From contig CAVTTI010000020.1 of the NCBI GenBank assembly GCA_963737615.1, positions 3,322 to 67,321 on the forward strand: a DNA stretch of 64,000 nucleotides. The letters run 5' to 3'. Below the pieces are notes generated by a model, which was given only the letters and a program-made list of their open reading frames with translations, was not told the origin of the DNA and did no database searches. Positions within the stretch are counted from its first letter, which is position 1; every line of letters begins with the position of its first letter. The DNA is from an uncultured Actinomycetes bacterium. GTDB lineage: Bacteria > Actinomycetota > Thermoleophilia > Gaiellales > Gaiellaceae. Positions 1-64,000 of this stretch are shown here, in pieces. The translations under genes and the position numbers were made by a program.

Positions 1-156
1 CGTTCGCGCGTGCCCCGGGTCGATGCAGACAAGGGGGGCGGGCGGGGGGACGGCATCGGTTGAGAGCGGGACCGAGAGCACGAACGAAGGGTAGCGTCGA
101 GCCGAGACCGCTTCGAGCTTGACATTCCGGGAGCGCGACTCCTATCCTGCGCCCCG

Positions 157-176
157 TTGTAAGGTACGCCTTACAA
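157..176. promoter_or_regulatory. Perfect inverted repeat TTGTAAGG-tacg-CCTTACAA; candidate repressor operator upstream of the iron permease gene
   Basis: Read directly: the 8-nt arms are exact reverse complements. It lies about 35 nt upstream of the TTG start at 211 and just before the GAAGGAG Shine-Dalgarno at 197-203. Regulator identity unknown. Confidence 0.4.
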
Positions 177-210
177 GACTGAGCGGAACTCAACACGAAG
201 GAGAACGACT

Positions 211-1038
211 TTGGGTGCGGCGCTCGTAACGACCCGGGAAGGCCTCGAGGCCTCCCTCATCGTCGGGATCGTCCTGGCGTATCTCGCGAAGACGGACAAC
301 CGCCAGCACTTCCGGACGATCTGGGCCGGCACCGCAGCCGCCGTACTCGTCTCGGCGGTGTCGGGCGCAGCGCTCTTCTTCACAGTAGGAGAGCTCGAAG
401 GCCGGGCCGAGCAGATCTTCGAGGGCGTCGCGATGCTTTCTGCCGTCGCGGTTCTCACCTGGATGATCTTCTGGATGCGGAAGCAGGCGATGGGGATCAA
501 GCGTGAACTCGAGGCTCGCCTCCAGGGCGCGATCGCGGCCGGTTCCGCCGTCGGGCTAGCATCTGTCGTCTTCTTCGCGGTCGTACGGGAGGGATGGGAG
601 ACGGCGCTCTTCCTCTTTGCGATCAGCGAGAGCTCGACGCCACTCTCCACCAGCGTCGGGGCGGTCATCGGCCTGGTCGTCTCGATCTCGCTCGGTGTCG
701 CCCTCTACATGGGATCGCGAAGGCTGAACCTGCGCCAGTTCTTTACGGTGACGGGAATTCTTCTGATCGTGTTCGCCGCCGGCCTCCTCGCCCACGGGAT
801 CCACGAGTTCCAGGAAGCCGGCCTCTTGCCCCTGACCGTCGAGCACGTCTGGGACACGAACGGGATCATCAGCGAGGACTCGAGCTCCGGTCTTTTCCTG
901 AAGGCCCTCTTCGGCTACAACGGGAATCCCTCGCTGCTCGAGGTAGTCGCGTGGCTCTCGTACCTCGTCGTCGCGCTGACGTTTTTCCTGCGGCCCATGG
1001 TGACCTGGCGGCGGCAGCCCGCTCCCGCGCGGGTCTGA
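211..1038 (+). CDS. FTR1/EfeU-family high-affinity iron permease
   Basis: 275-aa polytopic membrane ORF with two RExxE motifs (TREGLEASL near the N-terminus, VREGWETAL mid-protein) typical of FTR1 permeases. SD GAAGGAG lies 7 nt upstream of the TTG start. Confidence 0.85.
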   Translation: MGAALVTTREGLEASLIVGIVLAYLAKTDNRQHFRTIWAGTAAAVLVSAVSGAALFFTVGELEGRAEQIFEGVAMLSAVAVLTWMIFWMRKQAMGIKRELEARLQGAIAAGSAVGLASVVFFAVVREGWETALFLFAISESSTPLSTSVGAVIGLVVSISLGVALYMGSRRLNLRQFFTVTGILLIVFAAGLLAHGIHEFQEAGLLPLTVEHVWDTNGIISEDSSSGLFLKALFGYNGNPSLLEVVAWLSYLVVALTFFLRPMVTWRRQPAPARV

Positions 1039-1077
1039 GCACCTGATCGGACGTAGGTCGCACCGCCCGGACGGGGG

Positions 1078-1107
1078 TTGACAAACCTACCGACCTCTCG
1101 CCACACT
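1078..1107 (+). promoter_or_regulatory. Candidate promoter TTGACA - 18 nt - CACACT upstream of the leu/ilv operon leader
   Basis: Exact -35 hexamer TTGACA (1078-1083) and a weak -10-like CACACT (1102-1107). The GTG at 1117 would then lie near the transcript 5' end (leaderless). Pattern match only. Confidence 0.3.
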
Positions 1108-1116
1108 GCTTACAAC

Positions 1117-1215
1117 GTGACGAGGCTCGACTTCACCGTTTCTGCGCGCACCGGCTCGGCCGGGGCGCCGCTCTGCCTCGACAGCATTCTCCTCGCCGTG
1201 ATTCTCCCCCTCTAG
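1117..1215 (+). promoter_or_regulatory. Candidate branched-chain-rich leader peptide (32 aa, ends SILLAVILPL) with two downstream hairpins
   Basis: Hand translation GTG1117..TAG1215 gives VTRLDFTVSARTGSAGAPLCLDSILLAVILPL; 7 of the last 9 codons are Ile/Leu/Val. The stop is embedded in hairpin CTCCCCC-tcta-GGGGGAG (1204-1221). A second hairpin GGAGAC-gtgc-GTCTCC lies at 1267-1282, before the SD of the leuA-like gene. Confidence 0.35.
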
Positions 1216-1314
1216 GGGGAGCACGCGACCACGCGCCGCGCAGGCGCACACGCCGACCGGATCACGGGAGACGTGCGTCTCCGGTGCAGGGGTTCAAACC
1301 ACGAGGAGGAGCAA

Positions 1315-2463
1315 GTGTCAGTCCGCAGGATCACGATTTTCGATACCACCTTGCGCGACGGCGAGCAGTCGCCGGGAATCGCGCTCGCGCCCGACGAGAA
1401 AGCGGAGATCGCCGAACAGCTCGAGCGCCTCGGTGTCGACGTGATCGAGGCGGGCTTCGCCGTCACGTCCCCGGGCGACTTCGAAGGAGTGCAGGCAGTC
1501 GCGCGCGTGGTCGAACGCACAACCGTTGCGTCGCTCTGCCGAACCCGGAAGGAGGACATCGACGCTTCGGCCGAGGCGCTCGCGGACGCGCAGCGCTCGC
1601 GTCTCCACGTCTTCCTCGCCACGAGCAAGATCCATATGGAGAAGAAGCTCCGCATGGAGCCGGCCGAGGTCGTCGAGCAAGCCCGCTGGGCGGTCAGCTA
1701 TGCCGCGGAACTCGCGGACGAGGTCGAGTTCTCCTGCGAGGACGCCACCCGCTCCGACCCGCGCTTCGTGGCCCAGATAGCGCGTGAGGCGATCCGCGCC
1801 GGTGCGACCACGATCAACCTGCCCGACACGGTCGGCTACTGCCTGCCCGAGGAGCACGCGTCCTTCCTGCTCGAGGTCCAGCACCTCTGCCCCGAGCTCC
1901 GTGAAGTCTCGCTCTCGGTCCATTGCCACAACGACCTCGGGCTCGCGGTCGCGAACTCTCTCGCCGGCGTGCAGGCGGGCGCGACCCAGATCGAGTGCAC
2001 GCTGAACGGGCTCGGCGAGCGGGCTGGAAACGCGGCGCTCGAGGAGGTCGTGATGGCGCTCAAGGTGCGTCGTTCCGCGTTCGAAGTTGAAACCGGCGTG
2101 AACCCGCGTGAGATCGGGGCGGCCTCCCTTCTCGTCTCGCGGCTGACGGGTTACGCGCTCCAGCGGAACAAGGCGATCGTGGGCGCGAATGCGTTCGCAC
2201 ACGAGGCCGGAATCCATCAGGACGGGATGTTGAAGGACTCGGCGACCTACCAGATCATGGATCCCGAGGAGCTCGGTCTCCGAATGACGCTACCGCTCGG
2301 AAAGCACTCGGGCCGCCACGCCTTCGCGCTCGCGTGCGCCGATCTCGGCTACCGGCTCGAAGGTGAGGGGTTGAACGACGCATTTGCGCGTTTCAAGCGT
2401 CTTGCCGATACACAGAAGCACGTATCCGTCCATGAAGTCTTCACGGAGGTTGGAGTCCGATGA
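1315..2463 (+). CDS. leuA: 2-isopropylmalate/citramalate/homocitrate synthase family enzyme, short form lacking the C-terminal LeuA regulatory domain
   Basis: Motif ITIFDTTLRDGEQSPGIAL plus HCHNDLGLAVANSLAG and HEAGIHQDG (HMGL-like TIM barrel). Start trimmed to GTG 1315, preceded by GAGGAGGAG. The protein ends right after the FKRLAD..K segment, about 382 aa, against more than 500 aa for canonical LeuA. Confidence 0.85.
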   Translation: MSVRRITIFDTTLRDGEQSPGIALAPDEKAEIAEQLERLGVDVIEAGFAVTSPGDFEGVQAVARVVERTTVASLCRTRKEDIDASAEALADAQRSRLHVFLATSKIHMEKKLRMEPAEVVEQARWAVSYAAELADEVEFSCEDATRSDPRFVAQIAREAIRAGATTINLPDTVGYCLPEEHASFLLEVQHLCPELREVSLSVHCHNDLGLAVANSLAGVQAGATQIECTLNGLGERAGNAALEEVVMALKVRRSAFEVETGVNPREIGAASLLVSRLTGYALQRNKAIVGANAFAHEAGIHQDGMLKDSATYQIMDPEELGLRMTLPLGKHSGRHAFALACADLGYRLEGEGLNDAFARFKRLADTQKHVSVHEVFTEVGVR

Positions 2464-3407
2464 CACCGAGCGGGAAGCGCAACTACAGAGTCGCCTGCCT
2501 GGCGGGGGACGGCGTTGGCCCCGAGGTAATGGCCGAGGCCAGTCGCGCAGTCGCCGCGGTCTCTCGCCACCACGGCTTCGCGGTCGAAGAGACGCACGTC
2601 CCGTTTGGCGGCGAGGCGCTCAGCAGGTCGGGGCACCACCTTCCCGCGGAGACGCGGGCGGCGTACGTGGCCGCGGACGCCGTGCTCGTCGCCGCGGCCG
2701 AGGAGCCGGCACTCGCCGGTGTCGTCGCCGAGCTCGACCTTCGCACTCGCGTCACCCGCGTCCGCGCGGCCGGCCAGGTAGACGTCTCCGTCCTCTCACC
2801 GCTCGCAGACGATGCCGCCGAGTGGACGGTCGAGCGTGCCTTCCAGACCGCGGTCGCGGGGAGCGCCAGGCTCGTCTCGGTCGCTTCGGACTCCGGCTGG
2901 AGCTCGCTCGTCGAGCGCGTCTCGGCCCGGTACGACGGCGTCCTAGTCGAGCACCTGGGCGTAGCCGGCGCCGTCCCGCGCCTGGCATTCGAAGCGGAGT
3001 CGGTGGACGTCGCGGTTACCGTGCCGGCGCTCGGCGACGCTCTCGCCGGCATCGTCGCATCGAGCGAGCGCGGACGCCGCGTCGTCGCTCACGGCCTCCT
3101 GGGTCACGGGCCCGGCGTCTTCTCGCCCGGTGACGACGTCGCAAGCGAGGACGCAGGGCAGGGCGTCGCGAATCCTTGCTCGATGCTCCTCGCTGCGTCG
3201 CTCATGCTCGACGAAGGTCTGCACGAGCCGAGTGCGGCCGCGACGCTCGCCGAGGCAGTCGCCGGCGCGGTCGCCGACGGTGCGTGCACGCCGGACATGG
3301 TCGCTTCCGGTGTCGCATCCACGACGCGCGAGTTCATGGACGCGCTGCTTGCAGAGCTTCCACGCCGCGTTACGAACTTCGAGTTCTACCGGAGAGCGTA
3401 CGCCTGA
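2460..3407 (+). CDS. Isocitrate/isopropylmalate dehydrogenase-fold protein with degenerate catalytic motifs
   Basis: N-terminal LAGDGVGPEV and C-terminal ANPCSMLLAASLML match the IPMDH fold. The bona fide LeuB motifs in this window (SVDKANVL, LVDNAAMQ, FGDILSD, HGSAPDIAG) are replaced by SVASDSGW, VEHLGVAG, LGDALAG and FSPGDDVA. The start overlaps the leuA-like stop (ATGA). Confidence 0.7.
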   Translation: MTPSGKRNYRVACLAGDGVGPEVMAEASRAVAAVSRHHGFAVEETHVPFGGEALSRSGHHLPAETRAAYVAADAVLVAAAEEPALAGVVAELDLRTRVTRVRAAGQVDVSVLSPLADDAAEWTVERAFQTAVAGSARLVSVASDSGWSSLVERVSARYDGVLVEHLGVAGAVPRLAFEAESVDVAVTVPALGDALAGIVASSERGRRVVAHGLLGHGPGVFSPGDDVASEDAGQGVANPCSMLLAASLMLDEGLHEPSAAATLAEAVAGAVADGACTPDMVASGVASTTREFMDALLAELPRRVTNFEFYRRAYA

Positions 3408-5131
3408 TGGCCAAGATGCTTGGCTCCGATGCCATCCTCCGCTCGCTCGAGGCGGAGGGCGTGGACGTGATGTTCGGGATCCCCGGCGGGGCGATCCTGC
3501 CCACGTACGACTCGATCGCTCGCGGCACGAGCGTGCGGCACGTCCTTGCCCGCCACGAGCAGGGCGCAGGCCACATGGCCGAGGGATACGCACGGGCTTC
3601 GGGCCGCGTCGGGGTCGCCATGGCCACTTCCGGGCCGGGTGCTACGAACCTCGTGACCCCGATCGCGGATGCCTGGATGGACTCGACGCCTCTCGTTTGC
3701 ATCACCGGCCAGGTTCGAACCAACCTGATCGGGACCGACGCCTTCCAGGAGGTCGATGCCACCGGGATCACGCTCCCGATCGTCAAGCACTCGTGGCTCG
3801 TCCAGGAAGTCGAGGAGCTCCCGCACGTCATGAAGGCAGCCTTCCACGTCGCTCGCACGGGCCGCTGCGGGCCGGTGCTCGTGGACGTGGCCAAGGACGT
3901 CCAGGAAGCGGCCATTGACTTCCGCTATCCGGACGAGGTCGACCTGCCCGGCTGGAAGCCGCCACACAAGGTCAACGCGCGCCAGCTCGGCGAGGCGGCA
4001 CGGGCGATCGCCGCGGCGGAGAAGCCAGTGCTCTATGTCGGCGGCGGCGTCGTGAATGCAGAAGCCAGCGAGCAGCTCCGCGAGCTCGCCGAGGCGGGCG
4101 GGCTGCCGGTCGTGACGACGCTCATGGCGAAGGGCGCTTTCCCCGAGTCGCACCCGCTCCACGCCGGGTTGCCTGGGATGCACGGCTCCAAGTGGGCGAA
4201 CTGGGCCATGAACAAGTGCGACCTGCTGATTGCGGTCGGCTCCCGCTTCGATGACCGCGTGACCGGCAAGCTGACGGCGTTCGCGCCGGGCGCGCAGGTT
4301 ATCCATCTCGACGTTGACGCGGCCGAGATCGGGAAGCTCCGGCACGCTGACATCCCGGTGGTCGGCCCGCTCAAGCTCGCGCTCACAGGGCTCGCCCGCG
4401 AGGTGGGCCGTCTGCGGGAGGAAGGTGCCGAAAGCCCGAGCGTCTGGCGGACGCAGATCGACGAGTGGCGGGACGCTTTTCCCTACCGGTACGACCGTGA
4501 CGGCGACTCCCTGAAGCCGCAGACCGTGCTCGAGACGCTCCGCGACCTCACTGCGGGGCGCGACGACGTCGTCTGGACGACCGGTGTCGGTCAGCACCAG
4601 ATGTGGGCGATGCAGTACCTCGTCTGCGACCGGCCCCGCAGCTTCATCACCTCGGGCGGGCTCGGGACGATGGGTTACGGCGTGCCGGCTGCGATTGGCG
4701 CCAAGGCCGCCCGCCCCGACGCCACCGTCATTTGCGTCGACGGCGACGGATGCTTCCAGATGACGTGTCAGGAGCTCGCGACGGCAGCCCTCGAAGGGCT
4801 GCCGATCGTGACCGTGGTCGTGAACAACGGCTGGCTCGGGATGGTGCGCCAGTGGCAGGAGATGTTCTATGCCGAGCGCTTCGCACAGACCCACCTGACC
4901 CACCAAGTCCCCGACTACGCGATGCTCGCGGAGGCCTACGGGTGTGCCGGGTTCACCGTCGACTCCGAGGACAGGCTCGAGGAGACTCTGGACGAGGCCC
5001 TCACCTGCGGGCGGGCAGCCGTCGTCGATGCTCGGTGCGACCCGGAGGAGAAGTGCTTCCCTATGATCCCCGCCGGCGCCGCCGCGATCGACGTCCTCGA
5101 GTACCCGGAGGGTGAGACGGTCGAAGCGTGA
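3407..5131 (+). CDS. ilvB: Acetolactate synthase (acetohydroxyacid synthase) large subunit
   Basis: ORF 3176..5131 trimmed to ATG 3407 (MAKMLGSDAILRSLEAEGVDVMFGIPGGAILP). The TPP-enzyme motif GGLGTMGYGVPAAIGAK and the DGDGCFQM region are present. The start overlaps the upstream stop by 1 nt. Confidence 0.95.
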   Translation: MAKMLGSDAILRSLEAEGVDVMFGIPGGAILPTYDSIARGTSVRHVLARHEQGAGHMAEGYARASGRVGVAMATSGPGATNLVTPIADAWMDSTPLVCITGQVRTNLIGTDAFQEVDATGITLPIVKHSWLVQEVEELPHVMKAAFHVARTGRCGPVLVDVAKDVQEAAIDFRYPDEVDLPGWKPPHKVNARQLGEAARAIAAAEKPVLYVGGGVVNAEASEQLRELAEAGGLPVVTTLMAKGAFPESHPLHAGLPGMHGSKWANWAMNKCDLLIAVGSRFDDRVTGKLTAFAPGAQVIHLDVDAAEIGKLRHADIPVVGPLKLALTGLAREVGRLREEGAESPSVWRTQIDEWRDAFPYRYDRDGDSLKPQTVLETLRDLTAGRDDVVWTTGVGQHQMWAMQYLVCDRPRSFITSGGLGTMGYGVPAAIGAKAARPDATVICVDGDGCFQMTCQELATAALEGLPIVTVVVNNGWLGMVRQWQEMFYAERFAQTHLTHQVPDYAMLAEAYGCAGFTVDSEDRLEETLDEALTCGRAAVVDARCDPEEKCFPMIPAGAAAIDVLEYPEGETVEA

Positions 5132-5640
5132 CCCATACGCTCTCCGTCCTCCTCGAGAACAAGCCCGGCGCGCTCGCACGGGTCTCGAACATGTTCGCTC
5201 GTCGCGGGTTCAACATCGAGAGCCTTGCCGTGGGGCCGACGGAGCGGCCTGACGTCTCCCGGATCACGCTGCGCGTCGAGTGCGACCAGCATTCGCTCGA
5301 GCAAATCGAGAAGCAAATGCACAAGCTCGTCAACGTGCTCCGGGTCTCCGAGCTCGAGCCGGGGGAGACCGTCGAGCGCGAGCTGGCTCTGATCAAGGTG
5401 GCGGTCACGCCGGAGCGCCGGCCCGAGCTGCTTGCGGTTGCCGACACGTTCAAGGCGCACGTAGCCGACCTCGGCCCCGAGGCGATGATCTTCGAGCTGG
5501 TCGGCCCGCCCGATGTCCTCGACTCGTTCGAGGAGCTCGTCCGTCCCTACGGCGTCAAGGAGCTCGTCCGCACGGGCCGCATTGCACTGCCGCGTGCAGC
5601 CGGCCGCCGCGCCCCCCGTCCTCAGCACGTTCTCCGCTAG
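5128..5640 (+). CDS. ilvN: Acetolactate synthase small (regulatory) subunit
   Basis: [39 protein letters not shown] is the classic ACT-domain IlvN/IlvH N-terminus. GTGA overlap with the ilvB stop. Confidence 0.95.
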
Positions 5641-5660
5641 GAACCAGGAAAGGAACTCTC

Positions 5661-6662
5661 ATGGCACAGGTCTACCGCGAAGGCAATCTCGACCTGCTGG
5701 ACGGAAAGGTGGCCGTCGTCGGCTACGGAAGCCAGGGGCACGCACACGCCCTCAACCTGCGTGACTCCGGCGTCGAGGTGGAGGTCGGCCTGCGCGCCGG
5801 GAGCGACTCGTGGGAGAAGGCTGAGGGCGCCGGGCTGACGGTTCGCGAGATCGCCGACGCCGTCCGGGGCGCACAGCTCGTCGCCATCTTGCTGCCCGAC
5901 CACGTCCAGAAAGGCGTCTTCGGGGCGGAGGTCGAGCCCAACCTGGAGCCGGGTGCCGCGATCCTCTTGGCGCACGGGTTCAGCGTCCATTTCGGGCAGA
6001 TTGCGCCTGCGGAAGGCCACGACGTGATCATGGTCGCGCCGAAGGGGCCCGGTCACCGGGTCCGGGAGCTGTTCGAGGCAGGCGGCGGCACGCCGGGGCT
6101 CATCGCTGTCGCGCAGGATGCGAGCGGCAACGCTCGCGACCTTGCGCTCGCCTACGGCGCCGCGATCGGTTGCGGGCGCGCCGGCATGCTCGAGACGACG
6201 TTTGCGGAGGAAACCGAAAGCGACCTCTTCGGCGAGCAGGCGGTCCTCTGCGGGGGCGTCACCGCCCTCATGCAGGCCGGGTTCGAGACGCTCGTGGAGG
6301 CCGGCTACCAGCCGGAGATCGCCTACTACGAGTGCATCAACGAGATGAAGCTGATCGTCGACCTGATCTACGAGGGTGGTTTCAGCTACATGCGCTACTC
6401 AATCTCCGACGTCGCCGAGTACGGCGACCTCACCAAGGGGCCGGTCGTGGTCGACGACCACGTGCGCGCCACGATGCGAAAGCTCCTCGAGGACATTCGC
6501 TCGGGTTCCTTCGCCCGCGAGCTGATCGCCGAGGAGGAAGCCGGACGCCCACGCTTCCAGGAGCTCCGCAAAGAGGCCGCGGCCCACCAGGTCGAGGAGG
6601 TCGGGCGGGAGCTCCGGAGCCTCATGCAGCGAGAAGGAACCCCGGCGCGTGAGCTCGGTTGA
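5661..6662 (+). CDS. ilvC: Ketol-acid reductoisomerase
   Basis: ORF 5280..6662 trimmed to ATG 5661 ([37 protein letters not shown]). SD-like AGGAAAGGA upstream. Confidence 0.95.
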
Positions 6663-7938
6663 CGTTCCGGTAGCGCTTCTCGGCTACGGGACGGTCGGCG
6701 CCGCCGTCAGCCGCCTTCTCGAGGACAACGCCGACGATATCGAGCGGGCCACCGGGCACCGGCTTCGCGTGGTGCGCGCACTCGTGCGCGATCTCGAGAA
6801 GGAGCGGGGTTTCACCGCCCCTCCCGGCGTTCTCACGACGCGGTTCGAAGACATGCTCGAGGACGACTCGATCGCCGTGGTCGCCGAGGTGATGGGCGGC
6901 CTCGATCCCACCGGGGAGTACGTCCTCTCGTTGCTTCGCTCCGGGAAGCCGGTCGTCTCGGCCAACAAGCAACTGGTTGCCCGGCGCGGGGCGGAGCTCT
7001 TTCACACGGCGTCCGAGGCGGGGGTCCAGCTTCGGTTCGAGGCGTCCGTTTGTGCTGCGATCCCGGTGATCAAAGTGCTCCGGGAGTCGCTCGTCGTCTC
7101 GAACGTCCATCGTGTCCTCGGAATCGTGAACGGGACGACGAACTTCATCCTCACCGAGATGGAGTCCGGCGCCCCATACGACGAGGCGCTTGCCGAGGCC
7201 CAGCGACTCGGGTATGCGGAGGCCGATCCGACCGAAGACATCTCCGGAGCGGACGCCGCGGCGAAGATGGCGATCCTGGCCACGGTTGCCTTCGGCACCC
7301 GAGTCGAGCTCGCCGACGTCGCCTACGAGGGCATCGAGGGCATCAGGCCCGAGCATGTAACGGCCGCGCGCGAGCTCGATACCGTCGTCCGGCTGATCGG
7401 CGCCGCCACTCTCGTGGACGGCACAGTCGACGTGCGTGTCCATCCAGCGCTGATCGACCGCCACCATCCGCTCGCTGCTGTCGAAGGGGCGTTCAATGCG
7501 ATCATGCTCCAGGGCGACGCCATCCGCGAGATCACCCTCGAGGGCCCCGGGGCTGGTGGTATCGAGACGGCGTCTGCGGTCGTGGCCGACATGGTCAGCG
7601 TCATCGGGACGACCGGCACGGGCTTCCTGCAAAACGACGCCTGCTGGCGCGAGCTCGAGCTGTTGCCGCCTGGAGAGCTCCGCTCCGCGTTCTACGTCAG
7701 GGTGGAGGTCGCAGACCGGCCCGGCGTGCTGGCGCACGTCGCCGAACGCCTCGCGGCCCACCAAGTTTCGGTCGCCCGGCTCACGCAACACCTATTGGAA
7801 GACGGCGCCGTACTCGATATCGTCACCCACGCGGCCCCCGGTGGAAGCGTGTCTGCTGCGCTTGCCGATGTGGCGACACTCGACGAGGTGCACGGCCAGC
7901 CCGAGGCGATGCGCGTGATCTCAGACCGGGGCGTCTAG
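6649..7938 (+). CDS. hom: Homoserine dehydrogenase with C-terminal ACT domain
   Basis: [13 protein letters not shown] Rossmann start, [36 protein letters not shown] motifs. Overlaps the ilvC end by 14 nt. Confidence 0.9.
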
Positions 7939-7956
7939 GTCTAGTCTGCAAGCGCG

Positions 7957-8940
7957 TTGACGCTTCCCCTCTCCGATCGATATCGCGACCGCCTGCCGCT
8001 CTCCGACTCGACTCCCCTCGTGTCGCTCGGGGAGGGCTCGACACCGCTTTTGCCGGCGCCCCGGCTCTCGGAGTGGCTGGGGCTCGACATCCTTCTCAAG
8101 TGGGAGGGCGCGAACCCGACCGGCTCCTTCAAGGATCGCGGCATGACGATCGCGATCGCGAAAGCCCTGGAGGAAGGCGCGGACGCGGTCGTCTGCGCCT
8201 CGACCGGGAACACAGCCGCGTCCGCCGCGGCCTACGCGGCCAGGGCCGGGCTCTCCGCGGTCGTCCTCCAGCCCGCCGGGGCCGTCGCATCGGGAAAGCT
8301 GGCGCAAGCCCGGGCGCTCGGTGCAAGGCTGCTCGAGGTGCAGGGCTCCTTCGACGACGCTCTCGATTCGGCCCGTGAGCTCGCTGGACGGGGCACGCAC
8401 GTGCTCGTGAACTCCCTGAACCCGCATCGCCTCGAGGGTCAGAAGACGGCAGCCTTCGAGATCGCGGAGGAGCTCGACGGGCCACCCGACGTCCTGGCGC
8501 TCCCCTACGGCGGCGGCGGGAACACGTGCGCCTACGCAAAGGGCTTTGCCGAGTGGGGAGCAGACGAGCCGAGGCTCCTTGCCGTCCAGTCCGGCGATCG
8601 GGCGCAGACCGTAGCCTCCGCGATCCGGATCAGGGATCCGGTTCACGCCGCCGGCGTGGCCGAGGCAATCGAGCGCTCTAAAGGCAACGTGGTCACCGTC
8701 TCCGACGACGAGATCCTTGCCGCCTGGCGCTTCCTCGCGCGCGAGGAGGGTGTCTTTTGTGAGCCGGCCTCGGCGGCCGCACTCGCCGGAGTCGAGGCGT
8801 CCGGGCTGGCGTCGGGCACGCGCGTCGTGTGCGTGATCACGGGCCACGGCTTGAAAGACCCGGAGACCGCCGCTCGGGAGTCTCCGGCTGCCACGGCCGT
8901 CTATGCGGACGTCACTTCGATCGCCGAGGCTGCGGCATGA
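7957..8940 (+). CDS. thrC: Threonine synthase (short type)
   Basis: LGEGSTPLL...KWEGANPTGSFKDRGMT (PLP lysine motif) and ASTGNTAASAAAYAA. TTG start. Confidence 0.9.
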   Translation: MTLPLSDRYRDRLPLSDSTPLVSLGEGSTPLLPAPRLSEWLGLDILLKWEGANPTGSFKDRGMTIAIAKALEEGADAVVCASTGNTAASAAAYAARAGLSAVVLQPAGAVASGKLAQARALGARLLEVQGSFDDALDSARELAGRGTHVLVNSLNPHRLEGQKTAAFEIAEELDGPPDVLALPYGGGGNTCAYAKGFAEWGADEPRLLAVQSGDRAQTVASAIRIRDPVHAAGVAEAIERSKGNVVTVSDDEILAAWRFLAREEGVFCEPASAAALAGVEASGLASGTRVVCVITGHGLKDPETAARESPAATAVYADVTSIAEAAA

Positions 8941-9076
8941 GCGTCGCTCGCCTCCGGCTCGCTCCCGCGGCGGAGACCATGCTTCCCCCCCGAGCTTCCT
9001 CCTTGCAGTCTGACGTCGAGGAACCTCCCGGTTCTCCCGCACCCCCTCCACGCGCTCATCGGCCGAAGGGCGGCCG

Positions 9077-9895
9077 GTGAGCATCCGCGTACGCGCCCCC
9101 GCATCGACCGCGAACGTGGGCCCCGGGTTTGACGCGGCGGCGGTTGCGTTCGACCTCTGGAACGAGCTCGAGATCTCAGAGGCGAACGGTGCCGCGCCAG
9201 ACTTTGGCCATCTCGGCGTCCGCGCCTTCGCCCGCGTGACTCCCGCGGAGAACTGGGCGTTCGCCTTCACCACCCGAATCCCCCGTGAACGCGGGCTCGG
9301 CTCGAGCGCGTCCGTGATCGCGCTCGGCCTCGTGGCTGGAACACTGGCCGCGGGAGGTGAGCCCGACCCCGAGGAGCTGCTCGCGGTCGGGATGAAGCTC
9401 GAAGGCCACCCGGACAACCTCGCCGCGGCACTGGCGGGTGGCGTGTGCCTCACGTGGTCCGGGCGCATCGCGCGGATCGCCGACGACGTTCCGGCCGTCC
9501 CGATCGCGATCGTTCCCGAGGAGACGCTCGCCACCTCTACGGCTCGAACCAGCCTTCCGAGCACCGTTCCACACCGCGACGCCGCTTTCACCGTTGGCCG
9601 CGCGGCTCTGCTCGGCGCGGCTCTTGCGTCCGGCTCGGCCGACCTCCTCGCGGCCTCACTCGCCGACCGGATCCACGAGCCCTACCGGGTGGCCCGCGCG
9701 CCCCTCCTAACGGCCGTTCGCGAACGGCTCCCGAGCGGGGCACTCGGCGTCTCGCTCTCCGGCTCCGGCCCGTCCGTCGTCGTCTGGGCGCGCCGCGAAG
9801 ACGCGAAGGCGTGTGAGGCGGAGCTTCGAGCGCGCTTCCCTCAGACGGACGTGATGCCGCTAGGAGTCGCGGGCCAGGGGGCAGGGCGGGTATGA
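9077..9895 (+). CDS. thrB: Homoserine kinase
   Basis: [17 protein letters not shown] and GLGSSAS (GHMP kinase motif). Confidence 0.9.
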
Positions 9896-11601
9896 GCGAG
9901 AACCCGTACGACCGCCCATCCGATCCGGCCAAGCGCCACAGCGCTGCGCTCACGGACGGGCCTGACCGCTCTCCCGCCCGGGCGATGCTCAAGGGGATCG
10001 GCTTCACCGACGACGACCTTGCACGCCCGCTCGTCGGTGTTGCGACCACGTGGATCGAGACGATGCCGTGCAACTGGAACCAGCGGGAGCTTGCCCAGGA
10101 CGTGAAGCGCGGGCTCCGCGAGGCCGGCGGGATGCCCGTCGAGTTCAACACGATCTCGGTCTCGGACGGAGTCTCGATGGGGACCGAGGGCATGCGCGCC
10201 TCTCTCGTCTCGCGCGAGGTGATCGCGGACTCGATCGAGCTCGTGGCGCGCGGGCACCTTTTCGACGGACTTGTCTGCCTGGTCGGCTGCGACAAGACGA
10301 TCCCCGCCGCCGTCATGGCGCTTGCACGACTCGACCTTCCAGGGCTCGTCCTCTATAACGGCTCGATCGCACCGGGCCGCTTTCGCGGGCGGGACGTGAC
10401 GATCCAGGACGTCTTCGAGGCGGTCGGAGCGCACGCGGTCGGGAACATGACCGGCGCCGAAGTCCACGAGCTCGAAGGTGCAGCTTGCCCCGGGGCGGGT
10501 GCCTGCGGCGGCCAGTTCACGGCGAACACCATGTCGACGGCGCTCGACTTCCTCGGGATCAGCCCCGCCGGCCTGAACGGCATTCCGGCCCTCGACCCGG
10601 CGAAGCACGAGGCCGCGGCCGAGGCGGGCCGGCTCGCGATGAGCCTCGTCCGGGACGACGTCCGGCCCTCGTCGATCGTCACGCGCGAAGCGCTCGAGAA
10701 CGCTGCGGCATCGATCGTCGCGACCGGTGGCTCCACGAACGGTGTCCTTCACCTGCTCGCCATCGCCCGGGAGCTGGACATCCCCTTCGAGCTGGAGGAC
10801 TTCGACCGCATCGCCGCCAGGACTCCGATCGTCGCGAGCCTCAAGCCGGGGGGCAGATTCGTCGCCACCGACATGCACGCGGCCGGCGGAGTCGCGCTCG
10901 TCGCCCGCGAGCTCCTGAAGCGGGATCTCGTTCATGCGGACGCACCGAACGTCGACGGCCGCTCGCTCGGCGAGGTCGCGACTGCGGTCGTCGAGAGTCC
11001 AGGCCAGAAGGTGGTCGTCCCGATCGACGAGCCGATCAAGACGACTGGCGGCCTCGCGATCCTGCGCGGGAACCTCGCACCCGAGGGGTCGGTGGTGAAG
11101 CTCGCAGGCCACGAGCGGCTGCTTCATCGCGGGCCGGCGCGGGTCTACGACTCCGAGGAGGACTGCTTCGCCGCCGTGAAGGCGAGAAGCATCGAGGCGG
11201 GCGACGTCGTCGTGATCCGCTACGAAGGCCCAGCGGGAGGTCCCGGCATGCGGGAGATGCTCCACGTCACGGCGGCGCTCGTCGGCGAGGGTCTCGGCGA
11301 TTCGGTCGCCCTGGTTACCGACGGGCGGTTCTCGGGCGCCACACACGGGCTTATGGTCGGCCACGTGGCGCCAGAGGCGGTTCGGGGCGGCCCGTTGGCA
11401 GCAGTCCACGACGGTGACACGGTCGTCGTGGACGTCGAGGGCCGCGAGCTCCGGGTCGAGCTCTCCGAGGACGAGCTCGAGGCGCGTCTCGCAGGCTGGA
11501 AGCCGCCGCCTGCGCGTTACACGCGTGGCGTCTTCGCCAAGTACGCGGCGGAGGTCTCGTCGGCGAGCGAGGGTGCGATTACGCGCCGACCGGGTTCGTA
11601 A
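9892..11601 (+). CDS. ilvD: Dihydroxy-acid dehydratase
   Basis: 569-aa ORF with [19 protein letters not shown] and [11 protein letters not shown] motifs. ATGA overlap with the thrB stop. Confidence 0.95.
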
Positions 11602-11609
11602 GCCTCGCG

Positions 11610-11790
11610 CTACCGCTGTCCGGGCGGGGTCGGCTGCTCCTCGTCCTGCTTCGGCGCCTCCCCGTCGTCCTCGGCGGGAGCATCCTCGGCCTCGAGCGCT
11701 GCCGCCTCTTCGGCTCGCTTTCGCGCCTCGTCGGCTCGCTTCTCGGCCTCCTCGATCTCCCCGGGTCAGCTCGTCGTCGTTGGCTCCCAT
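11610..11790 (-). pseudogene. Small acidic coiled-coil-like ORF split by a 1-nt frame change at a GGGG run
   Basis: Minus strand: ATG 11790 gives MGANDDELTRG, then the frame goes to nonsense. The neighbouring frame reads EIEEAEKRADEARKRAEEAAALEAEDAPAEDDGEAPKQDEEQPTPPGQR and stops at 11610. The frames join if one G is removed from the run at 11759-11762. No family recognised. Confidence 0.3.
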
Positions 11791-11803
11791 GACCCCTCCC
11801 TCG

Positions 11804-12646
11804 CTACCGAATCAAGACTGTTCTGCGGTAGCGCTGCACGGCCGAGTCGTCGAGCGCCATCGCGGTCGGCTCGGTAACCAGGTCGCCGTCGAGCCGGTTT
11901 TTCAGGGAGTCGACCAGGTAGCGCTCCGCGAGCCATTCCATGCTCGGGGGCACGTCTGCCTGGACACTGATCCGCCAGAGCCCCTCGTCGAGCTCCTGCT
12001 CGTCCGCGACCTCGGGCGGGCGCAAGAACCGCGCGCCGCCGATCGGAGCGAGCCCTGAGATCTGCCGCACCACGTCCCGGGCGTGATCTCGGTCGCGCGT
12101 GAGCAGTTCGACGATGAAGGTGCGATACCGCCGCCTGCTTCGCTTCACGGCGATGATCTGGCCGTTCGGGATGAAGTAGGTGTCGCCGTTCAGGTCGCGC
12201 ATGACCGTCGTCCGGAGCCCTACCGCCTCGACGACGCCCGAGTACTTCGAGGGCTCGACCTCGATGAAGTCACCCACTCCGTACTGGTTCTCGAAGAGGA
12301 TGAAGAACCCCGCGATGATGTCGGTCAAGAGCCTCTGCGCCGAGAACGCGATGATCAGGATGATCAGTGTCGCGCCGGCCGCAGCCGAGACGCGGTCCCG
12401 CACCAGGATCGTGACGAGGATGCCCGCGGCCGCGGCGAAGAAGACGTAGCGAATAATCGTCGCGAGCAGGGCGAACGCCGTCTCCCGGCGCCGCAGGCGC
12501 ACGAGGTCGGCCGTGTCGCTCGGGCTCCCGGAGGCCCAGCGGTGCACGAATATGTTGAGGAGGCGCGCGAGCGCGAAGCCGACGCCGGCAACCACCGCGG
12601 CCCAGAAAACCCGGTCGAACCAGTCTGGGAGCGGCCCAAAATCCAT
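11804..12646 (-). CDS. MscS-family small-conductance mechanosensitive channel
   Basis: N-terminal TM helices followed by FENQYGVGDFIEV...GVVEAVGLRTTVMRDLNGDTYFIPNG (MscS beta-domain signature). Confidence 0.85.
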   Translation of the reverse strand: MDFGPLPDWFDRVFWAAVVAGVGFALARLLNIFVHRWASGSPSDTADLVRLRRRETAFALLATIIRYVFFAAAAGILVTILVRDRVSAAAGATLIILIIAFSAQRLLTDIIAGFFILFENQYGVGDFIEVEPSKYSGVVEAVGLRTTVMRDLNGDTYFIPNGQIIAVKRSRRRYRTFIVELLTRDRDHARDVVRQISGLAPIGGARFLRPPEVADEQELDEGLWRISVQADVPPSMEWLAERYLVDSLKNRLDGDLVTEPTAMALDDSAVQRYRRTVLIR

Positions 12647-12704
12647 CCCGGCACGCTACCCGAACCTCAGGCGGGCTCTATACTTGCGGCGTGAGCGGGT
12701 CCGT

Positions 12705-12815
12705 CCTGCTCCGCATCGAGAGAGGCTGAGGGAACCGGCCCTGTGAAGCCTCGGCAACCTGCTCCTCGGAGCAAGGTGCCAAGCCCGGCCGGGCGTCGCC
12801 CGGAGGATGTCGAGC
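12705..12815 (+). promoter_or_regulatory. SAM-I (S-box) riboswitch
   Basis: CAUCGAGAGAGGCUGAGGGAACCGGCCCUGUGAAGCCUCGGCAACC...AAGGUGCCAAGCCCGGC...GGAGGAUG follows the S-box consensus block for block (AUCnAGAG-GGnnGAGGGAnnGGCCCnnUGAAnCCnnGCAACC...GGUGCnAAnnCCnGC...AGAU). The P1 3' strand overlaps the first candidate start region of the downstream gene. Confidence 0.9.
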
Positions 12816-14054
12816 CAACCGAAGGAGGATCCGTTGCCCGCCACCGCGCTCCGCTGTAGGAACTGCGCCACCGACCACCCGCTCGAGCAGCTGGCTGTCT
12901 GCTCGAAGTGCCTCGCACCGCTCGAGCCGACCTATGACTGGGAGGCGCTCGCCCGCACCGTGTCCCGGGAGTCGATCGCCTCCGGTCCGCCCTCGCTCTG
13001 GCGCTACGCGCCGCTTCTGCCGGTCGAGGCGCCCGGCGAGCAGCGCCTGGCACCCGGGTTGACGCCCCTCCTGCCGGCGCCGCGCCTCGCCGCCCAGGTC
13101 GGTGTCGCGGAGCTCTGGCTCAAGTGCGACACCGCCAACCCGACTCACTCGTTCAAGGACAGGGTGGTCGCAATCGCCGCCGCGAAGGCGACGGAGCTCG
13201 GGCTCGGAACGCTCGCGTGCTCCTCCACCGGAAATCTCGCGAACGCGGTGGGCGCGCGGGCGGCCGCCGAAGGGCTCCAGGCAGTCGTCCTCTGCCCGTC
13301 CGATCTCGAGCCCGAGAAGCTGCTCGCTACGGCCGTCTACGGCACGACGATTTACGCGGTCAGCGGGACGTACGACGACTGCTCGCGCCTCAGCCTGGAG
13401 CTCTCCTTCGAGCTCGACTGGGGCTTCGTGAATGTCGGACTCCGGGCGTACTACGCCGAGGGCTCGAAGACCCTCGCGTACGAGATCGCCGAGCAGCTCA
13501 GCTGGGAGCAGCCCGACGTCGTCGTCGGCCCCATCGCGTCCGGCGCGCTCTTCGGAAAGGTCGGGCAGGGGTTCGGCGAGCTTCGCCGGCTCGGCCTCGT
13601 GGACGGCCCCGGCCCGCGGCTCGTCGGCGGCCAGGCGGAGGGATGTGCGCCGGTCGCGACGGCCTTCGCCGAAGGCGGCCGGGCGAGGCCGGTCCGGCCC
13701 GCGACGCTGGCCCGTTCGCTCGCGATCGGCAACCCGGCGGACGCTGACCTTGCGCTCGCAACGGCGCGGGAGAGCGGCGGAGCGATCCATGCCGTGCCGG
13801 AGGGCGAGATCGGCGTCAACATGGGGCTTCTGGCCGAGACGACCGGCATCTTCGGAGAGACCGCAGCGGGTGTGGCGCTGGGCGCTCTCAGGACCGCGGT
13901 GGCCCGGGGGGCCGTTGGCGAGTCCGACCGGGTTGTCCTTCTCGTCACAGGCGACGGGTTGAAGACGCCCGACCCCGTCTCGGGAAGACTGGCTCCCATC
14001 GAAGTCGAGCCCGACGCAGAGGCGCTGCTCGACCTGGTCGGGGTCGCCGCATGA
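12807..14054 (+). CDS. Threonine-synthase-fold PLP enzyme with N-terminal Zn ribbon, under SAM riboswitch control (MetM-like candidate)
   Basis: CRNCATDHPLEQLAVCSKCLAPLEP (4-Cys ribbon), then NPTHSFKDRVVAIAAAKA (PLP lysine) and CSSTGNLANAVGA. The true start may be TTG 12834, preceded by GAAGGAGG. Confidence 0.8.
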   Translation: MSSQPKEDPLPATALRCRNCATDHPLEQLAVCSKCLAPLEPTYDWEALARTVSRESIASGPPSLWRYAPLLPVEAPGEQRLAPGLTPLLPAPRLAAQVGVAELWLKCDTANPTHSFKDRVVAIAAAKATELGLGTLACSSTGNLANAVGARAAAEGLQAVVLCPSDLEPEKLLATAVYGTTIYAVSGTYDDCSRLSLELSFELDWGFVNVGLRAYYAEGSKTLAYEIAEQLSWEQPDVVVGPIASGALFGKVGQGFGELRRLGLVDGPGPRLVGGQAEGCAPVATAFAEGGRARPVRPATLARSLAIGNPADADLALATARESGGAIHAVPEGEIGVNMGLLAETTGIFGETAAGVALGALRTAVARGAVGESDRVVLLVTGDGLKTPDPVSGRLAPIEVEPDAEALLDLVGVAA

Positions 14055-15031
14055 GGATCGTGGTCCTTCCGGGCGACGGAATCGGCCCCGAGGTGGCCCG
14101 CGAGGCGGTGCGCGCGCTCCAAGCCCTCGCACCCGAGGTCGAGCTCGAGGAGCGGCCCTTCGGGGGAGCTGCGATCCGCGAGAGCGGCGATCCGCTTCCG
14201 GCCGAGACGCTCGCGGCGTGCCGCGAGTCCGACGGCGTCCTGAAGGCGCCGATCGGTGACCCGGAGTTCGACGCAGCCGAGGTTCGTCCGGAGCACGGAA
14301 TGCTCAGTCTCCGCTCGAGCCTGGACGTCTACGCGAACCTGCGGCCGGCGCGCGACGGCAGGATCGATCTGCTGATCGTCCGAGAGCTCGTCGGCGGGCT
14401 TTACTACGGAGCCCGTGGTGTCAGGGCGGACGGAACGGTCTTCGACACCCTCGAGTACCACCCGCGCGAGGTCGTGCGCATCGCACGGCGCGCATTCGAG
14501 CTTGCACGGTCGCGGCAGGGGCGGCTCACGTCCGTCGACAAGGCGAACGTTCTCGACACATCGCGCATGTGGAGGCGAGTCGTTGGCGAGGTCGCCGCGG
14601 ATTACCCGGACGTCCAGTTGGACCACATGCTCGTCGACAATGCGGCGATGCAGCTTGCGAGCCGGCCTGAGCAGTTCGACGTCCTCGTCATGGAGAACAT
14701 GTTCGGAGACATTTTGAGCGACCTGGCAGCGGCCGTGACCGGCGGGCTCGGGCTGGCGCCCTCAGCGAGTCTCGGAGACGACGGGCCCGGGATCTTCGAG
14801 CCTGTGCACGGGTCGGCTCCGGACATCGCCGGAAGAGGCATCGCCAATCCGGCCGCCATGCTCCGTTCGACGGCGCTCCTGCTCGAGCACGCGCTCGCGA
14901 TGCCCGAGGAGGCGCGTTGCCTGGAGCGTGCTGTCGAGGAGGTAATGCGCGAACGCCCTACACCGGATCTCGGCGGCACGGCGACGACAACCGAGTTCGG
15001 TGCCGGAGTCCTCGAAAGGCTGGGCGGATGA
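14051..15031 (+). CDS. leuB: 3-isopropylmalate dehydrogenase
   Basis: MRIVVLPGDGIGPEV, SVDKANVL, LVDNAAMQL, NMFGDILSDLAA, HGSAPDIAGRGIANP: the full catalytic motif set. ATGA overlap with the upstream gene. Confidence 0.95.
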   Translation: MRIVVLPGDGIGPEVAREAVRALQALAPEVELEERPFGGAAIRESGDPLPAETLAACRESDGVLKAPIGDPEFDAAEVRPEHGMLSLRSSLDVYANLRPARDGRIDLLIVRELVGGLYYGARGVRADGTVFDTLEYHPREVVRIARRAFELARSRQGRLTSVDKANVLDTSRMWRRVVGEVAADYPDVQLDHMLVDNAAMQLASRPEQFDVLVMENMFGDILSDLAAAVTGGLGLAPSASLGDDGPGIFEPVHGSAPDIAGRGIANPAAMLRSTALLLEHALAMPEEARCLERAVEEVMRERPTPDLGGTATTTEFGAGVLERLGG

Positions 15032-15162
15032 AAGGGCTCCAGGGGTGGCTCCGGGAGCTCTCCGAGCGTGCAAGCCCGCGTACGGCGCTCCTCTTCGCGC
15101 TCGTGCTGGTGCTCGTGGTCGTCTGGCTCGTGTCGCTGATGCTCCAGGGGTCAGCGGGTTGA
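15028..15162 (+). CDS. Small single-pass membrane protein (44 aa), translationally coupled to leuB
   Basis: ATG 15028 overlaps the leuB stop (ATGA). MKGLQGWLRELSERASPRTALLFALVLVLVVVWLVSLMLQGSAG has one clear hydrophobic helix. No family recognised. Confidence 0.35.
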   Translation: MKGLQGWLRELSERASPRTALLFALVLVLVVVWLVSLMLQGSAG

Positions 15163-15298
15163 GCATCGTCCAAAGCCACAGCAGGCGCCTCAGGTCCAAT
15201 TCGGCACATCCGGCGCGAATCGCGTGCGCAAGACCGCGCTACGCTGACCGCAGGGGGTAACTCAGGGGGGATCCCCCGGGGTTTGAGAGGCCCCGGCG

Positions 15299-15888
15299 CT
15301 ACGGCAGGGCCGTGGTTTCGAACGGCGCCTGGTGCTTCTGCTCGTACGCGATGATGTCGGCTTCATGCGTCAGGGCTCGGGCGATGTCGTCGAGGCCGTG
15401 CAAGAGGCAGTGCCGCTGGAAGTCGTCGAACTCGAACGGCACGACGAGGCCGCCGGGAGCGGAGATCGTCTTCGTCTCGAGGTCGACAGTTAGCTCACCG
15501 CCTCCTGCTACCGAGCTCATGAGCGCCTTAACCGGGTCCGGCGGCAGGGCGACAGGGAGGAGCCCGATCTTCACGCAGTTCGAGATGAAGATGTCGGCAA
15601 ACGACGGCGCTACCACGACCTCGAACCCGTAGTCCTGAAGCGCCCAGGGGGCGTGCTCGCGAGAGGAGCCGCAGCCGAAGTTTCGGCCTGCGAGCAAGAT
15701 CTTCGCCCCCTGCGCCTCGGGTCGGTTCAGCTCGAAGTCCGGGTCCTCGCCCAGTCGAAGAAGAGGAACTCGCCGAAGCCGGACCGCTCGACGCGCTTCA
15801 AGAATTGCTTCGGGACGATCTGGTCCGTGTCTACGTCCGCGCGATCGAGCACGGCAGCAGGAGCCGTCACCGAGCGGAACGCTCTCAC
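15299..15888 (-). pseudogene. leuD: 3-isopropylmalate dehydratase small subunit, reading frame split by a 1-nt deletion (or sequencing error)
   Basis: GTG 15888 overlaps the leuC stop (GTGA) and gives [46 protein letters not shown], then stops at 15727. The rest ([41 protein letters not shown]...) is in the adjacent frame and runs to the stop at 15299-15301. The frames join if one G is added to the GGG run (minus strand) at about 15750-15752. Confidence 0.85.
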
Positions 15889-17285
15889 CGAGCCTCCGCC
15901 AGGTCGCGGATGTCGACGAAGCGCCCCTCGAGCGCGGCCGCCGCTGCGAGCGCCGGTGAAACCAGGTGTGTGCGACCGCCGCGTCCCTGCCTGCCCTCGA
16001 AGTTCCGGTTGGAGGTCGAGGCGCACCGCTCGCCCGGCGCGAGGACGTCCGGGTTCATCCCGAGGCACATGGAGCACCCCGCCCGCCGCCATTCGAACCC
16101 GGCGGCCTCGAAGATCCGGTCGAGCCCTTCGTCCTCGGCCTGGCGCTTGACGCCGGCCGACCCTGGAACCACCATCGCCCGGACACCATCACGAACGCGT
16201 TTACCGGCGACGACACCGGCTGCGATGCGGAGATCCTCGATGCGCGCGTTCGTGCAGGAGCCGATGAAGACGCGGTCGATGGCGATGTCCTGAATCGGCG
16301 TGCCGGGCTCGAGGTTCATGTAGACGAGCGCCCGCTCGACGGTCTCCCGCTCTTCCGGGTCCGAATAGTCCGCCGGATCCGGGACGACGCCGTGGATCGG
16401 CGCGACCATCCCCGGGTTCGTTCCCCAGGTCACCTGCGGCGCCAGGTCGGCCACGTCGATCTCGATCTCAGTGTCGAAGACCGCGTCCGAGTCGGATGCG
16501 AGCGTGCTCCAACGGTCCAGGGCGCGCTCCCACTCGGCGCCCTGCGGAGCTGCCGGGCGCCCTTCGAGGTAGGCGAACGTCGTGTCGTCCGGCGCCACCA
16601 TGCCGGCCCGCGCCCCGGCTTCGATCGACATGTTGCAGATGGTCATCCGGCTCTCCATCGAAAAGCCGCGGATGACATCGCCGGCGTATTCGAGGACGTG
16701 CCCGGCCCCGCCCGAGACTCCGAGCCGCCCGATCGCGCCGAGAATGACGTCCTTGGCCGTGAGGCCGGGCGGCAGCTCGCCGTGGAAGAGGACGCGCATT
16801 GCTCGTGGCTTCACCTGTGGCAGGCATTGCGTCGCGAGCACGTGCTCGACCTCGGACGTCCCGATACCGAACGCCAGCGCGCCGAACGCCCCGTGTGTAG
16901 AGGTATGCGAGTCTCCACAGACGATCGTGAGTCCGGGCTGCGATAGCCCGAGCTCGGGCCCGATCACGTGAACGATCCCTTCTCTGCCGCTCCCGGTTGC
17001 ATAGAGGGGGACCCCGAACTCCGCGCAGTTTCGCTCGAGCGCTTCGAGCTGCGCCTGCGAAAGAGGGTCTGCCGGCCCCGCGCCGGTGGCGACGTTGTGA
17101 TCCATCGTCGCGAGCGTCAGGTCGGGGCGACGGACCCTCCGACCGGCGAGTCGAAGCCCCTCGAAGGCCTGCGGCGATGTGACCTCATGCACCAGATGCA
17201 GGTCGACCCAGAGCAGGGCTGGCTCGCCCGGGGGCTCGGCCACCAGGCGACTTTCCCACACGCGGTCGAAGAGGGTCTTCGGCAT
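15885..17285 (-). CDS. leuC: 3-isopropylmalate dehydratase large subunit
   Basis: [15 protein letters not shown]..., [45 protein letters not shown] (aconitase-family Fe-S cysteines). Confidence 0.95.
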
Positions 17286-17331
17286 GTCCCCATTGTGGCT
17301 GTTGGAGGGCCGCTCGAGTCGGAGGCAGGTC

Positions 17332-17565
17332 CTACGAGGTGGAGCGAAGAGCCTTGATGAGCTCGCTCTTCGTCATCTCGGAGCGGCCCGGAATGTCAGC
17401 CTTCTGGGCGCGCTCGTACAGCTCGTCCTTGGTCATCTCCTCGAGATTCGAGCCACGACCCCGTTTCAGCGGTGTCTGGTCGAGCATTCCGCGGACGGCG
17501 TCGCGGTTTCGAAGCAGGAAAGCTACCGCTATGCCGAGCGCTCCTCCGAGGAATAGGAATCTCAT
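17332..17565 (-). CDS. Small membrane-anchored protein with two Rho_N/HeH-like repeats
   Basis: N-terminal TM helix ([16 protein letters not shown]), then [30 protein letters not shown], which resembles the Rho termination factor N-terminal (SAP/HeH-like) motif twice. Confidence 0.6.
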
Positions 17566-17725
17566 CCAGCCACCTCCTTGCCAGAGGGCGCTACCCGGGC
17601 AGCCGGGTCTAACCGCCGTCAGCGTGCGGGCTGCAATCCTAGTGAGTGAGGGTCACGAAAGCCATCGCGCCAGTCTCCGCACCCAGTTTCCGCACCAACG
17701 GCTATCAGGCAGACTCCAAAAGCGC

Positions 17726-18049
17726 ATGGACGCGCGCGCAAAGCAAGTCGCCCGAAACGAGAGCCTCTTCCGCGAGGTCAACGAGCGGATCGAGGAGATT
17801 GCCGAAACGATGTTCAAGTCGTCGCATTCCGGTTTCTTCTGCGAGTGCGGCGATGCCGACTGCCTCGAGCTCATGGAGCTCACCGTCGAGGAGTACGAAG
17901 AGATCCGCTCCGACCCGAGGCGCTTCGTGGTCAAGCCCGGACACGAGATTCCCGACTTCGAGCGAGTCTTCGAGCGGGAGAACTACTACGTCGTTCAGAA
18001 GATCGGGGACGCTGGCGAGGTCGCCGAGAGGCTCGACCCCAGATCCTGA
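17726..18049 (+). CDS. Conserved hypothetical protein (107 aa)
   Basis: ORF 17339..18049 trimmed to ATG 17726, clearing the convergent gene on the other strand. ARNESLFREVNERIEE...FFCECGDADCLELMELTVEEYEEIRSDPRRFVVKPGH looks like a real small protein. Family not named. Confidence 0.55.
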   Translation: MDARAKQVARNESLFREVNERIEEIAETMFKSSHSGFFCECGDADCLELMELTVEEYEEIRSDPRRFVVKPGHEIPDFERVFERENYYVVQKIGDAGEVAERLDPRS

Positions 18050-18056
18050 CACCGTT

Positions 18057-18443
18057 GTGTTCCATTCCCTCGACTTCGTGTACGTCCCGGCCCGAGACGT
18101 CGATGCCGCCGCGCACCGGTACGTCGAGCAGTTGGGTGCGGAACTGGTCTGGAAGGTGCGAGGCATGGGAACCGTCGTCGCCTGCCTGCGGATCTCGGAC
18201 GCAGGGCCGCTGATCCTCCTGAGCGGCCATCTCGAGGGCACCGATCCGATCCTGATCTACCGCGTGTCCGACTACGCCTCCGCGGTCTCACGCCTTCGAG
18301 CTGCCGGAATCGACGTACGGGAGCTCGAGATTCCGCATGGCCCTTGTGCGAGCTTCCGGGCCGAGGGCGGGCAGCGCCTTGCGGTCTACGAGCTCACGCG
18401 GCCGCAGGTCGCAGAGCACTTCGTCGGCCGCATCGACGACTGA
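18057..18443 (+). CDS. VOC/glyoxalase-fold family protein
   Basis: ORF 17646..18443 trimmed to GTG 18057. FHSLDFVYVPARDVDAAAHRYVEQLGAELVW... and ...RLAVYEL fit a beta-alpha-beta-beta-beta pattern typical of glyoxalase/bleomycin-resistance-fold proteins. Confidence 0.6.
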   Translation: MFHSLDFVYVPARDVDAAAHRYVEQLGAELVWKVRGMGTVVACLRISDAGPLILLSGHLEGTDPILIYRVSDYASAVSRLRAAGIDVRELEIPHGPCASFRAEGGQRLAVYELTRPQVAEHFVGRIDD

Positions 18444-18464
18444 TTCGACGACAGCCGTTGGCTG

Positions 18465-19295
18465 TCAGCCGACTCCTAACGAGGCATCGCGGTCGACTGC
18501 CTCACTGGGAGCGGTCACCCAGGCAACGACGCTTTCGGCGCGGCCTCGAAGATCAAGCGTCCGTTCCTCGAGTCCGGCGGTGTCGAGCTTCGAGGCCTTC
18601 GCCGCAGCGCTACTGATGACGATTTCCCCCGCCTTCGCCAAGGAGGCGAGCCGCGCTGCTGTGTTCACCGAGTCACCAAGTGCGGTGAAGTCCACCGCGT
18701 CTCCCTCGCCGACCGTGCCGACGAAGGCGACACCGGTGTGGACACCAGCGCCGACGGGGATCCAGGGCTCACCTTCGCTGTGACCTGTCTGCGCAAGTAG
18801 CTCGCGCGCAGCGTCGATCGCGTCCGCCGCGTGATCGGTGCCGGCGAAGCCGGGGATGAAGAGGGCGACGACCTGATCCCCGACGAACTTGTCCACGATG
18901 CCGTTCCTGCGATCGACGGCGACAGCGGCAGCACCATAGAAGCGCGCCATCAGTTGGGAGAACTCCCCGGAGCCAATCTGCTCCGCGAGAGCTGTCGAGC
19001 CGCGGACGTCCGCGAAGAGAAACGAAAGCTCGATCTCGGCCCCGCCCGGCCTCTTTTCCAGCGCGTGGATGCAGCCGCGGCAGATGCGCCGGTTGAGACG
19101 CGAGGGGCCGAAGCCGATGAACCGCATCAGGTTCCCGGGTGGGCCGAACGGGGTGTCGCAGAGCTTGCAGCGGGGGTCGGTGGGGATCGCTCGCGAAATC
19201 CGGCGCATCCACGGGCTCCAGCACATGTGCCCGCGGGCCTCGCCCATGAGGACCCGCCGCCACTTTTCGTCGTGCGGGGTCTTCGGGTCGCTCAC
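18465..19295 (-). CDS. Class III adenylate/guanylate cyclase with N-terminal Cys-rich (Zn-ribbon-like) segment
   Basis: ELSFLFADVRGSTALAE...VDKFVGDQVVALF...IPVGAGVHTGVAFVGTVG...DFTALGDSVNTAARL is the cyclase homology domain. CKLC...CRGC lies upstream. Confidence 0.85.
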   Translation of the reverse strand: MSDPKTPHDEKWRRVLMGEARGHMCWSPWMRRISRAIPTDPRCKLCDTPFGPPGNLMRFIGFGPSRLNRRICRGCIHALEKRPGGAEIELSFLFADVRGSTALAEQIGSGEFSQLMARFYGAAAVAVDRRNGIVDKFVGDQVVALFIPGFAGTDHAADAIDAARELLAQTGHSEGEPWIPVGAGVHTGVAFVGTVGEGDAVDFTALGDSVNTAARLASLAKAGEIVISSAAAKASKLDTAGLEERTLDLRGRAESVVAWVTAPSEAVDRDASLGVG

Positions 19296-20278
19296 TGCAC
19301 GCCTCGAGCCCCGGACGCTTGCGCCAGTTTCCCACGAAGCCAGTCGAGCTCGAAGCCGTCGTCCGGAGCCGGATCGGCGTCGCTCTCACTGAGGATCAAC
19401 TCGGCGTCGTCGAAAAGCGCGCGCGCCCGGTCGTCTTTGCCCCGAGCGAAGGCGACGACGGCTCGGTTCAAGTGCGTCATCGCAGCGCCATAGGCATCGT
19501 CGGAAGCGCCGAGCTCCTCACACTCCACGAAGTAGCGCTCCGCGGCGTCGATGTTTCCGCGATGGATCTCGACGTGGCCGAGGTTGTGGAGCTCGACGCC
19601 CACCATCCCCAGGTCGCCGAGGTGTCGATTCAGGGCCAGGCTCTCTGCGAAGAGAGCCGCGGCCCGGTCGTAATCGCCGGTCAGGCGAGTGCCCTGGGCC
19701 TGCATGTGCAGCGGCGCCTGCCCCATGGCCGGGTCGAGCGTACGGGCGAACTCGCGCGCCTGGGCTGCAAGCGAGCGAGCATGATCGTACTTGCCGTCGA
19801 GGAAGGCCACCCGGCTGAGTCCGAGGTGGGCGAGTGCCAGCGCTTCCGGGTCCTGCACCGCACGGGCGGCCTCCAGGGACGCTTCGCTTCTCAGGCGCGA
19901 GTCTTCCTGCGCCCCCACCATGAAGGCGAGCAGTCCGTCCCCGTACAGCGCGAGCGCTTTCGCCCGCGTAGGTTCTACCTCCCGGCCGTCCAGCACAGCG
20001 GCTAAAAGCACCCGCCCTTCGAGTGGGTCGCGGGCCAGCACCCAAAGCCGCCAGACATTTGCAGCGAGCTCAGTCGCTTCGTTGTCGGCTCCACTCTCCA
20101 GCAGGAACCGAGCTGCAGCCGCGAAGGACTCTTTCTCCGAGAGGAGCTGCTCTGCCCATGCGTCCTGGTCCGCGAGTACCGGACTGCCCGAAGAAGACGG
20201 AAACCGCCACCGGACCTCGCGGGAACGCTCGAGCAGGCGGCGCGCCTCTTCCGAGCTCACATCTCGACCGCTATTCAA
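19292..20278 (-). CDS. TPR-repeat protein
   Basis: 328-aa Ala/Leu-rich ORF with repeated helical hairpin units (ALAHLGLSRVAFLDGKYDHARSLAAQA, NLGHVEIHRGNIDAAERYFVE, etc.). 4-nt overlap with the cyclase gene. Confidence 0.6.
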   Translation of the reverse strand: MNSGRDVSSEEARRLLERSREVRWRFPSSSGSPVLADQDAWAEQLLSEKESFAAAARFLLESGADNEATELAANVWRLWVLARDPLEGRVLLAAVLDGREVEPTRAKALALYGDGLLAFMVGAQEDSRLRSEASLEAARAVQDPEALALAHLGLSRVAFLDGKYDHARSLAAQAREFARTLDPAMGQAPLHMQAQGTRLTGDYDRAAALFAESLALNRHLGDLGMVGVELHNLGHVEIHRGNIDAAERYFVECEELGASDDAYGAAMTHLNRAVVAFARGKDDRARALFDDAELILSESDADPAPDDGFELDWLRGKLAQASGARGVQ

Positions 20279-20337
20279 TGCTTCCTACTCAGACGGAGCG
20301 GCACAGGATCGAACCTAACGTAGCTGAGGCCGCGGGC

Positions 20338-20841
20338 CTACCGCGTTGAGCCTTGGGCGTCTCCCGTGCGTGCCCGCAGGCGCCGGGCGGCCAGGTCGAC
20401 GGCCTCGACGATGCCGGCGTAGCCGGTGCAGCGGCAGATGTTGCCGGCGAGCGCCTCTCTGATCTCGCGCTCGTCCGGATCCTGGTGCTCGCGCAGGTAC
20501 GCCTCGAGGGACATGAGGAAGCCGGGAGTGCAGAAGCCGCACTGAAGCGCGTGCGTCTCTCGAAAGGCCTCCTGGAGCGGGTGCAACTGGCCGTCGGGCC
20601 CGGCCAAAGCCTCGACGGTGCGTACAGAGCGGCCGTCCGCCTGCACGGCCAGCATGAGGCAGGATCGCACCGGCTCCTCGTCGAGCTGAACCGTGCAGGC
20701 ACCGCAGACGCCGTGCTCGCAGCCCACGTTCGTTCCGGTAAGCCGCACGTCGTGCCGGATGAAGTCGGACAGAAGCGTGCGAGGGTCGACGACCGCCTCG
20801 TAGCGCCGGCCGTTGATCTCGAGCGCGATCGGTCTGGTCAC
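20338..20841 (-). CDS. Molybdenum hydroxylase small subunit, [2Fe-2S]-binding (CoxS-like)
   Basis: GCEHGVCGACTV and CGFCTPG...ICRCTGY cysteine clusters. Confidence 0.9.
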   Translation of the reverse strand: MTRPIALEINGRRYEAVVDPRTLLSDFIRHDVRLTGTNVGCEHGVCGACTVQLDEEPVRSCLMLAVQADGRSVRTVEALAGPDGQLHPLQEAFRETHALQCGFCTPGFLMSLEAYLREHQDPDEREIREALAGNICRCTGYAGIVEAVDLAARRLRARTGDAQGSTR

Positions 20842-21701
20842 GCGGCTTCCTTCGCGCGGGCGGCCGCCTTCGTCAATGCCCGCGCGGCGAGCTCATGTGC
20901 GAGAGTGCGCCGGAACTCGCGGTCGAAGGGCGCCTCGACGTCCTCGGCCGCCAGGGCGGCTGCCTCTCGAAGATTTTTGGCACTCGGCGGACGGCCCTCG
21001 AGAGAGGCCTCCGCACCCGCCGCCCGCCGAGGCGCCGGCCCGGCGGCGAGCAGCACGATCGCAGCCCGTTCGCACGTCCCGCGCTGGCCGAGCGTGAGCA
21101 CGGCCGCCGCTCCGCCGACTGCAAAGTCTCCGTGTGTCCTTGCATGCTCGACGATGGCCGTTCCGGTGCGCGGCGGAACCGGCGGGACCTCGATCTCGAC
21201 CAGGAACTCGTCCGGCTCGATTGCAGTCGAGAGAAATCCGAGAAAGAGCTCCTCCGCGCCGAGCGTTCGCGTGCCGCGCATCGAGCGAAGGTGGAAGCGC
21301 GTGTCAAGAGCGGTGAAGACGGCGGGGAGCTCGGAGGCCGGATCGGCATGGGCGACGGACCCGCCGACGGTGCCGCGCGAACGGATCTGCGGGTGGCCGG
21401 AGAGCTGGACGGCCTCGCGGAGGAGAGGCCAGTACAGGCCGACGACCCGTGACCGCTCGAGGGCCGCCGCGCGGGTGAGCGCGCCGATCCGCAGCACGCC
21501 GTCGCGGCGGCGCAGGTAATTGAGCTCGGCGACCCTGTTCAGGTCGATGAGACGCGCCGGCCGCGCAAGCCTGAAGTTCAGCAGGGGGACGAGGCTCTGA
21601 CCCCCCGCGAGCACCTTGGCGTCCTCACCGTGGCGGGCGAGGAGGGCAAGCGCCTCCTCGAGCTCCGTCGGCGCGTCGTACTCGAAGGGAGCAGGCTTCA
21701 C
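20838..21701 (-). CDS. Molybdenum hydroxylase medium subunit, FAD-binding (CoxM-like)
   Basis: ORF 20838..21812 trimmed to GTG 21701 (VKPAPFEYDAPTELEEALALL, AGGQSLVPLLNFRLA). GTGA overlap with the upstream stop. Confidence 0.85.
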   Translation of the reverse strand: MKPAPFEYDAPTELEEALALLARHGEDAKVLAGGQSLVPLLNFRLARPARLIDLNRVAELNYLRRRDGVLRIGALTRAAALERSRVVGLYWPLLREAVQLSGHPQIRSRGTVGGSVAHADPASELPAVFTALDTRFHLRSMRGTRTLGAEELFLGFLSTAIEPDEFLVEIEVPPVPPRTGTAIVEHARTHGDFAVGGAAAVLTLGQRGTCERAAIVLLAAGPAPRRAAGAEASLEGRPPSAKNLREAAALAAEDVEAPFDREFRRTLAHELAARALTKAAARAKEAA

Positions 21702-22318
21702 CGGCGCTCGACGACGATGATGACCTTGCGCGATCGCGCCGCAAGCGCGAGCCCGAGCACCGCGGCTCCCAAGAGTGCGATCCAGCCGTACCGGCGAAGC
21801 AGCGGGCCCCACGCCGCGCTCCCTACGTCGAGGACCTCCTCTTTCGCCGCCGCGGGAACGCCCACGTCACCGCCGAGAACCTCTGCTTCGAGCCGGGAGG
21901 CGAACTGGTCGAGCAGGCGGCTCGACACGTCTTCGAGGATCCCACGGCCGAACTGCGCCGCCTTGCCGGTTATGTCGAGCTCGGTCTCGACGATGACGCG
22001 CGTGCCTCCAGCCTCGTCGGGAACGAGCCGGTTCGTGATCGTCGCCGTGGCCGTTCCCTGGCCGCGTGCCTCGCGGCCCTGAACTCGAAAGGTCGCGACC
22101 CGCTCGTCCTCGTCGGCGTCTTCCAGCGTGGCCGCACCGGTGTACTCGGCCGTAACCGGACCCAGCTTCACGCGCATGCTGCCGCGGTAGACGCCCTCCA
22201 CTCCGTCCCCCTCGATCGAGGCTCCAGGCAGCGCCCGCACGACGCGAGCTACGTCCAGCAGGGTCCGCCACGTCTCGTCGAGGGGTGCTGCCACAACGAC
22301 TTCGTTCTTCAGCTTCAT
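21698..22318 (-). CDS. CoxG-like SRPBCC-fold protein with C-terminal membrane anchor
   Basis: ORF trimmed to ATG 22318 (MKLKNEVVVAAPLDETWRTLLDV...). GKAAQFGRGILEDVSSRLLDQFA is typical of CoxG. The hydrophobic tail is WIALLGAAVLGLALAA. Confidence 0.75.
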   Translation of the reverse strand: MKLKNEVVVAAPLDETWRTLLDVARVVRALPGASIEGDGVEGVYRGSMRVKLGPVTAEYTGAATLEDADEDERVATFRVQGREARGQGTATATITNRLVPDEAGGTRVIVETELDITGKAAQFGRGILEDVSSRLLDQFASRLEAEVLGGDVGVPAAAKEEVLDVGSAAWGPLLRRYGWIALLGAAVLGLALAARSRKVIIVVERR

Positions 22319-22322
22319 GGGC

Positions 22323-24572
22323 TCATTCCTCCTTGTGGAGCGCTCGCCAGACCTTCTCCTCCGTGAACGGCGGATCGAGGCCGGCCACCCCTTTCGCGGC
22401 GAGCGCGTCCGCAACGGCATTCCCGACGGCTGCGGGGACCCCGATCGCGCCACCCTCCCCGATCCCCTTCGCGCCCAGTGGATTCAAGGGCGTCGGAATC
22501 TCGACGAACGCACTCGCGATGGGCGGCACCTCCACGGCCGTCAACAGACTGTAGTCCGCGAACGATGCTGTCCGGAGCTGGCCGCTCTCGTCGTAAACCG
22601 CCTCCTCGGCGACGCACTGGCCGAGCCCCTGAACGGAACCACCGACCACCTGTCCCTCGGCGAGAAGCGGATTCACGATGCGCCCGGCGTCGTCAGCCGC
22701 GGCCAGCCGGAGGACACGCAAGGCGCCGATCGCCTCGTCGATCTCGACGACGGCGGCGTAAGCGCCCGAGGAGAAGAGCAGGTCCGAGCTGAACCGGGCT
22801 TGCGCCTCGAGGCCCCCCGCGGCGGCCGCGACCTCGCGCAACGTGACCGAACGGGTCGAATCCCCAGAGACCACGAACCGTCTCTCTCGCCACTCGATGT
22901 CCTCTGCGGCGGCGTCCAGAAGCTTTGCGGCAACAGGTCGTCCTAGCTCGCGGGCGCTCGCTGCGGCCTCCACGACTGCCGATCCCCCCATCGCGATCGA
23001 CCGGCTCGCGAACGTCCCCGTTCCGGCCGGGACCTCCGCAGAGTCTCCCCAGCGGACCTCGACGTCGTCGGGCGCGACGCCGAGCTCGTCGGCGGCGATC
23101 TGCGCAAAGGCGGTCTCGTGGCCCTGGCCGTGAGGCGAGGAGCCCGTCCGCACGACCACCTGGCCCTCGGACGACATCTCGAGCTCGGCCGACTCCCAGA
23201 GCCCGCCGCACCGTTCGAGCGCCATCGCCACGCCCGCGCCTATGAGGCGACCCTCGTTCTGCGCGGCTTGGCGCTCGTCGTCCCAGCTCTCGGCGTGTAC
23301 GAGGCCCAGGACGGTGTCCAGGCAGTGCTCGTAATCACCAGAGTCGTAGACCCACCCGAGCGCCGTCTCGTAGGGAAACGCATCGCGGGACACGAGGTTC
23401 CGCCGCCGCATCTCGACCGGGTCGATCCCTACCTCGCGAGCCGCCAGGTCAACCGTGCGCTCGATGATGTAGGCGGCCTCAGGCCGCCCCGCGCCCCGGT
23501 AGGGGCCAGTCGGAACCTTGCTCGTGGCCACACCGACGAGCTCGACCTCCGCTGCCGGGATTGCGTAGGCGCCGGTGAGGAGCATGGCGGTGGTATGCGG
23601 CGAAACGGCTGTCGTCGGGTAGAGATAGGCACCCACGTCCGAGTACAGGCGAGCCCTAAGGGCGAGCATCCGCCCGTCGCCCCCGAGGGCGAGCTCGACG
23701 TCGGCTTCCAGGCCGCGACCCTGATAGGCGGCGAGGAAGTTCTCGAGGCGATCCTCGGCCCATTTCACCGGGCAGTTCAGGTCAATGGCGAGCACCGCTG
23801 CGACCGCGATCTCCGGCCCTACCGCCCCCTTGCTTCCGAAGGCGCCTCCCACGTCGGGAACGACGATGCGCAGTCGCTCGCGGTCTCGGCCGAGCACGTG
23901 GCCGAGCTGCGCGAGCGGCCGGTGCGGGTCCTGAGCCGAGCACCGAATCGTGAGCAGGTCGGTCGACGCGTCGTACTCGGCGATGGCGCCCCGGGGCTCG
24001 ATCGGAGCGGCGATGAGCCGGGGGATGCGAAAGGAAGCGGAGACAACGCAGTCCGCCGCGGCGAATGCGCCGCCAACGTCGCCGCGCGAGCGCGCCCAGC
24101 GGACGAGATCGTCTCCCGATTCCTCGTGCAGGAGCGGCGGCGCAGCCGGATCGCGGCGTACGTCCAGAACCGGAGCGAGCGGCTCGTAGTCGCATCGAAC
24201 GAGCTCGGCGGCGTCCTCTGCTTCCGCGCGCGTCCGGGCCGCAACTGCTGCGACCCCTTCGCCGACATAACGGACCTTGTCCCGCGCAAGCACCGGATGG
24301 CCGCAGTCCGCGACCACTCCGTCTTCGACCGACCCGGCCGGCAGTGTTGAGACACGACCCGCGAGGTCGGCACCAGTGACGACGGCCAAGACACCGGGGG
24401 CCGCGCGCGCGGCCTCCACGTCAATCGTTCCGAGTCCTGCGTGAGCATGCGGGCTGCGGACGAACGCAAGCTGCAGTGCTCCTTCGGGATCGAAGTCGTC
24501 GAGGTAGCGCGCTGCCCCCGTCAGAAAGCGCGTGTCCTCGCGCCGACGTAGTGGAAGCCCCACGTGATTCAT
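22323..24572 (-). CDS. Molybdopterin-binding large subunit of the xanthine dehydrogenase/CoxL family (form-II-like, not a bona fide CO dehydrogenase)
   Basis: 749 aa. N-terminal LPLRRREDTRFLTGAARYLDD. The active-site loop reads GPYRGAGRPEAAY (AYRGAGR type), not the AYxCSFR loop of form I CoxL. Confidence 0.85.
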   Translation of the reverse strand: MNHVGLPLRRREDTRFLTGAARYLDDFDPEGALQLAFVRSPHAHAGLGTIDVEAARAAPGVLAVVTGADLAGRVSTLPAGSVEDGVVADCGHPVLARDKVRYVGEGVAAVAARTRAEAEDAAELVRCDYEPLAPVLDVRRDPAAPPLLHEESGDDLVRWARSRGDVGGAFAAADCVVSASFRIPRLIAAPIEPRGAIAEYDASTDLLTIRCSAQDPHRPLAQLGHVLGRDRERLRIVVPDVGGAFGSKGAVGPEIAVAAVLAIDLNCPVKWAEDRLENFLAAYQGRGLEADVELALGGDGRMLALRARLYSDVGAYLYPTTAVSPHTTAMLLTGAYAIPAAEVELVGVATSKVPTGPYRGAGRPEAAYIIERTVDLAAREVGIDPVEMRRRNLVSRDAFPYETALGWVYDSGDYEHCLDTVLGLVHAESWDDERQAAQNEGRLIGAGVAMALERCGGLWESAELEMSSEGQVVVRTGSSPHGQGHETAFAQIAADELGVAPDDVEVRWGDSAEVPAGTGTFASRSIAMGGSAVVEAAASARELGRPVAAKLLDAAAEDIEWRERRFVVSGDSTRSVTLREVAAAAGGLEAQARFSSDLLFSSGAYAAVVEIDEAIGALRVLRLAAADDAGRIVNPLLAEGQVVGGSVQGLGQCVAEEAVYDESGQLRTASFADYSLLTAVEVPPIASAFVEIPTPLNPLGAKGIGEGGAIGVPAAVGNAVADALAAKGVAGLDPPFTEEKVWRALHKEE

Positions 24573-25561
24573 GCCGTGCTCTCGGAGAGCGCGCCCAGGA
24601 TGACCTGGAGGGCGGCAATGCCCTCTGCGGCGCCGGTTTCCGGGACGGTCCCGCCGCGGATCGCGCGTCCGAACTCCTCGAGTTCCTCCGCGAGGGGATC
24701 GCGCGGATCGAAGGTGACGTCCTCGACCTCGTCCTTCTTGATCAGTGAGAGAGTTGTCGCCCCGTCGACTAGCTCAGCGTTGGGCCACACGGACATGTCG
24801 ACGCGGTACTCGAGCACAGCCAGAGTTCCATAGAGGCGGAGAAAGAACGTGTGCGGGGAGACGTAGCTTCCAGTGATGGCACCGACGGCGCCGCTCTCGA
24901 AGCGGAGCGAGACGGCGCCCACGTCGTCGATCTCCGCCCGGGTTACGAGGCGCGCGAAGACTCCGTGGGACTCGGCAACCGGCCCGAGCCAGTAGCGGAG
25001 GGTGTCCGCGTGGTGGATCCCGAGCTGCAGCAGGGGGCCACCTGGTGCCCGTCTCCGGTACCACCGCCATGCTTCGGGGACGAGCTTGCCCGGGAGCGAG
25101 AAATTCGCCTCGGCGAGGACGACCGTGCCGAGAGTCTCTTCGTCGAGCAGGGCTTTCACGCGCCGCGCGGCCCCGAACCGACGGAAGGCATGGCCGACAG
25201 AAAGGACGAGCCCGTCAGACTGGAAGCGGTCGCGCATCTCCGAACCGGCTTCGACAGTGTCGGCGATCGGTTTCTCGACGAAGACGTGCTTCCCCCGGTC
25301 TGCGCAGGCGAGCCCCTGCGGAGCGTGGAGGTCGTTCGGGGTGACGAGCAGGACGCCCTCGACGTCGGGATGCTCGATTGCAGCCTCGAACGACTCCGCC
25401 GCCTCGATGCCTCGCTCGGCGGCAAACTCCTCGCGCCGCCCCGCGTCACGGCTGAAGCAGGTGACCAGCCTGATGCCCGCTACCCGAGAACAAGCAGCGG
25501 CGATCCTCGGGCCCCACATGCCCGTTCCGCCGATCAGAGCCACACCGACGGGGTCCGTCAC
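24569..25561 (-). CDS. Gfo/Idh/MocA-family NAD(P)-dependent oxidoreductase
   Basis: GVALIGGTGMWG Rossmann start, HVFVEKPIA (EKP motif), two-domain length of about 330 aa. Confidence 0.8.
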   Translation of the reverse strand: MTDPVGVALIGGTGMWGPRIAAACSRVAGIRLVTCFSRDAGRREEFAAERGIEAAESFEAAIEHPDVEGVLLVTPNDLHAPQGLACADRGKHVFVEKPIADTVEAGSEMRDRFQSDGLVLSVGHAFRRFGAARRVKALLDEETLGTVVLAEANFSLPGKLVPEAWRWYRRRAPGGPLLQLGIHHADTLRYWLGPVAESHGVFARLVTRAEIDDVGAVSLRFESGAVGAITGSYVSPHTFFLRLYGTLAVLEYRVDMSVWPNAELVDGATTLSLIKKDEVEDVTFDPRDPLAEELEEFGRAIRGGTVPETGAAEGIAALQVILGALSESTA

Positions 25562-26745
25562 GCCGCGGCGACGAGTGGCTCGAGGGGAACGTCGTGCAGC
25601 GACTCCGCGCCGTCTTCGCGGACGACCGTGAGCTCTCCGAGCTGGAGGCCCATTTTCTCGTCCGGAGTGATCGGGTTCGGCTGGACGACGATGGCCATGC
25701 CACGTTCGAACGTCGCTCCGCCGTCCTCGGGTGGATGGCCGAGCTGCGTCCGGTCGACGATCGGCGGCATGATGTCGACCCCGTAACCATGCACCAGGTC
25801 GTCGTAGATCGCGTAGCCGGCCTCGCGGATGGGCTCGCCGGCGCGAATGACGTCGGCCTCTGTGACGCCGGCCTGAAGCACAGCGAGGATCGCCTGGTAG
25901 GACTCGAGGGCGACGTCGAACATCCGCTGCCAGTCGCGGGTGGGATCAGCTCGGACGAAGATGGGCCGCTGGATCTGCCCGGTGTAGCCCCAGTAGGAGG
26001 CGCTGAACTCGGTGATCACGACGTCGCCGGCCGCGATCCGGCGACGCGACGGGTTCTGCGCCGGGAGGCATCCGTTGGGCTCGTCCATGGCCATGGAGCG
26101 GAGGAACATGATCCGTGGAATGCCGCCTTCGGAGCGGTACGCGCTCTCCGCGATCGCGACGAGCTCGACGTCGGTCATGCCAGGCCGGGCCTGCTCGGCG
26201 AGCGCGAGGATCGCCTGATCGGTCAGCGCGGCGCCCCTCCGCAGCCAGTCGATCTCCTCCTCCGATTTGATTGCCCGCAGGCGCTGGAAGGACGACGTCA
26301 CGTCCACCAGCTCGAGATCCGGCAGCGTCTCTCGGAGGCGCTGGTGGTGTGCATACGGCATTCCCATCGAGAACTTCGAGTTCACGCCCACGAGCCCCGC
26401 GCGTCCTCGCTCGAGCCCGAGGTCAACGAGGCGCGCCGCCACGGCCGCAGCGGGGTCGTAGCCGCCCCACTCGACGATCGGGACGTCGCTCACCTCGCGG
26501 GCATTTGGGACATGATTGGTCAGGCCCGTGTAGAGCGCTGCCTCCTGCGCCTCGTCCTTCGGCACGACGAGATACGAGTGATGGAGATCGAGATGGTTGG
26601 AGAGCCAGAAGGCGTTCGCCATGTTCCCGCGGCTCACACCCGAGTTGCCGAAGAGCACGAGTGCTTCGAGGTCGTTGTTTCGCACGAGGTCGCGCGCGAG
26701 CCCGAAACGCCGCTCCATCTCCGCGGGCGAGAACTTATCCCACAT
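25558..26745 (-). CDS. M24-family metallohydrolase (creatinase/prolidase fold), paralog 1
   Basis: ORF trimmed to ATG 26745 (MWDKFSPAEMERRFGLARDLV). Creatinase-like N-domain, then DVVITEFSASYWGYTGQIQRP...HGYGVDI...MAIVVQPN pita-bread-fold motifs. Confidence 0.75.
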   Translation of the reverse strand: MWDKFSPAEMERRFGLARDLVRNNDLEALVLFGNSGVSRGNMANAFWLSNHLDLHHSYLVVPKDEAQEAALYTGLTNHVPNAREVSDVPIVEWGGYDPAAAVAARLVDLGLERGRAGLVGVNSKFSMGMPYAHHQRLRETLPDLELVDVTSSFQRLRAIKSEEEIDWLRRGAALTDQAILALAEQARPGMTDVELVAIAESAYRSEGGIPRIMFLRSMAMDEPNGCLPAQNPSRRRIAAGDVVITEFSASYWGYTGQIQRPIFVRADPTRDWQRMFDVALESYQAILAVLQAGVTEADVIRAGEPIREAGYAIYDDLVHGYGVDIMPPIVDRTQLGHPPEDGGATFERGMAIVVQPNPITPDEKMGLQLGELTVVREDGAESLHDVPLEPLVAAA

Positions 26746-27805
26746 CTGCGAGCTCCTTTCGAATCCAGTCTGCGACGAGCGGCCGGTACTTGTACGGGAC
26801 GTTGTTGCAGACGTGGGTGCCCTCCTCATAGACGACGAAGCGCGCGCGAAGCGCCTCGGCGGCGATCCGGCGCGTCTGCTCCCACGGGATGATGCGGTCG
26901 AGCTTGCCGGTAACTATGAGTGCCGGCTGGCGGAGCTCGCCGATGACCGGTCCTAGATCGAGCTGGAGCGCTTTTTCCCGGGCGGCCTCATCGTCACCGG
27001 CGCCCGAGTGGTGCCTGAACGCCTCGCGCGTCAGCGCCGGGAGGCCGGCCCAGCATTCGCCGAAGTTGAACGGGCCGCTGACCCCGGCGACTGCCCGGAT
27101 CCGCGGCTCGCCGGCAGCCGCACGTGGCGCGTAGTACCCACCCAGACTGACCCCGACGGCCCCGACCCGGTCGAGGTCGAGGTCTCGGCGTCCGGCGAGC
27201 ACGTCGAGCGCCGCCGCCACGGCCTGCTCGTACTCCGGTCGGATGTGGGTCGTGAAGCCGCTCTCGCCCTGCCCGGGACCATCGAGTGAAAGGGTTGCCA
27301 GGCCTCGATGGAGGAAGACGTTCTCCCAGTTGAAGAACTCCTCTTTCGTCGAGTCGAGGCCCGGGATCAGGAGCACGAGCGGCGGACGCGCCTCGCTTCC
27401 GGACCGGCGGAGGTTTCCGACCAGCTTTGTTTCTTCGAAGGGGATCTCGATTCGCTCGGCTTCCGGGTCGAGATGCCGGTGAGCTGCATAGATGCACTCG
27501 ATCGCGTGCACGGTCGCTTCGCGGTGCCGCTCGAGGTCGAGCGTCCAGACGAACTTGGCAAAGTGGTATGACAGGGCGGCGCGCACGAACGCTTCTCCTG
27601 CGGTCACGCCGTCGCCGGCCTCCTCGGCTTCGGCGGCGAGCGCGCGATGCTCGCCCGCGCTCTCCGCCCAGGCGCCGAGCCACTCGTCCCAGCGCTCGAT
27701 CCGCGCGGTCGTCCGCCGGAAGTCGTTGAAGTCGACTCCCTGTGAGACGAAGCGGGGCGCCCAGTTCGCGATCGCAGCCTCGACCCGCGCGTCAGGCACC
27801 GGCAA
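26735..27805 (-). CDS. Alpha/beta hydrolase with N-terminal helical domain (FrsA/DHPON-hydrolase-like)
   Basis: LLIPGLDSTKEEF and GVSLGGYYA (GxSxG nucleophile elbow) after a helical N-terminal domain of about 120 aa. The subfamily assignment is from memory of that architecture. Confidence 0.7.
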   Translation of the reverse strand: MPVPDARVEAAIANWAPRFVSQGVDFNDFRRTTARIERWDEWLGAWAESAGEHRALAAEAEEAGDGVTAGEAFVRAALSYHFAKFVWTLDLERHREATVHAIECIYAAHRHLDPEAERIEIPFEETKLVGNLRRSGSEARPPLVLLIPGLDSTKEEFFNWENVFLHRGLATLSLDGPGQGESGFTTHIRPEYEQAVAAALDVLAGRRDLDLDRVGAVGVSLGGYYAPRAAAGEPRIRAVAGVSGPFNFGECWAGLPALTREAFRHHSGAGDDEAAREKALQLDLGPVIGELRQPALIVTGKLDRIIPWEQTRRIAAEALRARFVVYEEGTHVCNNVPYKYRPLVADWIRKELADVG

Positions 27806-29339
27806 CCACCTGCTCGAGTGAAATCCCCAGATCCTCGAGGAGGACTGCCGCCGCGTTCCGGCCGGGCGCCGCCGAGACTGACCCGCCGGGATGCGTGGTC
27901 GCCCCCGTCTGGTAGAGGTTGGAGATCGGCAGTCGCGGCTGAAAGCGGAGCGCCCCCGACTGTGACGGCCCGAGATCGCCGCCGTGGCACGTTCCGTGCC
28001 AGTTGTGCTCGTTCATGCGCTCGAGGTCGAGCGGACTCTTGACCACCTGCGCGAGAATCGTCTCCTCCGTCATGTTCGGCGCGTAGCGGCGCAACTCGGC
28101 GAGGTTCCGGGCCGCGGCCTCCTCTTTGACCTCGTCCCAGCGCTCCGGGCCACCCTCGGCCAGGTCGTAGGGCTGAAACCCGATCACCTTCAGCACGTGC
28201 TTGCCCTCAGGAGCCCGAGAGGGATCGGCAACGGTGGCGCAGACGACCAGCAGGACCGGCTCGTCCAGAGCGAGAAGCCCACGCTCGGCCTCCGACCCGA
28301 GGCGGAGAAGGCGATCGACGGACGCGGCCGTTCCCGAGGCGACCGGGGTCACCGGGCCGCTCTCCGCACCGTACGTCGGCGCCTCGGTGGTGGCCAAGTG
28401 CGTGGGAAAGAGGCTGATGCCGCCCCGCCAGGAATCGACCGCATGAACGAACTCCTCGCCCCACTCATTGGCCGGCGCGAGCTCGACGAGCTGCTTGACG
28501 TGGATGGTGGACACGACGGCTTTTTGCGCGAGGAAGCGCTCCCCGGCCTCCGTCTCGACACCCTTGCACCGCCCTCCCTCGAGGATGAGGCCGGTCACAC
28601 GCCGGCCGGTGAGGATCGTGCCCCCGCGTTCCTCGATCAACCGCTCGAGGGCGAGCGGCAGGGCAGCCGAGCCGCCCCGTGGGAGCACCCAGCTGTTCTC
28701 CTGGCGGCCGTAGGTCAGGGAGTACGTGAGGAGACCGGTGCCAGGCCGCTCGGGTGGCTGCACGGTCATGAGGCTCATCCAGAGCATGAAGGCCCGAGCG
28801 TGCGGGTCTTCGAACTGGCCACGGACGACGTCCCAGGCGCTCATCGCGAGCCGCCGGCGCCACCGCCCGTCGAGCACGTCCTCCGGGCGCGGCGCGCGCC
28901 CGATCGGGTTGTTCCGGTAGGCCCCGAACACACGCTTGACGGCGTCGTACTCGCCGATCAGGCGTCGGTAGGCGTCGGCATCCGAACGCGAGAACTTCGC
29001 GAACTCCTGGCACGTGCGCTCGAGGTCGCGCCATAACGTGATCGAGGTGCCGTCGGGAAAGGGGAGGTGGAGGACGGGGTCCGGATGGAGGTACTCCAGT
29101 CCGTATTCCTCGAGCCGGAGCTCGCGGACGGCCGGGTTCGCCTGGATCAGGTTGTGTGCAGTCGAGCAGGAGTCGTGGAGGAAGCCCGGGAGCGTCAGCT
29201 CCTCCGTTGCGGTATTACCGCCCACCACCGATCGAGCCTCGAGCACGAGCACCTGAAGCCCTGCGCAGGCGAGGTAGGCAGCCGCGACCAGGCTGTTGTG
29301 TCCGGCCCCTGCCACGATCACGTCGGGCTCCGAGGTCAT
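27792..29339 (-). CDS. FAD-dependent oxidoreductase of the phytoene-desaturase/CrtI-like (COG1233) family
   Basis: DVIVAGAGHNSLVAAAYLACAGLQVLVLEARSVVGGN dinucleotide-binding start. C-terminal [20 protein letters not shown] is typical of this family. Confidence 0.8.
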   Translation of the reverse strand: MTSEPDVIVAGAGHNSLVAAAYLACAGLQVLVLEARSVVGGNTATEELTLPGFLHDSCSTAHNLIQANPAVRELRLEEYGLEYLHPDPVLHLPFPDGTSITLWRDLERTCQEFAKFSRSDADAYRRLIGEYDAVKRVFGAYRNNPIGRAPRPEDVLDGRWRRRLAMSAWDVVRGQFEDPHARAFMLWMSLMTVQPPERPGTGLLTYSLTYGRQENSWVLPRGGSAALPLALERLIEERGGTILTGRRVTGLILEGGRCKGVETEAGERFLAQKAVVSTIHVKQLVELAPANEWGEEFVHAVDSWRGGISLFPTHLATTEAPTYGAESGPVTPVASGTAASVDRLLRLGSEAERGLLALDEPVLLVVCATVADPSRAPEGKHVLKVIGFQPYDLAEGGPERWDEVKEEAAARNLAELRRYAPNMTEETILAQVVKSPLDLERMNEHNWHGTCHGGDLGPSQSGALRFQPRLPISNLYQTGATTHPGGSVSAAPGRNAAAVLLEDLGISLEQVVAGA

Positions 29340-29356
29340 CGACTAGCCTTGGCTCC

Positions 29357-29935
29357 GTGGCGCGCATCAGCTACGTCGACCCCGGTTCCTTGACTGACCC
29401 CGAGCTGGTCGTCTACCTCGAAGAGGCCCGCCGCTACGGGACTCCGCGGCCCGAGACGCAGGCGATCCGCTCGCACGTTCCCGCCGTCGCGAAGGCGTTC
29501 TCCCGGGCCTGGAACGCCATCTTCCGGGAAGGGCTCGTCGAGCATCCGCTCAAAGAGCTCTGCCGCGTCTACGTCTCGAAGACGATCGACTGCCACTACT
29601 GAGGGTCCCAACGGTCTCTCCGGGGCGGAGAGCAAGGGTTGACCGAGCGGGACTACGAAGACCTCCTCGATTTCGAGAGCTCCGACCGCTTCGGAGAACG
29701 CCAGAAGGCGGCACTGCTCTACACGAGCATGCTCGTCTGGAATCCGGAGGGCGCCGACGAGGCAGTGTGGGCTCGCCTGCGCGAGCACTTCACCGACGAG
29801 CAGATCGTCGAGCTCGGCTCCTTCGTCTGCCTGACCTACGGCCAGCAGCGGGTGATCAAGACCTGGGGCGTCGGCCACGGTGAGCTCCTCGCGGATACGA
29901 CCGTCGGACTCGCTCCGAGCAAGGTGGAGAGCTAG
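29357..29935 (+). CDS. AhpD/carboxymuconolactone-decarboxylase (CMD) family protein with in-frame TGA at 29600-29602 in place of the second Cys of CxxC (selenocysteine candidate, or split or nonsense gene)
   Basis: GTG 29357 gives VARISYVDPGSLTDPELV...LKELCRVYVSKTIDCHY-TGA-GSQRSLRGGEQGLTERDYEDLLDFESSDRFGERQKAALLYTS...EQIVELGSF, one continuous frame of 192 codons matching a single CMD domain. The ORF track splits it into 29156..29602 and 29639..29935, which are in the same frame. Confidence 0.6.
29604..29644 (+). promoter_or_regulatory. Hairpin immediately 3' of the in-frame UGA; candidate bacterial SECIS element
   Basis: CUCUCCG-GGG-CGGAGAG (29616-29632) is a 7-bp perfect stem with a G-rich apical loop lying 21-23 nt after the UGA. 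A possible lower stem is GGUC (29604-07) with GACC (29641-44). Hand folding only. Confidence 0.4.
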
Positions 29936-30331
29936 GTGGCGCACCTGCCGGGAAACGCCGGAGAGATCCGCGGGCGCGTGCCGGCGGTGCTCGAGTCGTA
30001 CGCGTTCCTCCGCGACAACGTCCTCCGCGACGGAGTGGTCGACCCGGCGCTCAAGGAGCTCTGCTTCCGCTACCTCGCCGAGGACCCGGAGACGATGGAC
30101 TTCGGCGGCTTCGAGGGGCGGGAGCGCCTCGCCCTCGAATGGTGCCATGCGATCGCCTGGGATTCGGACGCGGCGGACGACGCTCTCTGGAGCCGGCTGC
30201 ACGCGGAGTTCAGCGAGCAGGAGCTGGTCGACCTCGGCTGCGCGATCGGTTTCGAGCTCGGGCAGCAGCATTGGCGCCGGACCGTCGGCCTGACTGCGCG
30301 CGACGAGCCCGCTCAAGCCTCGGGCTCCTGA
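29936..30331 (+). CDS. CMD/AhpD-like family protein (no CxxC motif)
   Basis: GTG immediately after the upstream TAG. DPALKELCFRYLAEDPE...RERLALEWCHAIAW...ELVDLGCAIGFELGQQ parallels the helical CMD repeat of the preceding gene. Confidence 0.6.
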   Translation: MAHLPGNAGEIRGRVPAVLESYAFLRDNVLRDGVVDPALKELCFRYLAEDPETMDFGGFEGRERLALEWCHAIAWDSDAADDALWSRLHAEFSEQELVDLGCAIGFELGQQHWRRTVGLTARDEPAQASGS

Positions 30332-31230
30332 CCGAGGAGCCGCCGCGCGTTCCCACCGAGAATCGCCTGCTCCTCGTCGGGTGCCAGTCCGAGCGCGCGG
30401 ACGATCTCGGCCGGCCGCTCGACGCCCATGTCGAAGGGGTAGTCGGAGCCGCAGAGCACGCGGTCTGCTCCGGCAAGGGCTACCACCTCACGAAGCACGT
30501 TTTCGTCGTGCGTGACCGTGTCGAAGTAGAACCGGCTGAGCGAGTCGTCCGGAGACTCGCCGAGGCGTGAGCGCGCCTGCGGCTGAAACGAGTGCGCATG
30601 GCGAAGCCGTCCGCGTAGGGCCGGGAGGGCGCCGCCACCGTGGGCAAGAAGCACACGGAGCCCCGGGTGACGCTCGAGAACGCCGGCCATCACCATGTGC
30701 GCAGCAGTGACCGTCGTCTCGAGTGGGTTCCCGACTGCGTTCCAGAGGTAGAAGTCGTCGAAGACCGGCTGGTCGAAGCCGCGTGTCGTCGGGTGGATGA
30801 AGATCAGAGCGCGGGTTTCCTCAGCCGCTGCCCAGAAGTCGCTGAAGCGCTCGGCACCGAGGTAGTCGCCGTTGAAGCTCGCGGCGACCTCGACACCGGA
30901 GAGGCGACCGTCGTCCATCAGCTCGACCAGCGTCTCGGGACGCTCGAGATCCGCCGTCCCGAGTGCGGCCACCCGCTTCCCGACCATGGCCGCAAGCGCC
31001 TCGTTCTGGCGAGCCGGCTCGCGCCCGAGCAGCGTGACCCAGGAGCAGAGGACGACCATGTCCACGCCGGCCCGATCCTGTTCCTCCAGGATGCGCTCCA
31101 GATCGACGAACTCACGGACGGCGGAGCGGATCGAGCGGCCCCCGAAGTCAACCACCTGAGCGCCGTCCTCCCAGCGAACGTGGGCTCCCAGGCCGGGAAC
31201 GATGACGTGCGCGTGTGCGTCGACGATCAC
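30313..31230 (-). CDS. Amidohydrolase-2 (ACMSD-like) family metal-dependent hydrolase/decarboxylase
   Basis: MIVDAHAHVIVPG (HxH metal motif), IFIHP, LLAHGGG, CGSDYPFD motifs. Confidence 0.8.
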   Translation of the reverse strand: MIVDAHAHVIVPGLGAHVRWEDGAQVVDFGGRSIRSAVREFVDLERILEEQDRAGVDMVVLCSWVTLLGREPARQNEALAAMVGKRVAALGTADLERPETLVELMDDGRLSGVEVAASFNGDYLGAERFSDFWAAAEETRALIFIHPTTRGFDQPVFDDFYLWNAVGNPLETTVTAAHMVMAGVLERHPGLRVLLAHGGGALPALRGRLRHAHSFQPQARSRLGESPDDSLSRFYFDTVTHDENVLREVVALAGADRVLCGSDYPFDMGVERPAEIVRALGLAPDEEQAILGGNARRLLGQEPEA

Positions 31231-31233
31231 GGC

Positions 31234-32121
31234 TCAGGCCTCCAGCACAAGGACGAGACCGCCGGCGACGACGAGGGCGCCCCCGGCCCAAATCTGCGCG
31301 TTCACGCGCTCGACGTCACGTCCCATGAGCATGGGGGAGAGTAGGAGGACGACCGGCACGGAGAGGAGGCCGAGAGCGAGCACGACCGCCACTGCAGTGT
31401 GGTCGAGCGCGACCCAGCGTGCCCACACCGAGAGTCCGACCATCCCGCCGGCCAGGAGCTTGAAGCCGAGGGCGTCCCACGAGCCCAGCGCCGGCCCTTC
31501 GACACGCGGCCGCAGAGGAAGGGCGAGCCCGTAGACGGTGACCGCGACGAGCATGCCGAGCGTCAGGCCCAGCAGCGGCGAAGACAGACCCTCGAGCCCT
31601 TCCTTGATGAGGATGGGGCTCACCGACCACGCGATGGCAGTCCCGAGGCCGGGCAGAGAGTCGCGCCAGCCGACGTCCCATCCCACCTCGGCGACCCGCT
31701 CGAGCGAGACGACGAGGGCGCCGCCCAGCACGAGCGCGATCCCGAGCCAGGCAATGAGGTGGGGGAACTCGTGGATCGTGACCGCGGCGATCGCCGCACC
31801 GAAGAGCGGATTCGTCGCCAGAAGAGGGCTCGTCCGCGCCGCGCCCACACGCATCTGGCTCATGTTCAGGAGCGTCCAGCCGAGGAAGAAGTGGATGAGG
31901 CCCGCGAGCGAGAAGTACACGAGCGAGATCGCTGTGGCGGTCCCGAAAAGGCCGAGATCTTCCGTGACGGCACTTGCGAGCGCGAGCACCCCGAGCGCTA
32001 CCAGGAGCTGGAGGAACGTCGCGAGGTACGCGTCGCTCATCCCGCCGACTGCGCGGCGGTTGAGCGTCTGAAAGACCCCGAAGCCGAGTCCGGCAGCCGC
32101 AGCCAGCAAAGGTCCCGTCAC
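31234..32121 (-). CDS. EamA/DMT-superfamily transporter
   Basis: Only the C-terminal 295 codons of ORF 31234..33450 are credible. GTG 32121 overlaps the livF stop (GTGA). About ten hydrophobic helices in two EamA-like halves. Confidence 0.75.
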
Positions 32122-32900
32122 GGGTGAGTGGCTCTGGTTTCCGTTCGTTTCTCGGGATCGCCGGCCGCCTTCCGTGCTGCCGCAGCTGCGCTTCCGCCGA
32201 AGAAAAGGTCTCCCATCTCCGGGTTCGCAAGCAGATCCGCGGCTCGGTCCGCCAGGATGACTCGTCCGCTTTCCATCACCACGCCCTGCGTCGCAAGACC
32301 AAGGCCGAACCGGACGTTCTGCTCCACGAGAACCACGGTCTTGCCGGCCTCTTTCATGAGGCCGATCGAGTCCGAGACGTTCTGCAGCGCTTTCGGGTCG
32401 AGTCCGAGTGACGGCTCGTCGAGGAGGACGAGGACCGGGTCGAGCATCAAGCTCCGGGCGAACTCGACCATTCTTCGCTGGCCGCCCGAGAGGTTTCCAG
32501 CCTTCTCGTCGGCACGCTCGCGTACGAGCGGAAAGAGCCCCTCGAGGTTCGCATACCGCTCCCGGACAAGCTGACGCTTGCTGCGGATGACATACGCGCC
32601 CATGAGGACGTTCTCCCGGACGGTCAGATTCGGAAAGAGCCCGTGCGACTGCGGCACCTGGACGATTCCGAGCGAGAGGATGTGCGCGGGATCCTGCCGC
32701 CCGATCTCCTCGCCGTCGAAGCGCACGGTGCCGAGCCGCGGCACCAGAAGGCCGCTTACGACGCGGAGGACGGTTGACTTTCCTGCCCCGTTCGGGCCGA
32801 CGATGCACGTGACGGATCCGGGCTCCACGGCGAGGTCCATTCCCTGGAGGACGTCGCCTCCGCCGTAGCCTGCGTAGACGTCCGAGAGCTCGAGCAGCAC
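32118..32900 (-). CDS. livF: Branched-chain amino acid ABC transporter ATP-binding protein (LivF type)
   Basis: [11 protein letters not shown] Walker [16 protein letters not shown] signature, [11 protein letters not shown] Walker B. C-terminal tail of about 25 aa. Confidence 0.9.
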
Positions 32901-33677
32901 CTAGCGCACCCCGGCCTGCTGCTCGGCCACGTAGTGCTCCCCGAGGTACGCGTCGAGCACGCGCTCGTCTTTCTGGATCTCGGCCGGGGTCCCGCGAGAG
33001 ATGCAGCTTCCGCGCGCGAGGACGAGGACCGGATCGCAAAGTCGCAGAACCATCGGCATGTTGTGCTCGACGATCAGAAACGTCTTTCCCTGCCGGTTGA
33101 GCTCTCGGATCATCTCGACGATGTGGTCGACGAGCGTCGGATTGATGCCCCCCGCCGGTTCGTCGAGCATAATCAGGCGCGGATCGAGCATGAGTATCTG
33201 GGCCAGCTCGACGAGTTTCTGCTGCCCGTAGGAGAGCGCAGCCGCACGTTGCTCGGCAAAGGCACGCATTCCGACGAAGTCGAGGAGCTCCTGTGCCCGT
33301 TGTGCCTCGGCTCCGCTGACGGCGTCCGCGGCGAGCTGCCGCCAGGAGAAAGACCGAAGCGGAGCGACGACGTTCTCGAGCACGGTCATCTCGCGGAAGA
33401 GACGCGTGATCTGGAAGGTCCGGCCGATTCCCCGGTGGGCGCGCTCCCACGGGGGCAGGCCGTCGATCGGCGTGCCGTCGAACAGGATCTCGCCGGAGTC
33501 CGCCTTCATCGTCCCGTCGATGATGTTGAACAGCGTCGTCTTCCCAGAGCCGTTCGGGCCGATCAGGGCGGTGATCGTCTCCTCTTCAACCTCGAGCGCG
33601 CAGCCGTCGAGTGCCCGCAGGCCTCCGAAACGCCGGCTCGACGCCCCGCACCTCCAGAAGTGGGCGGCCGGTTCCAT
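32901..33677 (-). CDS. livG: Branched-chain amino acid ABC transporter ATP-binding protein (LivG type); N-terminal 11 codons appear out of frame
   Basis: GPNGSGKTTLFN, LSYGQQKLVELAQIL, LIMLDEPAGGINP. The canonical N-terminus PLLEVRGVE is encoded in the neighbouring frame at 33634-33663, while the annotated frame reads HFWRCGASS there. Confidence 0.85.
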   Translation of the reverse strand: MEPAAHFWRCGASSRRFGGLRALDGCALEVEEETITALIGPNGSGKTTLFNIIDGTMKADSGEILFDGTPIDGLPPWERAHRGIGRTFQITRLFREMTVLENVVAPLRSFSWRQLAADAVSGAEAQRAQELLDFVGMRAFAEQRAAALSYGQQKLVELAQILMLDPRLIMLDEPAGGINPTLVDHIVEMIRELNRQGKTFLIVEHNMPMVLRLCDPVLVLARGSCISRGTPAEIQKDERVLDAYLGEHYVAEQQAGVR

Positions 33678-33697
33678 GGGCCCGGGCCGGCTCGGCG

Positions 33698-34759
33698 TCA
33701 GCCCCGCGAACGGCGACCGGCCGTTCGATGCGAGCCCCGACCAGAGCCGCCTTGCCGGTACCGCGCCAGCGAGCCCAGAGCTCGGCGATGCTCGGGATCA
33801 CGCCGCGGGGGAGGAAGAGGACGACGAGCTGCAAGCAGGCCTCCGAAGAAGATCAGCCGTTCGTTCCCACCCGAGAACTCGTTGTTGGTGATCTCGTTTA
33901 ACGGCTCGAGGATGAAGGCGCCGAGCACCGGCCCCATGATCGTTCCACGCCCGCCCAGGAGCACGGCCAGCGCAACCTGGACGCTGACGACGATGTCGAA
34001 CATCCCACGTGGGTCGATGAACGTGAGGTAGTAGGCGTAGATACCGCCTGCCGCGCCGATGAAGACCGCGCTCGCGACGAAGCTGAGCACCTTGTAGACG
34101 GACGTGTTCACGCCGACGCTCGCCGCCTTGCTCTCGTCCTCCCGGATCGCGATCAACCCCATCCCGAGCTTCGTGCGCCGAATCCACCAGGACATGGCGA
34201 CCGAGAGGAGCATGAGGCCGAGCAGGCTGTAGTAGAACGGCCAGTTCTGGTAGTCGATGTTCCAGAGCGGCAGCGGCAGCGAGAGGCCGTGGTTCCCGTT
34301 CGTCAGCGCCGACCAGTTGAGGGTCACGATCTGCATCACGAACAGGAAGGCGATCGTGAGGATCACGAACGCGTGCCCGCGGGTCCGCGTGAGGACCGAG
34401 CCGACGACGGCCGCGAAGATGCCCGCGACAACTGCGGAGATCGGGATGAACCAGAACGGAGAGGCGCCCTCGAACACCCTCAGCGCGAAGAGCGCCGTCG
34501 TGTACGCGCCGATCCCGAGGAAAGCGCTCTGCCCGAGCGACACGTAGCCAGTGAAGCCCGAGATGATGTTCCACCCGCTCCCCATGATCGCCAGGAGCAG
34601 CGAGAGGATGATCATGTTCTGGTAGTAGAGGTCGTCCGAGACGACCGGGTAGAGCACGAGAGCCACGAGCGCAACCCCCGCGACCACGCGCCAGCCCTGT
34701 GCCGTCACGAGCCCAGGGAGGCCCGTTCGGCGCTTCGGCCCCGCCTCCGCGGTCGTCAC
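33698..34759 (-). CDS. livM: Branched-chain amino acid ABC transporter permease (LivM type); C-terminal about 45 codons appear out of frame
   Basis: GTG 34759 overlaps the livH stop (GTGA). Typical LivM body (GYVSLGQSAFLGIGAY...). The canonical C-terminus LQLVVLFLPRGVIPSIAELW is in the adjacent frame from about 33836 downwards, while the annotated frame ends in Arg/Pro/Gly-rich sequence. Confidence 0.85.
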   Translation of the reverse strand: MTTAEAGPKRRTGLPGLVTAQGWRVVAGVALVALVLYPVVSDDLYYQNMIILSLLLAIMGSGWNIISGFTGYVSLGQSAFLGIGAYTTALFALRVFEGASPFWFIPISAVVAGIFAAVVGSVLTRTRGHAFVILTIAFLFVMQIVTLNWSALTNGNHGLSLPLPLWNIDYQNWPFYYSLLGLMLLSVAMSWWIRRTKLGMGLIAIREDESKAASVGVNTSVYKVLSFVASAVFIGAAGGIYAYYLTFIDPRGMFDIVVSVQVALAVLLGGRGTIMGPVLGAFILEPLNEITNNEFSGGNERLIFFGGLLAARRPLPPPRRDPEHRRALGSLARYRQGGSGRGSHRTAGRRSRG

Positions 34760-35637
34760 ACGACCACGTCCTCCCGAAGCTTTGCACCCATGATCCCCTG
34801 CGGTCGCGCGAGCAGGACGACCATGATCACCGCGTAGGGGACCATCGTCGCCCACCTCGGCGAGATGTATGTCACGGTCATCGTCTCCGCGACTCCGAGG
34901 ACGAGCGCCCCCACCAGCGCGCCCGGGAGGCTACCCATGCCGCCAAGCACGATGATGCCGAGGAGCCGCGAGATCCACTGGTAGTGCGAGCCGGGCAGGA
35001 ACGGGTAGAGCACCGACGCAATCGACCCGCCCGCGCCTGTCGTCGCCACCCCGATCGCGAACGTGAGCGCAGCCACCTTGCGAGCGTTCACGCCGACGAG
35101 ACGCGCCGAGCTGACGTTCTCCGAGACCGCGCGGATGGCCCGCCCTAGCCACGTACGCGTCAACATCATGTACAGCGCTGCGAGGACGCCGATCGCGATC
35201 GCGCAGCCGAACAGCTGCGCCTTCGGAAAATAGAAGCCTCCGGCCCGGAAAGACTCGTCCACGTACCCCGGGGTGGAGGAGTGGTAGGTCGTGGACCAGA
35301 CGAGCCCCATGATCCCCTCGAGGACGAGCGCGAGTGCAAACGTGAGCAGGACGGACGTGGACGCGGGCCTGCCCGAGATCCACTGAATCGTCAGCCGGTA
35401 GATCACCCACCCGATCACGAACATCGCCGGTGTCGTGATCAGCGCTCCCAGGAGCGGGTCGATGCCCATCTCGTTCCAGAGCGCCCAGGTCATGAACGCC
35501 GAGAGGATGATGAGCGCTCCCTGGGCCACGTTGATCACGTCCATGACGCCGAAGATCAGCGTCAGCCCCGATGCAAGGAGCGCATAGACCCCTCCGATCA
35601 TCAGGCCGAGGATCAGTGCCTGGACGAATTGGGTCAA
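34756..35637 (-). CDS. livH: Branched-chain amino acid ABC transporter permease (LivH type)
   Basis: MTQFVQALILGLMIGGVYALLASGLTLIFGVMDVINVAQGAL is a textbook LivH N-terminus. Confidence 0.9.
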   Translation of the reverse strand: MTQFVQALILGLMIGGVYALLASGLTLIFGVMDVINVAQGALIILSAFMTWALWNEMGIDPLLGALITTPAMFVIGWVIYRLTIQWISGRPASTSVLLTFALALVLEGIMGLVWSTTYHSSTPGYVDESFRAGGFYFPKAQLFGCAIAIGVLAALYMMLTRTWLGRAIRAVSENVSSARLVGVNARKVAALTFAIGVATTGAGGSIASVLYPFLPGSHYQWISRLLGIIVLGGMGSLPGALVGALVLGVAETMTVTYISPRWATMVPYAVIMVVLLARPQGIMGAKLREDVVV

Positions 35638-35701
35638 ACGCCCCCTCCGCGGTAGCCGAAGGGGCGGGAGCCTCCAGGCCCCCGCCCCTTCTTACCTGTT
35701 C

Positions 35702-36952
35702 CTAGTTCGACCAATCCGGCTTCGGGTTGACGATGGTGTCCGAGGTCGCGGCGTCCTCCGGCAGCACGATCTCCTCGTCGCCGTTCTGCCACTGTGCGAG
35801 GAGGAACGCTTGCTCGGGCGCGCCGGTCTCGTCCCAACTGAGTGGACCGAGGATCGTGTCCACCTCATTCTCCCGCAACCAGTCGGCGAGCTTCGTCTGG
35901 TCGATTTCGCCGACTTCCTCGACCGCCTTCTGGAGCACCTGGGCGGCCGCGTAGCCGTCCGCCGCGTCCTCTGGCGGATCCGTGTCGTACTTGGCCTTGT
36001 AGGCGGCCAGGAACTCCTCGTTGCCCGGAGTCGGGGAGTCCACGTGGTAGCTGACCGCGTAGAAGATGCCCTCCGTGTTCTTGAGGCCGACCGCGTCCGA
36101 GTACTGATCGGCAAACGAGGGCGTGGACGCCTGGAACATTTGCTTCGGGCTGTACCCGACCTTGATCAGAGAGCGGATCAGGTTGACGCCGTCCGCGAGG
36201 CCCGCGGAGCCCTGCGCGATCACGTCGGGCTTCTTCGAGGCTACGGCAGCTGCTGCCGCGTCGAAGTTGACCGTCTCCGGCGGGTACACCTTGCTGTAGA
36301 CGGTTTCCACGCCGGCAGCCTCGAGCTTCTCCTTGATGCCCTCGGCCACTGGTCCGCCGAAGGGATCGTCCGCGATGACGTAGGCGGCCGTTTTCGGCTT
36401 CTGATCGTCCGGCAGGCCGGTCACCCATTCGGCGAAGAGGTCGGCCTGGTGTTGCGATGTCGCCTGCTGTGCGAAGAACAGATACTTGAACCCGCGGCTG
36501 AACATCTCGGGCGAGCCGCCGGCGGGCTCCACGAAGAGCATCTTGTTCCGCTCGGCCACGGCCGACGCCGGGAGGTTCAGCAGTGAGGAGAACGTGCCGA
36601 GCAGAAGATCGACTTTCTCCTTCTGGATCAAGGCGTTGTAGTCGGAGACGATCACGTTCTGATCGCTCTGGTCGTCCTTGATGATCAGCTGGACTTGCCT
36701 TCCGAGCAGTCCACCGTTCTTATTCACGAGCTCTTGCCAGATCTCGTATCCCTGCTTTGCAGCCACACCGGGCTCCGCGAAGTCGCCCGTCAGCGGCAGC
36801 GATGCGCCGATCTTGAGCGGCTCGCTGCTCGCGGCAGTATCGGTCCCTGCGCTGGTTCCGCTGTCCCCGTCGTCGCCGCCGCATCCGGCAGCCAGCGCGG
36901 CCGCCGCGACGGCGAGCGCCAGCAACATGATGAATCGCAGCTTTCCTTTCAT
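35702..36952 (-). CDS. ABC transporter substrate-binding lipoprotein (LivJ/K-like, periplasmic binding protein type I)
   Basis: Trimmed to ATG 36952 with GGAGG 6 nt upstream. Lipobox LAAGCGG. IGASLPLTGDFAEPGVAAKQGYEIW is typical of Leu/Ile/Val-binding family proteins. Confidence 0.85.
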   Translation of the reverse strand: MKGKLRFIMLLALAVAAAALAAGCGGDDGDSGTSAGTDTAASSEPLKIGASLPLTGDFAEPGVAAKQGYEIWQELVNKNGGLLGRQVQLIIKDDQSDQNVIVSDYNALIQKEKVDLLLGTFSSLLNLPASAVAERNKMLFVEPAGGSPEMFSRGFKYLFFAQQATSQHQADLFAEWVTGLPDDQKPKTAAYVIADDPFGGPVAEGIKEKLEAAGVETVYSKVYPPETVNFDAAAAAVASKKPDVIAQGSAGLADGVNLIRSLIKVGYSPKQMFQASTPSFADQYSDAVGLKNTEGIFYAVSYHVDSPTPGNEEFLAAYKAKYDTDPPEDAADGYAAAQVLQKAVEEVGEIDQTKLADWLRENEVDTILGPLSWDETGAPEQAFLLAQWQNGDEEIVLPEDAATSDTIVNPKPDWSN

Positions 36953-37048
36953 GAAAGACCTCCGTGGCCGTGGTTGGCTTCCTCTCCAGTCGACGAGCAT
37001 GCGCTGCGTCCAACCTGCTTTCTCGCTTGCCTTTCCACCCTGCTGTGA

Positions 37049-38275
37049 TCAGACGACATGGATCTCCGTTCCGAATTCATTGATTGGGGTCGCGCCGTCT
37101 TCTGTGAGGTACAGCGTGTCCTCGATGCAGGCCGATCCCACGCCGGGGACGAAGATGCCCGGCTCGATGTTCAGGAAGCTCCCGGCGCGGAGCTCGGCCG
37201 TTTCGCCCTTCGCAACGACGGGTCGAACGGAGGTGGTGATTCCAGTCGTGTGGCCGAGATAGATGTGGTTCGCATGTTCCGCGTATCCGGCGTCCTCGAC
37301 CACACGGTTCGCCAGCTCCCACAGCTCGCCGCCGCTGATCCCGGCCCGCGTCTCCGAACACATGACCCGGTAGATCTCCGTCGTTGCGTCGAAAATCCCC
37401 CGTTGTTCCTCGTTGGGCTCGCCCACGGAGATCGTCCGGTCCGAGTCCGTGTAGTAGCCGGCGTGTGATGCGCTCAGGTCGAGCCAGAACATCTGACCCT
37501 GCTCGAGCGGCTCGGACGAATAGAGAAAGGGCCGCACGTTGCTGATCGCGTCGCTGAACGAGCCGATGTTGATGTGCGTCGAAACGCCGCTCCCATGGAG
37601 AAACTCTGCGCCGAGCGACGCCATCGCGCGTAGCGAGGCAAAGCAGACCTCGTATTCGGGGACTCCAGCACCGGCCGTTTCGACCGCCGCGGCGAACCCG
37701 GCGTCGGCCACGCGCGCCGTGGCACGAATCATCTCGCCGTCGTAGGCGGAGGGGGAGCCGACGAGCTCCTCCCAGACGGGTGTCGCCTCCACGTTGATCG
37801 CGTCGGGGAGCGATGCAGTCAGGACGTCGGCATAGATGCTCGGCATCACACCTGCGAAGACGCCGACGCGAGGGCTTGGAGCGCTCCCTGTCTGCACCGC
37901 TTGACGGATCGCCGATTGAAGCTCATCGGCGAGCCATTTCCGCGCCGGGTTCGGGTACTGGCGCACGTCCTCGATCCATGACATCCGGCTGGCCTCTTCG
38001 AGATGCCACGGCTGGTCGATCAGGAGGACCGGGGTCCCCTCGAGCGGGATCACCAGCAGTGAGCTTGCGCCCGGGAAGACGTGGACATAGCCGGCCAGAT
38101 AGCGAGTCATCTCCGGGCTCGCCGAGGAGCCGTACACGAGCAGCACGTCGATCCCGTGCCGCTCCATTAACTCGCGCGTGCGGTTTAGCCTGCTGACCTG
38201 TTCTTCGACGGGCGGCTGGGGGGCACGGCCCTTCGCCTTCTCGATCTCGGCGTACGGGTCAATCGTCGTGCTCAT
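37049..38275 (-). CDS. M24-family metallohydrolase (creatinase/prolidase fold), paralog 2
   Basis: Creatinase-like N-domain (MERHGIDVLLVYGSS), then MFWLDLSASHAGYYTDSDRT...HTTGITTSV...GSFLNIEPGIF pita-bread motifs. Confidence 0.75.
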   Translation of the reverse strand: MSTTIDPYAEIEKAKGRAPQPPVEEQVSRLNRTRELMERHGIDVLLVYGSSASPEMTRYLAGYVHVFPGASSLLVIPLEGTPVLLIDQPWHLEEASRMSWIEDVRQYPNPARKWLADELQSAIRQAVQTGSAPSPRVGVFAGVMPSIYADVLTASLPDAINVEATPVWEELVGSPSAYDGEMIRATARVADAGFAAAVETAGAGVPEYEVCFASLRAMASLGAEFLHGSGVSTHINIGSFSDAISNVRPFLYSSEPLEQGQMFWLDLSASHAGYYTDSDRTISVGEPNEEQRGIFDATTEIYRVMCSETRAGISGGELWELANRVVEDAGYAEHANHIYLGHTTGITTSVRPVVAKGETAELRAGSFLNIEPGIFVPGVGSACIEDTLYLTEDGATPINEFGTEIHVV

Positions 38276-38368
38276 CCGACGACTTCCGGTCGTAGGCAGC
38301 GAGCTTCATCTCGGTCCTCTCGTCGGTCACGTAGCGCTCCACGAGCGCAGGAAACTCCAGGAGCGCGT

Positions 38369-39565
38369 TCATGCCACCAGCCCCGCCGGCTCTTCCACCA
38401 GGCCGGCCAGTGTGTCCAGGAACTGAGCTCCACGAGCCCCGTCCACGACGCGGTGGTCGAAGGAGAGGCAGACCGCGAGCGTCGGGCGCACCTCCGGTCT
38501 GCCGGCGACCGGAATAACACGGTCGGTGATCCGGCCGACGGCGAGAATCGCTGCCTGCGGTGGGTTGACGATCGCGGCGAAGGCATCGACTCCGTACATC
38601 CCGAGGTTCGAGACGGTGAACGTGCCGCCAGAAACGTCCTCCGGGCGGAGACGCCCGGAGCGGGCCGCCTCGACGAGCGCCTTTCGACGGGCGGCGAGCT
38701 CGTGTAGGTCGAGATTGTCGGCGTCGTGGACGACCGGGACTACGAGCCCGTCCTCGAGCGCGACGGCGACGCCGACGTGCACACCTGCCGAAGCCAGGAC
38801 TTTCCCGTCGCGCCAGGACGCGTTCACACGTGGGTGCTCGCTGAGCGCAGTGGCGCAGAGCTTGACTAGCAGGTCGGTATGTGTGACCCCCTCGTACCCG
38901 GCCCGGCTCCGCAGGCTTTCACGCCAGGCGAGCAGCCTGGTCGCCTCTACCTGCCGCAGGAGAAAGAAGTGCGGCACTGTACGCCAGCTCTCCGACATGC
39001 GCTTGGCCATGCGGGTCCAGACGGCCCCGAGCGGCAGCTCCTCACCTGCGCCGAGACTGGGCGGCGGGGCATCCGCAATCGCGCCGTTTCCGCCGAGTGC
39101 CTCGACGTCGGCCGCGACCACGGCTCCGTGCGGGCCGCTGCCTGCCACCTCCGCGAGTTCGACCCCATGCTCCTCCGCGAGCCGCCGCGCCTTGGGGGAG
39201 GCGAGCTGCCGGCGTGCGGACCGACGCTGTGTCGTCGGGACCGTCTCTGGCTCGATGCCCGCCATCGGCTGCGCGTCCCCGCTGGGCGCTGCCGGTGCAC
39301 CGACAGAAGCAGGCTTGGGCACGGGCTCTCCCGCCCCCACGATCACAGCGACGGCCTTCCCGACGCCGACCTCATCGCCCTCGGCGGCTCGAAGCGCGAG
39401 CGTGCCGTCGGCGGGCGCCTCCACCTCGACCGTGACCTTGTCGGTCTCGATCTCCATGAGCGGCTCGCCCTTGGACACCGCCTCGCCGTCCATCTTCAGC
39501 CAGCGGAGGATCTTGCCCGTCTCCTGCGCCATCCCCAGGGCCGGCATGATCACGTCGGTGGCCAT
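38369..39565 (-). CDS. Dihydrolipoamide acyltransferase (E2) of a 2-oxoacid/acetoin dehydrogenase complex
   Basis: Lipoyl domain MPALGMAQETGKILRWL...EIETDKVTVEVEAP, E3/E1-binding segment ASPKARRLAEEHGV, catalytic SFDHRVVDGA. Confidence 0.9.
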   Translation of the reverse strand: MATDVIMPALGMAQETGKILRWLKMDGEAVSKGEPLMEIETDKVTVEVEAPADGTLALRAAEGDEVGVGKAVAVIVGAGEPVPKPASVGAPAAPSGDAQPMAGIEPETVPTTQRRSARRQLASPKARRLAEEHGVELAEVAGSGPHGAVVAADVEALGGNGAIADAPPPSLGAGEELPLGAVWTRMAKRMSESWRTVPHFFLLRQVEATRLLAWRESLRSRAGYEGVTHTDLLVKLCATALSEHPRVNASWRDGKVLASAGVHVGVAVALEDGLVVPVVHDADNLDLHELAARRKALVEAARSGRLRPEDVSGGTFTVSNLGMYGVDAFAAIVNPPQAAILAVGRITDRVIPVAGRPEVRPTLAVCLSFDHRVVDGARGAQFLDTLAGLVEEPAGLVA

Positions 39566-40918
39566 CTACGGATCGACCGCCGCTCCCTCGAGGCGCGCGG
39601 AAGCCACGACTTGTTCGACGCTACCGTCTCCCTCAACGCGATTTAGGTTCGACTGGGACTCCCGGACACCCGGGAGAGGGCCACCGACCGTGTAATGGCC
39701 TCCGCCGGCCACGAGGAGCTCCTCCGCCGGGAACCGGGTGATCACCTCACAGCCGTCGGCGGTGACGACGAGCTGTTCCTCGATCCGGGCAGCAGACCAG
39801 CCGTCCGCTGCGGGCCAGAACGTCTCGAGCGCGAAGACCATGCCCGCCTCGACCGTTTCCGGGTAGTCGAACGACACGAGGCGGCTGAAGATCGGCTTCT
39901 CCCAGATCGAGAGACCGACCCCGTGCCCGTACTGGAGTGCGAATGCCGCCTCCTCGTCCGGGAACCCGAATTCCTCGGCCGCGGGGAACGTCGAGACGAC
40001 CTCCGCGGTCGTCACCCCCGGCCGGATCATCGAGATCGCACGGTCGAGGATGTCCCGACAGCGCTTGTAGGCGTCCACCTGCGCACGCGAGGCGCTGCCG
40101 ACCGCGAACGTCCGGTAGTAGCACGTTCGGTAGCCGTTGAAGGCGTGGAGGATGTCGAAGTAAGCGGGGTCACCGGGGCGCAGCATCCGGTCGGTGAAGA
40201 CGTGTGGGTGCGGGCTGCACCGCTCGCCCGAGATCGCGTTCACGCCCTCGACATGCTCCGAGCCGAGCTCGTAGAGGATGCGGTTCACGAGTGCGACGCA
40301 GTCGTTTTCGCGCATGCCGGGACGCATCGCGCGGAAGAGCTCCTCATACGCGGCATCGACCATGGCGCAGGCCGTGTTCAGCAACACGATCTCGTCGCCG
40401 GTCTTGAGCTTCCGGGCGTCCTGCATGAGGGCCTGTCCGTCGACGACCGTGATCCCGGCCTCCTCGAGGGCGCGGAGCACTGGTAGCTCGACGACGTCGA
40501 TGCCGAGCGGCTCTCCCAGGAGACCGCGCTCCTCGAGCTCGACACGGATCTTCTCGGCGACCACCTCCGCTCGCCCCTCGACCGAGCCGCGGAGCGTCGA
40601 AATACCGGCCCGGGAGCGTTCCTCACCGAGCCACGGGTTGTAGAGCTTGTGGTGGCGCGCCGCCGAGCCGAAATCCCACATGATCGGGTCGTCGCCTTGC
40701 GGGAGAAGGCAGAAGCGGATCAGCTTGTCCATCGCCCATGTGCCGATGTGCGTGGCGGTGATGTAGCGGATGTTGGCCATGTCGAAGCAGAGGAGTGCGC
40801 CGAGCTCTGAGTCGGCGAGGTGCTGCTTCGTACGGGCAAGGCGGTCGCGGCGGAGCCGGTCGAAGTCGACCCGCTGCTCCCAGTCCACCGCCATCGTGCC
40901 GAAAGTCTTCAGTGCCAC
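39566..40918 (-). CDS. M24-family metallohydrolase, DddP-like subgroup, paralog 3, inserted between E1beta and E2
   Basis: LLCFDMANIRYITA, MWDF, KTGDEIVLL, HGVGLSIWEKP, FALETFW resemble (from memory) the DddP-like branch of M24 proteins. No function claimed. The stop abuts the E2 ATG (TAGATG). Confidence 0.7.
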   Translation of the reverse strand: MALKTFGTMAVDWEQRVDFDRLRRDRLARTKQHLADSELGALLCFDMANIRYITATHIGTWAMDKLIRFCLLPQGDDPIMWDFGSAARHHKLYNPWLGEERSRAGISTLRGSVEGRAEVVAEKIRVELEERGLLGEPLGIDVVELPVLRALEEAGITVVDGQALMQDARKLKTGDEIVLLNTACAMVDAAYEELFRAMRPGMRENDCVALVNRILYELGSEHVEGVNAISGERCSPHPHVFTDRMLRPGDPAYFDILHAFNGYRTCYYRTFAVGSASRAQVDAYKRCRDILDRAISMIRPGVTTAEVVSTFPAAEEFGFPDEEAAFALQYGHGVGLSIWEKPIFSRLVSFDYPETVEAGMVFALETFWPAADGWSAARIEEQLVVTADGCEVITRFPAEELLVAGGGHYTVGGPLPGVRESQSNLNRVEGDGSVEQVVASARLEGAAVDP

Positions 40919-40920
40919 GC

Positions 40921-41823
40921 CTATGCCTTTCCCACCAGGGCCTTCGCCACTTCGACGACCCGCTCCGGCGTCGGCACCGTCTGATCCTCGAGAACCGGCG
41001 AGAAGGGGATTGGGACGTCCAATGCCGCCAGGCGTTTCACGGGTGCGTCGAGATGCCAGAAAGCCTCGTCTGCCAGGACCGCGGCCAGCTCGGCCGAGAC
41101 GCCGAAGCTCGTGTGTCCCTCGTCGACCACGAACGCGCGCCCGGTCTTGGTCACCGAGGCGACAAGCGTCTCCCGGTCGAGCGGCACTAGCGTGCGGGGG
41201 TCGACGACCTCGGCGCTGACCCCTTCCTGTTCCAGAAGCTCCGCCGCCTCGAGTGCGACGTACACCATGGAGCTCGTCGCGACGATCGTCAGATCCTCCC
41301 CTTCCCGTTTCACGTCGGCGACGCCCAGAGGCAGCGTGTACTCCTCCTCCGGCACCGGCCCCTTGGTCGCGAACATCATCTTGTCCTCGAAGAAGACGAC
41401 CGGGTTGTCGTCCCGTATCGCGGACTTGAGCAGACCCTTGGCGTCGTAAGGGGTCGAAGGGACTGCGACTTTCAGCCCGGGGACATGTGCAACCCAGGCG
41501 TGGAGACTTTGACTGTGCTGGGCGGCCGAGCGGCGAGTAGCTCCCAGAGTCGTCCGGATGGTGAGGGGCGCCTTCAGTCTCCCACCCGACATGTAGTGGA
41601 TCTTCGCCGCCTGGTTCGCGACCTGGTCCATGACGAGCGTCAGAAAGTCCCCGAACATGATGTCGACGACCGGTCTCATGCCCGTCATCGCGGCCCCGAG
41701 CCCAATGCCCGAGATACCCGCCTCGGAGATCGGCGAGTCGATCACCCGCTGCGGGCCAAACTCCTCGACGAGTCCGGACATCACCTTGAAAGGCGTCCCA
41801 GCCTCCGCCACGTCCTCGCCCAT
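40921..41823 (-). CDS. 2-oxoacid/acetoin dehydrogenase E1 component beta subunit; true start probably upstream of the first canonical start codon
   Basis: MGEDVAEAGTPFKVMSGLVEEFGPQRVIDSPISE onward is a typical E1beta. The conserved N-terminal segment REISLAQAVNEALAEELRRDPTVFI continues in frame upstream (to about 41901) but contains no ATG/GTG/TTG/CTG. SD GAAGGAG lies at 41911-41917, followed 9 nt later by ACG (41899-41901). Confidence 0.85.
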   Translation of the reverse strand: MGEDVAEAGTPFKVMSGLVEEFGPQRVIDSPISEAGISGIGLGAAMTGMRPVVDIMFGDFLTLVMDQVANQAAKIHYMSGGRLKAPLTIRTTLGATRRSAAQHSQSLHAWVAHVPGLKVAVPSTPYDAKGLLKSAIRDDNPVVFFEDKMMFATKGPVPEEEYTLPLGVADVKREGEDLTIVATSSMVYVALEAAELLEQEGVSAEVVDPRTLVPLDRETLVASVTKTGRAFVVDEGHTSFGVSAELAAVLADEAFWHLDAPVKRLAALDVPIPFSPVLEDQTVPTPERVVEVAKALVGKA

Positions 41824-41932
41824 GATGAAGACGGTCGGGTCGCGGCGAAGCTCCTCCGCGAGTGCCTCGTTGACCGCCTGAGCGAGCGAGATCTCCCGCG
41901 TTCCGGAGTGCTCCTTCGGGAGCGCCTTGACA

Positions 41933-42919
41933 CTAGGCGTAGACGTGCTTGGTCACCTCGCTCGGATCGGGGTAGGGCGCCTCGAGCGCATGCGCGACCG
42001 CTTCCGCCACCTCCTGGCCGACCCTCGTTGTGACTTGCTCGAGCTCCGCTTCGTCCACGCCGTCGGCAACGAGCCGATCGGTGTGCAGCTTCAGCGGGTC
42101 GCGCTCGCCCTGCCAGCGTTCCTCTTCTTCCTTCGATCGGTAGTAGGCGCGGTCGACGTCGCCTACGTGGTGGCCGTGATAGCGGTACGTATGGAAGAGG
42201 AGGAACCCGGGCCCGTCGCCCGCGCGCGCTGACGCAACGGCGCGGGAAGTCGCCGCGTAGACCTCGTAGACGTCCTGGCCGTCGGCCTCCTCTGCCGGAA
42301 TGCCGAAGGCCGCGGCTCGGGCCGAGATGTCGCCGGCGGTCGTCTCCGAGTAGTGGGTGTACTCGTTGTAGAGATTGTTCTCGCAGACGTAGACCACGGG
42401 CAGCTTCCAGAGCGACGCCATGTTCATGACCTCGTAGAGAACCCCCTGGCCGAGAGCGCCCTCGCCGAAGAAGCAGACGGCGACCTGGTCCGTCCCGCGG
42501 GCCCGCGCGGAGAAGGCGGCTCCGGTCGCGATCCCGGTCGAGCCACCAACGATCGCGTTCGCACCGAGATTCCCATGCTCATGGTCGGCGATGTGCATGG
42601 AGCCGCCCTTGCCACGGCAGTAGCCCTCCTCCTTGCCGAGGAGCTCGCAGAACATCCGCTCGACCGATGCGCCCTTCGCCAGGCAGTGCCCGTGCCCGCG
42701 GTGCGTGCTCGTAATGTAGTCGTCGTCCGTGAGCGCCTCGCAGACGCCGACCGCGACTGCCTCCTCGCCGATGTAGAGATGGGCCAGGCCGGGCATCTTG
42801 GCACCGCGGTAGAGCTCGTTCACGTGCTCCTCGAACGTCCGGATGCGTTGCATTTGCTCGTACATCCGCAGCGCGAGCTCCGGGGTGATCTCCACAGGCC
42901 GAGTCTCGGCCGTGCTCAT
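41933..42919 (-). CDS. 2-oxoacid/acetoin dehydrogenase E1 component alpha subunit (TPP-dependent)
   Basis: GLAHLYIGEEAVAVGVCEAL...STHRGHGHCLAKG...GGSMH...GALGQGVLYEVMNMASLWKLPVVYVCENN (TPP-binding motif). Confidence 0.9.
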   Translation of the reverse strand: MSTAETRPVEITPELALRMYEQMQRIRTFEEHVNELYRGAKMPGLAHLYIGEEAVAVGVCEALTDDDYITSTHRGHGHCLAKGASVERMFCELLGKEEGYCRGKGGSMHIADHEHGNLGANAIVGGSTGIATGAAFSARARGTDQVAVCFFGEGALGQGVLYEVMNMASLWKLPVVYVCENNLYNEYTHYSETTAGDISARAAAFGIPAEEADGQDVYEVYAATSRAVASARAGDGPGFLLFHTYRYHGHHVGDVDRAYYRSKEEEERWQGERDPLKLHTDRLVADGVDEAELEQVTTRVGQEVAEAVAHALEAPYPDPSEVTKHVYA

Positions 42920-43812
42920 GAGGGCTGCCTCTCGGGAATACCGGCCATGCGCGCAAGCACCTCGAAGACGACGGCGAAGTCATGGTGTGCGAGGCCCATT
43001 CCTCGCGCCGCGGTCAACAGCTCGTTCGAGATCGCCGTCGTCGGCATGGGGACGTCGAGCTCCCGGCCCAGGTCGAGCGCCAGGAGCATGTCCTTCTGCA
43101 TCATGTTGACGTTGAACCATGCTTCCTCGGGCTGTTCGAGCACGAAAGGGGCGCGGTACTTCAGCATCGGCGAGGCGATCACGCTGGAGAGCATCACGTC
43201 GAGCGCCACCTCGCGGTCGATGCCGTCCTTCTCGGCAAGCAGGAGGCCTTCCGAGAACGCCACCATCTGCACCTGCAGGCTCAAGTTGATTGCGATCTTC
43301 AGGAGCAGCGCCTGCCCGTTGTCGCCCACAAGCGTCACCTTGGGGCCGATGTCCTTCAGAATCGCCTCGGCTTGCGCGAACGTCTCGGGTCGCCCCCCGA
43401 CCATGATCGAGAGAAGACCTTCCTCGAGCGTGCTTACGCTTCCCGAGACCGGGGCATCGACCATGTCCGCGCCCCGTTCGCGGGCCTTGGCGGCGAGTTC
43501 GCGGCTGACGCTCGGTGCCGCCGTGGTCATGTCGATCCAGATCTTCCCCGGCGCGAGCCCGGCAAGAATGCCTTCGTCGCCCTCTGCCACGGCCCGGAGC
43601 GCCGCGACGTTGGTGACCATGCTCAGAACGACGTCCGCCGACTCGGCAACCGCACGTGGGCTCTCCTCGAGAACGAGTCCGAGCTCTTCGAGGGGGCGAG
43701 CCTTCTCGCGGGTGCGGTTGTAGCCGTGGATCTCGTGCCCGGCCTCCAGCAGGCGGCGGGCGATCCCGCCACCCATCACGCCCAGACCGACGAAACCGAG
43801 CTTCGCCGTCAT
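42916..43812 (-). CDS. NAD(P)-dependent 3-hydroxyisobutyrate/6-phosphogluconate dehydrogenase-like (beta-hydroxyacid dehydrogenase) enzyme
   Basis: KLGFVGLGVMGGGIARRLLEAGHEIHGYNRT Rossmann start, DAPVSGS, KIAINL motifs of the HIBADH family. Confidence 0.85.
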   Translation of the reverse strand: MTAKLGFVGLGVMGGGIARRLLEAGHEIHGYNRTREKARPLEELGLVLEESPRAVAESADVVLSMVTNVAALRAVAEGDEGILAGLAPGKIWIDMTTAAPSVSRELAAKARERGADMVDAPVSGSVSTLEEGLLSIMVGGRPETFAQAEAILKDIGPKVTLVGDNGQALLLKIAINLSLQVQMVAFSEGLLLAEKDGIDREVALDVMLSSVIASPMLKYRAPFVLEQPEEAWFNVNMMQKDMLLALDLGRELDVPMPTTAISNELLTAARGMGLAHHDFAVVFEVLARMAGIPERQPS

Positions 43813-44561
43813 GTGCGGGCCTTCCTGGAGCCCTGGGTGGTGTCGCGCTCGACGCGGGAGACATGCTCCTGCATCAGCTGGCGGGCTTCCTCGGGCTGGT
43901 GGGCGGCGATCGCTTCGAGGATGAGGAGGTGCATCTCGATCGCACGCTCGGGGCTCCCCTCGATGTGGTAGCTGGACGAGAGGGAGCGCTGCAAGAGCGA
44001 GCGGATCGCGTGCATCAGGTGTGCGATGAGGCGATTCCTGCTCGCCTCCGCGATTGTGAGATGGAAGCGAAGATCGGCGGTGATGAACTCCTCCTCGGAG
44101 CCGAGACCCGCCTCCATTGCTTCCACCTCGGCGCCCATCCTGTCGATCTCCGCATCGAGGCGGCGCGAAGCGGCAAGCGCTGCAGCCTCGCCTTCGAGGA
44201 TGCGCCTCACCTCGAAGAGCTCACGGTAGTCCGCCTCCTCCGAGGCCAGAAGGAAGTCGAGCGAATGGTCGAGGGGATTACGAAGCGCGCCTACAGTAAA
44301 GGTGCCGTTCGCGCTCTCGATCAGGCCCCGCGATTCGAGGATCCGCAGCGCTTCGCGAACGGAGGACCGTCCAACCCCGTACGACTCGACCAGTTCCCGC
44401 TCGGGGGGAAGAACGTCCCCCGGGCTGAGGCGGCGAGAGATGATCTCGTCCGTCAACCGTTCCGCCACGAGGTCGTACGTCTTCCGGCGCTCGATCGGGC
44501 CGAGTGTCAGCTTGTCCGACAAACGGACAGCAGCGTACAGTGACTCGCATTCACTTGGCAA
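43809..44561 (-). CDS. GntR-family transcriptional regulator (FadR/FCD subtype)
   Basis: LPPERELVESYGVGRSSVREALRILESRGLI winged-helix motif and a helical FCD-like C-terminal domain. First gene of the minus-strand cluster. Confidence 0.85.
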   Translation of the reverse strand: MPSECESLYAAVRLSDKLTLGPIERRKTYDLVAERLTDEIISRRLSPGDVLPPERELVESYGVGRSSVREALRILESRGLIESANGTFTVGALRNPLDHSLDFLLASEEADYRELFEVRRILEGEAAALAASRRLDAEIDRMGAEVEAMEAGLGSEEEFITADLRFHLTIAEASRNRLIAHLMHAIRSLLQRSLSSSYHIEGSPERAIEMHLLILEAIAAHQPEEARQLMQEHVSRVERDTTQGSRKART

Positions 44562-44989
44562 GCCGGTGCGTTAGCCACCAGCACCCACGCTAAGGCGCGA
44601 ATCCTTACAGTCCGCAGGGGCGGCACTGAACGAAGCCGCAATTCGCTACCCTCCCGAGCGCAAACGAGAACGAGGAGGGGTCTTGCGCAAGATTCTCTGC
44701 GCCGGCTCGGGCTACTCCTATCGCATCGATCAGCCAGAGATCCTCGCCTGGATCAACAGCTTCCTCTAAACCGGGCCACCGGCGAGGGCGGCCGCTTTGA
44801 GCGGTCGCCCTCGCTTCGCCGGGCTAGCCCAGGCGTACTTGCGCATGTGGGAGTACCTGTTCGCGGCGGACGGCCGATAAGCGCTCTGCGTGCGTTTCGC
44901 GCTCAATACCGCGGGCACGGTTCCTCTGGGCCGCTTTCTCTTCTTCACCCGTTCTGGGGCGCCGTAAGCAGTAACACGCGCTACCGTGA

Positions 44990-45082
44990 GGCGATTCGCT
45001 GAGAGAGGATTCCCCGAAACATGCCCCTTCGCTAGTCGCTCGCCAAGTCCTCGTCGCAGCTAGATCCGGTTAAGGCTTCGCC
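44990..45082 (+). promoter_or_regulatory. Possible structured 5' leader upstream of the NlpC/P60 gene (weak resemblance to the ydaO / c-di-AMP riboswitch)
   Basis: Closing helix GGCGA (44990-94) with UCGCC (45078-82). Internal AUUCGCUGAG, CCCCGAA and CGCAGCUAGAUCCGGUUAAGGC loosely recall the ydaO blocks AAUCGCU, ACCCGAA and CAGCUAACCUCGUAAGC. The GGGGACCCA block was not found. Confidence 0.2.
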
Positions 45083-45130
45083 CGTTCCTTGCCGAAGTAA
45101 GCCCGTTCACCCCGGGCTCCTTGCGTTGCC

Positions 45131-45733
45131 GTGCGATTTCGCCGCCCCCTCATCTGCTTCGTGCTGGTCCTGCTCGCTCTCCCCTCGGTGGGAGCCGCCG
45201 CGAACGACCCCTCCGCAACTCCCGAACCGCGTGTGGCGAACACGGTCAGCGCTGAGGCGCTTGCACTCGTTAGCGCCGGCCTGGAAGCGAAAGCACCGGT
45301 CCCGGCGGCGGATGGGCGTGGCCGAAAGGCGGTCACGATCGCTCTCCGCTATCTGGGTCTTTCCTACCGCTGGGGCGGAGCGAGCCCTGCGGGCTTCGAT
45401 TGTTCCGGCTTCGTCATGTACGTCTACGGCAGGGCCGGCGTTGCGCTTCCGCACAACGGGGCGATGCTCTGGGAGAAGGGTCGGGCGGTCCAACGTCGGG
45501 ATCTCGAGCGCGGCGACGTCGTCTTCTTCGACGGTCTCGGCCACGTCGGGATCTTCATCGGCCGCGGCCGCTTCGTTCACTCGCCCCATAGCGGCGACGT
45601 CGTGAAGATCTCGCGCCTGTCGGAATCGTGGTACCGCAGATCGTATGCGGGGGCCCGCCGCTACTCCTGGCCTCCGCTCGAATCTTCGAAGGCCGCTCCG
45701 ACCGCAGTTCCAGTTCGCGGCGCCAACTTCTGA
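45131..45733 (+). CDS. Secreted NlpC/P60 (C40) family peptidoglycan endopeptidase
   Basis: Signal peptide (RFRRPLICFVLVLLALPSVGAAA), then YRWGGASPAGFDCSGFVMYVY...GDVVFFDGLGHVGIFIG...VHSPHSG (Cys-His-His catalytic pattern). Confidence 0.9.
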   Translation: MRFRRPLICFVLVLLALPSVGAAANDPSATPEPRVANTVSAEALALVSAGLEAKAPVPAADGRGRKAVTIALRYLGLSYRWGGASPAGFDCSGFVMYVYGRAGVALPHNGAMLWEKGRAVQRRDLERGDVVFFDGLGHVGIFIGRGRFVHSPHSGDVVKISRLSESWYRRSYAGARRYSWPPLESSKAAPTAVPVRGANF

Positions 45734-45777
45734 ATCTGTCCAGAAGGCTTGAAACGAGGTAGCCCCTCAAAGCGTGT

Positions 45778-45815
45778 AACGGAGCGGCGCAGGAGTCGAA
45801 CCTACCCCGCGACGG
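45778..45815 (-). repeat. Direct repeat copy 1: tRNA 3'-end-like 38-mer (T arm plus acceptor strand)
   Basis: Plus strand AACGGAGCGGCGCAGGAGTCGAACCTACCCCGCGACGG. The minus strand reads ...GTAGG-TTCGACT-CCTGC-GCCGCTCC-G. It matches 49941-49978 with 1 mismatch. No complementary 5' acceptor strand (GGAGCGGC) is present nearby. Confidence 0.7.
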
Positions 45816-45897
45816 TTCTGCAACCGCGCCTCGGGCGATCGGGTAGGTGAGGCGACCGCGGAGCCTGCTGCGCCCCGACGTCAGCTAGAACCCCTCC

Positions 45898-47436
45898 GTG
45901 GGAAAGCCGGTGACGATGGGGCTGCTCTTCTATCCGCGCGGAGGGTCGGCGCAGGTTGCCCGCTATCTCGCCGCAGCCCTCGATCGCAAGGGCTGGCCGG
46001 TTCGGCTCTTCACAGGGTCACTCGGCGAGCCAGGAACGGTGGCAAACGCAGCCACGTTTTTTGCCGGGCTCGACGTCGCGGTCGCCGACTTCACACCGGC
46101 GCTGAGGGCGTTCGATCGGGGCGACGACCCGATGGCCGCTGAGATCCCGCTGCATCCGTCGTTCGAGGATCGTGTGGGAGCGCCCGACCGACTCTTCGCG
46201 TCGCTCGACGATCGAGAGGCCGAGCGACAGGTCGCCGCCTGGCAGCGGCTCTTTGCCGAGGGCGGGGCCGCGGAGGCGGCGATCGCGCACCTTCATCACC
46301 TCACGCCGCAACACGACGCACTTGTCCGGTTCGCGCCAAGCCTGCCCGTTGTCGCGCACCTGCACGGCACCGAGCTGAAGATGCTCGACGGGATTCGCCG
46401 CCGCCGTGAGCTGGCGGTTCGTCTCGGCACCGATCTCACAGGGATGGCCGCAGGTGCTGGGGGTAGGCGGGTCGAAGCCCCGCTCACCGACGCGGAGCGT
46501 GAACTCTTTGAGAGCACGCGCTGGGAGGCATGGCGACACGGCGACGCCTGGGAGGCTCGCCTGAAGGCCAACGCGCGGCGCGCGACTCAGCTCGTCGCGA
46601 TCTCGCCCCACGATCGCGATGAGGCCGTCCGTCTGCTCGGCATCGACGCGTCAAGAGTCGAGGTCATCTCGAACGGCGTCGACGTGGAGCGCTTCGACCG
46701 ACATGGGCTCGGCCCGGAAGAGCGACTGGCGCGATGGCGAGCGTGGCTCGTCGACGATCCTCGCGGATGGGACGCCTCAAGTGTGGCCGGCTCGGTTCGC
46801 TACGGAGCAGACGACCTGGCGGTATTCGCCGATCCGAAGACGGGAGAGGCTAACCCGGTGCTTCTGTACGTTGGGCGCTTCCTCGCCTTCAAGCGCGTGC
46901 CGCTGCTCGTGCGCGCCTACCAGCGAGCACGATCGAGCTTCGAGCGCCCGGCGCCGCTCGTCGTCTGGGGTGGGTACCCGGGCGAGTGGGAGGGAGAGCA
47001 CCCGGTCGAGGTGGCGCGCACCGGCGGGAGCGAGGGGATCTTCTTCAGCGGCTGGCGGGGACACGACGACCTGCCTGAGGGGCTGAATGCGGCCGATGCG
47101 TTCGTGGCGCCCTCGGTGGACGAGCCCTTCGGCCAGGTGTACCTGGAGGCGATGGCCTGCGGGCTGCCTGTGATCGCGACCCCCACGGGAGGCCCGCTCT
47201 CCTTCGTGAACACTGCCCCCAGACGTCCGAACGGGTGGTTCGTCGAGCCCGAAGACGAGGTCGCGCTCGCCGGCACTCTCATCAAGGTCGTCAACGATGC
47301 AGGGGAGCGCCACGCGCGGGGCGAGGCGGCCTACGAGCAGATCCGGAGTGGCTACGCCTGGGACACGATCGCAACCCGCGTCACCTCGCTGTACGAAGGC
47401 CTGCTCGCCACAACGGGCACGTCCCAAGCCACGTGA
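45898..47436 (+). CDS. GT4-family (group 1) glycosyltransferase
   Basis: LLFYPRGGSAQVARYLA N-terminus, C-terminal PSVDEPFGQVYLEAMACGLPVIATPTGG (EX7E-type GT-B motif). The start may be ATG 45916. Confidence 0.8.
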   Translation: MGKPVTMGLLFYPRGGSAQVARYLAAALDRKGWPVRLFTGSLGEPGTVANAATFFAGLDVAVADFTPALRAFDRGDDPMAAEIPLHPSFEDRVGAPDRLFASLDDREAERQVAAWQRLFAEGGAAEAAIAHLHHLTPQHDALVRFAPSLPVVAHLHGTELKMLDGIRRRRELAVRLGTDLTGMAAGAGGRRVEAPLTDAERELFESTRWEAWRHGDAWEARLKANARRATQLVAISPHDRDEAVRLLGIDASRVEVISNGVDVERFDRHGLGPEERLARWRAWLVDDPRGWDASSVAGSVRYGADDLAVFADPKTGEANPVLLYVGRFLAFKRVPLLVRAYQRARSSFERPAPLVVWGGYPGEWEGEHPVEVARTGGSEGIFFSGWRGHDDLPEGLNAADAFVAPSVDEPFGQVYLEAMACGLPVIATPTGGPLSFVNTAPRRPNGWFVEPEDEVALAGTLIKVVNDAGERHARGEAAYEQIRSGYAWDTIATRVTSLYEGLLATTGTSQAT

Positions 47437-47631
47437 ACCGCAGGCGCTGCTTGGAACCCAACTCTTGCCGCCAGCTCCGAGCCCACGCTGGCTTCTCAGG
47501 GAGCGGGGCTCACAGAGGCGTTCAGTCCGGTCCACGAGGCACCTCCACAGCGCCACCTCTCGTCGAAAAACCTCGGCCGTTCGTTGATCTGCGCAGCTGG
47601 TGGGCGGCTGCGTGGCGTTGGCTGGGGTAGC

Positions 47632-48612
47632 TCAGCCCACCGTGTAGACGAGCGCGTGGAGCGCTTCGATCGGATCGCCTTGCGACCTGCAGGCGTGCCA
47701 GCTGTCGCCGCGGTCTCTGCTCTCCCAGATCTGTCCATCGGCGAGCCCGGCGAACAGGCGGCCGTCCCCGGCGACCAGCGCGTAGGGCATCGCCGGCAGT
47801 GGCTGAGGCAGCCCGCCCGCGAGCGAACGCCAGTGCTCACCCGCTTGCCTCCGGTAGATGAAAGCTTGCGGATCGCCGCGGCCGTGTGCGGCATGGGGAC
47901 CGGTGCTCGCCGAGACGTACCAGAGGTCCGGGTCGTCCGGGTCGACCGCGACCGACCAGGTGTAGTGGCGGTCGCGCCCCTCGTCGGCTGGCTGCCAGCT
48001 CTCGCCCGCGTCCTTGCTGAAGGCTGCGCCGCCGCCGCCCGCCTCGTATGCCCGGCCCAACAGGCGCGGATGCCAGGCGAGCGAATGCACGTCTCGCTGC
48101 GCCCCGGGGCGATGGTCCTGCCAGCTCGCGCCACCGTCGCTCGACCGCATCAGCCCGCCGAGCTCGATCCCGACCAAGAGCAGATCGGCTTCGTGGGGGC
48201 TGGGCGCAATCCAGCGCACATGGGACGTCCACGGCCGCGGCGGGAAGCTCCAGGTCGGCCGCGACGGCAGCTCGAGCAGCGCCTCGAGCTCGCGCCAGCT
48301 CGCACCATCGTCGTCGCTGCGGAACAAACGGCTTGGCTCGGTGCCGGCATACACAGCACCGTCGGCCGCACTGATGGCAAGCGAGAAGACGCCCGATTCG
48401 GGTAGCGCACAATCGACCCAGGTACGCCCGCCGTCGTCGCTTCTTCGCACACCGCCTTCGCGTAAGCCCGCGTAGAGCACGCTCGGGTTAGTCGGATCGA
48501 CCGCAAGGCACTGCGCGCTGCTGCCGCGCAAGGACAGTTCCACCGCCCACCCGCCGTTCGTTTCGTCAAGGCGGGCGATCCCGTCGCCGGTTGCTACATA
48601 CAGGTACGCCAT
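47632..48612 (-). CDS. BNR/Asp-box repeat beta-propeller protein (sialidase-fold / Ycf48-like)
   Basis: Five Asp-box-like motifs: SDDGGRTW, SDDDGASW, SSDGGASW, SKDAGESW, SRDRGDSW. Confidence 0.75.
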   Translation of the reverse strand: MAYLYVATGDGIARLDETNGGWAVELSLRGSSAQCLAVDPTNPSVLYAGLREGGVRRSDDGGRTWVDCALPESGVFSLAISAADGAVYAGTEPSRLFRSDDDGASWRELEALLELPSRPTWSFPPRPWTSHVRWIAPSPHEADLLLVGIELGGLMRSSDGGASWQDHRPGAQRDVHSLAWHPRLLGRAYEAGGGGAAFSKDAGESWQPADEGRDRHYTWSVAVDPDDPDLWYVSASTGPHAAHGRGDPQAFIYRRQAGEHWRSLAGGLPQPLPAMPYALVAGDGRLFAGLADGQIWESRDRGDSWHACRSQGDPIEALHALVYTVG

Positions 48613-48698
48613 CGCTACAGACTAGGGCGCCACTGACGCCCCGGCGCCGCATCGCTCGCTCGTGCCTACCTCCTCACGGAAGTCCTCCATACCTGGTC

Positions 48699-49583
48699 CT
48701 AGTGGTAGAGGATGGGTGTTGCGTAGCGCGGACACTCGTGCAGCCGCCAGTAGGCGTCGCAGAGTGACCGTGTAACAGGACCGAGCTTCCCATCGCCGAC
48801 TGGCGTACCGTCGATCGACGTGACCCCGACCACGCCGCCGGCGGTGGTGGTAAGGAGCACCTCGTCGGCGTCGCGAACTGCCTGTGCCGGCAGCGGACAT
48901 TCGCGTACTTGCACGCCGTCCTCGCGGGCCAGCTCGATCACCGTCCGCCGCGTGATGCCGCCGAGCACGCCCTCATCTGGCGTGGAGAGAACGCCTTCGC
49001 TGATCGCGAAGAGGTTGAAGCCGGGACCTTCCACGACGTTCCCCAGCGGGTCGACGAGTACGACGGTGTCCGCACCGGCGTCGTAGGCGTCGAACAGGCC
49101 CGCCGTCAGGTCGAGCCAGTGGTAGTTCTTAATCGTCGGATCGACGGACCGTGGCGAGATCCGCTCACGAGCGCTGATGTGGAGCGAGAGGCCCGTTGAT
49201 CGCTGCCTCTCGTCTGCGATCCAGACGAACGGAATCGCGAAGGCGTAGAACGCATTGCGCGCCTCGCGCGGGTCGCGGCTCCCGGCCGGCGGCAGTCCGC
49301 GGGTGCAGATCATCTCGACGTATGAGTCCCGCAATTCGCTCTGGCGCACGCACTCCGTCAGGATCGGCTCGAGCTCGCTCACCTCGAACGGCAGCTGCAG
49401 CTGCAGCCGTCGAACGCCTCGCAGGAAGCGCTCGACGTGGTCGCCGAGTCGGAAGAACGATCCACGCCAGACGTGCACGACGTCGTAGGTCGCGTCAGAC
49501 CGCAGGAAACCCCAGTCGAGTATCGGAATCCGTGCCTCGTCAATCGGAACGTAAGCTCCGTCGACGAAGGCAACTCCCTCCAC
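48699..49583 (-). CDS. Class IV (fold type IV) aminotransferase, branched-chain/D-amino-acid type
   Basis: VPIDEARIPILDWGFLRSDATYDV, EGPGFNLF, GGITRRTVIELA, LLTTTAGGVVGVTSIDG follow the IlvE/DAAT pattern. Confidence 0.8.
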   Translation of the reverse strand: MEGVAFVDGAYVPIDEARIPILDWGFLRSDATYDVVHVWRGSFFRLGDHVERFLRGVRRLQLQLPFEVSELEPILTECVRQSELRDSYVEMICTRGLPPAGSRDPREARNAFYAFAIPFVWIADERQRSTGLSLHISARERISPRSVDPTIKNYHWLDLTAGLFDAYDAGADTVVLVDPLGNVVEGPGFNLFAISEGVLSTPDEGVLGGITRRTVIELAREDGVQVRECPLPAQAVRDADEVLLTTTAGGVVGVTSIDGTPVGDGKLGPVTRSLCDAYWRLHECPRYATPILYH

Positions 49584-49940
49584 TCAGTGAAAGTATCTGA
49601 TCTTTGGCCACTCGCCTGAACGACGCCGCGTTCTCGCGTGTGTAACGTCAGCTCCGCTTCTGCTCGCGGGAGTTGGGCAGGCAGCAGTACTGCAGCTACC
49701 GTCGCACGACATCCGGGCCAGCGACGGGCGACGCCCAATGATGGCCCAACGGAGGAAACCATCCCGGTCAGGATGCCCGTCGAGTGGTGTGAGCGGCGTT
49801 CGCCTGCCGAAGCGCGCGATAGATGCGCGATAGTTGGAAACCTGTACCTACGGCGTCCGTCGAGGTCGCCAAGCGATCACGAACAACGGTTTCGCCGACG
49901 AGGCAGTATCCGCACCTGGCCGTTTGCAGGGAGTTCGTCG

Positions 49941-49978
49941 AACGGAGCGGCGCAGGAGTCGAACCTACCCAGCGACGG
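49941..49978 (-). repeat. Direct repeat copy 2 of the tRNA 3'-end-like 38-mer
   Basis: AACGGAGCGGCGCAGGAGTCGAACCTACCCAGCGACGG differs from copy 1 at one position. More degenerate echoes lie at 50011-50040 (GGGGCGGCGCAGGGCAGGGCACGAACCCGC) and 50113-50135. Confidence 0.7.
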
Positions 49979-50004
49979 GTTGCGCCGCCTCACCGGTTTT
50001 GAAG
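49943..50004 (-). other. tRNA-Sec-like 3' fragment (anticodon loop CUUCAAA through discriminator G) lacking a 5' half
   Basis: Minus strand: CTTCAAA-ACCGGT-GA-GGCGGCG-CAACC-CGTCGCT-GG-GTAGG-TTCGACT-CCTGC-GCCGCTCC-G. This gives a UCA anticodon loop, a long variable-arm hairpin, a T arm nearly identical to my recollection of E. coli selC, and an 8-nt acceptor strand. The sequence upstream of the loop (CCCCACAGAC) cannot pair with ACCGGT, so it is not an intact gene. Confidence 0.5.
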
Positions 50005-50310
50005 GTCTGTGGGGCGGCGCAGGGCAGGGCACGAACCCGCTTATTCAGGCGTTTTGTGTTCGCTCAGGTTGGCTGAGGTCAGCTCAGATCGGTACCAAAA
50101 GCGGTACCAAGTTTCGCCTAGCCGGTTTTGGAGTGTAGCTTTCGGCTCGGCTCCTAGCGATGCGAGACCTGCGCGACAGTCCGCGCGACCGTGAGATCAG
50201 CGGGGCATGCGTCGCTACGGACTCGGGAGCTCCGTGAAACGAGCTGTAAGCTGGCGGCCGAGGCGAGTACTCATCGAAGGGTTTCGGTCTCTATGGGTAG
50301 GGCCTAGCGG

Positions 50311-50913
50311 GTGGGTCGTCACTCCGTGACCCGCAATAGGCGCGAGTCCGAGATGATCAAGCACGTCAGCTTGCTACAGCTCGAGCCCGAGGCCATCCTC
50401 GAGCTCCGGAATACGGGCAGCTGCACGATTGTCGTAACCGAGGAGAGGTTCGATATGGACGAGCCCGGCCACTTCTTGCGCCGGATCAAGTCCGTGGCAG
50501 TCAGCATTCCGTGCGTGCCGGGGCCGTACGCCAGCCTCAACTGCACACTCACACAGACGAAGAGCTCGATCCGCCGAAGCTCGCTCCTGCGGGATGGCAG
50601 CTATCCGCGTGAGGGAGCAGAGGACGATCGGTTCAGCGATGAGGTCGGCAGGTCGCAGTCCATCCTCACACGCTCAGGGGAGAACGACCCCGCCCTCTTC
50701 GATGCGATCCTCCGCGACGGACGCTACCTGCCGTTCGAGGGAACAGGCGCCGTCAGTGATTGGCAGCTGGTGCTCCCAGCTAGCGATAGTACCGATGGCG
50801 GGCAGTTCGATTACGGAACGATCTCCGACGTTATTTTGCACCTCCGCTACACGGCTCGCGAGGGCGGGACGCTGCTTCGTGACGCTGCCGTGTCCAACCT
50901 CAAACGCGCATAA
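50311..50913 (+). pseudogene. C-terminal remnant (about 190 aa) of a TcA-like ABC/Tc toxin subunit
   Basis: LLQLEPEAILELRNTGSCTIVV..FDMDEPGHFLRRIKSVAVSIPCVPGPYASLNCTLT...PFEGTGAVSDWQLVLP...FDYGTISDVILHLRYTAREGG matches the conserved extreme C-terminus of proteins over 2000 aa long (from memory). Nothing upstream encodes the rest. Confidence 0.65.
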
Positions 50914-51031
50914 GCAAGGCCTTGAGCATCGCCGCGCCACCGCTGTAGGAACGATCTCACTCGGTCCGCACGCGCGTGTTGGTCGATCGCGCCGGAAGGT
51001 GCGGGCGCCTTTACGAAGTCTGGGAGCGGCG

Positions 51032-51514
51032 ATGTACCCGACGGCACCCAGTACGATGCGCCCAATGGAACGAGCGCTTGGCGACCGAGAACCGGTCGTG
51101 ATAGCGACCGACGGCTCCCAGGGCGCCGAAGCGGCGGTCGACGCGGGCGCGCGGGTAGCGCGGACGATCGGAACGAGCGCGGTCCTCGTCTACGTGCGGC
51201 CGTCGCTCGGGCCGCTGGGCGACCCCTACTACCAGGAAAAGCTGACCGAACAGATGGCATACGCCCGCGAGGCGCTCAGTCGCGCGCGCGAGCTTCTCGC
51301 GCAAGAAGGCATCGACGGGGAAGAGGAGATTCTCGAGGGAAGCGCGGCCGATCGAATCGTCGAGCTCGCGCGAGCGCGTAATGCTCCGCTGATCGTGGTC
51401 GGGTCACGAGGGCTCGGCGCCATAGCCGGCGCACTCCTCGGTTCGGTGTCGAGCGGGATCATCCACCGAGCGGATCGCCCGGTGCTCGTCGTTCCGAGCC
51501 CCGAAAGCAGGTAA
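51032..51514 (+). CDS. Universal stress protein (UspA family), single domain
   Basis: VVIATDGSQGAEAAV...ADRIVELARARNAPLIVVGSRGLGAIAGALLGSVSSGIIHRADRPVLVV (G-2x-G-9x-G-S motif). GGGAG lies 5 nt before ATG 51032; ATG 51065 is an alternative. Confidence 0.8.
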   Translation: MYPTAPSTMRPMERALGDREPVVIATDGSQGAEAAVDAGARVARTIGTSAVLVYVRPSLGPLGDPYYQEKLTEQMAYAREALSRARELLAQEGIDGEEEILEGSAADRIVELARARNAPLIVVGSRGLGAIAGALLGSVSSGIIHRADRPVLVVPSPESR

Positions 51515-51737
51515 GAGTCGCGCGGATCGGCTCCCGCCATATCTCCGTACGAGTGCGGGGTCCCCTTCGACTCGAATACGAAGATGGCTTTGCGCACTGC
51601 CGCCTAGAACCGTCGTGGCGGACGCGTGGTCGACGAGCGCCGTCGATTCGAGGTCGAACCCCCCTTTAGCGAGGACCTGCGGATGCACCCGTTTTTACGT
51701 CTAAACCTTCTGGCAGCGAGGGATAGGGTAAGAAGGC

Positions 51738-52148
51738 GTGGACGCGCCACATGTACTGATCGCCTACGACAGTTCCGAGCCAGCCCGCCGAGCGGTCGAG
51801 CGCGTGGCAACCTTCATGTCGCAGGCGAACGTCGCGATCGTCACAGTCGCCGATCCGATCTACCGAGATCCGCCCTACACAGGCTATGCGGATCCGAAGG
51901 AGGAGGAGCAGCACCGCGCGGCTATAGCCGATGCGCAAGAGGTACTGAGAAAGAGCGGCATCGAAGCGACGGCGACCATGCCCATCGGCCAAGCGGCGGA
52001 CGAGATAGTGCGGACGGCGACAGAGTCCGGAGCGGACCTCATCGTCCTCGGCGCCCGCGGCCTCAACCCGGTGAAGCGCCTCGTGCTCGGTTCCGTGAGC
52101 ACCAAGGCGCTCCACGAGGCGCCCTGCGACGTCCTCGTCGTGAAATGA
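51738..52148 (+). CDS. Universal stress protein (UspA family), single domain
   Basis: HVLIAYDSSEPARRAV...ADEIVRTATESGADLIVLGARGLNPVKRLVLGSVSTKALHEAPCDVLVV. Confidence 0.85.
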   Translation: MDAPHVLIAYDSSEPARRAVERVATFMSQANVAIVTVADPIYRDPPYTGYADPKEEEQHRAAIADAQEVLRKSGIEATATMPIGQAADEIVRTATESGADLIVLGARGLNPVKRLVLGSVSTKALHEAPCDVLVVK

Positions 52149-52366
52149 CCCGGCGGGATCGAGCGCGACATCCATCCTCTCTTCCGGCAAGAGGACGTCA
52201 GCGCGATGTCGTTCGTTTCGACCTCGCGTCGTACGAGGTCGTCCGCACAAATGCCGAGGCGATCTACCAGCGGCTCGCGGACGGAAGCATGCCCTCCGAT
52301 AGCCGCTGGACGCCCGAGGAGGTCGAGCGTTTTCGCGCCTGGATCGACACCGGATCGCCTCCCTAG
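52145..52366 (+). CDS. Small hypothetical protein (73 aa)
   Basis: ATG 52145 overlaps the upstream stop (ATGA). VRFDLASYEVVRTNAEAIYQRLADGSMPSDSRWTPEEVERFRAWIDTGSPP looks like a genuine small domain but I cannot name it. It is the tail of track ORF 51626..52366. Confidence 0.4.
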   Translation: MTRRDRARHPSSLPARGRQRDVVRFDLASYEVVRTNAEAIYQRLADGSMPSDSRWTPEEVERFRAWIDTGSPP

Positions 52367-52375
52367 GCCGCGACG

Positions 52376-53164
52376 ATGACAGCACACGCCAGCGAGCCCC
52401 AGGTCTTCGAACGCATTCTCTGCGGCGTCGACGGCACGCCCGCGAGCCTCGTAGCAGTCATGCAAGCGCTGCGCCTCCAGGACGAGCACGGGAGAGTCCT
52501 CCTCTTGGCTGTAGCGAACCTCGCGCGAGCGGCGCACGCCGGGATGGCCGCGCCCCACGCGGCCGAACTCTTGCAATACGAGGCCGAGGCGGCCCTTGCC
52601 GAGGCGCAGGCGATCGCGCCCTCCGCCAGCTCCAGGCTTCTCGACGGCAACCCGGTCGCGGTCATGCTCAGGCAGGCTGAGGCCGAGCGCGCGACGCTCA
52701 TCGCCGTGGGATCGCACGGGCGTGGGCGCGCCGCAGGACTCCTGCTTGGCACCGTTGCGGCCCGGATGCTCCGCGACGCGACCTGCTCCGTGCTGATCGC
52801 CCGGGCGCCACGCGACTCCGAGGCGTGGCCCCAGACGGTCGTCGCAGGCGTGGACGGCTCGCTCGAATCCGCCGCCGCGTTCACCGTCGCGCGCTCGCTC
52901 GCCGGGCGGTTCGGCGGCAGCGTTCGGGCCGTGGCGTCGTCCAGGGATCAGCTCGACCGCGAAGCGGCGCAAGCGATCTCGCCGGAGCTCGAGGAGCACG
53001 ACGCGCCCGCGGTCGAGGTTCTCTTGGCCGCGTCCGAGTCGACCGACCTGATCGCCGTCGGAAGCCGAGGGCTGCACGGGGTGAAGGCGCTCGGGAGCGT
53101 AAGTGAGCGCGTCGCGCATCAGGCGCGCTCGTCCGTGCTCGTCGTACGTTCCGGGCAGACGTAA
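52376..53164 (+). CDS. Tandem-domain universal stress protein
   Basis: Two USP halves, each ending in the ATP-binding-like motif: LIAVGSHGRGRAAGLLLGTVAARMLRDATCSVLI and LIAVGSRGLHGVKALGSVSERVAHQARSSVLVV. Confidence 0.85.
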   Translation: MTAHASEPQVFERILCGVDGTPASLVAVMQALRLQDEHGRVLLLAVANLARAAHAGMAAPHAAELLQYEAEAALAEAQAIAPSASSRLLDGNPVAVMLRQAEAERATLIAVGSHGRGRAAGLLLGTVAARMLRDATCSVLIARAPRDSEAWPQTVVAGVDGSLESAAAFTVARSLAGRFGGSVRAVASSRDQLDREAAQAISPELEEHDAPAVEVLLAASESTDLIAVGSRGLHGVKALGSVSERVAHQARSSVLVVRSGQT

Positions 53165-53192
53165 CGAGGCGGAGGTGGACGCGCTGCCGAGT

Positions 53193-54416
53193 GTGAAGCC
53201 GGCACAGGTCCGCGCGAGCGTTGGCGTCACTCGCGTCGAAGTGAGTGGGTTCCGGAGCGCGCGCGACGTCGCGTTTTCGCCAGCGCCGCTGTGCGCGCTG
53301 GTGGGTGAGGCAAACGCCGGCAAGTCGAACCTGCTCGCGGCGATCCGCGCCGTTCTCGATCCCGTTGCGGCTCCGCTCACGGCCACAGACATGACGGTAG
53401 GCGGCGAGGGAGAGGTCTCAATCCGTGTACGCCTCGCCGACGGCGGCGAGGCCACGCTCGAAGGGAGCCCGGGACGAACCGCCGTCACTGGAGACGCGAC
53501 CGCACCACCCACGCTCTTCGTCCCGGCCGAAGAACGAGCCGGCGCCCTGCTCGCCGCCTGGACGCCGAGGAAGAAAGGCCCCGCTGTGGAGCTCTTCGAG
53601 CGGGCGCTCGCCCAGCGGGCGCCGACGCCTTCAGCACGAGCGCTGGCTCTTCTGCAAGCCGTCGAGTCCTGTAACTCGCAACGGCTCGGCGGTCTCTTGC
53701 TCCTGATCGAGGAGCCGGAGCTTTATCTCCGCCCACAGGCGCAGCGCTACCTCTACCGCCTCCTGCGCGACTTCTCCCTCGCTGGGAATCAGGTGATCTA
53801 CTCGACGCAATCGCCGGCCTTCCTCAACGTCACGCGGATGGACGAGCTCGTCTTCGTCGAGCGACTTCCGGCCACCGGAACGCACGCTCTTCAGCCAGAG
53901 CCCGTGTCCGCCGACGACGACTTCCGTGTGATGACCGAGTTCGACGCCGCGCGCAGCGAGCTTTTTCTCGCCCACGCGGTCGTGCTCGTCGAGGGCCTGA
54001 CCGAGAAGCTCGTGCTCCCGTTCGTGTTCGCGGCGCTCGGGCACGACGTCGACCGCGAGGCGATCTCGATCATCGAGTGCGGCGGCAAGCCGAACATCCC
54101 TCTCTTCGCGCGCATCTGCAGGGCCGCCGGGATCCCTTTCGTCGTCGTCCACGACAGCGACAGAAAGTCGAGTGGGAGGGTCGCGCCCGCCGAGCAGGCA
54201 CTGAACGCGCTCATCGTCGAAACTGCCGGCGAGGAACGGGTCATCGTGCTCGACCCTGATTTCGAGGCGGTAGCGGGACTTGCGGGGCGCCGCCACAAGC
54301 CTGAGCACGCCTGGAGGGACTTCGCCGAGCGCCCCGCCGCCGAGATGCCCGGGCAGCTCGTGCGCGTCGCCGAGCTCACGATGTCGTTTGTTCGTCCCGC
54401 CGTCGAGGTGCGTTGA
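53193..54416 (+). CDS. OLD-family nuclease (ABC-type ATPase plus TOPRIM), unusually short (about 407 aa)
   Basis: Walker A GEANAGKSNLL, Walker B LLLIEEPELYL, Q-S-P (YSTQSPAF), TOPRIM glutamate VVLVEGLTEKLVL and DxD (VVVHDSD). Start set at GTG 53193, 28 nt after the USP stop. Confidence 0.8.
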   Translation: MKPAQVRASVGVTRVEVSGFRSARDVAFSPAPLCALVGEANAGKSNLLAAIRAVLDPVAAPLTATDMTVGGEGEVSIRVRLADGGEATLEGSPGRTAVTGDATAPPTLFVPAEERAGALLAAWTPRKKGPAVELFERALAQRAPTPSARALALLQAVESCNSQRLGGLLLLIEEPELYLRPQAQRYLYRLLRDFSLAGNQVIYSTQSPAFLNVTRMDELVFVERLPATGTHALQPEPVSADDDFRVMTEFDAARSELFLAHAVVLVEGLTEKLVLPFVFAALGHDVDREAISIIECGGKPNIPLFARICRAAGIPFVVVHDSDRKSSGRVAPAEQALNALIVETAGEERVIVLDPDFEAVAGLAGRRHKPEHAWRDFAERPAAEMPGQLVRVAELTMSFVRPAVEVR

Positions 54417-54904
54417 AGAACCACTCTCGGCACGGGAGCTACCGAGAGAGGCGCCGGCGGAGCCGCTCAAACCGCCGTCCGCGCGCCGGCTCCCCGACCC
54501 GCTGCTCGAGGATTCCTTCCCGGACGGCCTGGACAGCGTCGTCCAGGTCAATGCCGGCGAAGACCATGACGCCTGGAGTTACCCACAAGCCGGCACCTGG
54601 AGCGACCACCGCGATCGCCTCGCCCAGCACGGCCGACTGTGGGCGCACGACGATCTCACGTACTTCCGCGCCTCGACGATCGACTGGCTCTGAGTAGCGC
54701 CAACTCGACGACTCGACGGACAGACCGACATCCGCTGCCTCGCAGCCACCAACGTGACTCGGCACCCCCCGGCCTCTTGCCGTCTGGGCAGGGGCCTTGC
54801 TCAGATGAATGGGGCTAGAACGTCCCTGCGAGACACTTGTCGCTTGGGCGCGAGAGGCGTAGAAAACTAGCGACTTGGCCTTGCCTGATCGAGAAGTCGT
54901 AGCG

Positions 54905-55091
54905 ATGATGCGCTGCGAGGAGTGTGGCTGCCTCAGTGGAGACGCCCGCGATAGCCCACATCGTTGACGACGATGAGGAGCCGGACGTCGCGCCCTACGT
55001 CGTCGCTCACTGCCCTCTTTGCGCGCTGCTCGAGTTCCATCCCCTTGCACTGCAGCCGGAAAATACTGATTCGGCTCCGTCGGCCGGATAA
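54905..55091 (+). pseudogene. Small CxxC...CPxC zinc-ribbon protein split by a 1-nt frame change at a CCC run
   Basis: ATG 54905 gives MMRCEECGCLSGDARDSPHR-stop (TGA 54965-67). The +1 frame continues AHIVDDDEEPDVAPYVVAHCPLCALLEFHPL... to TAA 55089-91. The frames join if one C is removed from 54955-57. Confidence 0.45.
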
Positions 55092-55622
55092 CAGAATCTC
55101 TTCATTCGACGAGCGCAAACAAGCCGATTGGCGAGCGTCGTCCCCTGAATTCGGGCCTTCTCTTTGACAGGGGTGGGGCTACTGCGGTGGCTCCGCCCCC
55201 AGAAGGCCGAGGCATAGCGCGGGCTGGCCGCGTGGTGGCCACGGTCGGCCACAGAGAGGCTCCGCTAGGAGTCCCGCCCGTTTGCGGGGGTGGGGTACCC
55301 CTGAGGTGGGTTCGGCTCGGTCGTCGCAGCTTCAGGGCGACAAGCAAGCACGAGTCCAGCTTTTCGCCGCAGCCCTGAACCCGCTGAAGATCCGCCGCCG
55401 TAAGCCCTGACACCAAGCTGACACCGGCTCGTGAATCCGCATGTATACACACCTCGAGGCATGACCCCCGACTGTGCGAGTAGGGAGTCAGCAATTGCTA
55501 AACCTCTGCCCGTGGGAAACGACCAACACATCGGGAACGTGGTTGATCGGGTCGCCCTGGTAGTCCGAAACGCTGCTTCTCATCTTCCGGGCCTGCGACG
55601 GCCAGGCGTCTCCGGCCTCGTT

Positions 55623-57311
55623 TCATCCGCTCGCAGCTATCGGTCGGCCAACGCCAAACGATCTACCGTCACCGCTCTTGCGGAGGACGAGGTACGCCCA
55701 TACCGTCCTCAGGATGGCCCAACCGATTGCAACGCCGCCGCTCACTAGAAGCGGGTAGGCGAGGTCAGGGAGTCCCTGGGCGAGAATGAGCAGTGGCAGT
55801 CCGAATTGCTTCGGCAACAGAACCAAGACGAGCAGCGCCCAAGCCAGGTTCAGCACCAGTCCCAGGCCAATGTGCCACCCCGGTCCGAACCAGCCGCGTG
55901 AAACACGCCCCCGGCGGAAAGCCATCGCCGACCTGATCATCCCAGCGGCTTGGAGCATGAGCACGCCGAATACGACCGCGTAGATCAGGAATACCCCGAT
56001 GTTCGACGGGGGCGAGGGCGGCTCCTGTCCCTGCGCGAGGCTGGCGACGCCTTCAGCGACGGTCCCCATGCGCCCGCGAAGGAAGAGATCCTCGGAGTTC
56101 TCTGCGTTCATCAACACGACAACTCCACGCCGGCTCTCAGGTATCAGAACGATGTTCGCGTGAAAGTTGAAGGTTTCGCCCTGATGAAAGACGGCCGGAA
56201 TGCCGTTCACCGGCCCGACGAACCAGCCCATGCCGTACGACGTGTCAGCTTTAGGTGTGGGAACGGCGGGCCGGTGCAATTCGGCCATCCCTGAGGGCGA
56301 AAGGACTGCTCCAGCGCCATAGTGCCCGTCGTTGAGCTGGGCGATCAGATAGTGAGCCACGTCCTCCGCGCTGGAGATGAGGTAGCCAGCGGGGAGAAGG
56401 CCACGGTTGTAGGGCAGATCGACGGCTTCAGGACGGCCGAACCAATAGCGGTGACCCGTAGCCAAACCCTGCGGCTTCGCCTCCACCTCGGAAGTGAAGG
56501 AGTTGCGCATCTTCAGCGGATCGAAGATGTGCTCCTGAACGTAGCTCTCGTAGGACTGTCCGCTCACGGTTTGCACGACGAGCCCCAGTACCGAATAGTT
56601 GATCGTGCTGTACTGGTGAGTCGCTCCCACCGGCGCTGTGAGTTGAGCGGTACTCAGCTTTCGAACGGCCTTTTCCAGCGCGCTGTCACTCGTGTCCGAG
56701 CTCCCTTGGAACGAACGTCCTGTCTTTGTCGACAGGCCGCTCGTCTGGTTCAACAGGTGGCGCACGGTGATCTGGGCGGAGGCCTCTTCATCGGCCACCC
56801 GAAACCAGGGGATGTATCGCTGGACAGGCGCGTCGACTTCGACCTTCCCCGCCTCTACCAGTTGCATGATCGCGAGGGCAGTGAAGGATTTCGCCAACGA
56901 CCCGATGATGAAGGGTGTTTGCGGTGTCACGGCCCGGCCGGACGTATCGGCATTGCCGAAGCCACGGATGTGGACGATTCGACCGTCCTGCACAATGCCC
57001 AGGGCCAAGCCGGGGATGCGCTGCGCATCCATCTCCGCGTCTACGAATTTGTCTATCGCCGCAAAGGCGGGTGCAGCGGCACTTGCCTCACTGGCAGCAA
57101 GGGTGTCCGAACTTGCGGGACGGCTCGCCAAGAAGGCACCGGCAAGAACCAGCGCCGCGAGCAGCACGACGATGCCGATCTTTCGGTACCGCGCACCCCA
57201 GCCGCCCGTCCTGCCGGCCAAGTTGGTTGGTCGCGTCGGTTCACCGCCGGCGTCAACCAGGTTCTCGTCCGTCGGCTCGTTCGGCTCGTTCTGGATGACG
57301 CGCGTCTTCAT
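55623..57311 (-). CDS. Beta-lactamase-fold serine hydrolase (PBP/esterase family) with N-terminal anchor and C-terminal multi-TM domain (module 1)
   Basis: Start ATG 57311 (MKTRVIQNEPNEP...) with GAGAGGAG 6 nt upstream. SxxK motif in FIIGSLAKSF; YSxxNY-like HQYSTINYSVLG; four hydrophobic helices in the last approximately 120 aa. Confidence 0.8.
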   Translation of the reverse strand: MKTRVIQNEPNEPTDENLVDAGGEPTRPTNLAGRTGGWGARYRKIGIVVLLAALVLAGAFLASRPASSDTLAASEASAAAPAFAAIDKFVDAEMDAQRIPGLALGIVQDGRIVHIRGFGNADTSGRAVTPQTPFIIGSLAKSFTALAIMQLVEAGKVEVDAPVQRYIPWFRVADEEASAQITVRHLLNQTSGLSTKTGRSFQGSSDTSDSALEKAVRKLSTAQLTAPVGATHQYSTINYSVLGLVVQTVSGQSYESYVQEHIFDPLKMRNSFTSEVEAKPQGLATGHRYWFGRPEAVDLPYNRGLLPAGYLISSAEDVAHYLIAQLNDGHYGAGAVLSPSGMAELHRPAVPTPKADTSYGMGWFVGPVNGIPAVFHQGETFNFHANIVLIPESRRGVVVLMNAENSEDLFLRGRMGTVAEGVASLAQGQEPPSPPSNIGVFLIYAVVFGVLMLQAAGMIRSAMAFRRGRVSRGWFGPGWHIGLGLVLNLAWALLVLVLLPKQFGLPLLILAQGLPDLAYPLLVSGGVAIGWAILRTVWAYLVLRKSGDGRSFGVGRPIAASG

Positions 57312-57367
57312 CGCTGCTCCTCTCGACACTGCGGGGCTTCACTGAACCTCGCAGCCATGACCGCCGA

Positions 57368-57407
57368 GCGGAAGGCGGGAAACTTGCCGTTTCTGGGGCG
57401 GGTTTCT
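57368..57407 (-). promoter_or_regulatory. Conserved intergenic motif between response regulator 1 and hydrolase 1 (candidate promoter/operator or terminator)
   Basis: Plus strand GCGGAAGGCGGGAAACTTGCCGTTTCTGGGGCGGGTTTCT contains GAAAC/GTTTC inverted repeats. About three quarters of positions are identical to 62121-62161 by hand alignment. Confidence 0.4.
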
Positions 57408-57426
57408 GGTGTCTCGCGCCCGCGCC

Positions 57427-58071
57427 TCAGGAGCGCAGGTAGAGGAGCACGGCCAGCACTCGGCGCGAGTCGCTCTCGCTCGAGGGGAGACCAAGCTTGC
57501 CGAAGATGCTGGAGACGTACTTCTCGACGGCACGGAGCGTGATCACGAGTTTGTCGGCGATCCCCTGATTGGAACGCCCTTCGGCCATCAGCTCGAGCAC
57601 CTCGCGCTCGCGTGGCGTCAGCTCGACGAGCGGATCATCGCTCCGACGTTTCGAGAGCAAGGTCGAGACGATGATCGGGTCGATCGCCGAGCCGCCGTTC
57701 GCGACGCGCTGTACCGCGCCGATGAACTCCTTGACGTCGCTGATGCGATCCTTGAGCAGGTAGCCCGCCCCTTCGGCAGAGTCGGCCAGTAGCTTCATCG
57801 CCAGCCCCAGCTCGACGTACTGCGACAGCACCAGCACGCCCACTGACGGCTGGCCGGCGCGGATCTCGAGCGCGGCGCGCAAGCCCTCGTCGTTGTGCGT
57901 CGGCGGAAGTCGGATGTCGACGATCGCGACGTCGGGCGAGTAGCTGCGCACCTTCAGGAGCAGGTCCTCGGCCGTGTCGCAGCTCCCCACAACCTCGACT
58001 CCACCCTCCTCCAGCAAGCGCTCGAGCCCCTCGCGAAGGAGGACGCTGTCCTCGGCGATTACGGCGCGCAC
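57427..58071 (-). CDS. LuxR/NarL-family response regulator (module 1)
   Basis: Trimmed to GTG 58071 (VRAVIAEDSVLLREGL...DVAIVDIRLPP receiver). C-terminal LTPREREVLELMAEGRSNQGIADKLVITLRAVEKYVSSIFGKLGL HTH. Confidence 0.9.
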   Translation of the reverse strand: MRAVIAEDSVLLREGLERLLEEGGVEVVGSCDTAEDLLLKVRSYSPDVAIVDIRLPPTHNDEGLRAALEIRAGQPSVGVLVLSQYVELGLAMKLLADSAEGAGYLLKDRISDVKEFIGAVQRVANGGSAIDPIIVSTLLSKRRSDDPLVELTPREREVLELMAEGRSNQGIADKLVITLRAVEKYVSSIFGKLGLPSSESDSRRVLAVLLYLRS

Positions 58072-59885
58072 GGGATCTCCGCCCTGACTCGCGTGCCACC
58101 GCCGGTCGGGCTCCACACCCGAAGCCGCCCCTCGAGGGCCTCGACGCGGTCGGCGAGACCGCGCAGGCCTGAGCCGCGCTCGGTGTCGGCGCCACCGATA
58201 CCGTCGTCGACGACTTCGACCAGGACTTGGCCGTCTCTCCAGCTGACCTCGACCGTGGCGGACGACGCCTTTGCGTACTTGCCGACGTTCGCGAGGCTCT
58301 CCGAGACGAGGTAGTAGGCGGCAACCTCTAGCGACTCTGGGAGGCGTCCGTCGATCTCGACCGTAAGGCGGACCGGAACCGGCGCATGGGCCGTGAGCTG
58401 CTCCAGCGCGACGGCGAGGCCATGTCCGCTGACGACGGCGGGATGGATCCCTCGCGCGATCTCGCGCAGCTCCCCGAGCGACGCCGCGATCTCACGCCGC
58501 GCCTCGCCGAGCCGCGCGCTCGCATTGGGGTCGGCGTCCAGCTGCTCTTCGAGCAGACTCAGCTCGAGCGAGAGCGCGATGAGTCGCTGCTGTGCACCGT
58601 CGTGCAGGTTGCGCTCCAGCCTCTGCCGCTCCTTGTGACCCGCCTCGATCACGCGCGCACGCGATCCCCGTAGCTCTGCCAGCCGCGCCCGAAGCTCGGC
58701 ATGCAGCCGCTCGCTCTCGAGTGCGATGCCCGCCGCTCCGCAGACCGCGTCCAGCAGCTCACGCTCCTCCGCGAGCGACGAGTCGTGGACCAACGCCGCG
58801 ACGTGCCGATCGTCTTGCACGATCCGCGCAATCATCCGGTCATCGCCGGCGGCAGGCAGCGAGACCGGCTCACCGTCCGCGTTCACGTATGTCTGGAACT
58901 CGGGCAGCCAATACGCGAGGATCACGGAAGGATCTCCAAGCGCCTTGGCGAGTGCTGCCTGCAACGCGCCGCCGCGCATCGTCCCGATGTCGGGGAAAAG
59001 GTCAGAGACGCCGGCGTGGGCGAACCGAGACCGCAATAACCCGATGAGGAAGGCAAGCGGCACCAAGAGCAGGCCGGCAACCGTTACGAACAAGAGCAGC
59101 TGGGAGCGCGAGCCGGTCACCAGCGTATTCAGCAAGAACGAGGCGAAGAGAAGGAGGCTGATGCCGCCGGCGAGGCTCGGCAGGAGTGCCCGACGGAGCG
59201 GCCGGTTGGCTGCTTTCCAGCGCATTGCGAGTAGAGCAAACGCTGCGACCGAAGCTCCGAACGTGACCCAACCTGCCGCCTTGTTGATCGAGTCGGCGAC
59301 CTGAGCATTCGGAAACGCCGCGAGCAAGTCGTTCGTCTGAGGAAGAAACAACAGCCTCACGAACTGGAGCACGAGGAGGGAAACGAACGCGCCGAGCACG
59401 AGGCGATCTGCTGCGGAGCGGACGCGGCGGCCACTCGGAAAAGAGAGTAGGAGGGCCACGAACACGATCGTCCAGGCGTCTGCGAGCAGCGTGCCCACGG
59501 TCTGCGCAAACGCGGAGTCGACTTGCCCGAGAAGCGGCTCCGCGAAGAACGCAAAGCCCGTCGCGACCATCAGGCGCCCTGTACGGTTCTGCGGCCGCCG
59601 ATGCCAGGCGATGAGGCCGCAAGCCAAGAACGATCCTCCGACCGCTCGGGACAACACATCCAACGTTGTCACCGGCCTGCCATCGTTGAAGATCACCGGA
59701 ACGAACACTCCGAGCTCGGCAGCAGCAGCCGCGAGCCAGAGAACAACCCAGACGGCGGGCCGCGGCTCGATGAATGTCCGGCGAGTCCAAGCGGCAGCAA
59801 CACGCGGGCCGATCCGCTTCGACCCGAAGCGGCCCGTCATGCCAGCCGGCAGCGCCGCGCGCTGCATATACGCCTCCTCGCTCAA
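58059..59885 (-). CDS. Sensor histidine kinase, HisKA_3/NarX-LiaS class, with large polytopic N-terminal domain (module 1)
   Basis: About 330 aa of TM helices, then ERQRLERNLHDGAQQRL (H-box of HisKA_3) and HATPase_c motifs (ESLANVGKYA, DDGIGGA, GSGLRGLADRVEALEG). Confidence 0.9.
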   Translation of the reverse strand: MSEEAYMQRAALPAGMTGRFGSKRIGPRVAAAWTRRTFIEPRPAVWVVLWLAAAAAELGVFVPVIFNDGRPVTTLDVLSRAVGGSFLACGLIAWHRRPQNRTGRLMVATGFAFFAEPLLGQVDSAFAQTVGTLLADAWTIVFVALLLSFPSGRRVRSAADRLVLGAFVSLLVLQFVRLLFLPQTNDLLAAFPNAQVADSINKAAGWVTFGASVAAFALLAMRWKAANRPLRRALLPSLAGGISLLLFASFLLNTLVTGSRSQLLLFVTVAGLLLVPLAFLIGLLRSRFAHAGVSDLFPDIGTMRGGALQAALAKALGDPSVILAYWLPEFQTYVNADGEPVSLPAAGDDRMIARIVQDDRHVAALVHDSSLAEERELLDAVCGAAGIALESERLHAELRARLAELRGSRARVIEAGHKERQRLERNLHDGAQQRLIALSLELSLLEEQLDADPNASARLGEARREIAASLGELREIARGIHPAVVSGHGLAVALEQLTAHAPVPVRLTVEIDGRLPESLEVAAYYLVSESLANVGKYAKASSATVEVSWRDGQVLVEVVDDGIGGADTERGSGLRGLADRVEALEGRLRVWSPTGGGTRVRAEIPCAP

Positions 59886-60576
59886 CCGAGCGGCTACGCA
59901 GAGGAGGCCGCGTGTCGAAGTCTCTCCGGCGAGATCTCGGCCGATAACGAACTCGTGAAACTCGGAGTCTAGTCTCCTCTGCGCAACCCTTCACTTCGTG
60001 GGCCCAGAGGCGTTCGCTTGTCGCAGTGCTTCGCGCCATTAGCGAATGAGGTGGTCACCGTCGCGCCCAGCGCCAGCAACAGCGACTCCCCGTTTGCAGG
60101 CACTTTCTGACTCAGGGAGCTGCGATCGCAGGTCTCGACCAAGCCAGAGGTGGTCGCGCTTGATCGCGCGTGCCCGCGAATGCCCGCGCGTTCCAAGATG
60201 TACCCGTCTCGTACCCGCGAAGAATCTTCATCTCGTTGCTGCAGACAACACTCTAGCCCGATTTGCAGGTCTTTTGTTGAAGCCTCTGGCGAATTCGAAC
60301 CGTCGACCCCCTCCTTACCATGTCTGATCTGGCACCGGTCTCGGGCGGTCAGGCTCGGACAGATGCACTGGTAGAGCGGCTTCTCCACTCTTCCAAGAGG
60401 CGTACTTTCTCGGCTCTTGGGAGCTCGGAATCCGAAACGGGCTTCCCGGAGAGTGACGTTTACACGCGAGCCCGTGTAATGGCTTCTAAGCCCCTCGAGC
60501 CATGCTCGATGCCCAGATGCCCAGCAGGAAGAGGCCGTACTCCCGTCGCATCAGGGCTGCAAGGCGGGCGGGGATC

Positions 60577-60611
60577 ACCGGTGGACGCCATGTCTGGTGG
60601 CGCCCACCGGT
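60577..60611 (-). terminator. Long GC-rich hairpin 15 nt downstream of the hydrolase-2 stop (possible intrinsic terminator without U tract)
   Basis: ACCGGTGGACGCCA-tgtctgg-TGGCGCCCACCGGT: 13 bp with one A.C mismatch and a 7-nt loop. No U tract follows on the minus strand. Confidence 0.35.
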
Positions 60612-60625
60612 TTCGGTCGCGCTGG

Positions 60626-61810
60626 TCACCGATTCGCCGACCTGAACGTGCTGCAGTAGGCCTTATCGAGCAGCTCGTAGAAGAGCGACTTGAAGTCCTC
60701 CGTCTGCGAGGTCTCGTCGAGGTTCACCATCAGCAGGGCCTGGTGTCGACCATTCTCGCTCGTCCACGCGTCCGAGAAGAAGCCGCCGAAGGCACCGTTG
60801 TGGCCCCAGGCGATGCCGCAAGACGTTCCAGCTCGAATCAGACCGAGGCCCAATCCGGCACCGGGCGGTGCACCTTCCACGGGAACTACCTCCTTCATCT
60901 CCCGCAGCAAGCGAGCTTTGAGCAGGCGACCGGAGAGAAGCGCCCGGTAGAAGCCGAGGTCGTCCGCACCCGTCGAGATGATCGCGCCGGCCGCCCAGAC
61001 GAACGGACTGATGCCGGTGATGTCGATTGCGGGAGGCTCCCCGAGGATGATGTAGCCGTGCGCATGCCGACCCGCGATCCCCGGCCTGGTCGGAAACGAC
61101 GTCGCGCGCAGGTTCAGAGGTTGGAAGATGCGGTGGCTCAGCTCTCCACGAAGCGTGTTCTCGGTCGCCGCCCTGATGATTAGTCCGGCAAGGATGTATC
61201 CCGTATTCGAGTACGACTGCGTGGCGCCGGGCTCGAACAGAGGCTCGTGCGACACTGCGATCCGGACGAGCTCCCGCGGCGCCCAGTGGAAGCCGAGGTC
61301 GCCGTTTATGTAGGGCTCGAGGACGCGCGGATCGTTCTCGTAGTCGAAGAGCCCGCTCGTGTGGTTCAGGAGCTGGCGAATCGTGATCCCATCACCATTA
61401 GGAACGAGCCCGGGCAGCCACTGCTCGACAGTGTCTTCGAGGTGAAGCTTCCCCTCGGCGACCAGTTGCAGGACGACCGTTGCCACGTAGGTCTTCGTGT
61501 GGCTAGCGATCCGGAAGCGGTCGCTAGGTCGCATCGGCGTCTGCTCGTCGACGTTGCCGAGGCCACTGCCGAGGCTGACGGTGCGGCTTCCGTCGCGAAC
61601 CACCAGGATGGCGCCCGGAACGCCGGCGGCGACGAGTGCGTCGAGGTCTTCCTGAAGCTGCGGTGCGGGCGTGCTTGTGGTGGTCGCGGTAGTGGCGATC
61701 GCGGAAGCGGTTAGGAGCGCGGCCGCCGTCAGGCCGGCGAGGATCGCGCCCGAGAGTGCAAGCCTCCTCCGGGTCCTTGTCGGCTTCGCGTGTGGGGCTG
61801 GGCTGGTCAT
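60626..61810 (-). CDS. Secreted beta-lactamase-fold serine hydrolase / D-Ala-D-Ala carboxypeptidase-like protein (module 2)
   Basis: ORF 60626..61870 trimmed to ATG 61810 (GGAGGA 5-6 nt upstream). Twin-Arg signal TRTRRRLALSGAILAG; SxxK in RIASHTKTY; YSNTGY; AWGHNGAFGG. Confidence 0.85.
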   Translation of the reverse strand: MTSPAPHAKPTRTRRRLALSGAILAGLTAAALLTASAIATTATTTSTPAPQLQEDLDALVAAGVPGAILVVRDGSRTVSLGSGLGNVDEQTPMRPSDRFRIASHTKTYVATVVLQLVAEGKLHLEDTVEQWLPGLVPNGDGITIRQLLNHTSGLFDYENDPRVLEPYINGDLGFHWAPRELVRIAVSHEPLFEPGATQSYSNTGYILAGLIIRAATENTLRGELSHRIFQPLNLRATSFPTRPGIAGRHAHGYIILGEPPAIDITGISPFVWAAGAIISTGADDLGFYRALLSGRLLKARLLREMKEVVPVEGAPPGAGLGLGLIRAGTSCGIAWGHNGAFGGFFSDAWTSENGRHQALLMVNLDETSQTEDFKSLFYELLDKAYCSTFRSANR

Positions 61811-61899
61811 CGTGTTCCTCCGTTCGCTGGAGTTTGGGGCGGTCGCATCAAACGCGATCCGAGCGCCCAAGGGAGTGCTGTTCGGCGGCAGTCGAGGTG

Positions 61900-62067
61900 C
61901 TAGCCAGTAGGCTCGAGCGCCGGGGGTGCCTTCACCGCTACGGTCGGCTCGCCCGAGCTGCCATGCGCGGCGAGGTTGGTCGACCGCTTTTGTTCAACCG
62001 GCGCCTCGGCGCGATCCTCGAAGGTGGTGGGGTCGTCTGAATCGTCCTGGATGACGCGCGTCTTCAT
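61900..62067 (-). CDS. Small ORF (55 aa) whose first 7 codons are identical to the N-terminus of hydrolase 1
   Basis: ATG 62067 gives MKTRVIQDDSDDPTTFEDRAEAPVEQKRSTNLAAHGSSGEPTVAVKAPPALEPTG-TAG. The first 21 nt are identical to 57291-57311. The STNLA segment parallels PTNLA in hydrolase 1. Below the 60-aa cutoff of the ORF track. Confidence 0.4.
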   Translation of the reverse strand: MKTRVIQDDSDDPTTFEDRAEAPVEQKRSTNLAAHGSSGEPTVAVKAPPALEPTG

Positions 62068-62120
62068 CGCCGGTCCTTTCGTCTTGCGGAAATGTCCACA
62101 CTGTCAGCAACGGCAGCGCA

Positions 62121-62161
62121 GCGGAAGCCGGAAAACTTGTTCGTTCGGGGGCCGGTTTTCT
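62121..62161 (-). promoter_or_regulatory. Conserved intergenic motif, module 2 copy
   Basis: Plus strand GCGGAAGCCGGAAAACTTGTTCGTTCGGGGGCCGGTTTTCT with a GAAAAC/GTTTTC inverted repeat. Paralogous to 57368-57407. Confidence 0.4.
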
Positions 62162-62182
62162 CTCGTGTTGTCGACCCGCGCG

Positions 62183-62827
62183 TCAGGAGCGCAGGTAGAG
62201 CAATACGGCGAGGACGCGGCGCGACTCTGTTCCCGTCGAGGGAAGACCCAGCTTGCCGAAGATCGTTGAGACGTGCCTTTCGACAGCACGGAGCGTGATC
62301 ACAAGCCTGTCGGCGATCCCCTGGTTCGACCGGCCCTCCGCCATCAGGACAAGAATCTCGCGCTCGCGGGGCGTTAGCTGCGCGAGCGGATCGTCGCTTC
62401 GTCGCTTCGTGAGGAGCGTCGAGATGATGATCGGGTCGATTGCCGTGCCACCAGCGGCGACTCGTCGCACTGCCCCGAGGAAATCCTTGACGTTGTTGAT
62501 TCGGTTCTTGAGCAGATAACCGACTCCTTCCGCCGAATCGGCAAGCAGCTTCATCGCTAGGCCGACCTCGACGTACTGCGACAGCACGAGGACGCCTACG
62601 GACGGGTGTTGGGCACGAATTTCGAGCGCCGCTTGGAGCCCTTCGTCGCTATGCGTCGGTGGCAAGCGGATGTCGACGATCGCGACGTCGGGCGAGTAGC
62701 TCCGGACGAGCCTGAGGAGCCGCTCGGCTGTATCGCAGCTGCCGGCGACATCGAATCCGCGCGCCGACAACAGCTGCACCAGTCCCTCCCGCAAAAGGAC
62801 GCCGTCCTCGGCGATTACGACGCGCAG
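62183..62827 (-). CDS. LuxR/NarL-family response regulator (module 2); conserved N-terminus begins at a CTG codon
   Basis: The track ORF starts at TTG 62794 (MREGLVQ...), but the receiver N-terminus LRVVIAEDGVLL continues in frame to CTG 62825-27. That is exactly where module 1 has its GTG start, and an in-frame TGA lies just upstream. Confidence 0.8.
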   Translation of the reverse strand: MRVVIAEDGVLLREGLVQLLSARGFDVAGSCDTAERLLRLVRSYSPDVAIVDIRLPPTHSDEGLQAALEIRAQHPSVGVLVLSQYVEVGLAMKLLADSAEGVGYLLKNRINNVKDFLGAVRRVAAGGTAIDPIIISTLLTKRRSDDPLAQLTPREREILVLMAEGRSNQGIADRLVITLRAVERHVSTIFGKLGLPSTGTESRRVLAVLLYLRS

Positions 62828-64000
62828 GGGATCTCAGCTCTCACGCGGGTGCCGCGGCCTCCCTGACTCCAGACTCGAACCCGCCCGCCGACAGCCTCGA
62901 CCCGGTCGGCGAGGCCGCGCAGACCCGACCCGCGCTCGGTATCGGCACCTCCGACGCCGTCATCGAAAACCTCGACGCGGATGTGCCCGTTGATGCGCGT
63001 CACATCGACCGTGGCCATAGATGCCTGCGCGTGTTTGCCGACGTTCGCAAGACTCTCCGAAATGAGGTAGTAGGCAGCAACCTCGAGCGCCTCCGGAAGG
63101 CGTCCCTCGATTTCGACTCTCAGATCGACGGGGACCGCCGCGCGCGCCGCAAGCTCCTCGAGCGCGACGGCAAGCCCATGGGCGCTGAGAACGGCCGGGT
63201 GAATTCCCTGCGCGATCTCACGCAGCTCCTCCAGCGATGTGTCGATCTCGCCTCGCGCCCGCTCGAGCTGAACTGTCGCACTGCGGTCGCCGGCAAGCTC
63301 CTCTTCGAGCAGGCTCAACTGGAGCGAGAGCGCAACGAGTCGATGCTGCGCACCGTCGTGCAGGTTGCGCTCCAATCGTTGCCGCTCTCGCTGACCCGCC
63401 TCGACAATTCGCGCGCGCGAGCCACGCAGTTGTTCGACGCGGGCTCGCAGCTCGACGTTCAGCCGCGCGTTTTCGAGCGCGATCCCCGCAGCGGCGGTGA
63501 CCGCAGCCAGGAGTTCGGGCTCATCCTCCAACGCAGCATCGTGCAGCAGCGCCGCTACGCGTGCGCCCTCGCGGTCGATCAGCCGCATCGCCCGCGCGCC
63601 GTTGGGGTCCGGCAGCTCAACGGACTGGCCGTCCTGATCAGCGTAACTTCCGAACTCGGGCAGCCAATACGCGAGGGTCAGCGACGGATCGCGAAGCGCC
63701 CGTGCGAGCGAATCACGGAGATCGGCCGGCGCCGGGTCCGCCCGGAGCTCGACAAAGAGCTCGCCGAGAGCCGAGCGGGCGAGCCGGTCATGAAGGAGTC
63801 CGATCAGGAAGGCGACCGGCGCGACGGTCAGTGTCAAGAAGGTGGCCCAGCGGATCTGTGCGACGACCGGACCGCCAAACGCCACCGAGATGAGGAAGAA
63901 GGCGATCATCACGAGGCCAAGCGCGAATGCGTCGGTGAGGAGAGCCAGCGAGCGTCGCAGCGGCCGGCCAGTAGCGCGTCTTCGGATGGCAAGGACGCCG
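62815..64000 (-). CDS. Sensor histidine kinase, HisKA_3 class (module 2), 5'-partial: runs off the window end
   Basis: Paralog of 58059..59885 (ERQRLERNLHDGAQHRL, ESLANVGKHA, GSGLRGLADRVEAVGG). The frame stays open upstream of 63912 to nt 64000 (…RPLRRSLALLTDAFALGLV), paralleling RPLRRALLPSLAGG in kinase 1. Confidence 0.85.
   Translation of the reverse strand, partial: GVLAIRRRATGRPLRRSLALLTDAFALGLVMIAFFLISVAFGGPVVAQIRWATFLTLTVAPVAFLIGLLHDRLARSALGELFVELRADPAPADLRDSLARALRDPSLTLAYWLPEFGSYADQDGQSVELPDPNGARAMRLIDREGARVAALLHDAALEDEPELLAAVTAAAGIALENARLNVELRARVEQLRGSRARIVEAGQRERQRLERNLHDGAQHRLVALSLQLSLLEEELAGDRSATVQLERARGEIDTSLEELREIAQGIHPAVLSAHGLAVALEELAARAAVPVDLRVEIEGRLPEALEVAAYYLISESLANVGKHAQASMATVDVTRINGHIRVEVFDDGVGGADTERGSGLRGLADRVEAVGGRVRVWSQGGRGTRVRAEIPCAS

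What the first reader, a model, noticed from the sequence alone, without database searches (positions are those of the whole stretch)
12705..14054. SAM-I riboswitch controls a second, Zn-ribbon-bearing threonine-synthase paralog: likely a methionine-branch enzyme, not ThrC
The S-box consensus is matched block for block at 12705-12815. Its 3' P1 strand overlaps the start region of a 415-aa ThrC-fold PLP enzyme that has an N-terminal 4-Cys ribbon. A canonical thrC sits 5 kb upstream in a hom-thrC-thrB cluster, so O-phosphohomoserine is made locally. SAM control makes sense if this paralog converts O-phosphohomoserine toward homocysteine. From memory, ThrC-like MetM enzymes acting with a sulfur-carrier protein have been reported in Streptomyces. 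No small sulfur-carrier gene is visible next to it here; leuB overlaps its stop instead. Two candidate starts exist: ATG 12807 inside P1, or TTG 12834 behind GAAGGAGG. Either suggests translational rather than transcriptional control.
Basis: partly seen in the sequence, partly recalled or inferred. Interest (0 to 1): 0.6.

Follow-up and report, generated by a model that had tools for sequence, protein, structure and literature searches.

The report
SAM riboswitch controlling carrier-less MetM
A genuine SAM-sensing RNA switch sits in front of a "threonine synthase" look-alike that most likely makes the methionine precursor homocysteine (the MetM route described in Streptomyces in 2024); it is a new example of a known system, unusual only in lacking the small sulfur-carrier gene next door.

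Summary
Rfam RF00162 (SAM-I) matches window 12710-12813 at 77.3 bits (gathering 44.4) and is the only such hit in this 73%-complete Gaiellaceae MAG. It precedes a ThrC-fold PLP enzyme with an N-terminal CxxC...CxxC cluster. A canonical hom-thrC-thrB set lies upstream, and leuB overlaps the stop codon. The true start is TTG 12834 (406 aa), not ATG 12807.

The MetM/MetO route is published (Hasebe et al. 2024), and metM there also has a SAM riboswitch.
- About 73 of 80 orthologous loci carry RF00162 upstream.
- 65 of 80 encode a MetO-type GG carrier within the fetched flank, essentially always directly downstream.
- The window protein nests inside that clade, far from canonical ThrC.
- In 41 genomes of its order, 16 have MetM only, 16 have MetX/MetY only, 2 have both and 7 have neither.
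- The same riboswitch fronts metM in one set of genomes and metY-metX in the other.

The Gaiellales-type lineage has no adjacent or dedicated metO. The genome does hold an E1, CysO~CysM, JAMM operon and a free GG carrier elsewhere. The sulfur donor is unresolved.

This scan has already reported the same carrier-less Gaiella-type MetM on other DNA. Verdict: new member of a known kind, modest interest.

The parts
12679..12684 (+). -10-like box TATACT, the putative promoter of the leader
   Evidence: Read from the sequence. TAnAnT-like boxes sit at the same place in relatives' leaders, by inspection. The consensus scan found no full sigma-70 site. Inferred.
12691..12714 (+). 5' leader hairpin: GAGCGGG 12693-12699, loop, CCUGCUC 12705-12711. 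It can extend into the first bases of the P1 5' strand, so it is a candidate anti-P1 element.
   Evidence: RNAfold of the leaders gives a hairpin in 15 of 15 own-family-type leaders, with compensatory changes in L027 (GGAAC/GUUCC) and L141 (GAGG/CCUC). No formal covariation statistic was computed. The role is inferred.
12710..12813 (+). SAM-I riboswitch aptamer (S-box), with P4 retained
   Evidence: RF00162, 77.3 bits, full model. It is the only RF00162 hit in the genome.
12821..12828 (+). Shine-Dalgarno GAAGGAGG, 5 nt before the start codon
   Evidence: Read from the sequence. Purine-rich boxes sit at the same place in relatives.
12834..14054 (+). metM-like gene: 406-aa ThrC-fold PLP enzyme, predicted O-phosphohomoserine-dependent homocysteine synthase
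   Evidence: domains; start and length; tree; model with pLDDT 95.5; ThrC fold with TM 0.77-0.79.
12855..12911 (+). N-terminal CxxC-x11-CxxC cluster (C8, C11, C23, C26), a Zn-ribbon-like module
   Evidence: It is present in 81 of 81 clade members and 31 of 33 wider relatives, and in 0 of 3 canonical ThrC. Solved ThrC structures do not cover it. Metal binding was not tested.
13155..13157 (+). Codon of K108 in the motif PTHSFKDR, the expected PLP-binding lysine
   Evidence: Alignment. The assignment rests on general knowledge of fold-type II PLP enzymes.
14051..15031 (+). leuB, whose start overlaps the metM-like stop (ATGA)
   Evidence: TIGR00169 at 380.5 bits, above cut-off. The distance from metM to leuB varies in relatives.
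6649..11601 (+). Upstream hom, canonical thrC, thrB and ilvD. This is a local source of O-phosphohomoserine, and the block is syntenic in Gaiellales-type relatives.

Best explanation
The gene at 12834-14054 is a MetM-type homocysteine synthase. It is a threonine-synthase-fold PLP enzyme that takes O-phosphohomoserine, made by the neighbouring hom/thrB genes, and replaces the phosphate with sulfur to give homocysteine. MetH then methylates homocysteine to methionine.

Its mRNA begins with a SAM-I riboswitch. When SAM is plentiful the aptamer closes P1 and expression falls. This most likely acts at translation initiation, because the SD and the TTG start lie within 20 nt of P1 and there is no terminator. 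A conserved 5' hairpin that overlaps the P1 5' strand probably acts as the competing 'on' structure.

This lineage, unlike most relatives, has no dedicated metO carrier gene. I consider the most likely sulfur donor to be a thiocarboxylated CysO-type carrier from the E1, CysO~CysM, JAMM operon elsewhere in the genome (about 50%). Free sulfide is next (about 30%).

Shown: the riboswitch, the fold, clade membership, the context statistics and the phyletic pattern. Inferred: the substrate, the product, the sulfur donor and the switching mechanism.
For: Riboswitch and paralogy:
- RF00162 scores 77.3 bits and is the sole hit in the genome.
- The genome has a separate canonical thrC in a hom-thrC-thrB cluster, 40% identical to this protein.

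Linkage in 80 orthologous loci:
- RF00162 lies directly upstream in about 73. Fifty match a strict regex, of which 5 of 5 tested were confirmed, and 23 of the 30 regex-negative loci match by Rfam.
- A MetO-type carrier of about 92 aa ending in PAVAGG is encoded within the fetched flank in 65 (64 by phmmer, plus L077 by the HMM). Where it is present it is essentially always the next ORF downstream.

Tree:
- The window protein lies in a 97* Gaiellales-type subclade, inside a 99* Actinomycetota clade of MetO- and riboswitch-linked proteins.
- Canonical ThrC is the outgroup.
- The cultured Nonomuraea gerenzanensis carries riboswitch, metM and metO, and falls in the same clade.

Survey of 41 genomes of the order:
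- 16 have MetM only, 16 have MetX/MetY only, 2 have both and 7 have neither.
- The riboswitch is directly upstream of metM in 17 of 18 MetM-positive genomes, and of metY(-metX) in 15 of 18 MetY-positive genomes.
- Other RF00162 copies front only Met or sulfur genes.

Own genome:
- MetH is present. No MetE, MetA/HTS, MetX or MetY passed its model.
- E1, a CysO-like carrier, CysM and JAMM are present.

Literature: MetM, MetO, Mec and MoeZ were shown experimentally in Streptomyces albulus, where metM has an upstream SAM riboswitch (PMC13759103, PMC12172450, bioRxiv 10.1101/2024.10.14.618325).
Against: - No metO is adjacent, and no MetO-grade carrier (PAVAGG type) exists anywhere in this assembly. 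The best is a CysO-type domain at 86.5 bits, in frame with CysM.
- I could not obtain the characterised S. albulus MetM sequence, so orthology to it is indirect.
- The genome is only 73% complete, and a MetX-like fragment sits at a contig edge. Its best match is PRK07581, not MetX. Absence of the classical route in this genome is therefore not proven.
- The phyletic pattern follows families, so it amounts to few independent contrasts. Seven genomes have neither route.
- A cyanobacterial MetM homolog was reported to behave as a threonine synthase/deaminase in vitro (PMC12172450).
- The SD-sequestering helix seen in the window's MFE fold is not robustly conserved. Duplex z-scores run from -3.3 to +1.3.
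Confidence: 0.82

Rival explanations
1. Same enzyme family and the same product, but this carrier-less lineage uses free sulfide (or another small sulfur donor) directly, like MetY, with no protein thiocarboxylate. This is a variant within the best explanation. Its odds are conditional on the MetM assignment.
For: - No metO is adjacent in any Gaiellales-type locus (L020-L030).
- No carrier shares a contig neighbourhood with metM in the 18 MetM-positive genomes of the order.
- Carriers are present whether or not MetM is, so none co-varies with it.
- A later paper mimicked 'MetM activity' with Na2S, citing Hasebe et al. (PMC12172450).
Against: - GapMind curators list the characterised enzyme as MetO-thiocarboxylate-dependent.
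- The ancestral state of the clade is MetO-linked.
- A complete E1, CysO, JAMM system is available in this genome.
Confidence: 0.3
2. The enzyme uses cysteine as the nucleophile. It would make cystathionine from O-phosphohomoserine, a plant-CGS-like reaction in a ThrC fold, and a PF01053 beta-lyase would then release homocysteine.
For: - It would explain the missing carrier.
- A PF01053 enzyme of ambiguous specificity exists in this genome at C25:142006-143127, with no NCBIfam model above cut-off.
- In one relative (G015) a PF01053 gene lies divergently next to the metM riboswitch.
Against: - PF01053 enzymes occur in all 41 genomes whether or not MetM is present, so there is no specific association.
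- The papers I could search describe no such activity for this family.
- Sister clades are carrier-linked.
Confidence: 0.07
3. It is a second true threonine synthase, or a threonine synthase/deaminase, and the SAM riboswitch merely balances the threonine and methionine branches at O-phosphohomoserine.
For: - It passes the general TIGR00260 thrC cut-off.
- Its fold matches solved ThrC structures.
- A Microcystis MetM homolog showed threonine-related activities in vitro (PMC12172450).
Against: - SAM-off control of a threonine synthase would raise threonine synthesis when methionine is scarce, which is the wrong direction for branch balancing.
- A canonical thrC is already present in the operon.
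- The clade is linked to sulfur carriers in 65 of 80 loci.
- Presence is largely complementary to MetX/MetY, and the riboswitch is shared with metY-metX.
- The closest specific ThrC model stays below its cut-off.
Confidence: 0.05

Closest known systems
SAM riboswitch, metM, metO locus of Streptomyces albulus, with Mec and MoeZ (Hasebe, Adachi, Maruyama, Hamano 2024, Appl Environ Microbiol 90:e01247-24). I know it only through PMC13759103, PMC12172450 and bioRxiv 10.1101/2024.10.14.618325.
   Same: - A ThrC-fold PLP enzyme distinct from the housekeeping ThrC.
- A SAM riboswitch upstream.
- O-phosphohomoserine supplied by hom/thrB.
- E1 (MoeZ-like) and JAMM (Mec-like) genes in the genome.
- Membership of a clade whose other members are followed by a MetO-type GG carrier.
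   Different: - No adjacent or dedicated metO.
- The gene is embedded in a hom, thrC, thrB, ilvD, [riboswitch], metM, leuB amino-acid cluster.
- The stop overlaps the leuB start.
CysO, CysM, Mec, MoeZ protein-thiocarboxylate cysteine pathway of Mycobacterium tuberculosis (from my own knowledge of the literature)
   Same: This genome holds an E1 (rhodanese + ThiF), CysO-like carrier, CysM, JAMM operon on contig C23. It is the most plausible source of a carrier for MetM.
   Different: - That pathway makes cysteine from O-phosphoserine, not homocysteine.
- Here the carrier and CysM share one open frame, with no stop after GG.
Canonical threonine synthase ThrC (TIGR00260; PDB 2zsj, 1uim, 6cgq, 2d1f)
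   Same: Same fold (Foldseek TM 0.77-0.79), the same PLP-lysine motif and the same substrate, O-phosphohomoserine.
   Different: - An extra N-terminal Cys4 module.
- 32-40% identity.
- A separate clade.
- SAM-riboswitch control and carrier linkage in orthologs.
- A canonical thrC co-exists in the same window.
S-box-controlled metY-metX (O-acetylhomoserine sulfhydrylase route)
   Same: The same riboswitch class and the same metabolic product. In this order the two systems largely replace each other.
   Different: Unrelated enzyme fold (PF01053) and a different activated homoserine (acetyl rather than phospho).

Membership tests
SAM-I riboswitch (Rfam RF00162) | Covariance-model score above the curated gathering threshold over the full model | tested here: met
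   77.3 bits against 44.4, model positions 1-108.
SAM-I riboswitch (Rfam RF00162) | Sits in the 5' leader of a methionine or sulfur-metabolism gene, on the same strand | tested here: met
   It ends 20 nt before the start of the metM-like gene. The same arrangement holds in about 73 of 80 orthologous loci.
SAM-I riboswitch (Rfam RF00162) | Binds SAM and changes expression | not testable with these tools
   Needs in-line probing or ITC, plus reporter assays.
MetM-type homocysteine synthase | ThrC-fold (fold-type II) PLP enzyme with the PLP lysine | tested here: met
   PF00291 at 205 bits; K108 in PTHSFKDR; AF2 model with pLDDT 95.5 matching ThrC structures.
MetM-type homocysteine synthase | A paralog distinct from the housekeeping ThrC, which is also present | tested here: met
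   Canonical thrC at 7957-8940, 40% identical. The two fall in separate clades.
MetM-type homocysteine synthase | Groups phylogenetically with proteins encoded next to a MetO carrier | tested here: met
   It lies inside a 99* clade whose other members are MetO-linked, including Nonomuraea.
MetM-type homocysteine synthase | A dedicated MetO sulfur-carrier gene next to it | tested here: not met
   None is adjacent here or in L020-L030. The best carriers in the genome are a CysO-type domain (C23), a frameshifted copy (C30) and a weak free-standing one (C6).
MetM-type homocysteine synthase | Accessory E1 (MoeZ) and JAMM peptidase (Mec) present in the genome | tested here: met
   C23 has a rhodanese + ThiF E1 and a Prok-JAB protein. 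C30 has a second, damaged set.
MetM-type homocysteine synthase | SAM riboswitch upstream, as reported for S. albulus metM | tested here: met
.
MetM-type homocysteine synthase | Orthology to the experimentally characterised S. albulus MetM (A0A059WBP2) | not tested
   No tool gave access to that sequence, and the paper PMC11497804 is not held.
MetM-type homocysteine synthase | Converts O-phosphohomoserine plus a sulfur donor to homocysteine | not testable with these tools
   Needs an enzyme assay or genetic complementation.
Canonical threonine synthase (ThrC) | Passes the curated equivalog model | tested here: inconclusive
   TIGR00260 is passed (218.6 vs 167.1), but the closest model, NF006050/PRK08197, is not (275.5 vs 303). 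GapMind's authors note that MetM is often misannotated as ThrC.
Canonical threonine synthase (ThrC) | Is the thrC of the hom-thrC-thrB threonine operon | tested here: not met
   Another gene (7957-8940) holds that position.

The most novel reading that the evidence does not exclude
In Gaiellales-type actinobacteria MetM has lost its dedicated MetO. It either borrows the cysteine-pathway carrier, so that one E1, CysO, JAMM system feeds both cysteine and homocysteine synthesis, or it has become a carrier-independent, sulfide-using O-phosphohomoserine sulfhydrylase. At the same time the gene was recruited into the hom, thrC, thrB, ilvD, leuB cluster under a riboswitch whose 'on' state is set by a 5' hairpin competing for P1.
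Probability: 0.5. Interest if true: 0.4.

Novelty: new member of a known kind. Interest (0 to 1): 0.25.

Why it matters
- Annotation. Every database name I saw for this protein and its relatives is 'threonine synthase'. Pathway reconstructions of Gaiellales and other soil Actinomycetota would therefore wrongly predict methionine auxotrophy in the 16 of 41 surveyed genomes that have MetM but no MetX/MetY.
- Support for the function. The swap between riboswitch-metM and riboswitch-metY-metX within one order is clean comparative support for the MetM function outside Streptomyces.
- Open biochemical question. The carrier-less lineages ask whether MetM needs a dedicated carrier at all. That is a small, testable extension of a known pathway, not a new kind of system.

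Tried and rejected
- Reading Hasebe et al. 2024 directly: not held. GapMind supplements: none held.
It worked with A3.
- Streptomyces anchor. Cluster look-up of ten representatives gave Micromonosporaceae, an archaeon and unnamed metagenome proteins, but no Streptomyces. The plasmid collection gave only Nonomuraea.
- Hand-built riboswitch alignment for a covariance model: abandoned because many relatives lack P4. Rfam was used instead.
- RNAalifold on the leaders recovered the aptamer core (P2, P3 and P4 stems) plus a doubtful pairing of GCAU with the start codon. Not used.
- Leader-to-SD complementarity and P1-dependent SD accessibility: inconsistent across relatives. I therefore claim no specific sequestering helix.
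There is no result and no claim.
- PF01053 distribution as a test of the cystathionine rival: uninformative, because it is present in all 41 genomes.
- Second-tier carriers (C6 type) as a MetM-specific partner: rejected, because they occur in MetM-negative genomes too.
- Zn ribbon as a MetM marker: rejected, because it is shared by 31 of 33 wider relatives.
Full report
**1. The observation**

Rfam's SAM-I model RF00162 matches window 12710-12813 on the + strand over its full length. The score is 77.3 bits against a gathering score of 44.4, with E 2e-16. It is the only Rfam hit in the window and the only RF00162 hit in the whole assembly. The assembly is a MAG of 2.74 Mb in 48 contigs, 73% complete. 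Names given to its closest protein relatives place it in Gaiellaceae, Thermoleophilia.

The ORF behind the riboswitch is a PALP-fold enzyme (PF00291, 205 bits). It passes the general thrC model TIGR00260 (218.6 vs 167.1). Its closest model, PRK08197, stays below cut-off (275.5 vs 303).

- hom (6649-7938), canonical thrC (7957-8940), thrB (9077-9895) and ilvD lie upstream.
- An MscS-like gene lies divergently on the other strand.
- The leuB ATG (14051) overlaps the TGA of the ThrC-like gene.

One correction concerns the start codon. The TTG at 12834 aligns with the ATG or GTG of ten relatives and is followed by a conserved Pro-Ala. Most homologs are 404-406 aa. The protein therefore has 406 residues. 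The ATG at 12807 is just part of the P1 3' strand.

**2. What the protein is**

The MetM/MetO route is published. MetM is a ThrC homolog that makes homocysteine from O-phosphohomoserine with a MetO thiocarboxylate, helped by Mec and MoeZ. It was shown in Streptomyces albulus (Hasebe et al. 2024, as listed in GapMind 2026). There, metM has an upstream SAM riboswitch (PMC12172450). I could not read the primary paper or obtain its sequences, so I tested membership through context and phylogeny.

I fetched 80 named loci that encode relatives. They come from Thermoleophilia, Acidimicrobiia, Chloroflexota, Frankiaceae, Mycobacteriales and Egibacteraceae.
- A strict S-box regex matched upstream in 50. 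Five of these were checked with Rfam, and all five were confirmed.
- Of the 30 regex-negative loci, 23 have RF00162 directly upstream. That gives about 73 of 80.
- Within the fetched flank, 65 of 80 encode a carrier of about 92 aa ending in ...LPAVAGG (64 by phmmer, plus L077 by the HMM). Where it is present it is essentially always the next ORF downstream.
- The 15 exceptions include all eleven Gaiellales-type loci (L020-L030). In these the gene instead sits in a conserved hom, thrC, thrB, ilvD, [riboswitch], gene, (leuB) block.

A maximum-likelihood tree of 117 rows gave the following:
- The window protein lies in a 97* Gaiellales-type subclade.
- That subclade is sister to the MetO-linked Solirubrobacterales, within a 99* Actinomycetota clade.
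- MetO-linked Chloroflexota lie just outside. Canonical ThrC is the outgroup.
- Loss of metO adjacency is therefore derived.

A named, cultured anchor turned up in the plasmid collection. Nonomuraea gerenzanensis has RF00162 (68.7 bits), then a protein 47.8% identical to the window's, then a MetO-type carrier (127.5 bits). It falls in the Actinomycetes subclade (99*) of the same clade.

**3. Phyletic and regulatory test**

I surveyed 41 genomes of the window's order, each at least 85% complete, with the window's own 73%-complete genome included.
- 16 have the MetM-like gene but no MetX or MetY.
- 16 have MetX and/or MetY but no MetM.
- 2 have both, and 7 have neither.
- RF00162 lies directly upstream of metM in 17 of 18 MetM-positive genomes.
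- RF00162 lies directly upstream of metY(-metX) in 15 of 18 MetY-positive genomes.
- In 14 MetM-only genomes it is the only SAM-I copy.
- Other copies in the order front a YitJ-type homocysteine methyltransferase/MTHFR or a sulfite reductase.

These counts follow family lines, so they amount to few independent contrasts. They also include G022, an unpublished genome. It is one of the 16 MetX/MetY-only genomes and one of the metY riboswitch cases.

In the window's own genome MetH is complete (1612 bits). MetE and MetA/HTS were not found, and no MetX or MetY passed. A MetX-like fragment at a contig edge matches PRK07581 best, not MetX. One PF01053 enzyme of ambiguous type exists. At 73% completeness, absence is not proven.

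**4. The missing carrier**

A MetO HMM built from the adjacent carriers finds three candidates in the genome.
- **C23 domain (86.5 bits).** It lies between an E1 (rhodanese + ThiF) and a JAMM peptidase, and it runs in frame into CysM with no stop after GG.
- **C30 copy (74.5 bits).** It sits at a low-GC contig start next to cysM, mec and moeZ, and it has at least two frameshifts.
- **C6 carrier (56 bits).** It is free-standing, about 87 aa, and ends in GG-stop.

In relatives the C23-type carrier sits in E1, carrier, CysM operons and ends in GG plus two residues. Carriers of both types occur whether or not MetM is present, so none is MetM-specific. No NIL-domain protein, a frequent companion according to earlier notes of this scan, was found.

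The sulfur donor is therefore open. My odds are roughly 50% for a shared CysO-type carrier, 30% for free sulfide, under 10% for cysteine (cystathionine formation), and the rest unknown. The cystathionine idea could not be tested by distribution, because PF01053 enzymes are universal in the order.

**5. Structure and the Cys cluster**

An AlphaFold2 model built on 40 sequences is confident (pLDDT 95.5, pTM 0.93). It matches bacterial ThrC structures at TM 0.77-0.79. Those structures cover only residues about 52-405.

The CxxC-x11-CxxC cluster occurs in 81 of 81 clade members and 31 of 33 wider relatives. It is absent from the three canonical ThrCs examined. It therefore marks the wider long-ThrC-like family, not MetM as such. 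Its role is unknown, and metal binding was not tested.

**6. How the switch probably works**

Only 20 nt separate the aptamer from the TTG start, and they contain GAAGGAGG. No + strand terminator is present. Control at translation initiation is therefore the simplest reading.

In the window's MFE fold, the leader strand 12694-12707 pairs with the SD and start region as an extension of P1. That complementarity is only weakly and inconsistently better than shuffles in relatives (window z = -2.7, mean about -1.1, range -3.3 to +1.3). I do not claim it.

What is conserved is a hairpin directly 5' of P1 (GAGCGGG...CCUGCUC, 12693-12711).
- It can extend into the first bases of the P1 5' strand.
- It folds in 15 of 15 own-family-type leaders, with compensatory changes in L027 and L141.
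- A different sequence sits at the same place in family f5.
- It begins a few bases after a conserved -10-like box.

It is a reasonable candidate for the competing SAM-free structure. That is an inference.

**7. Comparison, novelty and verdict**

This is a member of the MetM family under the riboswitch control already reported for metM. One defining feature, a dedicated neighbouring metO, was tested and is not met in this lineage. This scan has reported SAM-controlled MetM/MetO operons about 230 times. It has also reported this carrier-less Gaiella-type form on other DNA.

I therefore rate it a new member of a known kind with modest interest. Its value lies in correcting the 'threonine synthase' label, and in the small open question of where the sulfur comes from.

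Noticed in passing
Own genome G000:C23:91483-94435 (outside the window; loci L008, L101, L151): A complete protein-thiocarboxylate operon: an E1 with N-terminal rhodanese plus ThiF, a CysO-like carrier, CysM, and a JAMM peptidase. The carrier's GG is followed in frame by ERVLAPSM... of CysM with no stop codon, so it looks like a carrier-CysM fusion that would need JAMM cleavage. In relatives the carrier is a separate gene ending in GG plus two residues.
   Followed up: partly
Own genome G000:C30:1-2800 (locus L102): A second cysM, mec, CysO-like, moeZ cluster at a contig start. It has at least two frameshifts (one in the carrier, one in moeZ), no stop between the carrier's GG and moeZ, and lower GC (0.64 vs 0.67). 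It could be decaying genes, assembly errors or foreign DNA.
   Followed up: partly
window 14051-14054: The leuB start overlaps the metM-like stop (ATGA). This suggests translational coupling, which would put a leucine-pathway gene partly under SAM control. In relatives leuB lies 0 to about 2000 nt downstream, so the coupling is not conserved.
   Followed up: partly
L021, L025-L028, L031-L035, L038, L043; G002, G012, G034 leaders: Many relatives' RF00162 hits are only 88-96 nt long and lack the P4 stem, whereas the window's aptamer keeps P4 (12783-12797).
   Followed up: partly
Relatives G017, G025, G031, G037 (same family) and G004, G009, G014: Genomes 86-98% complete with none of MetM, MetX or MetY found. 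In G025 and G037 the only SAM-I riboswitch fronts a YitJ-type homocysteine methyltransferase/MTHFR. How these make homocysteine, or whether they do, is unexplained.
   Followed up: partly
Relative G040:C4:180-455 (locus L108): A true MetO-type carrier (145 bits, ...LPAVAGG) lies right at a contig start in a same-family genome where no MetM was found. The metM may have been cut off by the contig break.
   Followed up: no
L055:5690-6116: A T-box leader (104 bits) sits just downstream of the metM-metO pair in a Chloroflexi MAG that lacks the SAM riboswitch upstream of metM.
   Followed up: no
Model ma7644833654e (window 12834-14051): The best global superposition is with Arabidopsis threonine synthase 2c2b (TM 0.91 normalised to the query, 439 columns). 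That is the SAM-activated plant enzyme with an N-terminal extension. I did not examine whether the N-terminal regions really correspond.
   Followed up: no
Own genome G000:C19:1-540: A MetX-like alpha/beta-hydrolase fragment is cut by the contig end. Its best match is PRK07581 (141.7 bits), not MetX (78.7 bits). It keeps open a small chance of a classical route in the unassembled part of the genome.
   Followed up: partly
Relative G015:C1:737373-738431: A PF01053 (Cys/Met PLP) gene lies divergently about 380 nt from the metM riboswitch. Seen in one genome only.
   Followed up: no

Follow-up and report, generated by a model that had tools for sequence, protein, structure and literature searches.

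The locus examined here contains an AhpD/CMD-family gene that is interrupted by an in-frame TGA, and the question that it raises is whether this TGA ends a protein or is decoded as selenocysteine (Sec). The gene lies in a 64,000-nucleotide stretch of DNA, all of which was analyzed and which we refer to as the window. Taken together, the comparative data described below make it very likely that the TGA is a Sec codon in the redox center of a small AhpD/CMD-fold protein.

The first-pass annotation had joined two ORF fragments (29156..29602 and 29639..29935) into one gene of 192 codons starting at GTG 29357, and this was borne out when the sequence was translated. The two fragments were in the same frame, and the joined frame extended from GTG 29357 to TAG 29935 with a single internal stop, TGA 29600-29602, which is located between the peptides VSKTIDCHY and GSQRS. 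Downstream of the TGA, 110 codons followed with no frameshift or additional stop. The features of the locus were as follows:

29357..29935, plus strand: predicted AhpD-like/CMD-fold selenoprotein gene, Sec82 included (from translation, the Pfam CMD match, homologs, and the fold model of homolog P0001).
29591..29602, plus strand: redox motif C79-H-Y-U82 (TGC CAC TAC TGA), which corresponds in alignments to the homologs' CxxC and to PA0269 Cys48-Ala-Tyr-Cys51.
29600..29602, plus strand: in-frame UGA, the putative Sec codon 82 (TGA was found in homologous loci, metagenome contigs, and assembly L093).
29612..29614, plus strand: invariant Arg86 codon, where AhpD has its proton-relay His (from alignments A1 and A3; aligned to PA0269 His55).
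29616..29632, plus strand: SECIS-like hairpin with a 7-bp stem, CUCUCCG/CGGAGAG, and a GGG loop at 29623-29625 (from the sequence, covariation, and a covariance model).
29936..30331, plus strand: Cys-less paralog of 131 aa, with a GTG start that abuts the selenoprotein TAG (from translation).

When Cys was placed at the stop, the joined protein matched the Pfam CMD family (PF02627) with 25.6 bits versus a gathering cutoff of 23, in agreement with the earlier proposal that the joined product is a CMD domain. The AlphaFold model of P0001, a Cys homolog with 80% identity, had a pLDDT of 86 and a pTM of 0.82. In Foldseek searches, the P0001 model matched AhpD/CMD-fold structures with TM scores of 0.6 to 0.8; these included the Bmp8 debrominase, PA0269, D. 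radiodurans AhpD, and "peroxidase-related" proteins. PA0269 was also matched by sequence in the PDB (E 1e-8), and residues Glu67, Cys79, Tyr81, and U82 aligned to its Glu36, Cys48, Tyr50, and Cys51, respectively.

Thus, the protein resembles PA0269 of P. aeruginosa and AhpD of M. tuberculosis (PDB 2O4D, 2IJC; PMC3141380) in its all-helical AhpD fold, for which the TM score of the P0001 model was 0.58 to 0.63 when normalized by query length and 0.78 to 0.82 when normalized by the shorter PA0269 chain. It also resembles them in the catalytic helix-turn-helix with a Glu and a Cys-x-Tyr-Cys motif. Unlike AhpD and PA0269, the protein is predicted to have Sec in place of the second Cys, and it is longer by about 50 residues at its N terminus. 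A further difference is found at the relay His (PA0269 His55, M. tuberculosis His137), which has been called invariant in the AhpD-like family (PMC3141380). The aligned residue here is Arg86, which was invariant in both the Sec and the Cys forms (alignments A1 and A3). The protein therefore falls outside the definition of an AhpD-like peroxidase (PMC3141380): Glu67, Cys79, and Tyr81 are present, but the second Cys is replaced by the predicted Sec82, and four residues after it Arg is found in place of the invariant His. In addition, inspection of the neighborhood revealed no ahpC gene adjacent to the gene.

A protein search yielded 697 homologs, many of which were full-length proteins of 192 aa that started with MARISYVDP and were up to 80% identical. 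One match, P0123 (1348 aa, with 23 matched stretches), was a tandem-repeat protein and was set aside as spurious. Aligning the joined translation to CMD homologs, a check proposed in the first-pass annotation, showed that, of the 23 homologs aligned, more than 90% have Cys in the column of the UGA. Trp was found at this column in 5 of the 120 homologs listed. In the DNA of four of these five proteins (JGI metagenome contigs), the codon was an in-frame TGA that had been gene-called as Trp. When the N-terminal fragment was used as the query, 19 of the best 150 representatives of 50%-identity clusters ended exactly at C-x-Y, which indicated that these 19 proteins had been cut off at the TGA. Because TGA forms are truncated in protein databases, they are under-represented there.

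To obtain counts that were independent of gene calls, we scanned the GTDB species-representative genomes, one per species, with the family alignment. Among the best 80 loci, the homologous codon was TGA in 72 and TGC in 8. The top genome match was 86% identical, and the nearest matches were Gaiellaceae-like metagenome-assembled genomes (MAGs); a Gaiellaceae-like actinobacterium of soil is the probable source of the window. The MAGs that carried the TGA were labeled Gaiellaceae, uncultured Actinomycetes, Thermoleophilaceae, Solirubrobacterales, Chloroflexi/Limnocylindria, and Ktedonobacterales, as well as Binatia, Rokuibacteriota, Burkholderiales, and delta-proteobacteria/Syntrophobacteraceae, among others. 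The same gene with the same TGA was present in ENA ERZ25039582 contig_15814 (L093), which was 99.56% identical to the window over 20.9 kb. This contig differed from the window by 67 mismatches and 25 gap openings and hence represents an independent assembly. Genome-wide reassignment of TGA was also considered; it was rejected because, of the 27 confident ORFs in the window, 17 end in TGA, which makes it the commonest genuine stop.

These counts bear on the idea that the TGA is a sequencing error or a TGC-to-TGA nonsense change that left an inactive fragment of 81 residues. Such a change requires one transversion, and a close Cys homolog, P0001, does have TGC at the site. The near-identical contig_15814 was annotated in a way that agrees with this idea, as its gene is split into ORFs of 81 aa and 98 aa, neither of which has a Pfam match. 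A pseudogene or an error is nonetheless extremely unlikely, given a TGA that is shared by 72 of the 80 best species-level loci and by an independent assembly, the 110 intact codons that follow it, and the selection and covariation that are presented below.

To measure selection, 17 homologs that carry the TGA were each compared with the window gene. In the 75 codons upstream of the TGA, dN/dS was 0.13 to 0.54 (0.13 to 0.33 in 16 of the 17 comparisons). In codons +13 to +95 downstream, it was 0.11 to 0.36, as low as upstream. Judged from these ratios, purifying selection downstream of the TGA is equal to that upstream, which is not the pattern of a pseudogene. Over the 12 codons that separate the UGA from TTG 29639, pN was 0 in 15 of the 17 comparisons and 0.039 in the remaining two, with pS reaching 0.37.

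These 12 codons are also crucial for the idea that the gene is split, with translation stopping at TGA 29600 and re-initiating at TTG 29639 to give two polypeptides that assemble. ORF callers do report a 98-aa ORF from TTG 29639, and the sequence GGAGAG could serve as its ribosome binding site. (The first-pass annotation had placed GGAGAG, at 29627-29632, 5 nt before the TTG; the actual distance is 6 nt.) However, TTG was found in only 3 of 71 distinct sequences, and the others had CTG, CTC, GTC, and similar codons at this position (alignment A2, columns 43-45). Moreover, the 12-codon stretch (GSQRSLRGGEQG) is conserved as protein: the Ser84 codon alternates between TCN and AGC among homologs, and Gln85, Arg86, and Ser87 never vary in either the Sec or the Cys forms. 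The GGAGAG sequence itself forms the 3' arm of the hairpin that covaries. We therefore regard a split gene as scarcely credible. In view of the dN/dS values, the conserved 12 codons, and the rarity of the TTG, a pseudogene and a split, re-initiating gene were excluded; as explanations of the TGA, a nonsense mutation, an error in sequencing, and a restart of translation at TTG 29639 can all be considered effectively excluded.

The hairpin downstream of the TGA was examined as a conserved RNA structure. The sequence confirmed that CTCTCCG-GGG-CGGAGAG begins 13 nt after the TGA and that its loop lies 21 to 23 nt from the TGA, as the first-pass annotation had described. Alignment A2 consisted of 71 distinct 51-nt sequences that begin 3 nt before the TGA. 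In this alignment, the 7 stem pairs had standard pairing in 90.7% of cells, and pairing fell to 33 to 52% when the 3' arm was slid by 1 to 3 columns. Double changes were observed at three of the 7 pairs, namely, 21-35 (UA39/CG24), 22-34 (CG40/GC30), and 26-30 (AU25/GC25). The covariation score was 0.383 versus 0.182 +/- 0.014 for shuffles, and it was reached in none of 500 shuffles. In addition, loop positions G27 and G28 were each at least 90% conserved, and in one subclade the stem had moved by one nucleotide (CCCTCC-GKG-GGAGGG).

The paired bases are located in separate codons. Specifically, position 1 of codon 88 (Leu/Val) pairs with position 1 of codon 92 (Glu/Gln/Arg), and position 3 of the Ser87 codon pairs with position 2 of codon 92. 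The shifts of the peptide from SLRGGEQ to SVQGGQQ or SVQAGRK track the requirements of stem pairing. As far as can be judged from the alignment, selection at the protein level would not create this coupling between codons. The stem of the Sec forms was absent from the Cys-type homologs; in L003, the closest one (80% protein identity), the corresponding sequence is CTCTCCGGGCCCGCGAG, in which two pairs are broken. The mean local hairpin energy was -11.7 kcal/mol for Sec forms (n=43) and -7.2 kcal/mol for Cys forms (n=8).

Folding of the region and a scan with SECIS models, both of which had been suggested in the first-pass annotation, gave divided results. The scan was positive with a covariance model, R1, that was built only from the Binatia/Burkholderiales/delta-type clade and included no sequence of the window clade. 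R1 gave the window element 55.9 bits (E 2.5e-13), and the runner-up on both strands of the 64 kb scored 8.8 bits. The homologous sites of Cys-type genes scored 18 to 32 bits, which indicated that about half of the R1 score goes beyond shared coding sequence. The Rfam SECIS families gave no match to the window at either the gathering score or permissive thresholds, and the fold was not exceptional. The minimum-free-energy structure of 64 nt did not contain the hairpin (z = -1.09), and the fold of 41 nt from the UGA contained it at -13.8 kcal/mol, with shuffles that were equally stable (z = -0.20). Single-sequence folding was discarded as evidence because it is uninformative in G+C-rich DNA (the window is 67% G+C); the significance of the hairpin rests entirely on comparative evidence. 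Weak Rfam matches to snoRNA, miRNA, and IRES families were attributed to chance. The sole confident RNA element in the window was a SAM riboswitch at 12710-12813.

The hairpin is comparable to the SECIS of the E. coli fdhF type, as it is a short intragenic stem-loop that closely follows the UGA and carries a G in its small apical loop. The fdhF SECIS lies at about the same distance from its UGA as the hairpin at 29616-29632 does. Unlike the fdhF-type element, this putative SECIS has a loop of 3 nt (GGG/GGC), and its 7-bp stem is perfect and lacks a bulged U. The comparative analyses as a whole showed that UGA 82 is read through and that the hairpin downstream of it is selected as RNA.

A UGA that is read through could still be read without Sec, and we looked for genes of the Sec machinery. 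ARAGORN identified no tRNA of any kind in the 64-kb window and no tRNA-Sec in 60 related loci (L011-L070). The Rfam search likewise yielded no tRNA or tRNA-Sec match in the window at the gathering score or at E <= 5, so the tRNA-Sec-like remnant that the first-pass annotation had placed about 20 kb away was absent by both methods. The window, as well as related loci that amount to about 1.2 Mb, was searched by tblastn with E. coli SelA, SelB, and SelD; no selA, selB, or selD was found, a result that is uninformative about whole genomes. Also, no second selenoprotein with a redox motif was found among the TGA-interrupted, high-GC3 ORF pairs of the window.

The lack of Sec machinery in the window and related loci is what would be seen if the UGA were subject to programmed read-through in a lineage with no working Sec pathway, for instance, by a near-cognate Trp or Cys tRNA. 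The conserved hairpin 13 nt past the stop could be the stimulator of such read-through. We consider this improbable for several reasons. The size of the hairpin, its spacing, and the G in its small apical loop are as described for the bacterial SECIS (PMC1088965). The recoded site is the exact redox Cys of the family, and Cys is the only alternative residue that was seen there. Furthermore, the family has already been catalogued among selenoproteins, and the TGA is carried by, among others, members of the Syntrophobacteraceae, Burkholderiales, and Chloroflexota, three groups with well-documented Sec use. In summary, TGA conservation, the presence of Cys at this position in the remaining homologs, covariation, the out-of-clade model, and selection strongly supported the original reading of a CxxU selenoprotein with a bacterial SECIS.

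If the TGA is a Sec codon, the gene at 29357-29935 would encode a 192-residue thiol/selenol oxidoreductase with the AhpD/CMD fold, and decoding of UGA 29600-29602 as Sec would produce a C79-x-x-U82 redox center. The hairpin at 29616-29632, whose apical loop is G rich and lies about 21 nt past the UGA, would act as the bacterial SECIS; it would recruit SelB-GTP and Sec-tRNA(Sec) to a ribosome paused at the UGA, allowing the C-terminal half to be translated. In AhpD of M. tuberculosis, nucleophilic attack is made by the second Cys of CxxC, and the mixed disulfide is resolved by the first. By analogy, Sec82, which replaces the second Cys, would be linked transiently to a partner or substrate by a selenenylsulfide, and Cys79 would resolve this bond. 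Glu67 and Tyr81 match relay positions of AhpD, and Arg86 would take the place of the relay His. If the analogy holds, having the more reactive Sec as the second residue of the pair fits AhpD chemistry.

A neighbor-joining tree placed the window gene inside a large Sec clade. Lone Cys tips (P0001/L002-L006, P0002, P0004, and P0010) were nested in Sec clades, and the deeper branches were all Cys. This topology fits repeated replacement of Sec by Cys, followed by decay of the SECIS. Bacterial selenoproteins have been reported to show such a dynamic (PMC1794560). The existence of Cys forms that are as much as 80% identical (P0001) shows that the fold does not require Sec, which counts against the Sec reading. 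The clade provides a clean natural series of Sec/Cys switches, with the SECIS decaying after Cys replacement, that could be used to study the evolution of intragenic SECIS elements.

Selenoproteins of this general type were known previously. CxxU families that are AhpD-like (COG2128) or contain a CMD domain were reported in 2005 by Zhang, Fomenko, and Gladyshev (PMC1088965). In the GOS survey, they were among the most abundant families, with 299 sequences of AhpD-like 1 (COG2128, CxxU) and 70 sequences of AhpD-like 2 (pfam02627, CxxU) (PMC2398784). Both families appear in reviews from 2022 and 2026 (PMC9312934, PMC13188914), and the AhpD-like family is the browsing example in BSepDB. The window protein shares with the AhpD-like family (COG2128/YciW; "AhpD-like 1") the CxxU motif, where Sec occupies the second Cys position of CxxC, abundant Cys homologs, and a SECIS-like hairpin with a G in a small apical loop. 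In addition, JGI names its homologs "alkylhydroperoxidase family enzyme," which is the name of COG2128. The AhpD-like family was described from marine metagenomes, whereas the window clade consists mainly of soil and sediment MAGs (Actinomycetota, Chloroflexota, Binatia, and others). TIGR01926, the model listed for the AhpD-like family in the 2026 review, gave the window protein 29.3 bits versus a cutoff of 81.8. The protein is like the CMD selenoprotein family (PF02627; "AhpD-like 2"; PMC2398784, PMC13188914) in having CxxU and a CMD domain above the gathering score, with the reservation that Pfam CMD is a broad superfamily.

The best NCBIfam match was NF053654, with 61.4 bits and an E value of 9e-17 over residues 1-158 of 179 model positions. 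The name of this model, "YciW-related (seleno)protein" (GroundWater_YciW), recognizes Sec forms in a sister family. The score was well under the equivalog cutoff of 310 bits, which is consistent with a related yet distinct subfamily. On the basis of these model scores, the protein is in the AhpD/YciW superfamily but outside every curated equivalog.

The locus is thus a genuine but unsurprising selenoprotein gene; it calls for a correction of the annotation and leaves recoding and AhpD chemistry understood as before. Such genes are now split (81 + 98 aa, with no domain assigned to either part), read as Trp at the active site, or truncated, and the product should instead be annotated as a predicted selenoenzyme of 192 residues. 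What is of modest note is that the subfamily is dominated by Sec, with TGA in 72 of the 80 best loci, and is frequent in soil Actinomycetota and Chloroflexota; the Arg at the relay His position and the Cys-less paralog next to the gene are likewise of modest note. The gene would imply a working Sec pathway in a Gaiellaceae-like soil bacterium and in many relatives in the Actinomycetota, Chloroflexota, and Binatia, which is relevant to the biology of selenium in soil. In the literature that we searched, nothing specific was found on Sec use in Gaiellales or Thermoleophilia, and no experimental demonstration of selenium insertion was found for the subfamily.

A more specific reading, which we put forward tentatively and regard as somewhat doubtful, is that the gene belongs to a distinct, Sec-dominant AhpD/YciW subfamily outside the curated models, with the signature E-x11-C-x-Y-U-x-x-Q-R-S and an Arg where AhpD has the relay His. 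The enzyme of soil Actinomycetota and Chloroflexota would have two subunits, the second being the Cys-less paralog encoded downstream, and would act on a substrate other than AhpC. This substrate may be linked to the neighboring FAD amine-oxidase-like and amidohydrolase genes. If the distinct-subfamily reading is true, Gaiellaceae-like soil bacteria would use Sec routinely, which is undescribed in the literature searched.

The paralog of 131 aa is about 36% identical to the AhpD-like selenoprotein and has a weak NCBIfam match to NF053654. Because its GTG abuts the TAG of the selenoprotein gene, the two genes are probably co-transcribed and translationally coupled. The paralog was directly downstream in the Actinomycetota/Chloroflexota loci (most of L011-L052, as well as L060, L081, and L083), and it was absent from the Binatia, Burkholderiales, and delta-proteobacterial loci. 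The closest Gaiellaceae-like loci had in common an FAD oxidoreductase gene upstream and the small paralog and an amidohydrolase gene downstream. The FAD amine-oxidase-like and amidohydrolase genes were syntenic in these closest loci and occurred sporadically elsewhere.

The CxxCxxxH motif of AhpD includes a proton-relay His that was described as invariant across the AhpD-like family (PMC3141380). In the selenoprotein subfamily, by contrast, the place of this His was occupied by Arg, which was invariant in the Sec and Cys forms alike, as shown in alignments A1 and A3. The corresponding codon in the window was as follows.

29612-29614, + strand: Arg86 codon, at the site of the AhpD proton-relay His

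Several homologues with Cys at position 82 (P0001, with DNA loci L002-L006, and P0002, P0004, and P0010) were located within Sec clades of the neighbour-joining tree. These nested Cys tips look like recent Sec-to-Cys replacements. SECIS decay was read from DNA for one of them, P0001; in its locus L003 (10241-10291), the SECIS remnant was partly decayed, with 5 of 7 pairs left. A different departure was found in one subclade of Alignment A2 (L022, L028, L031, L035, L038, and L044), where the SECIS stem was displaced 1 nt towards the UGA (CCCTCC-GKG-GGAGGG; columns 19-36). The shifted stems scored lower under the fixed-register model (approximately 30 bits for L022, the single subclade member that was searched).

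The selenoprotein gene was closely flanked on both sides.

29340-29356: 17-nt intergenic gap between divergent starts, namely the ATG of a FAD-dependent oxidoreductase gene (29339, - strand) and the GTG of the selenoprotein gene (29357, + strand)
29936-30331, + strand: 131-aa paralog of the selenoprotein, without a CxxC/CxxU motif; ELCFRYLAEDPETMDFGG

The 17-nt spacing, which was repeated in the relative L003, suggests that the divergent promoters of the two genes are leaderless or tightly overlapping. On the downstream side, the GTG start of the paralog directly adjoined the TAG stop of the selenoprotein gene. Among the related loci compared, the paralog occupied the same place in Actinomycetota and Chloroflexota, and it was not found downstream of the selenoprotein gene in Binatia, Burkholderiales, or delta-proteobacterial loci. 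The paralog may be a non-catalytic partner subunit.

Public gene calls treated the UGA of this family inconsistently. The UGA was read as Trp in five JGI entries (P0005, P0007, P0009, P0079, and P0085; metagenome contigs L001 and L007-L010), and many database entries ended at C-x-Y. In the near-identical contig L093, the ENA annotation divided the gene (11296-11874) between two ORFs of 81 aa and 98 aa, neither of which had a domain match.

One match among the protein representatives, P0123 (1348 aa), was built from a 56-residue unit repeated in tandem about 23 times, and the N-terminal fragment matched it in 23 stretches (137 bits). As a selenoprotein relative, P0123 appeared to be spurious, with the match driven by the tandem repeats.

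A single Rfam family scored above its gathering score in the window.

12710-12813, + strand: SAM riboswitch (S-box leader, RF00162; 77.3 bits, E 2e-16)
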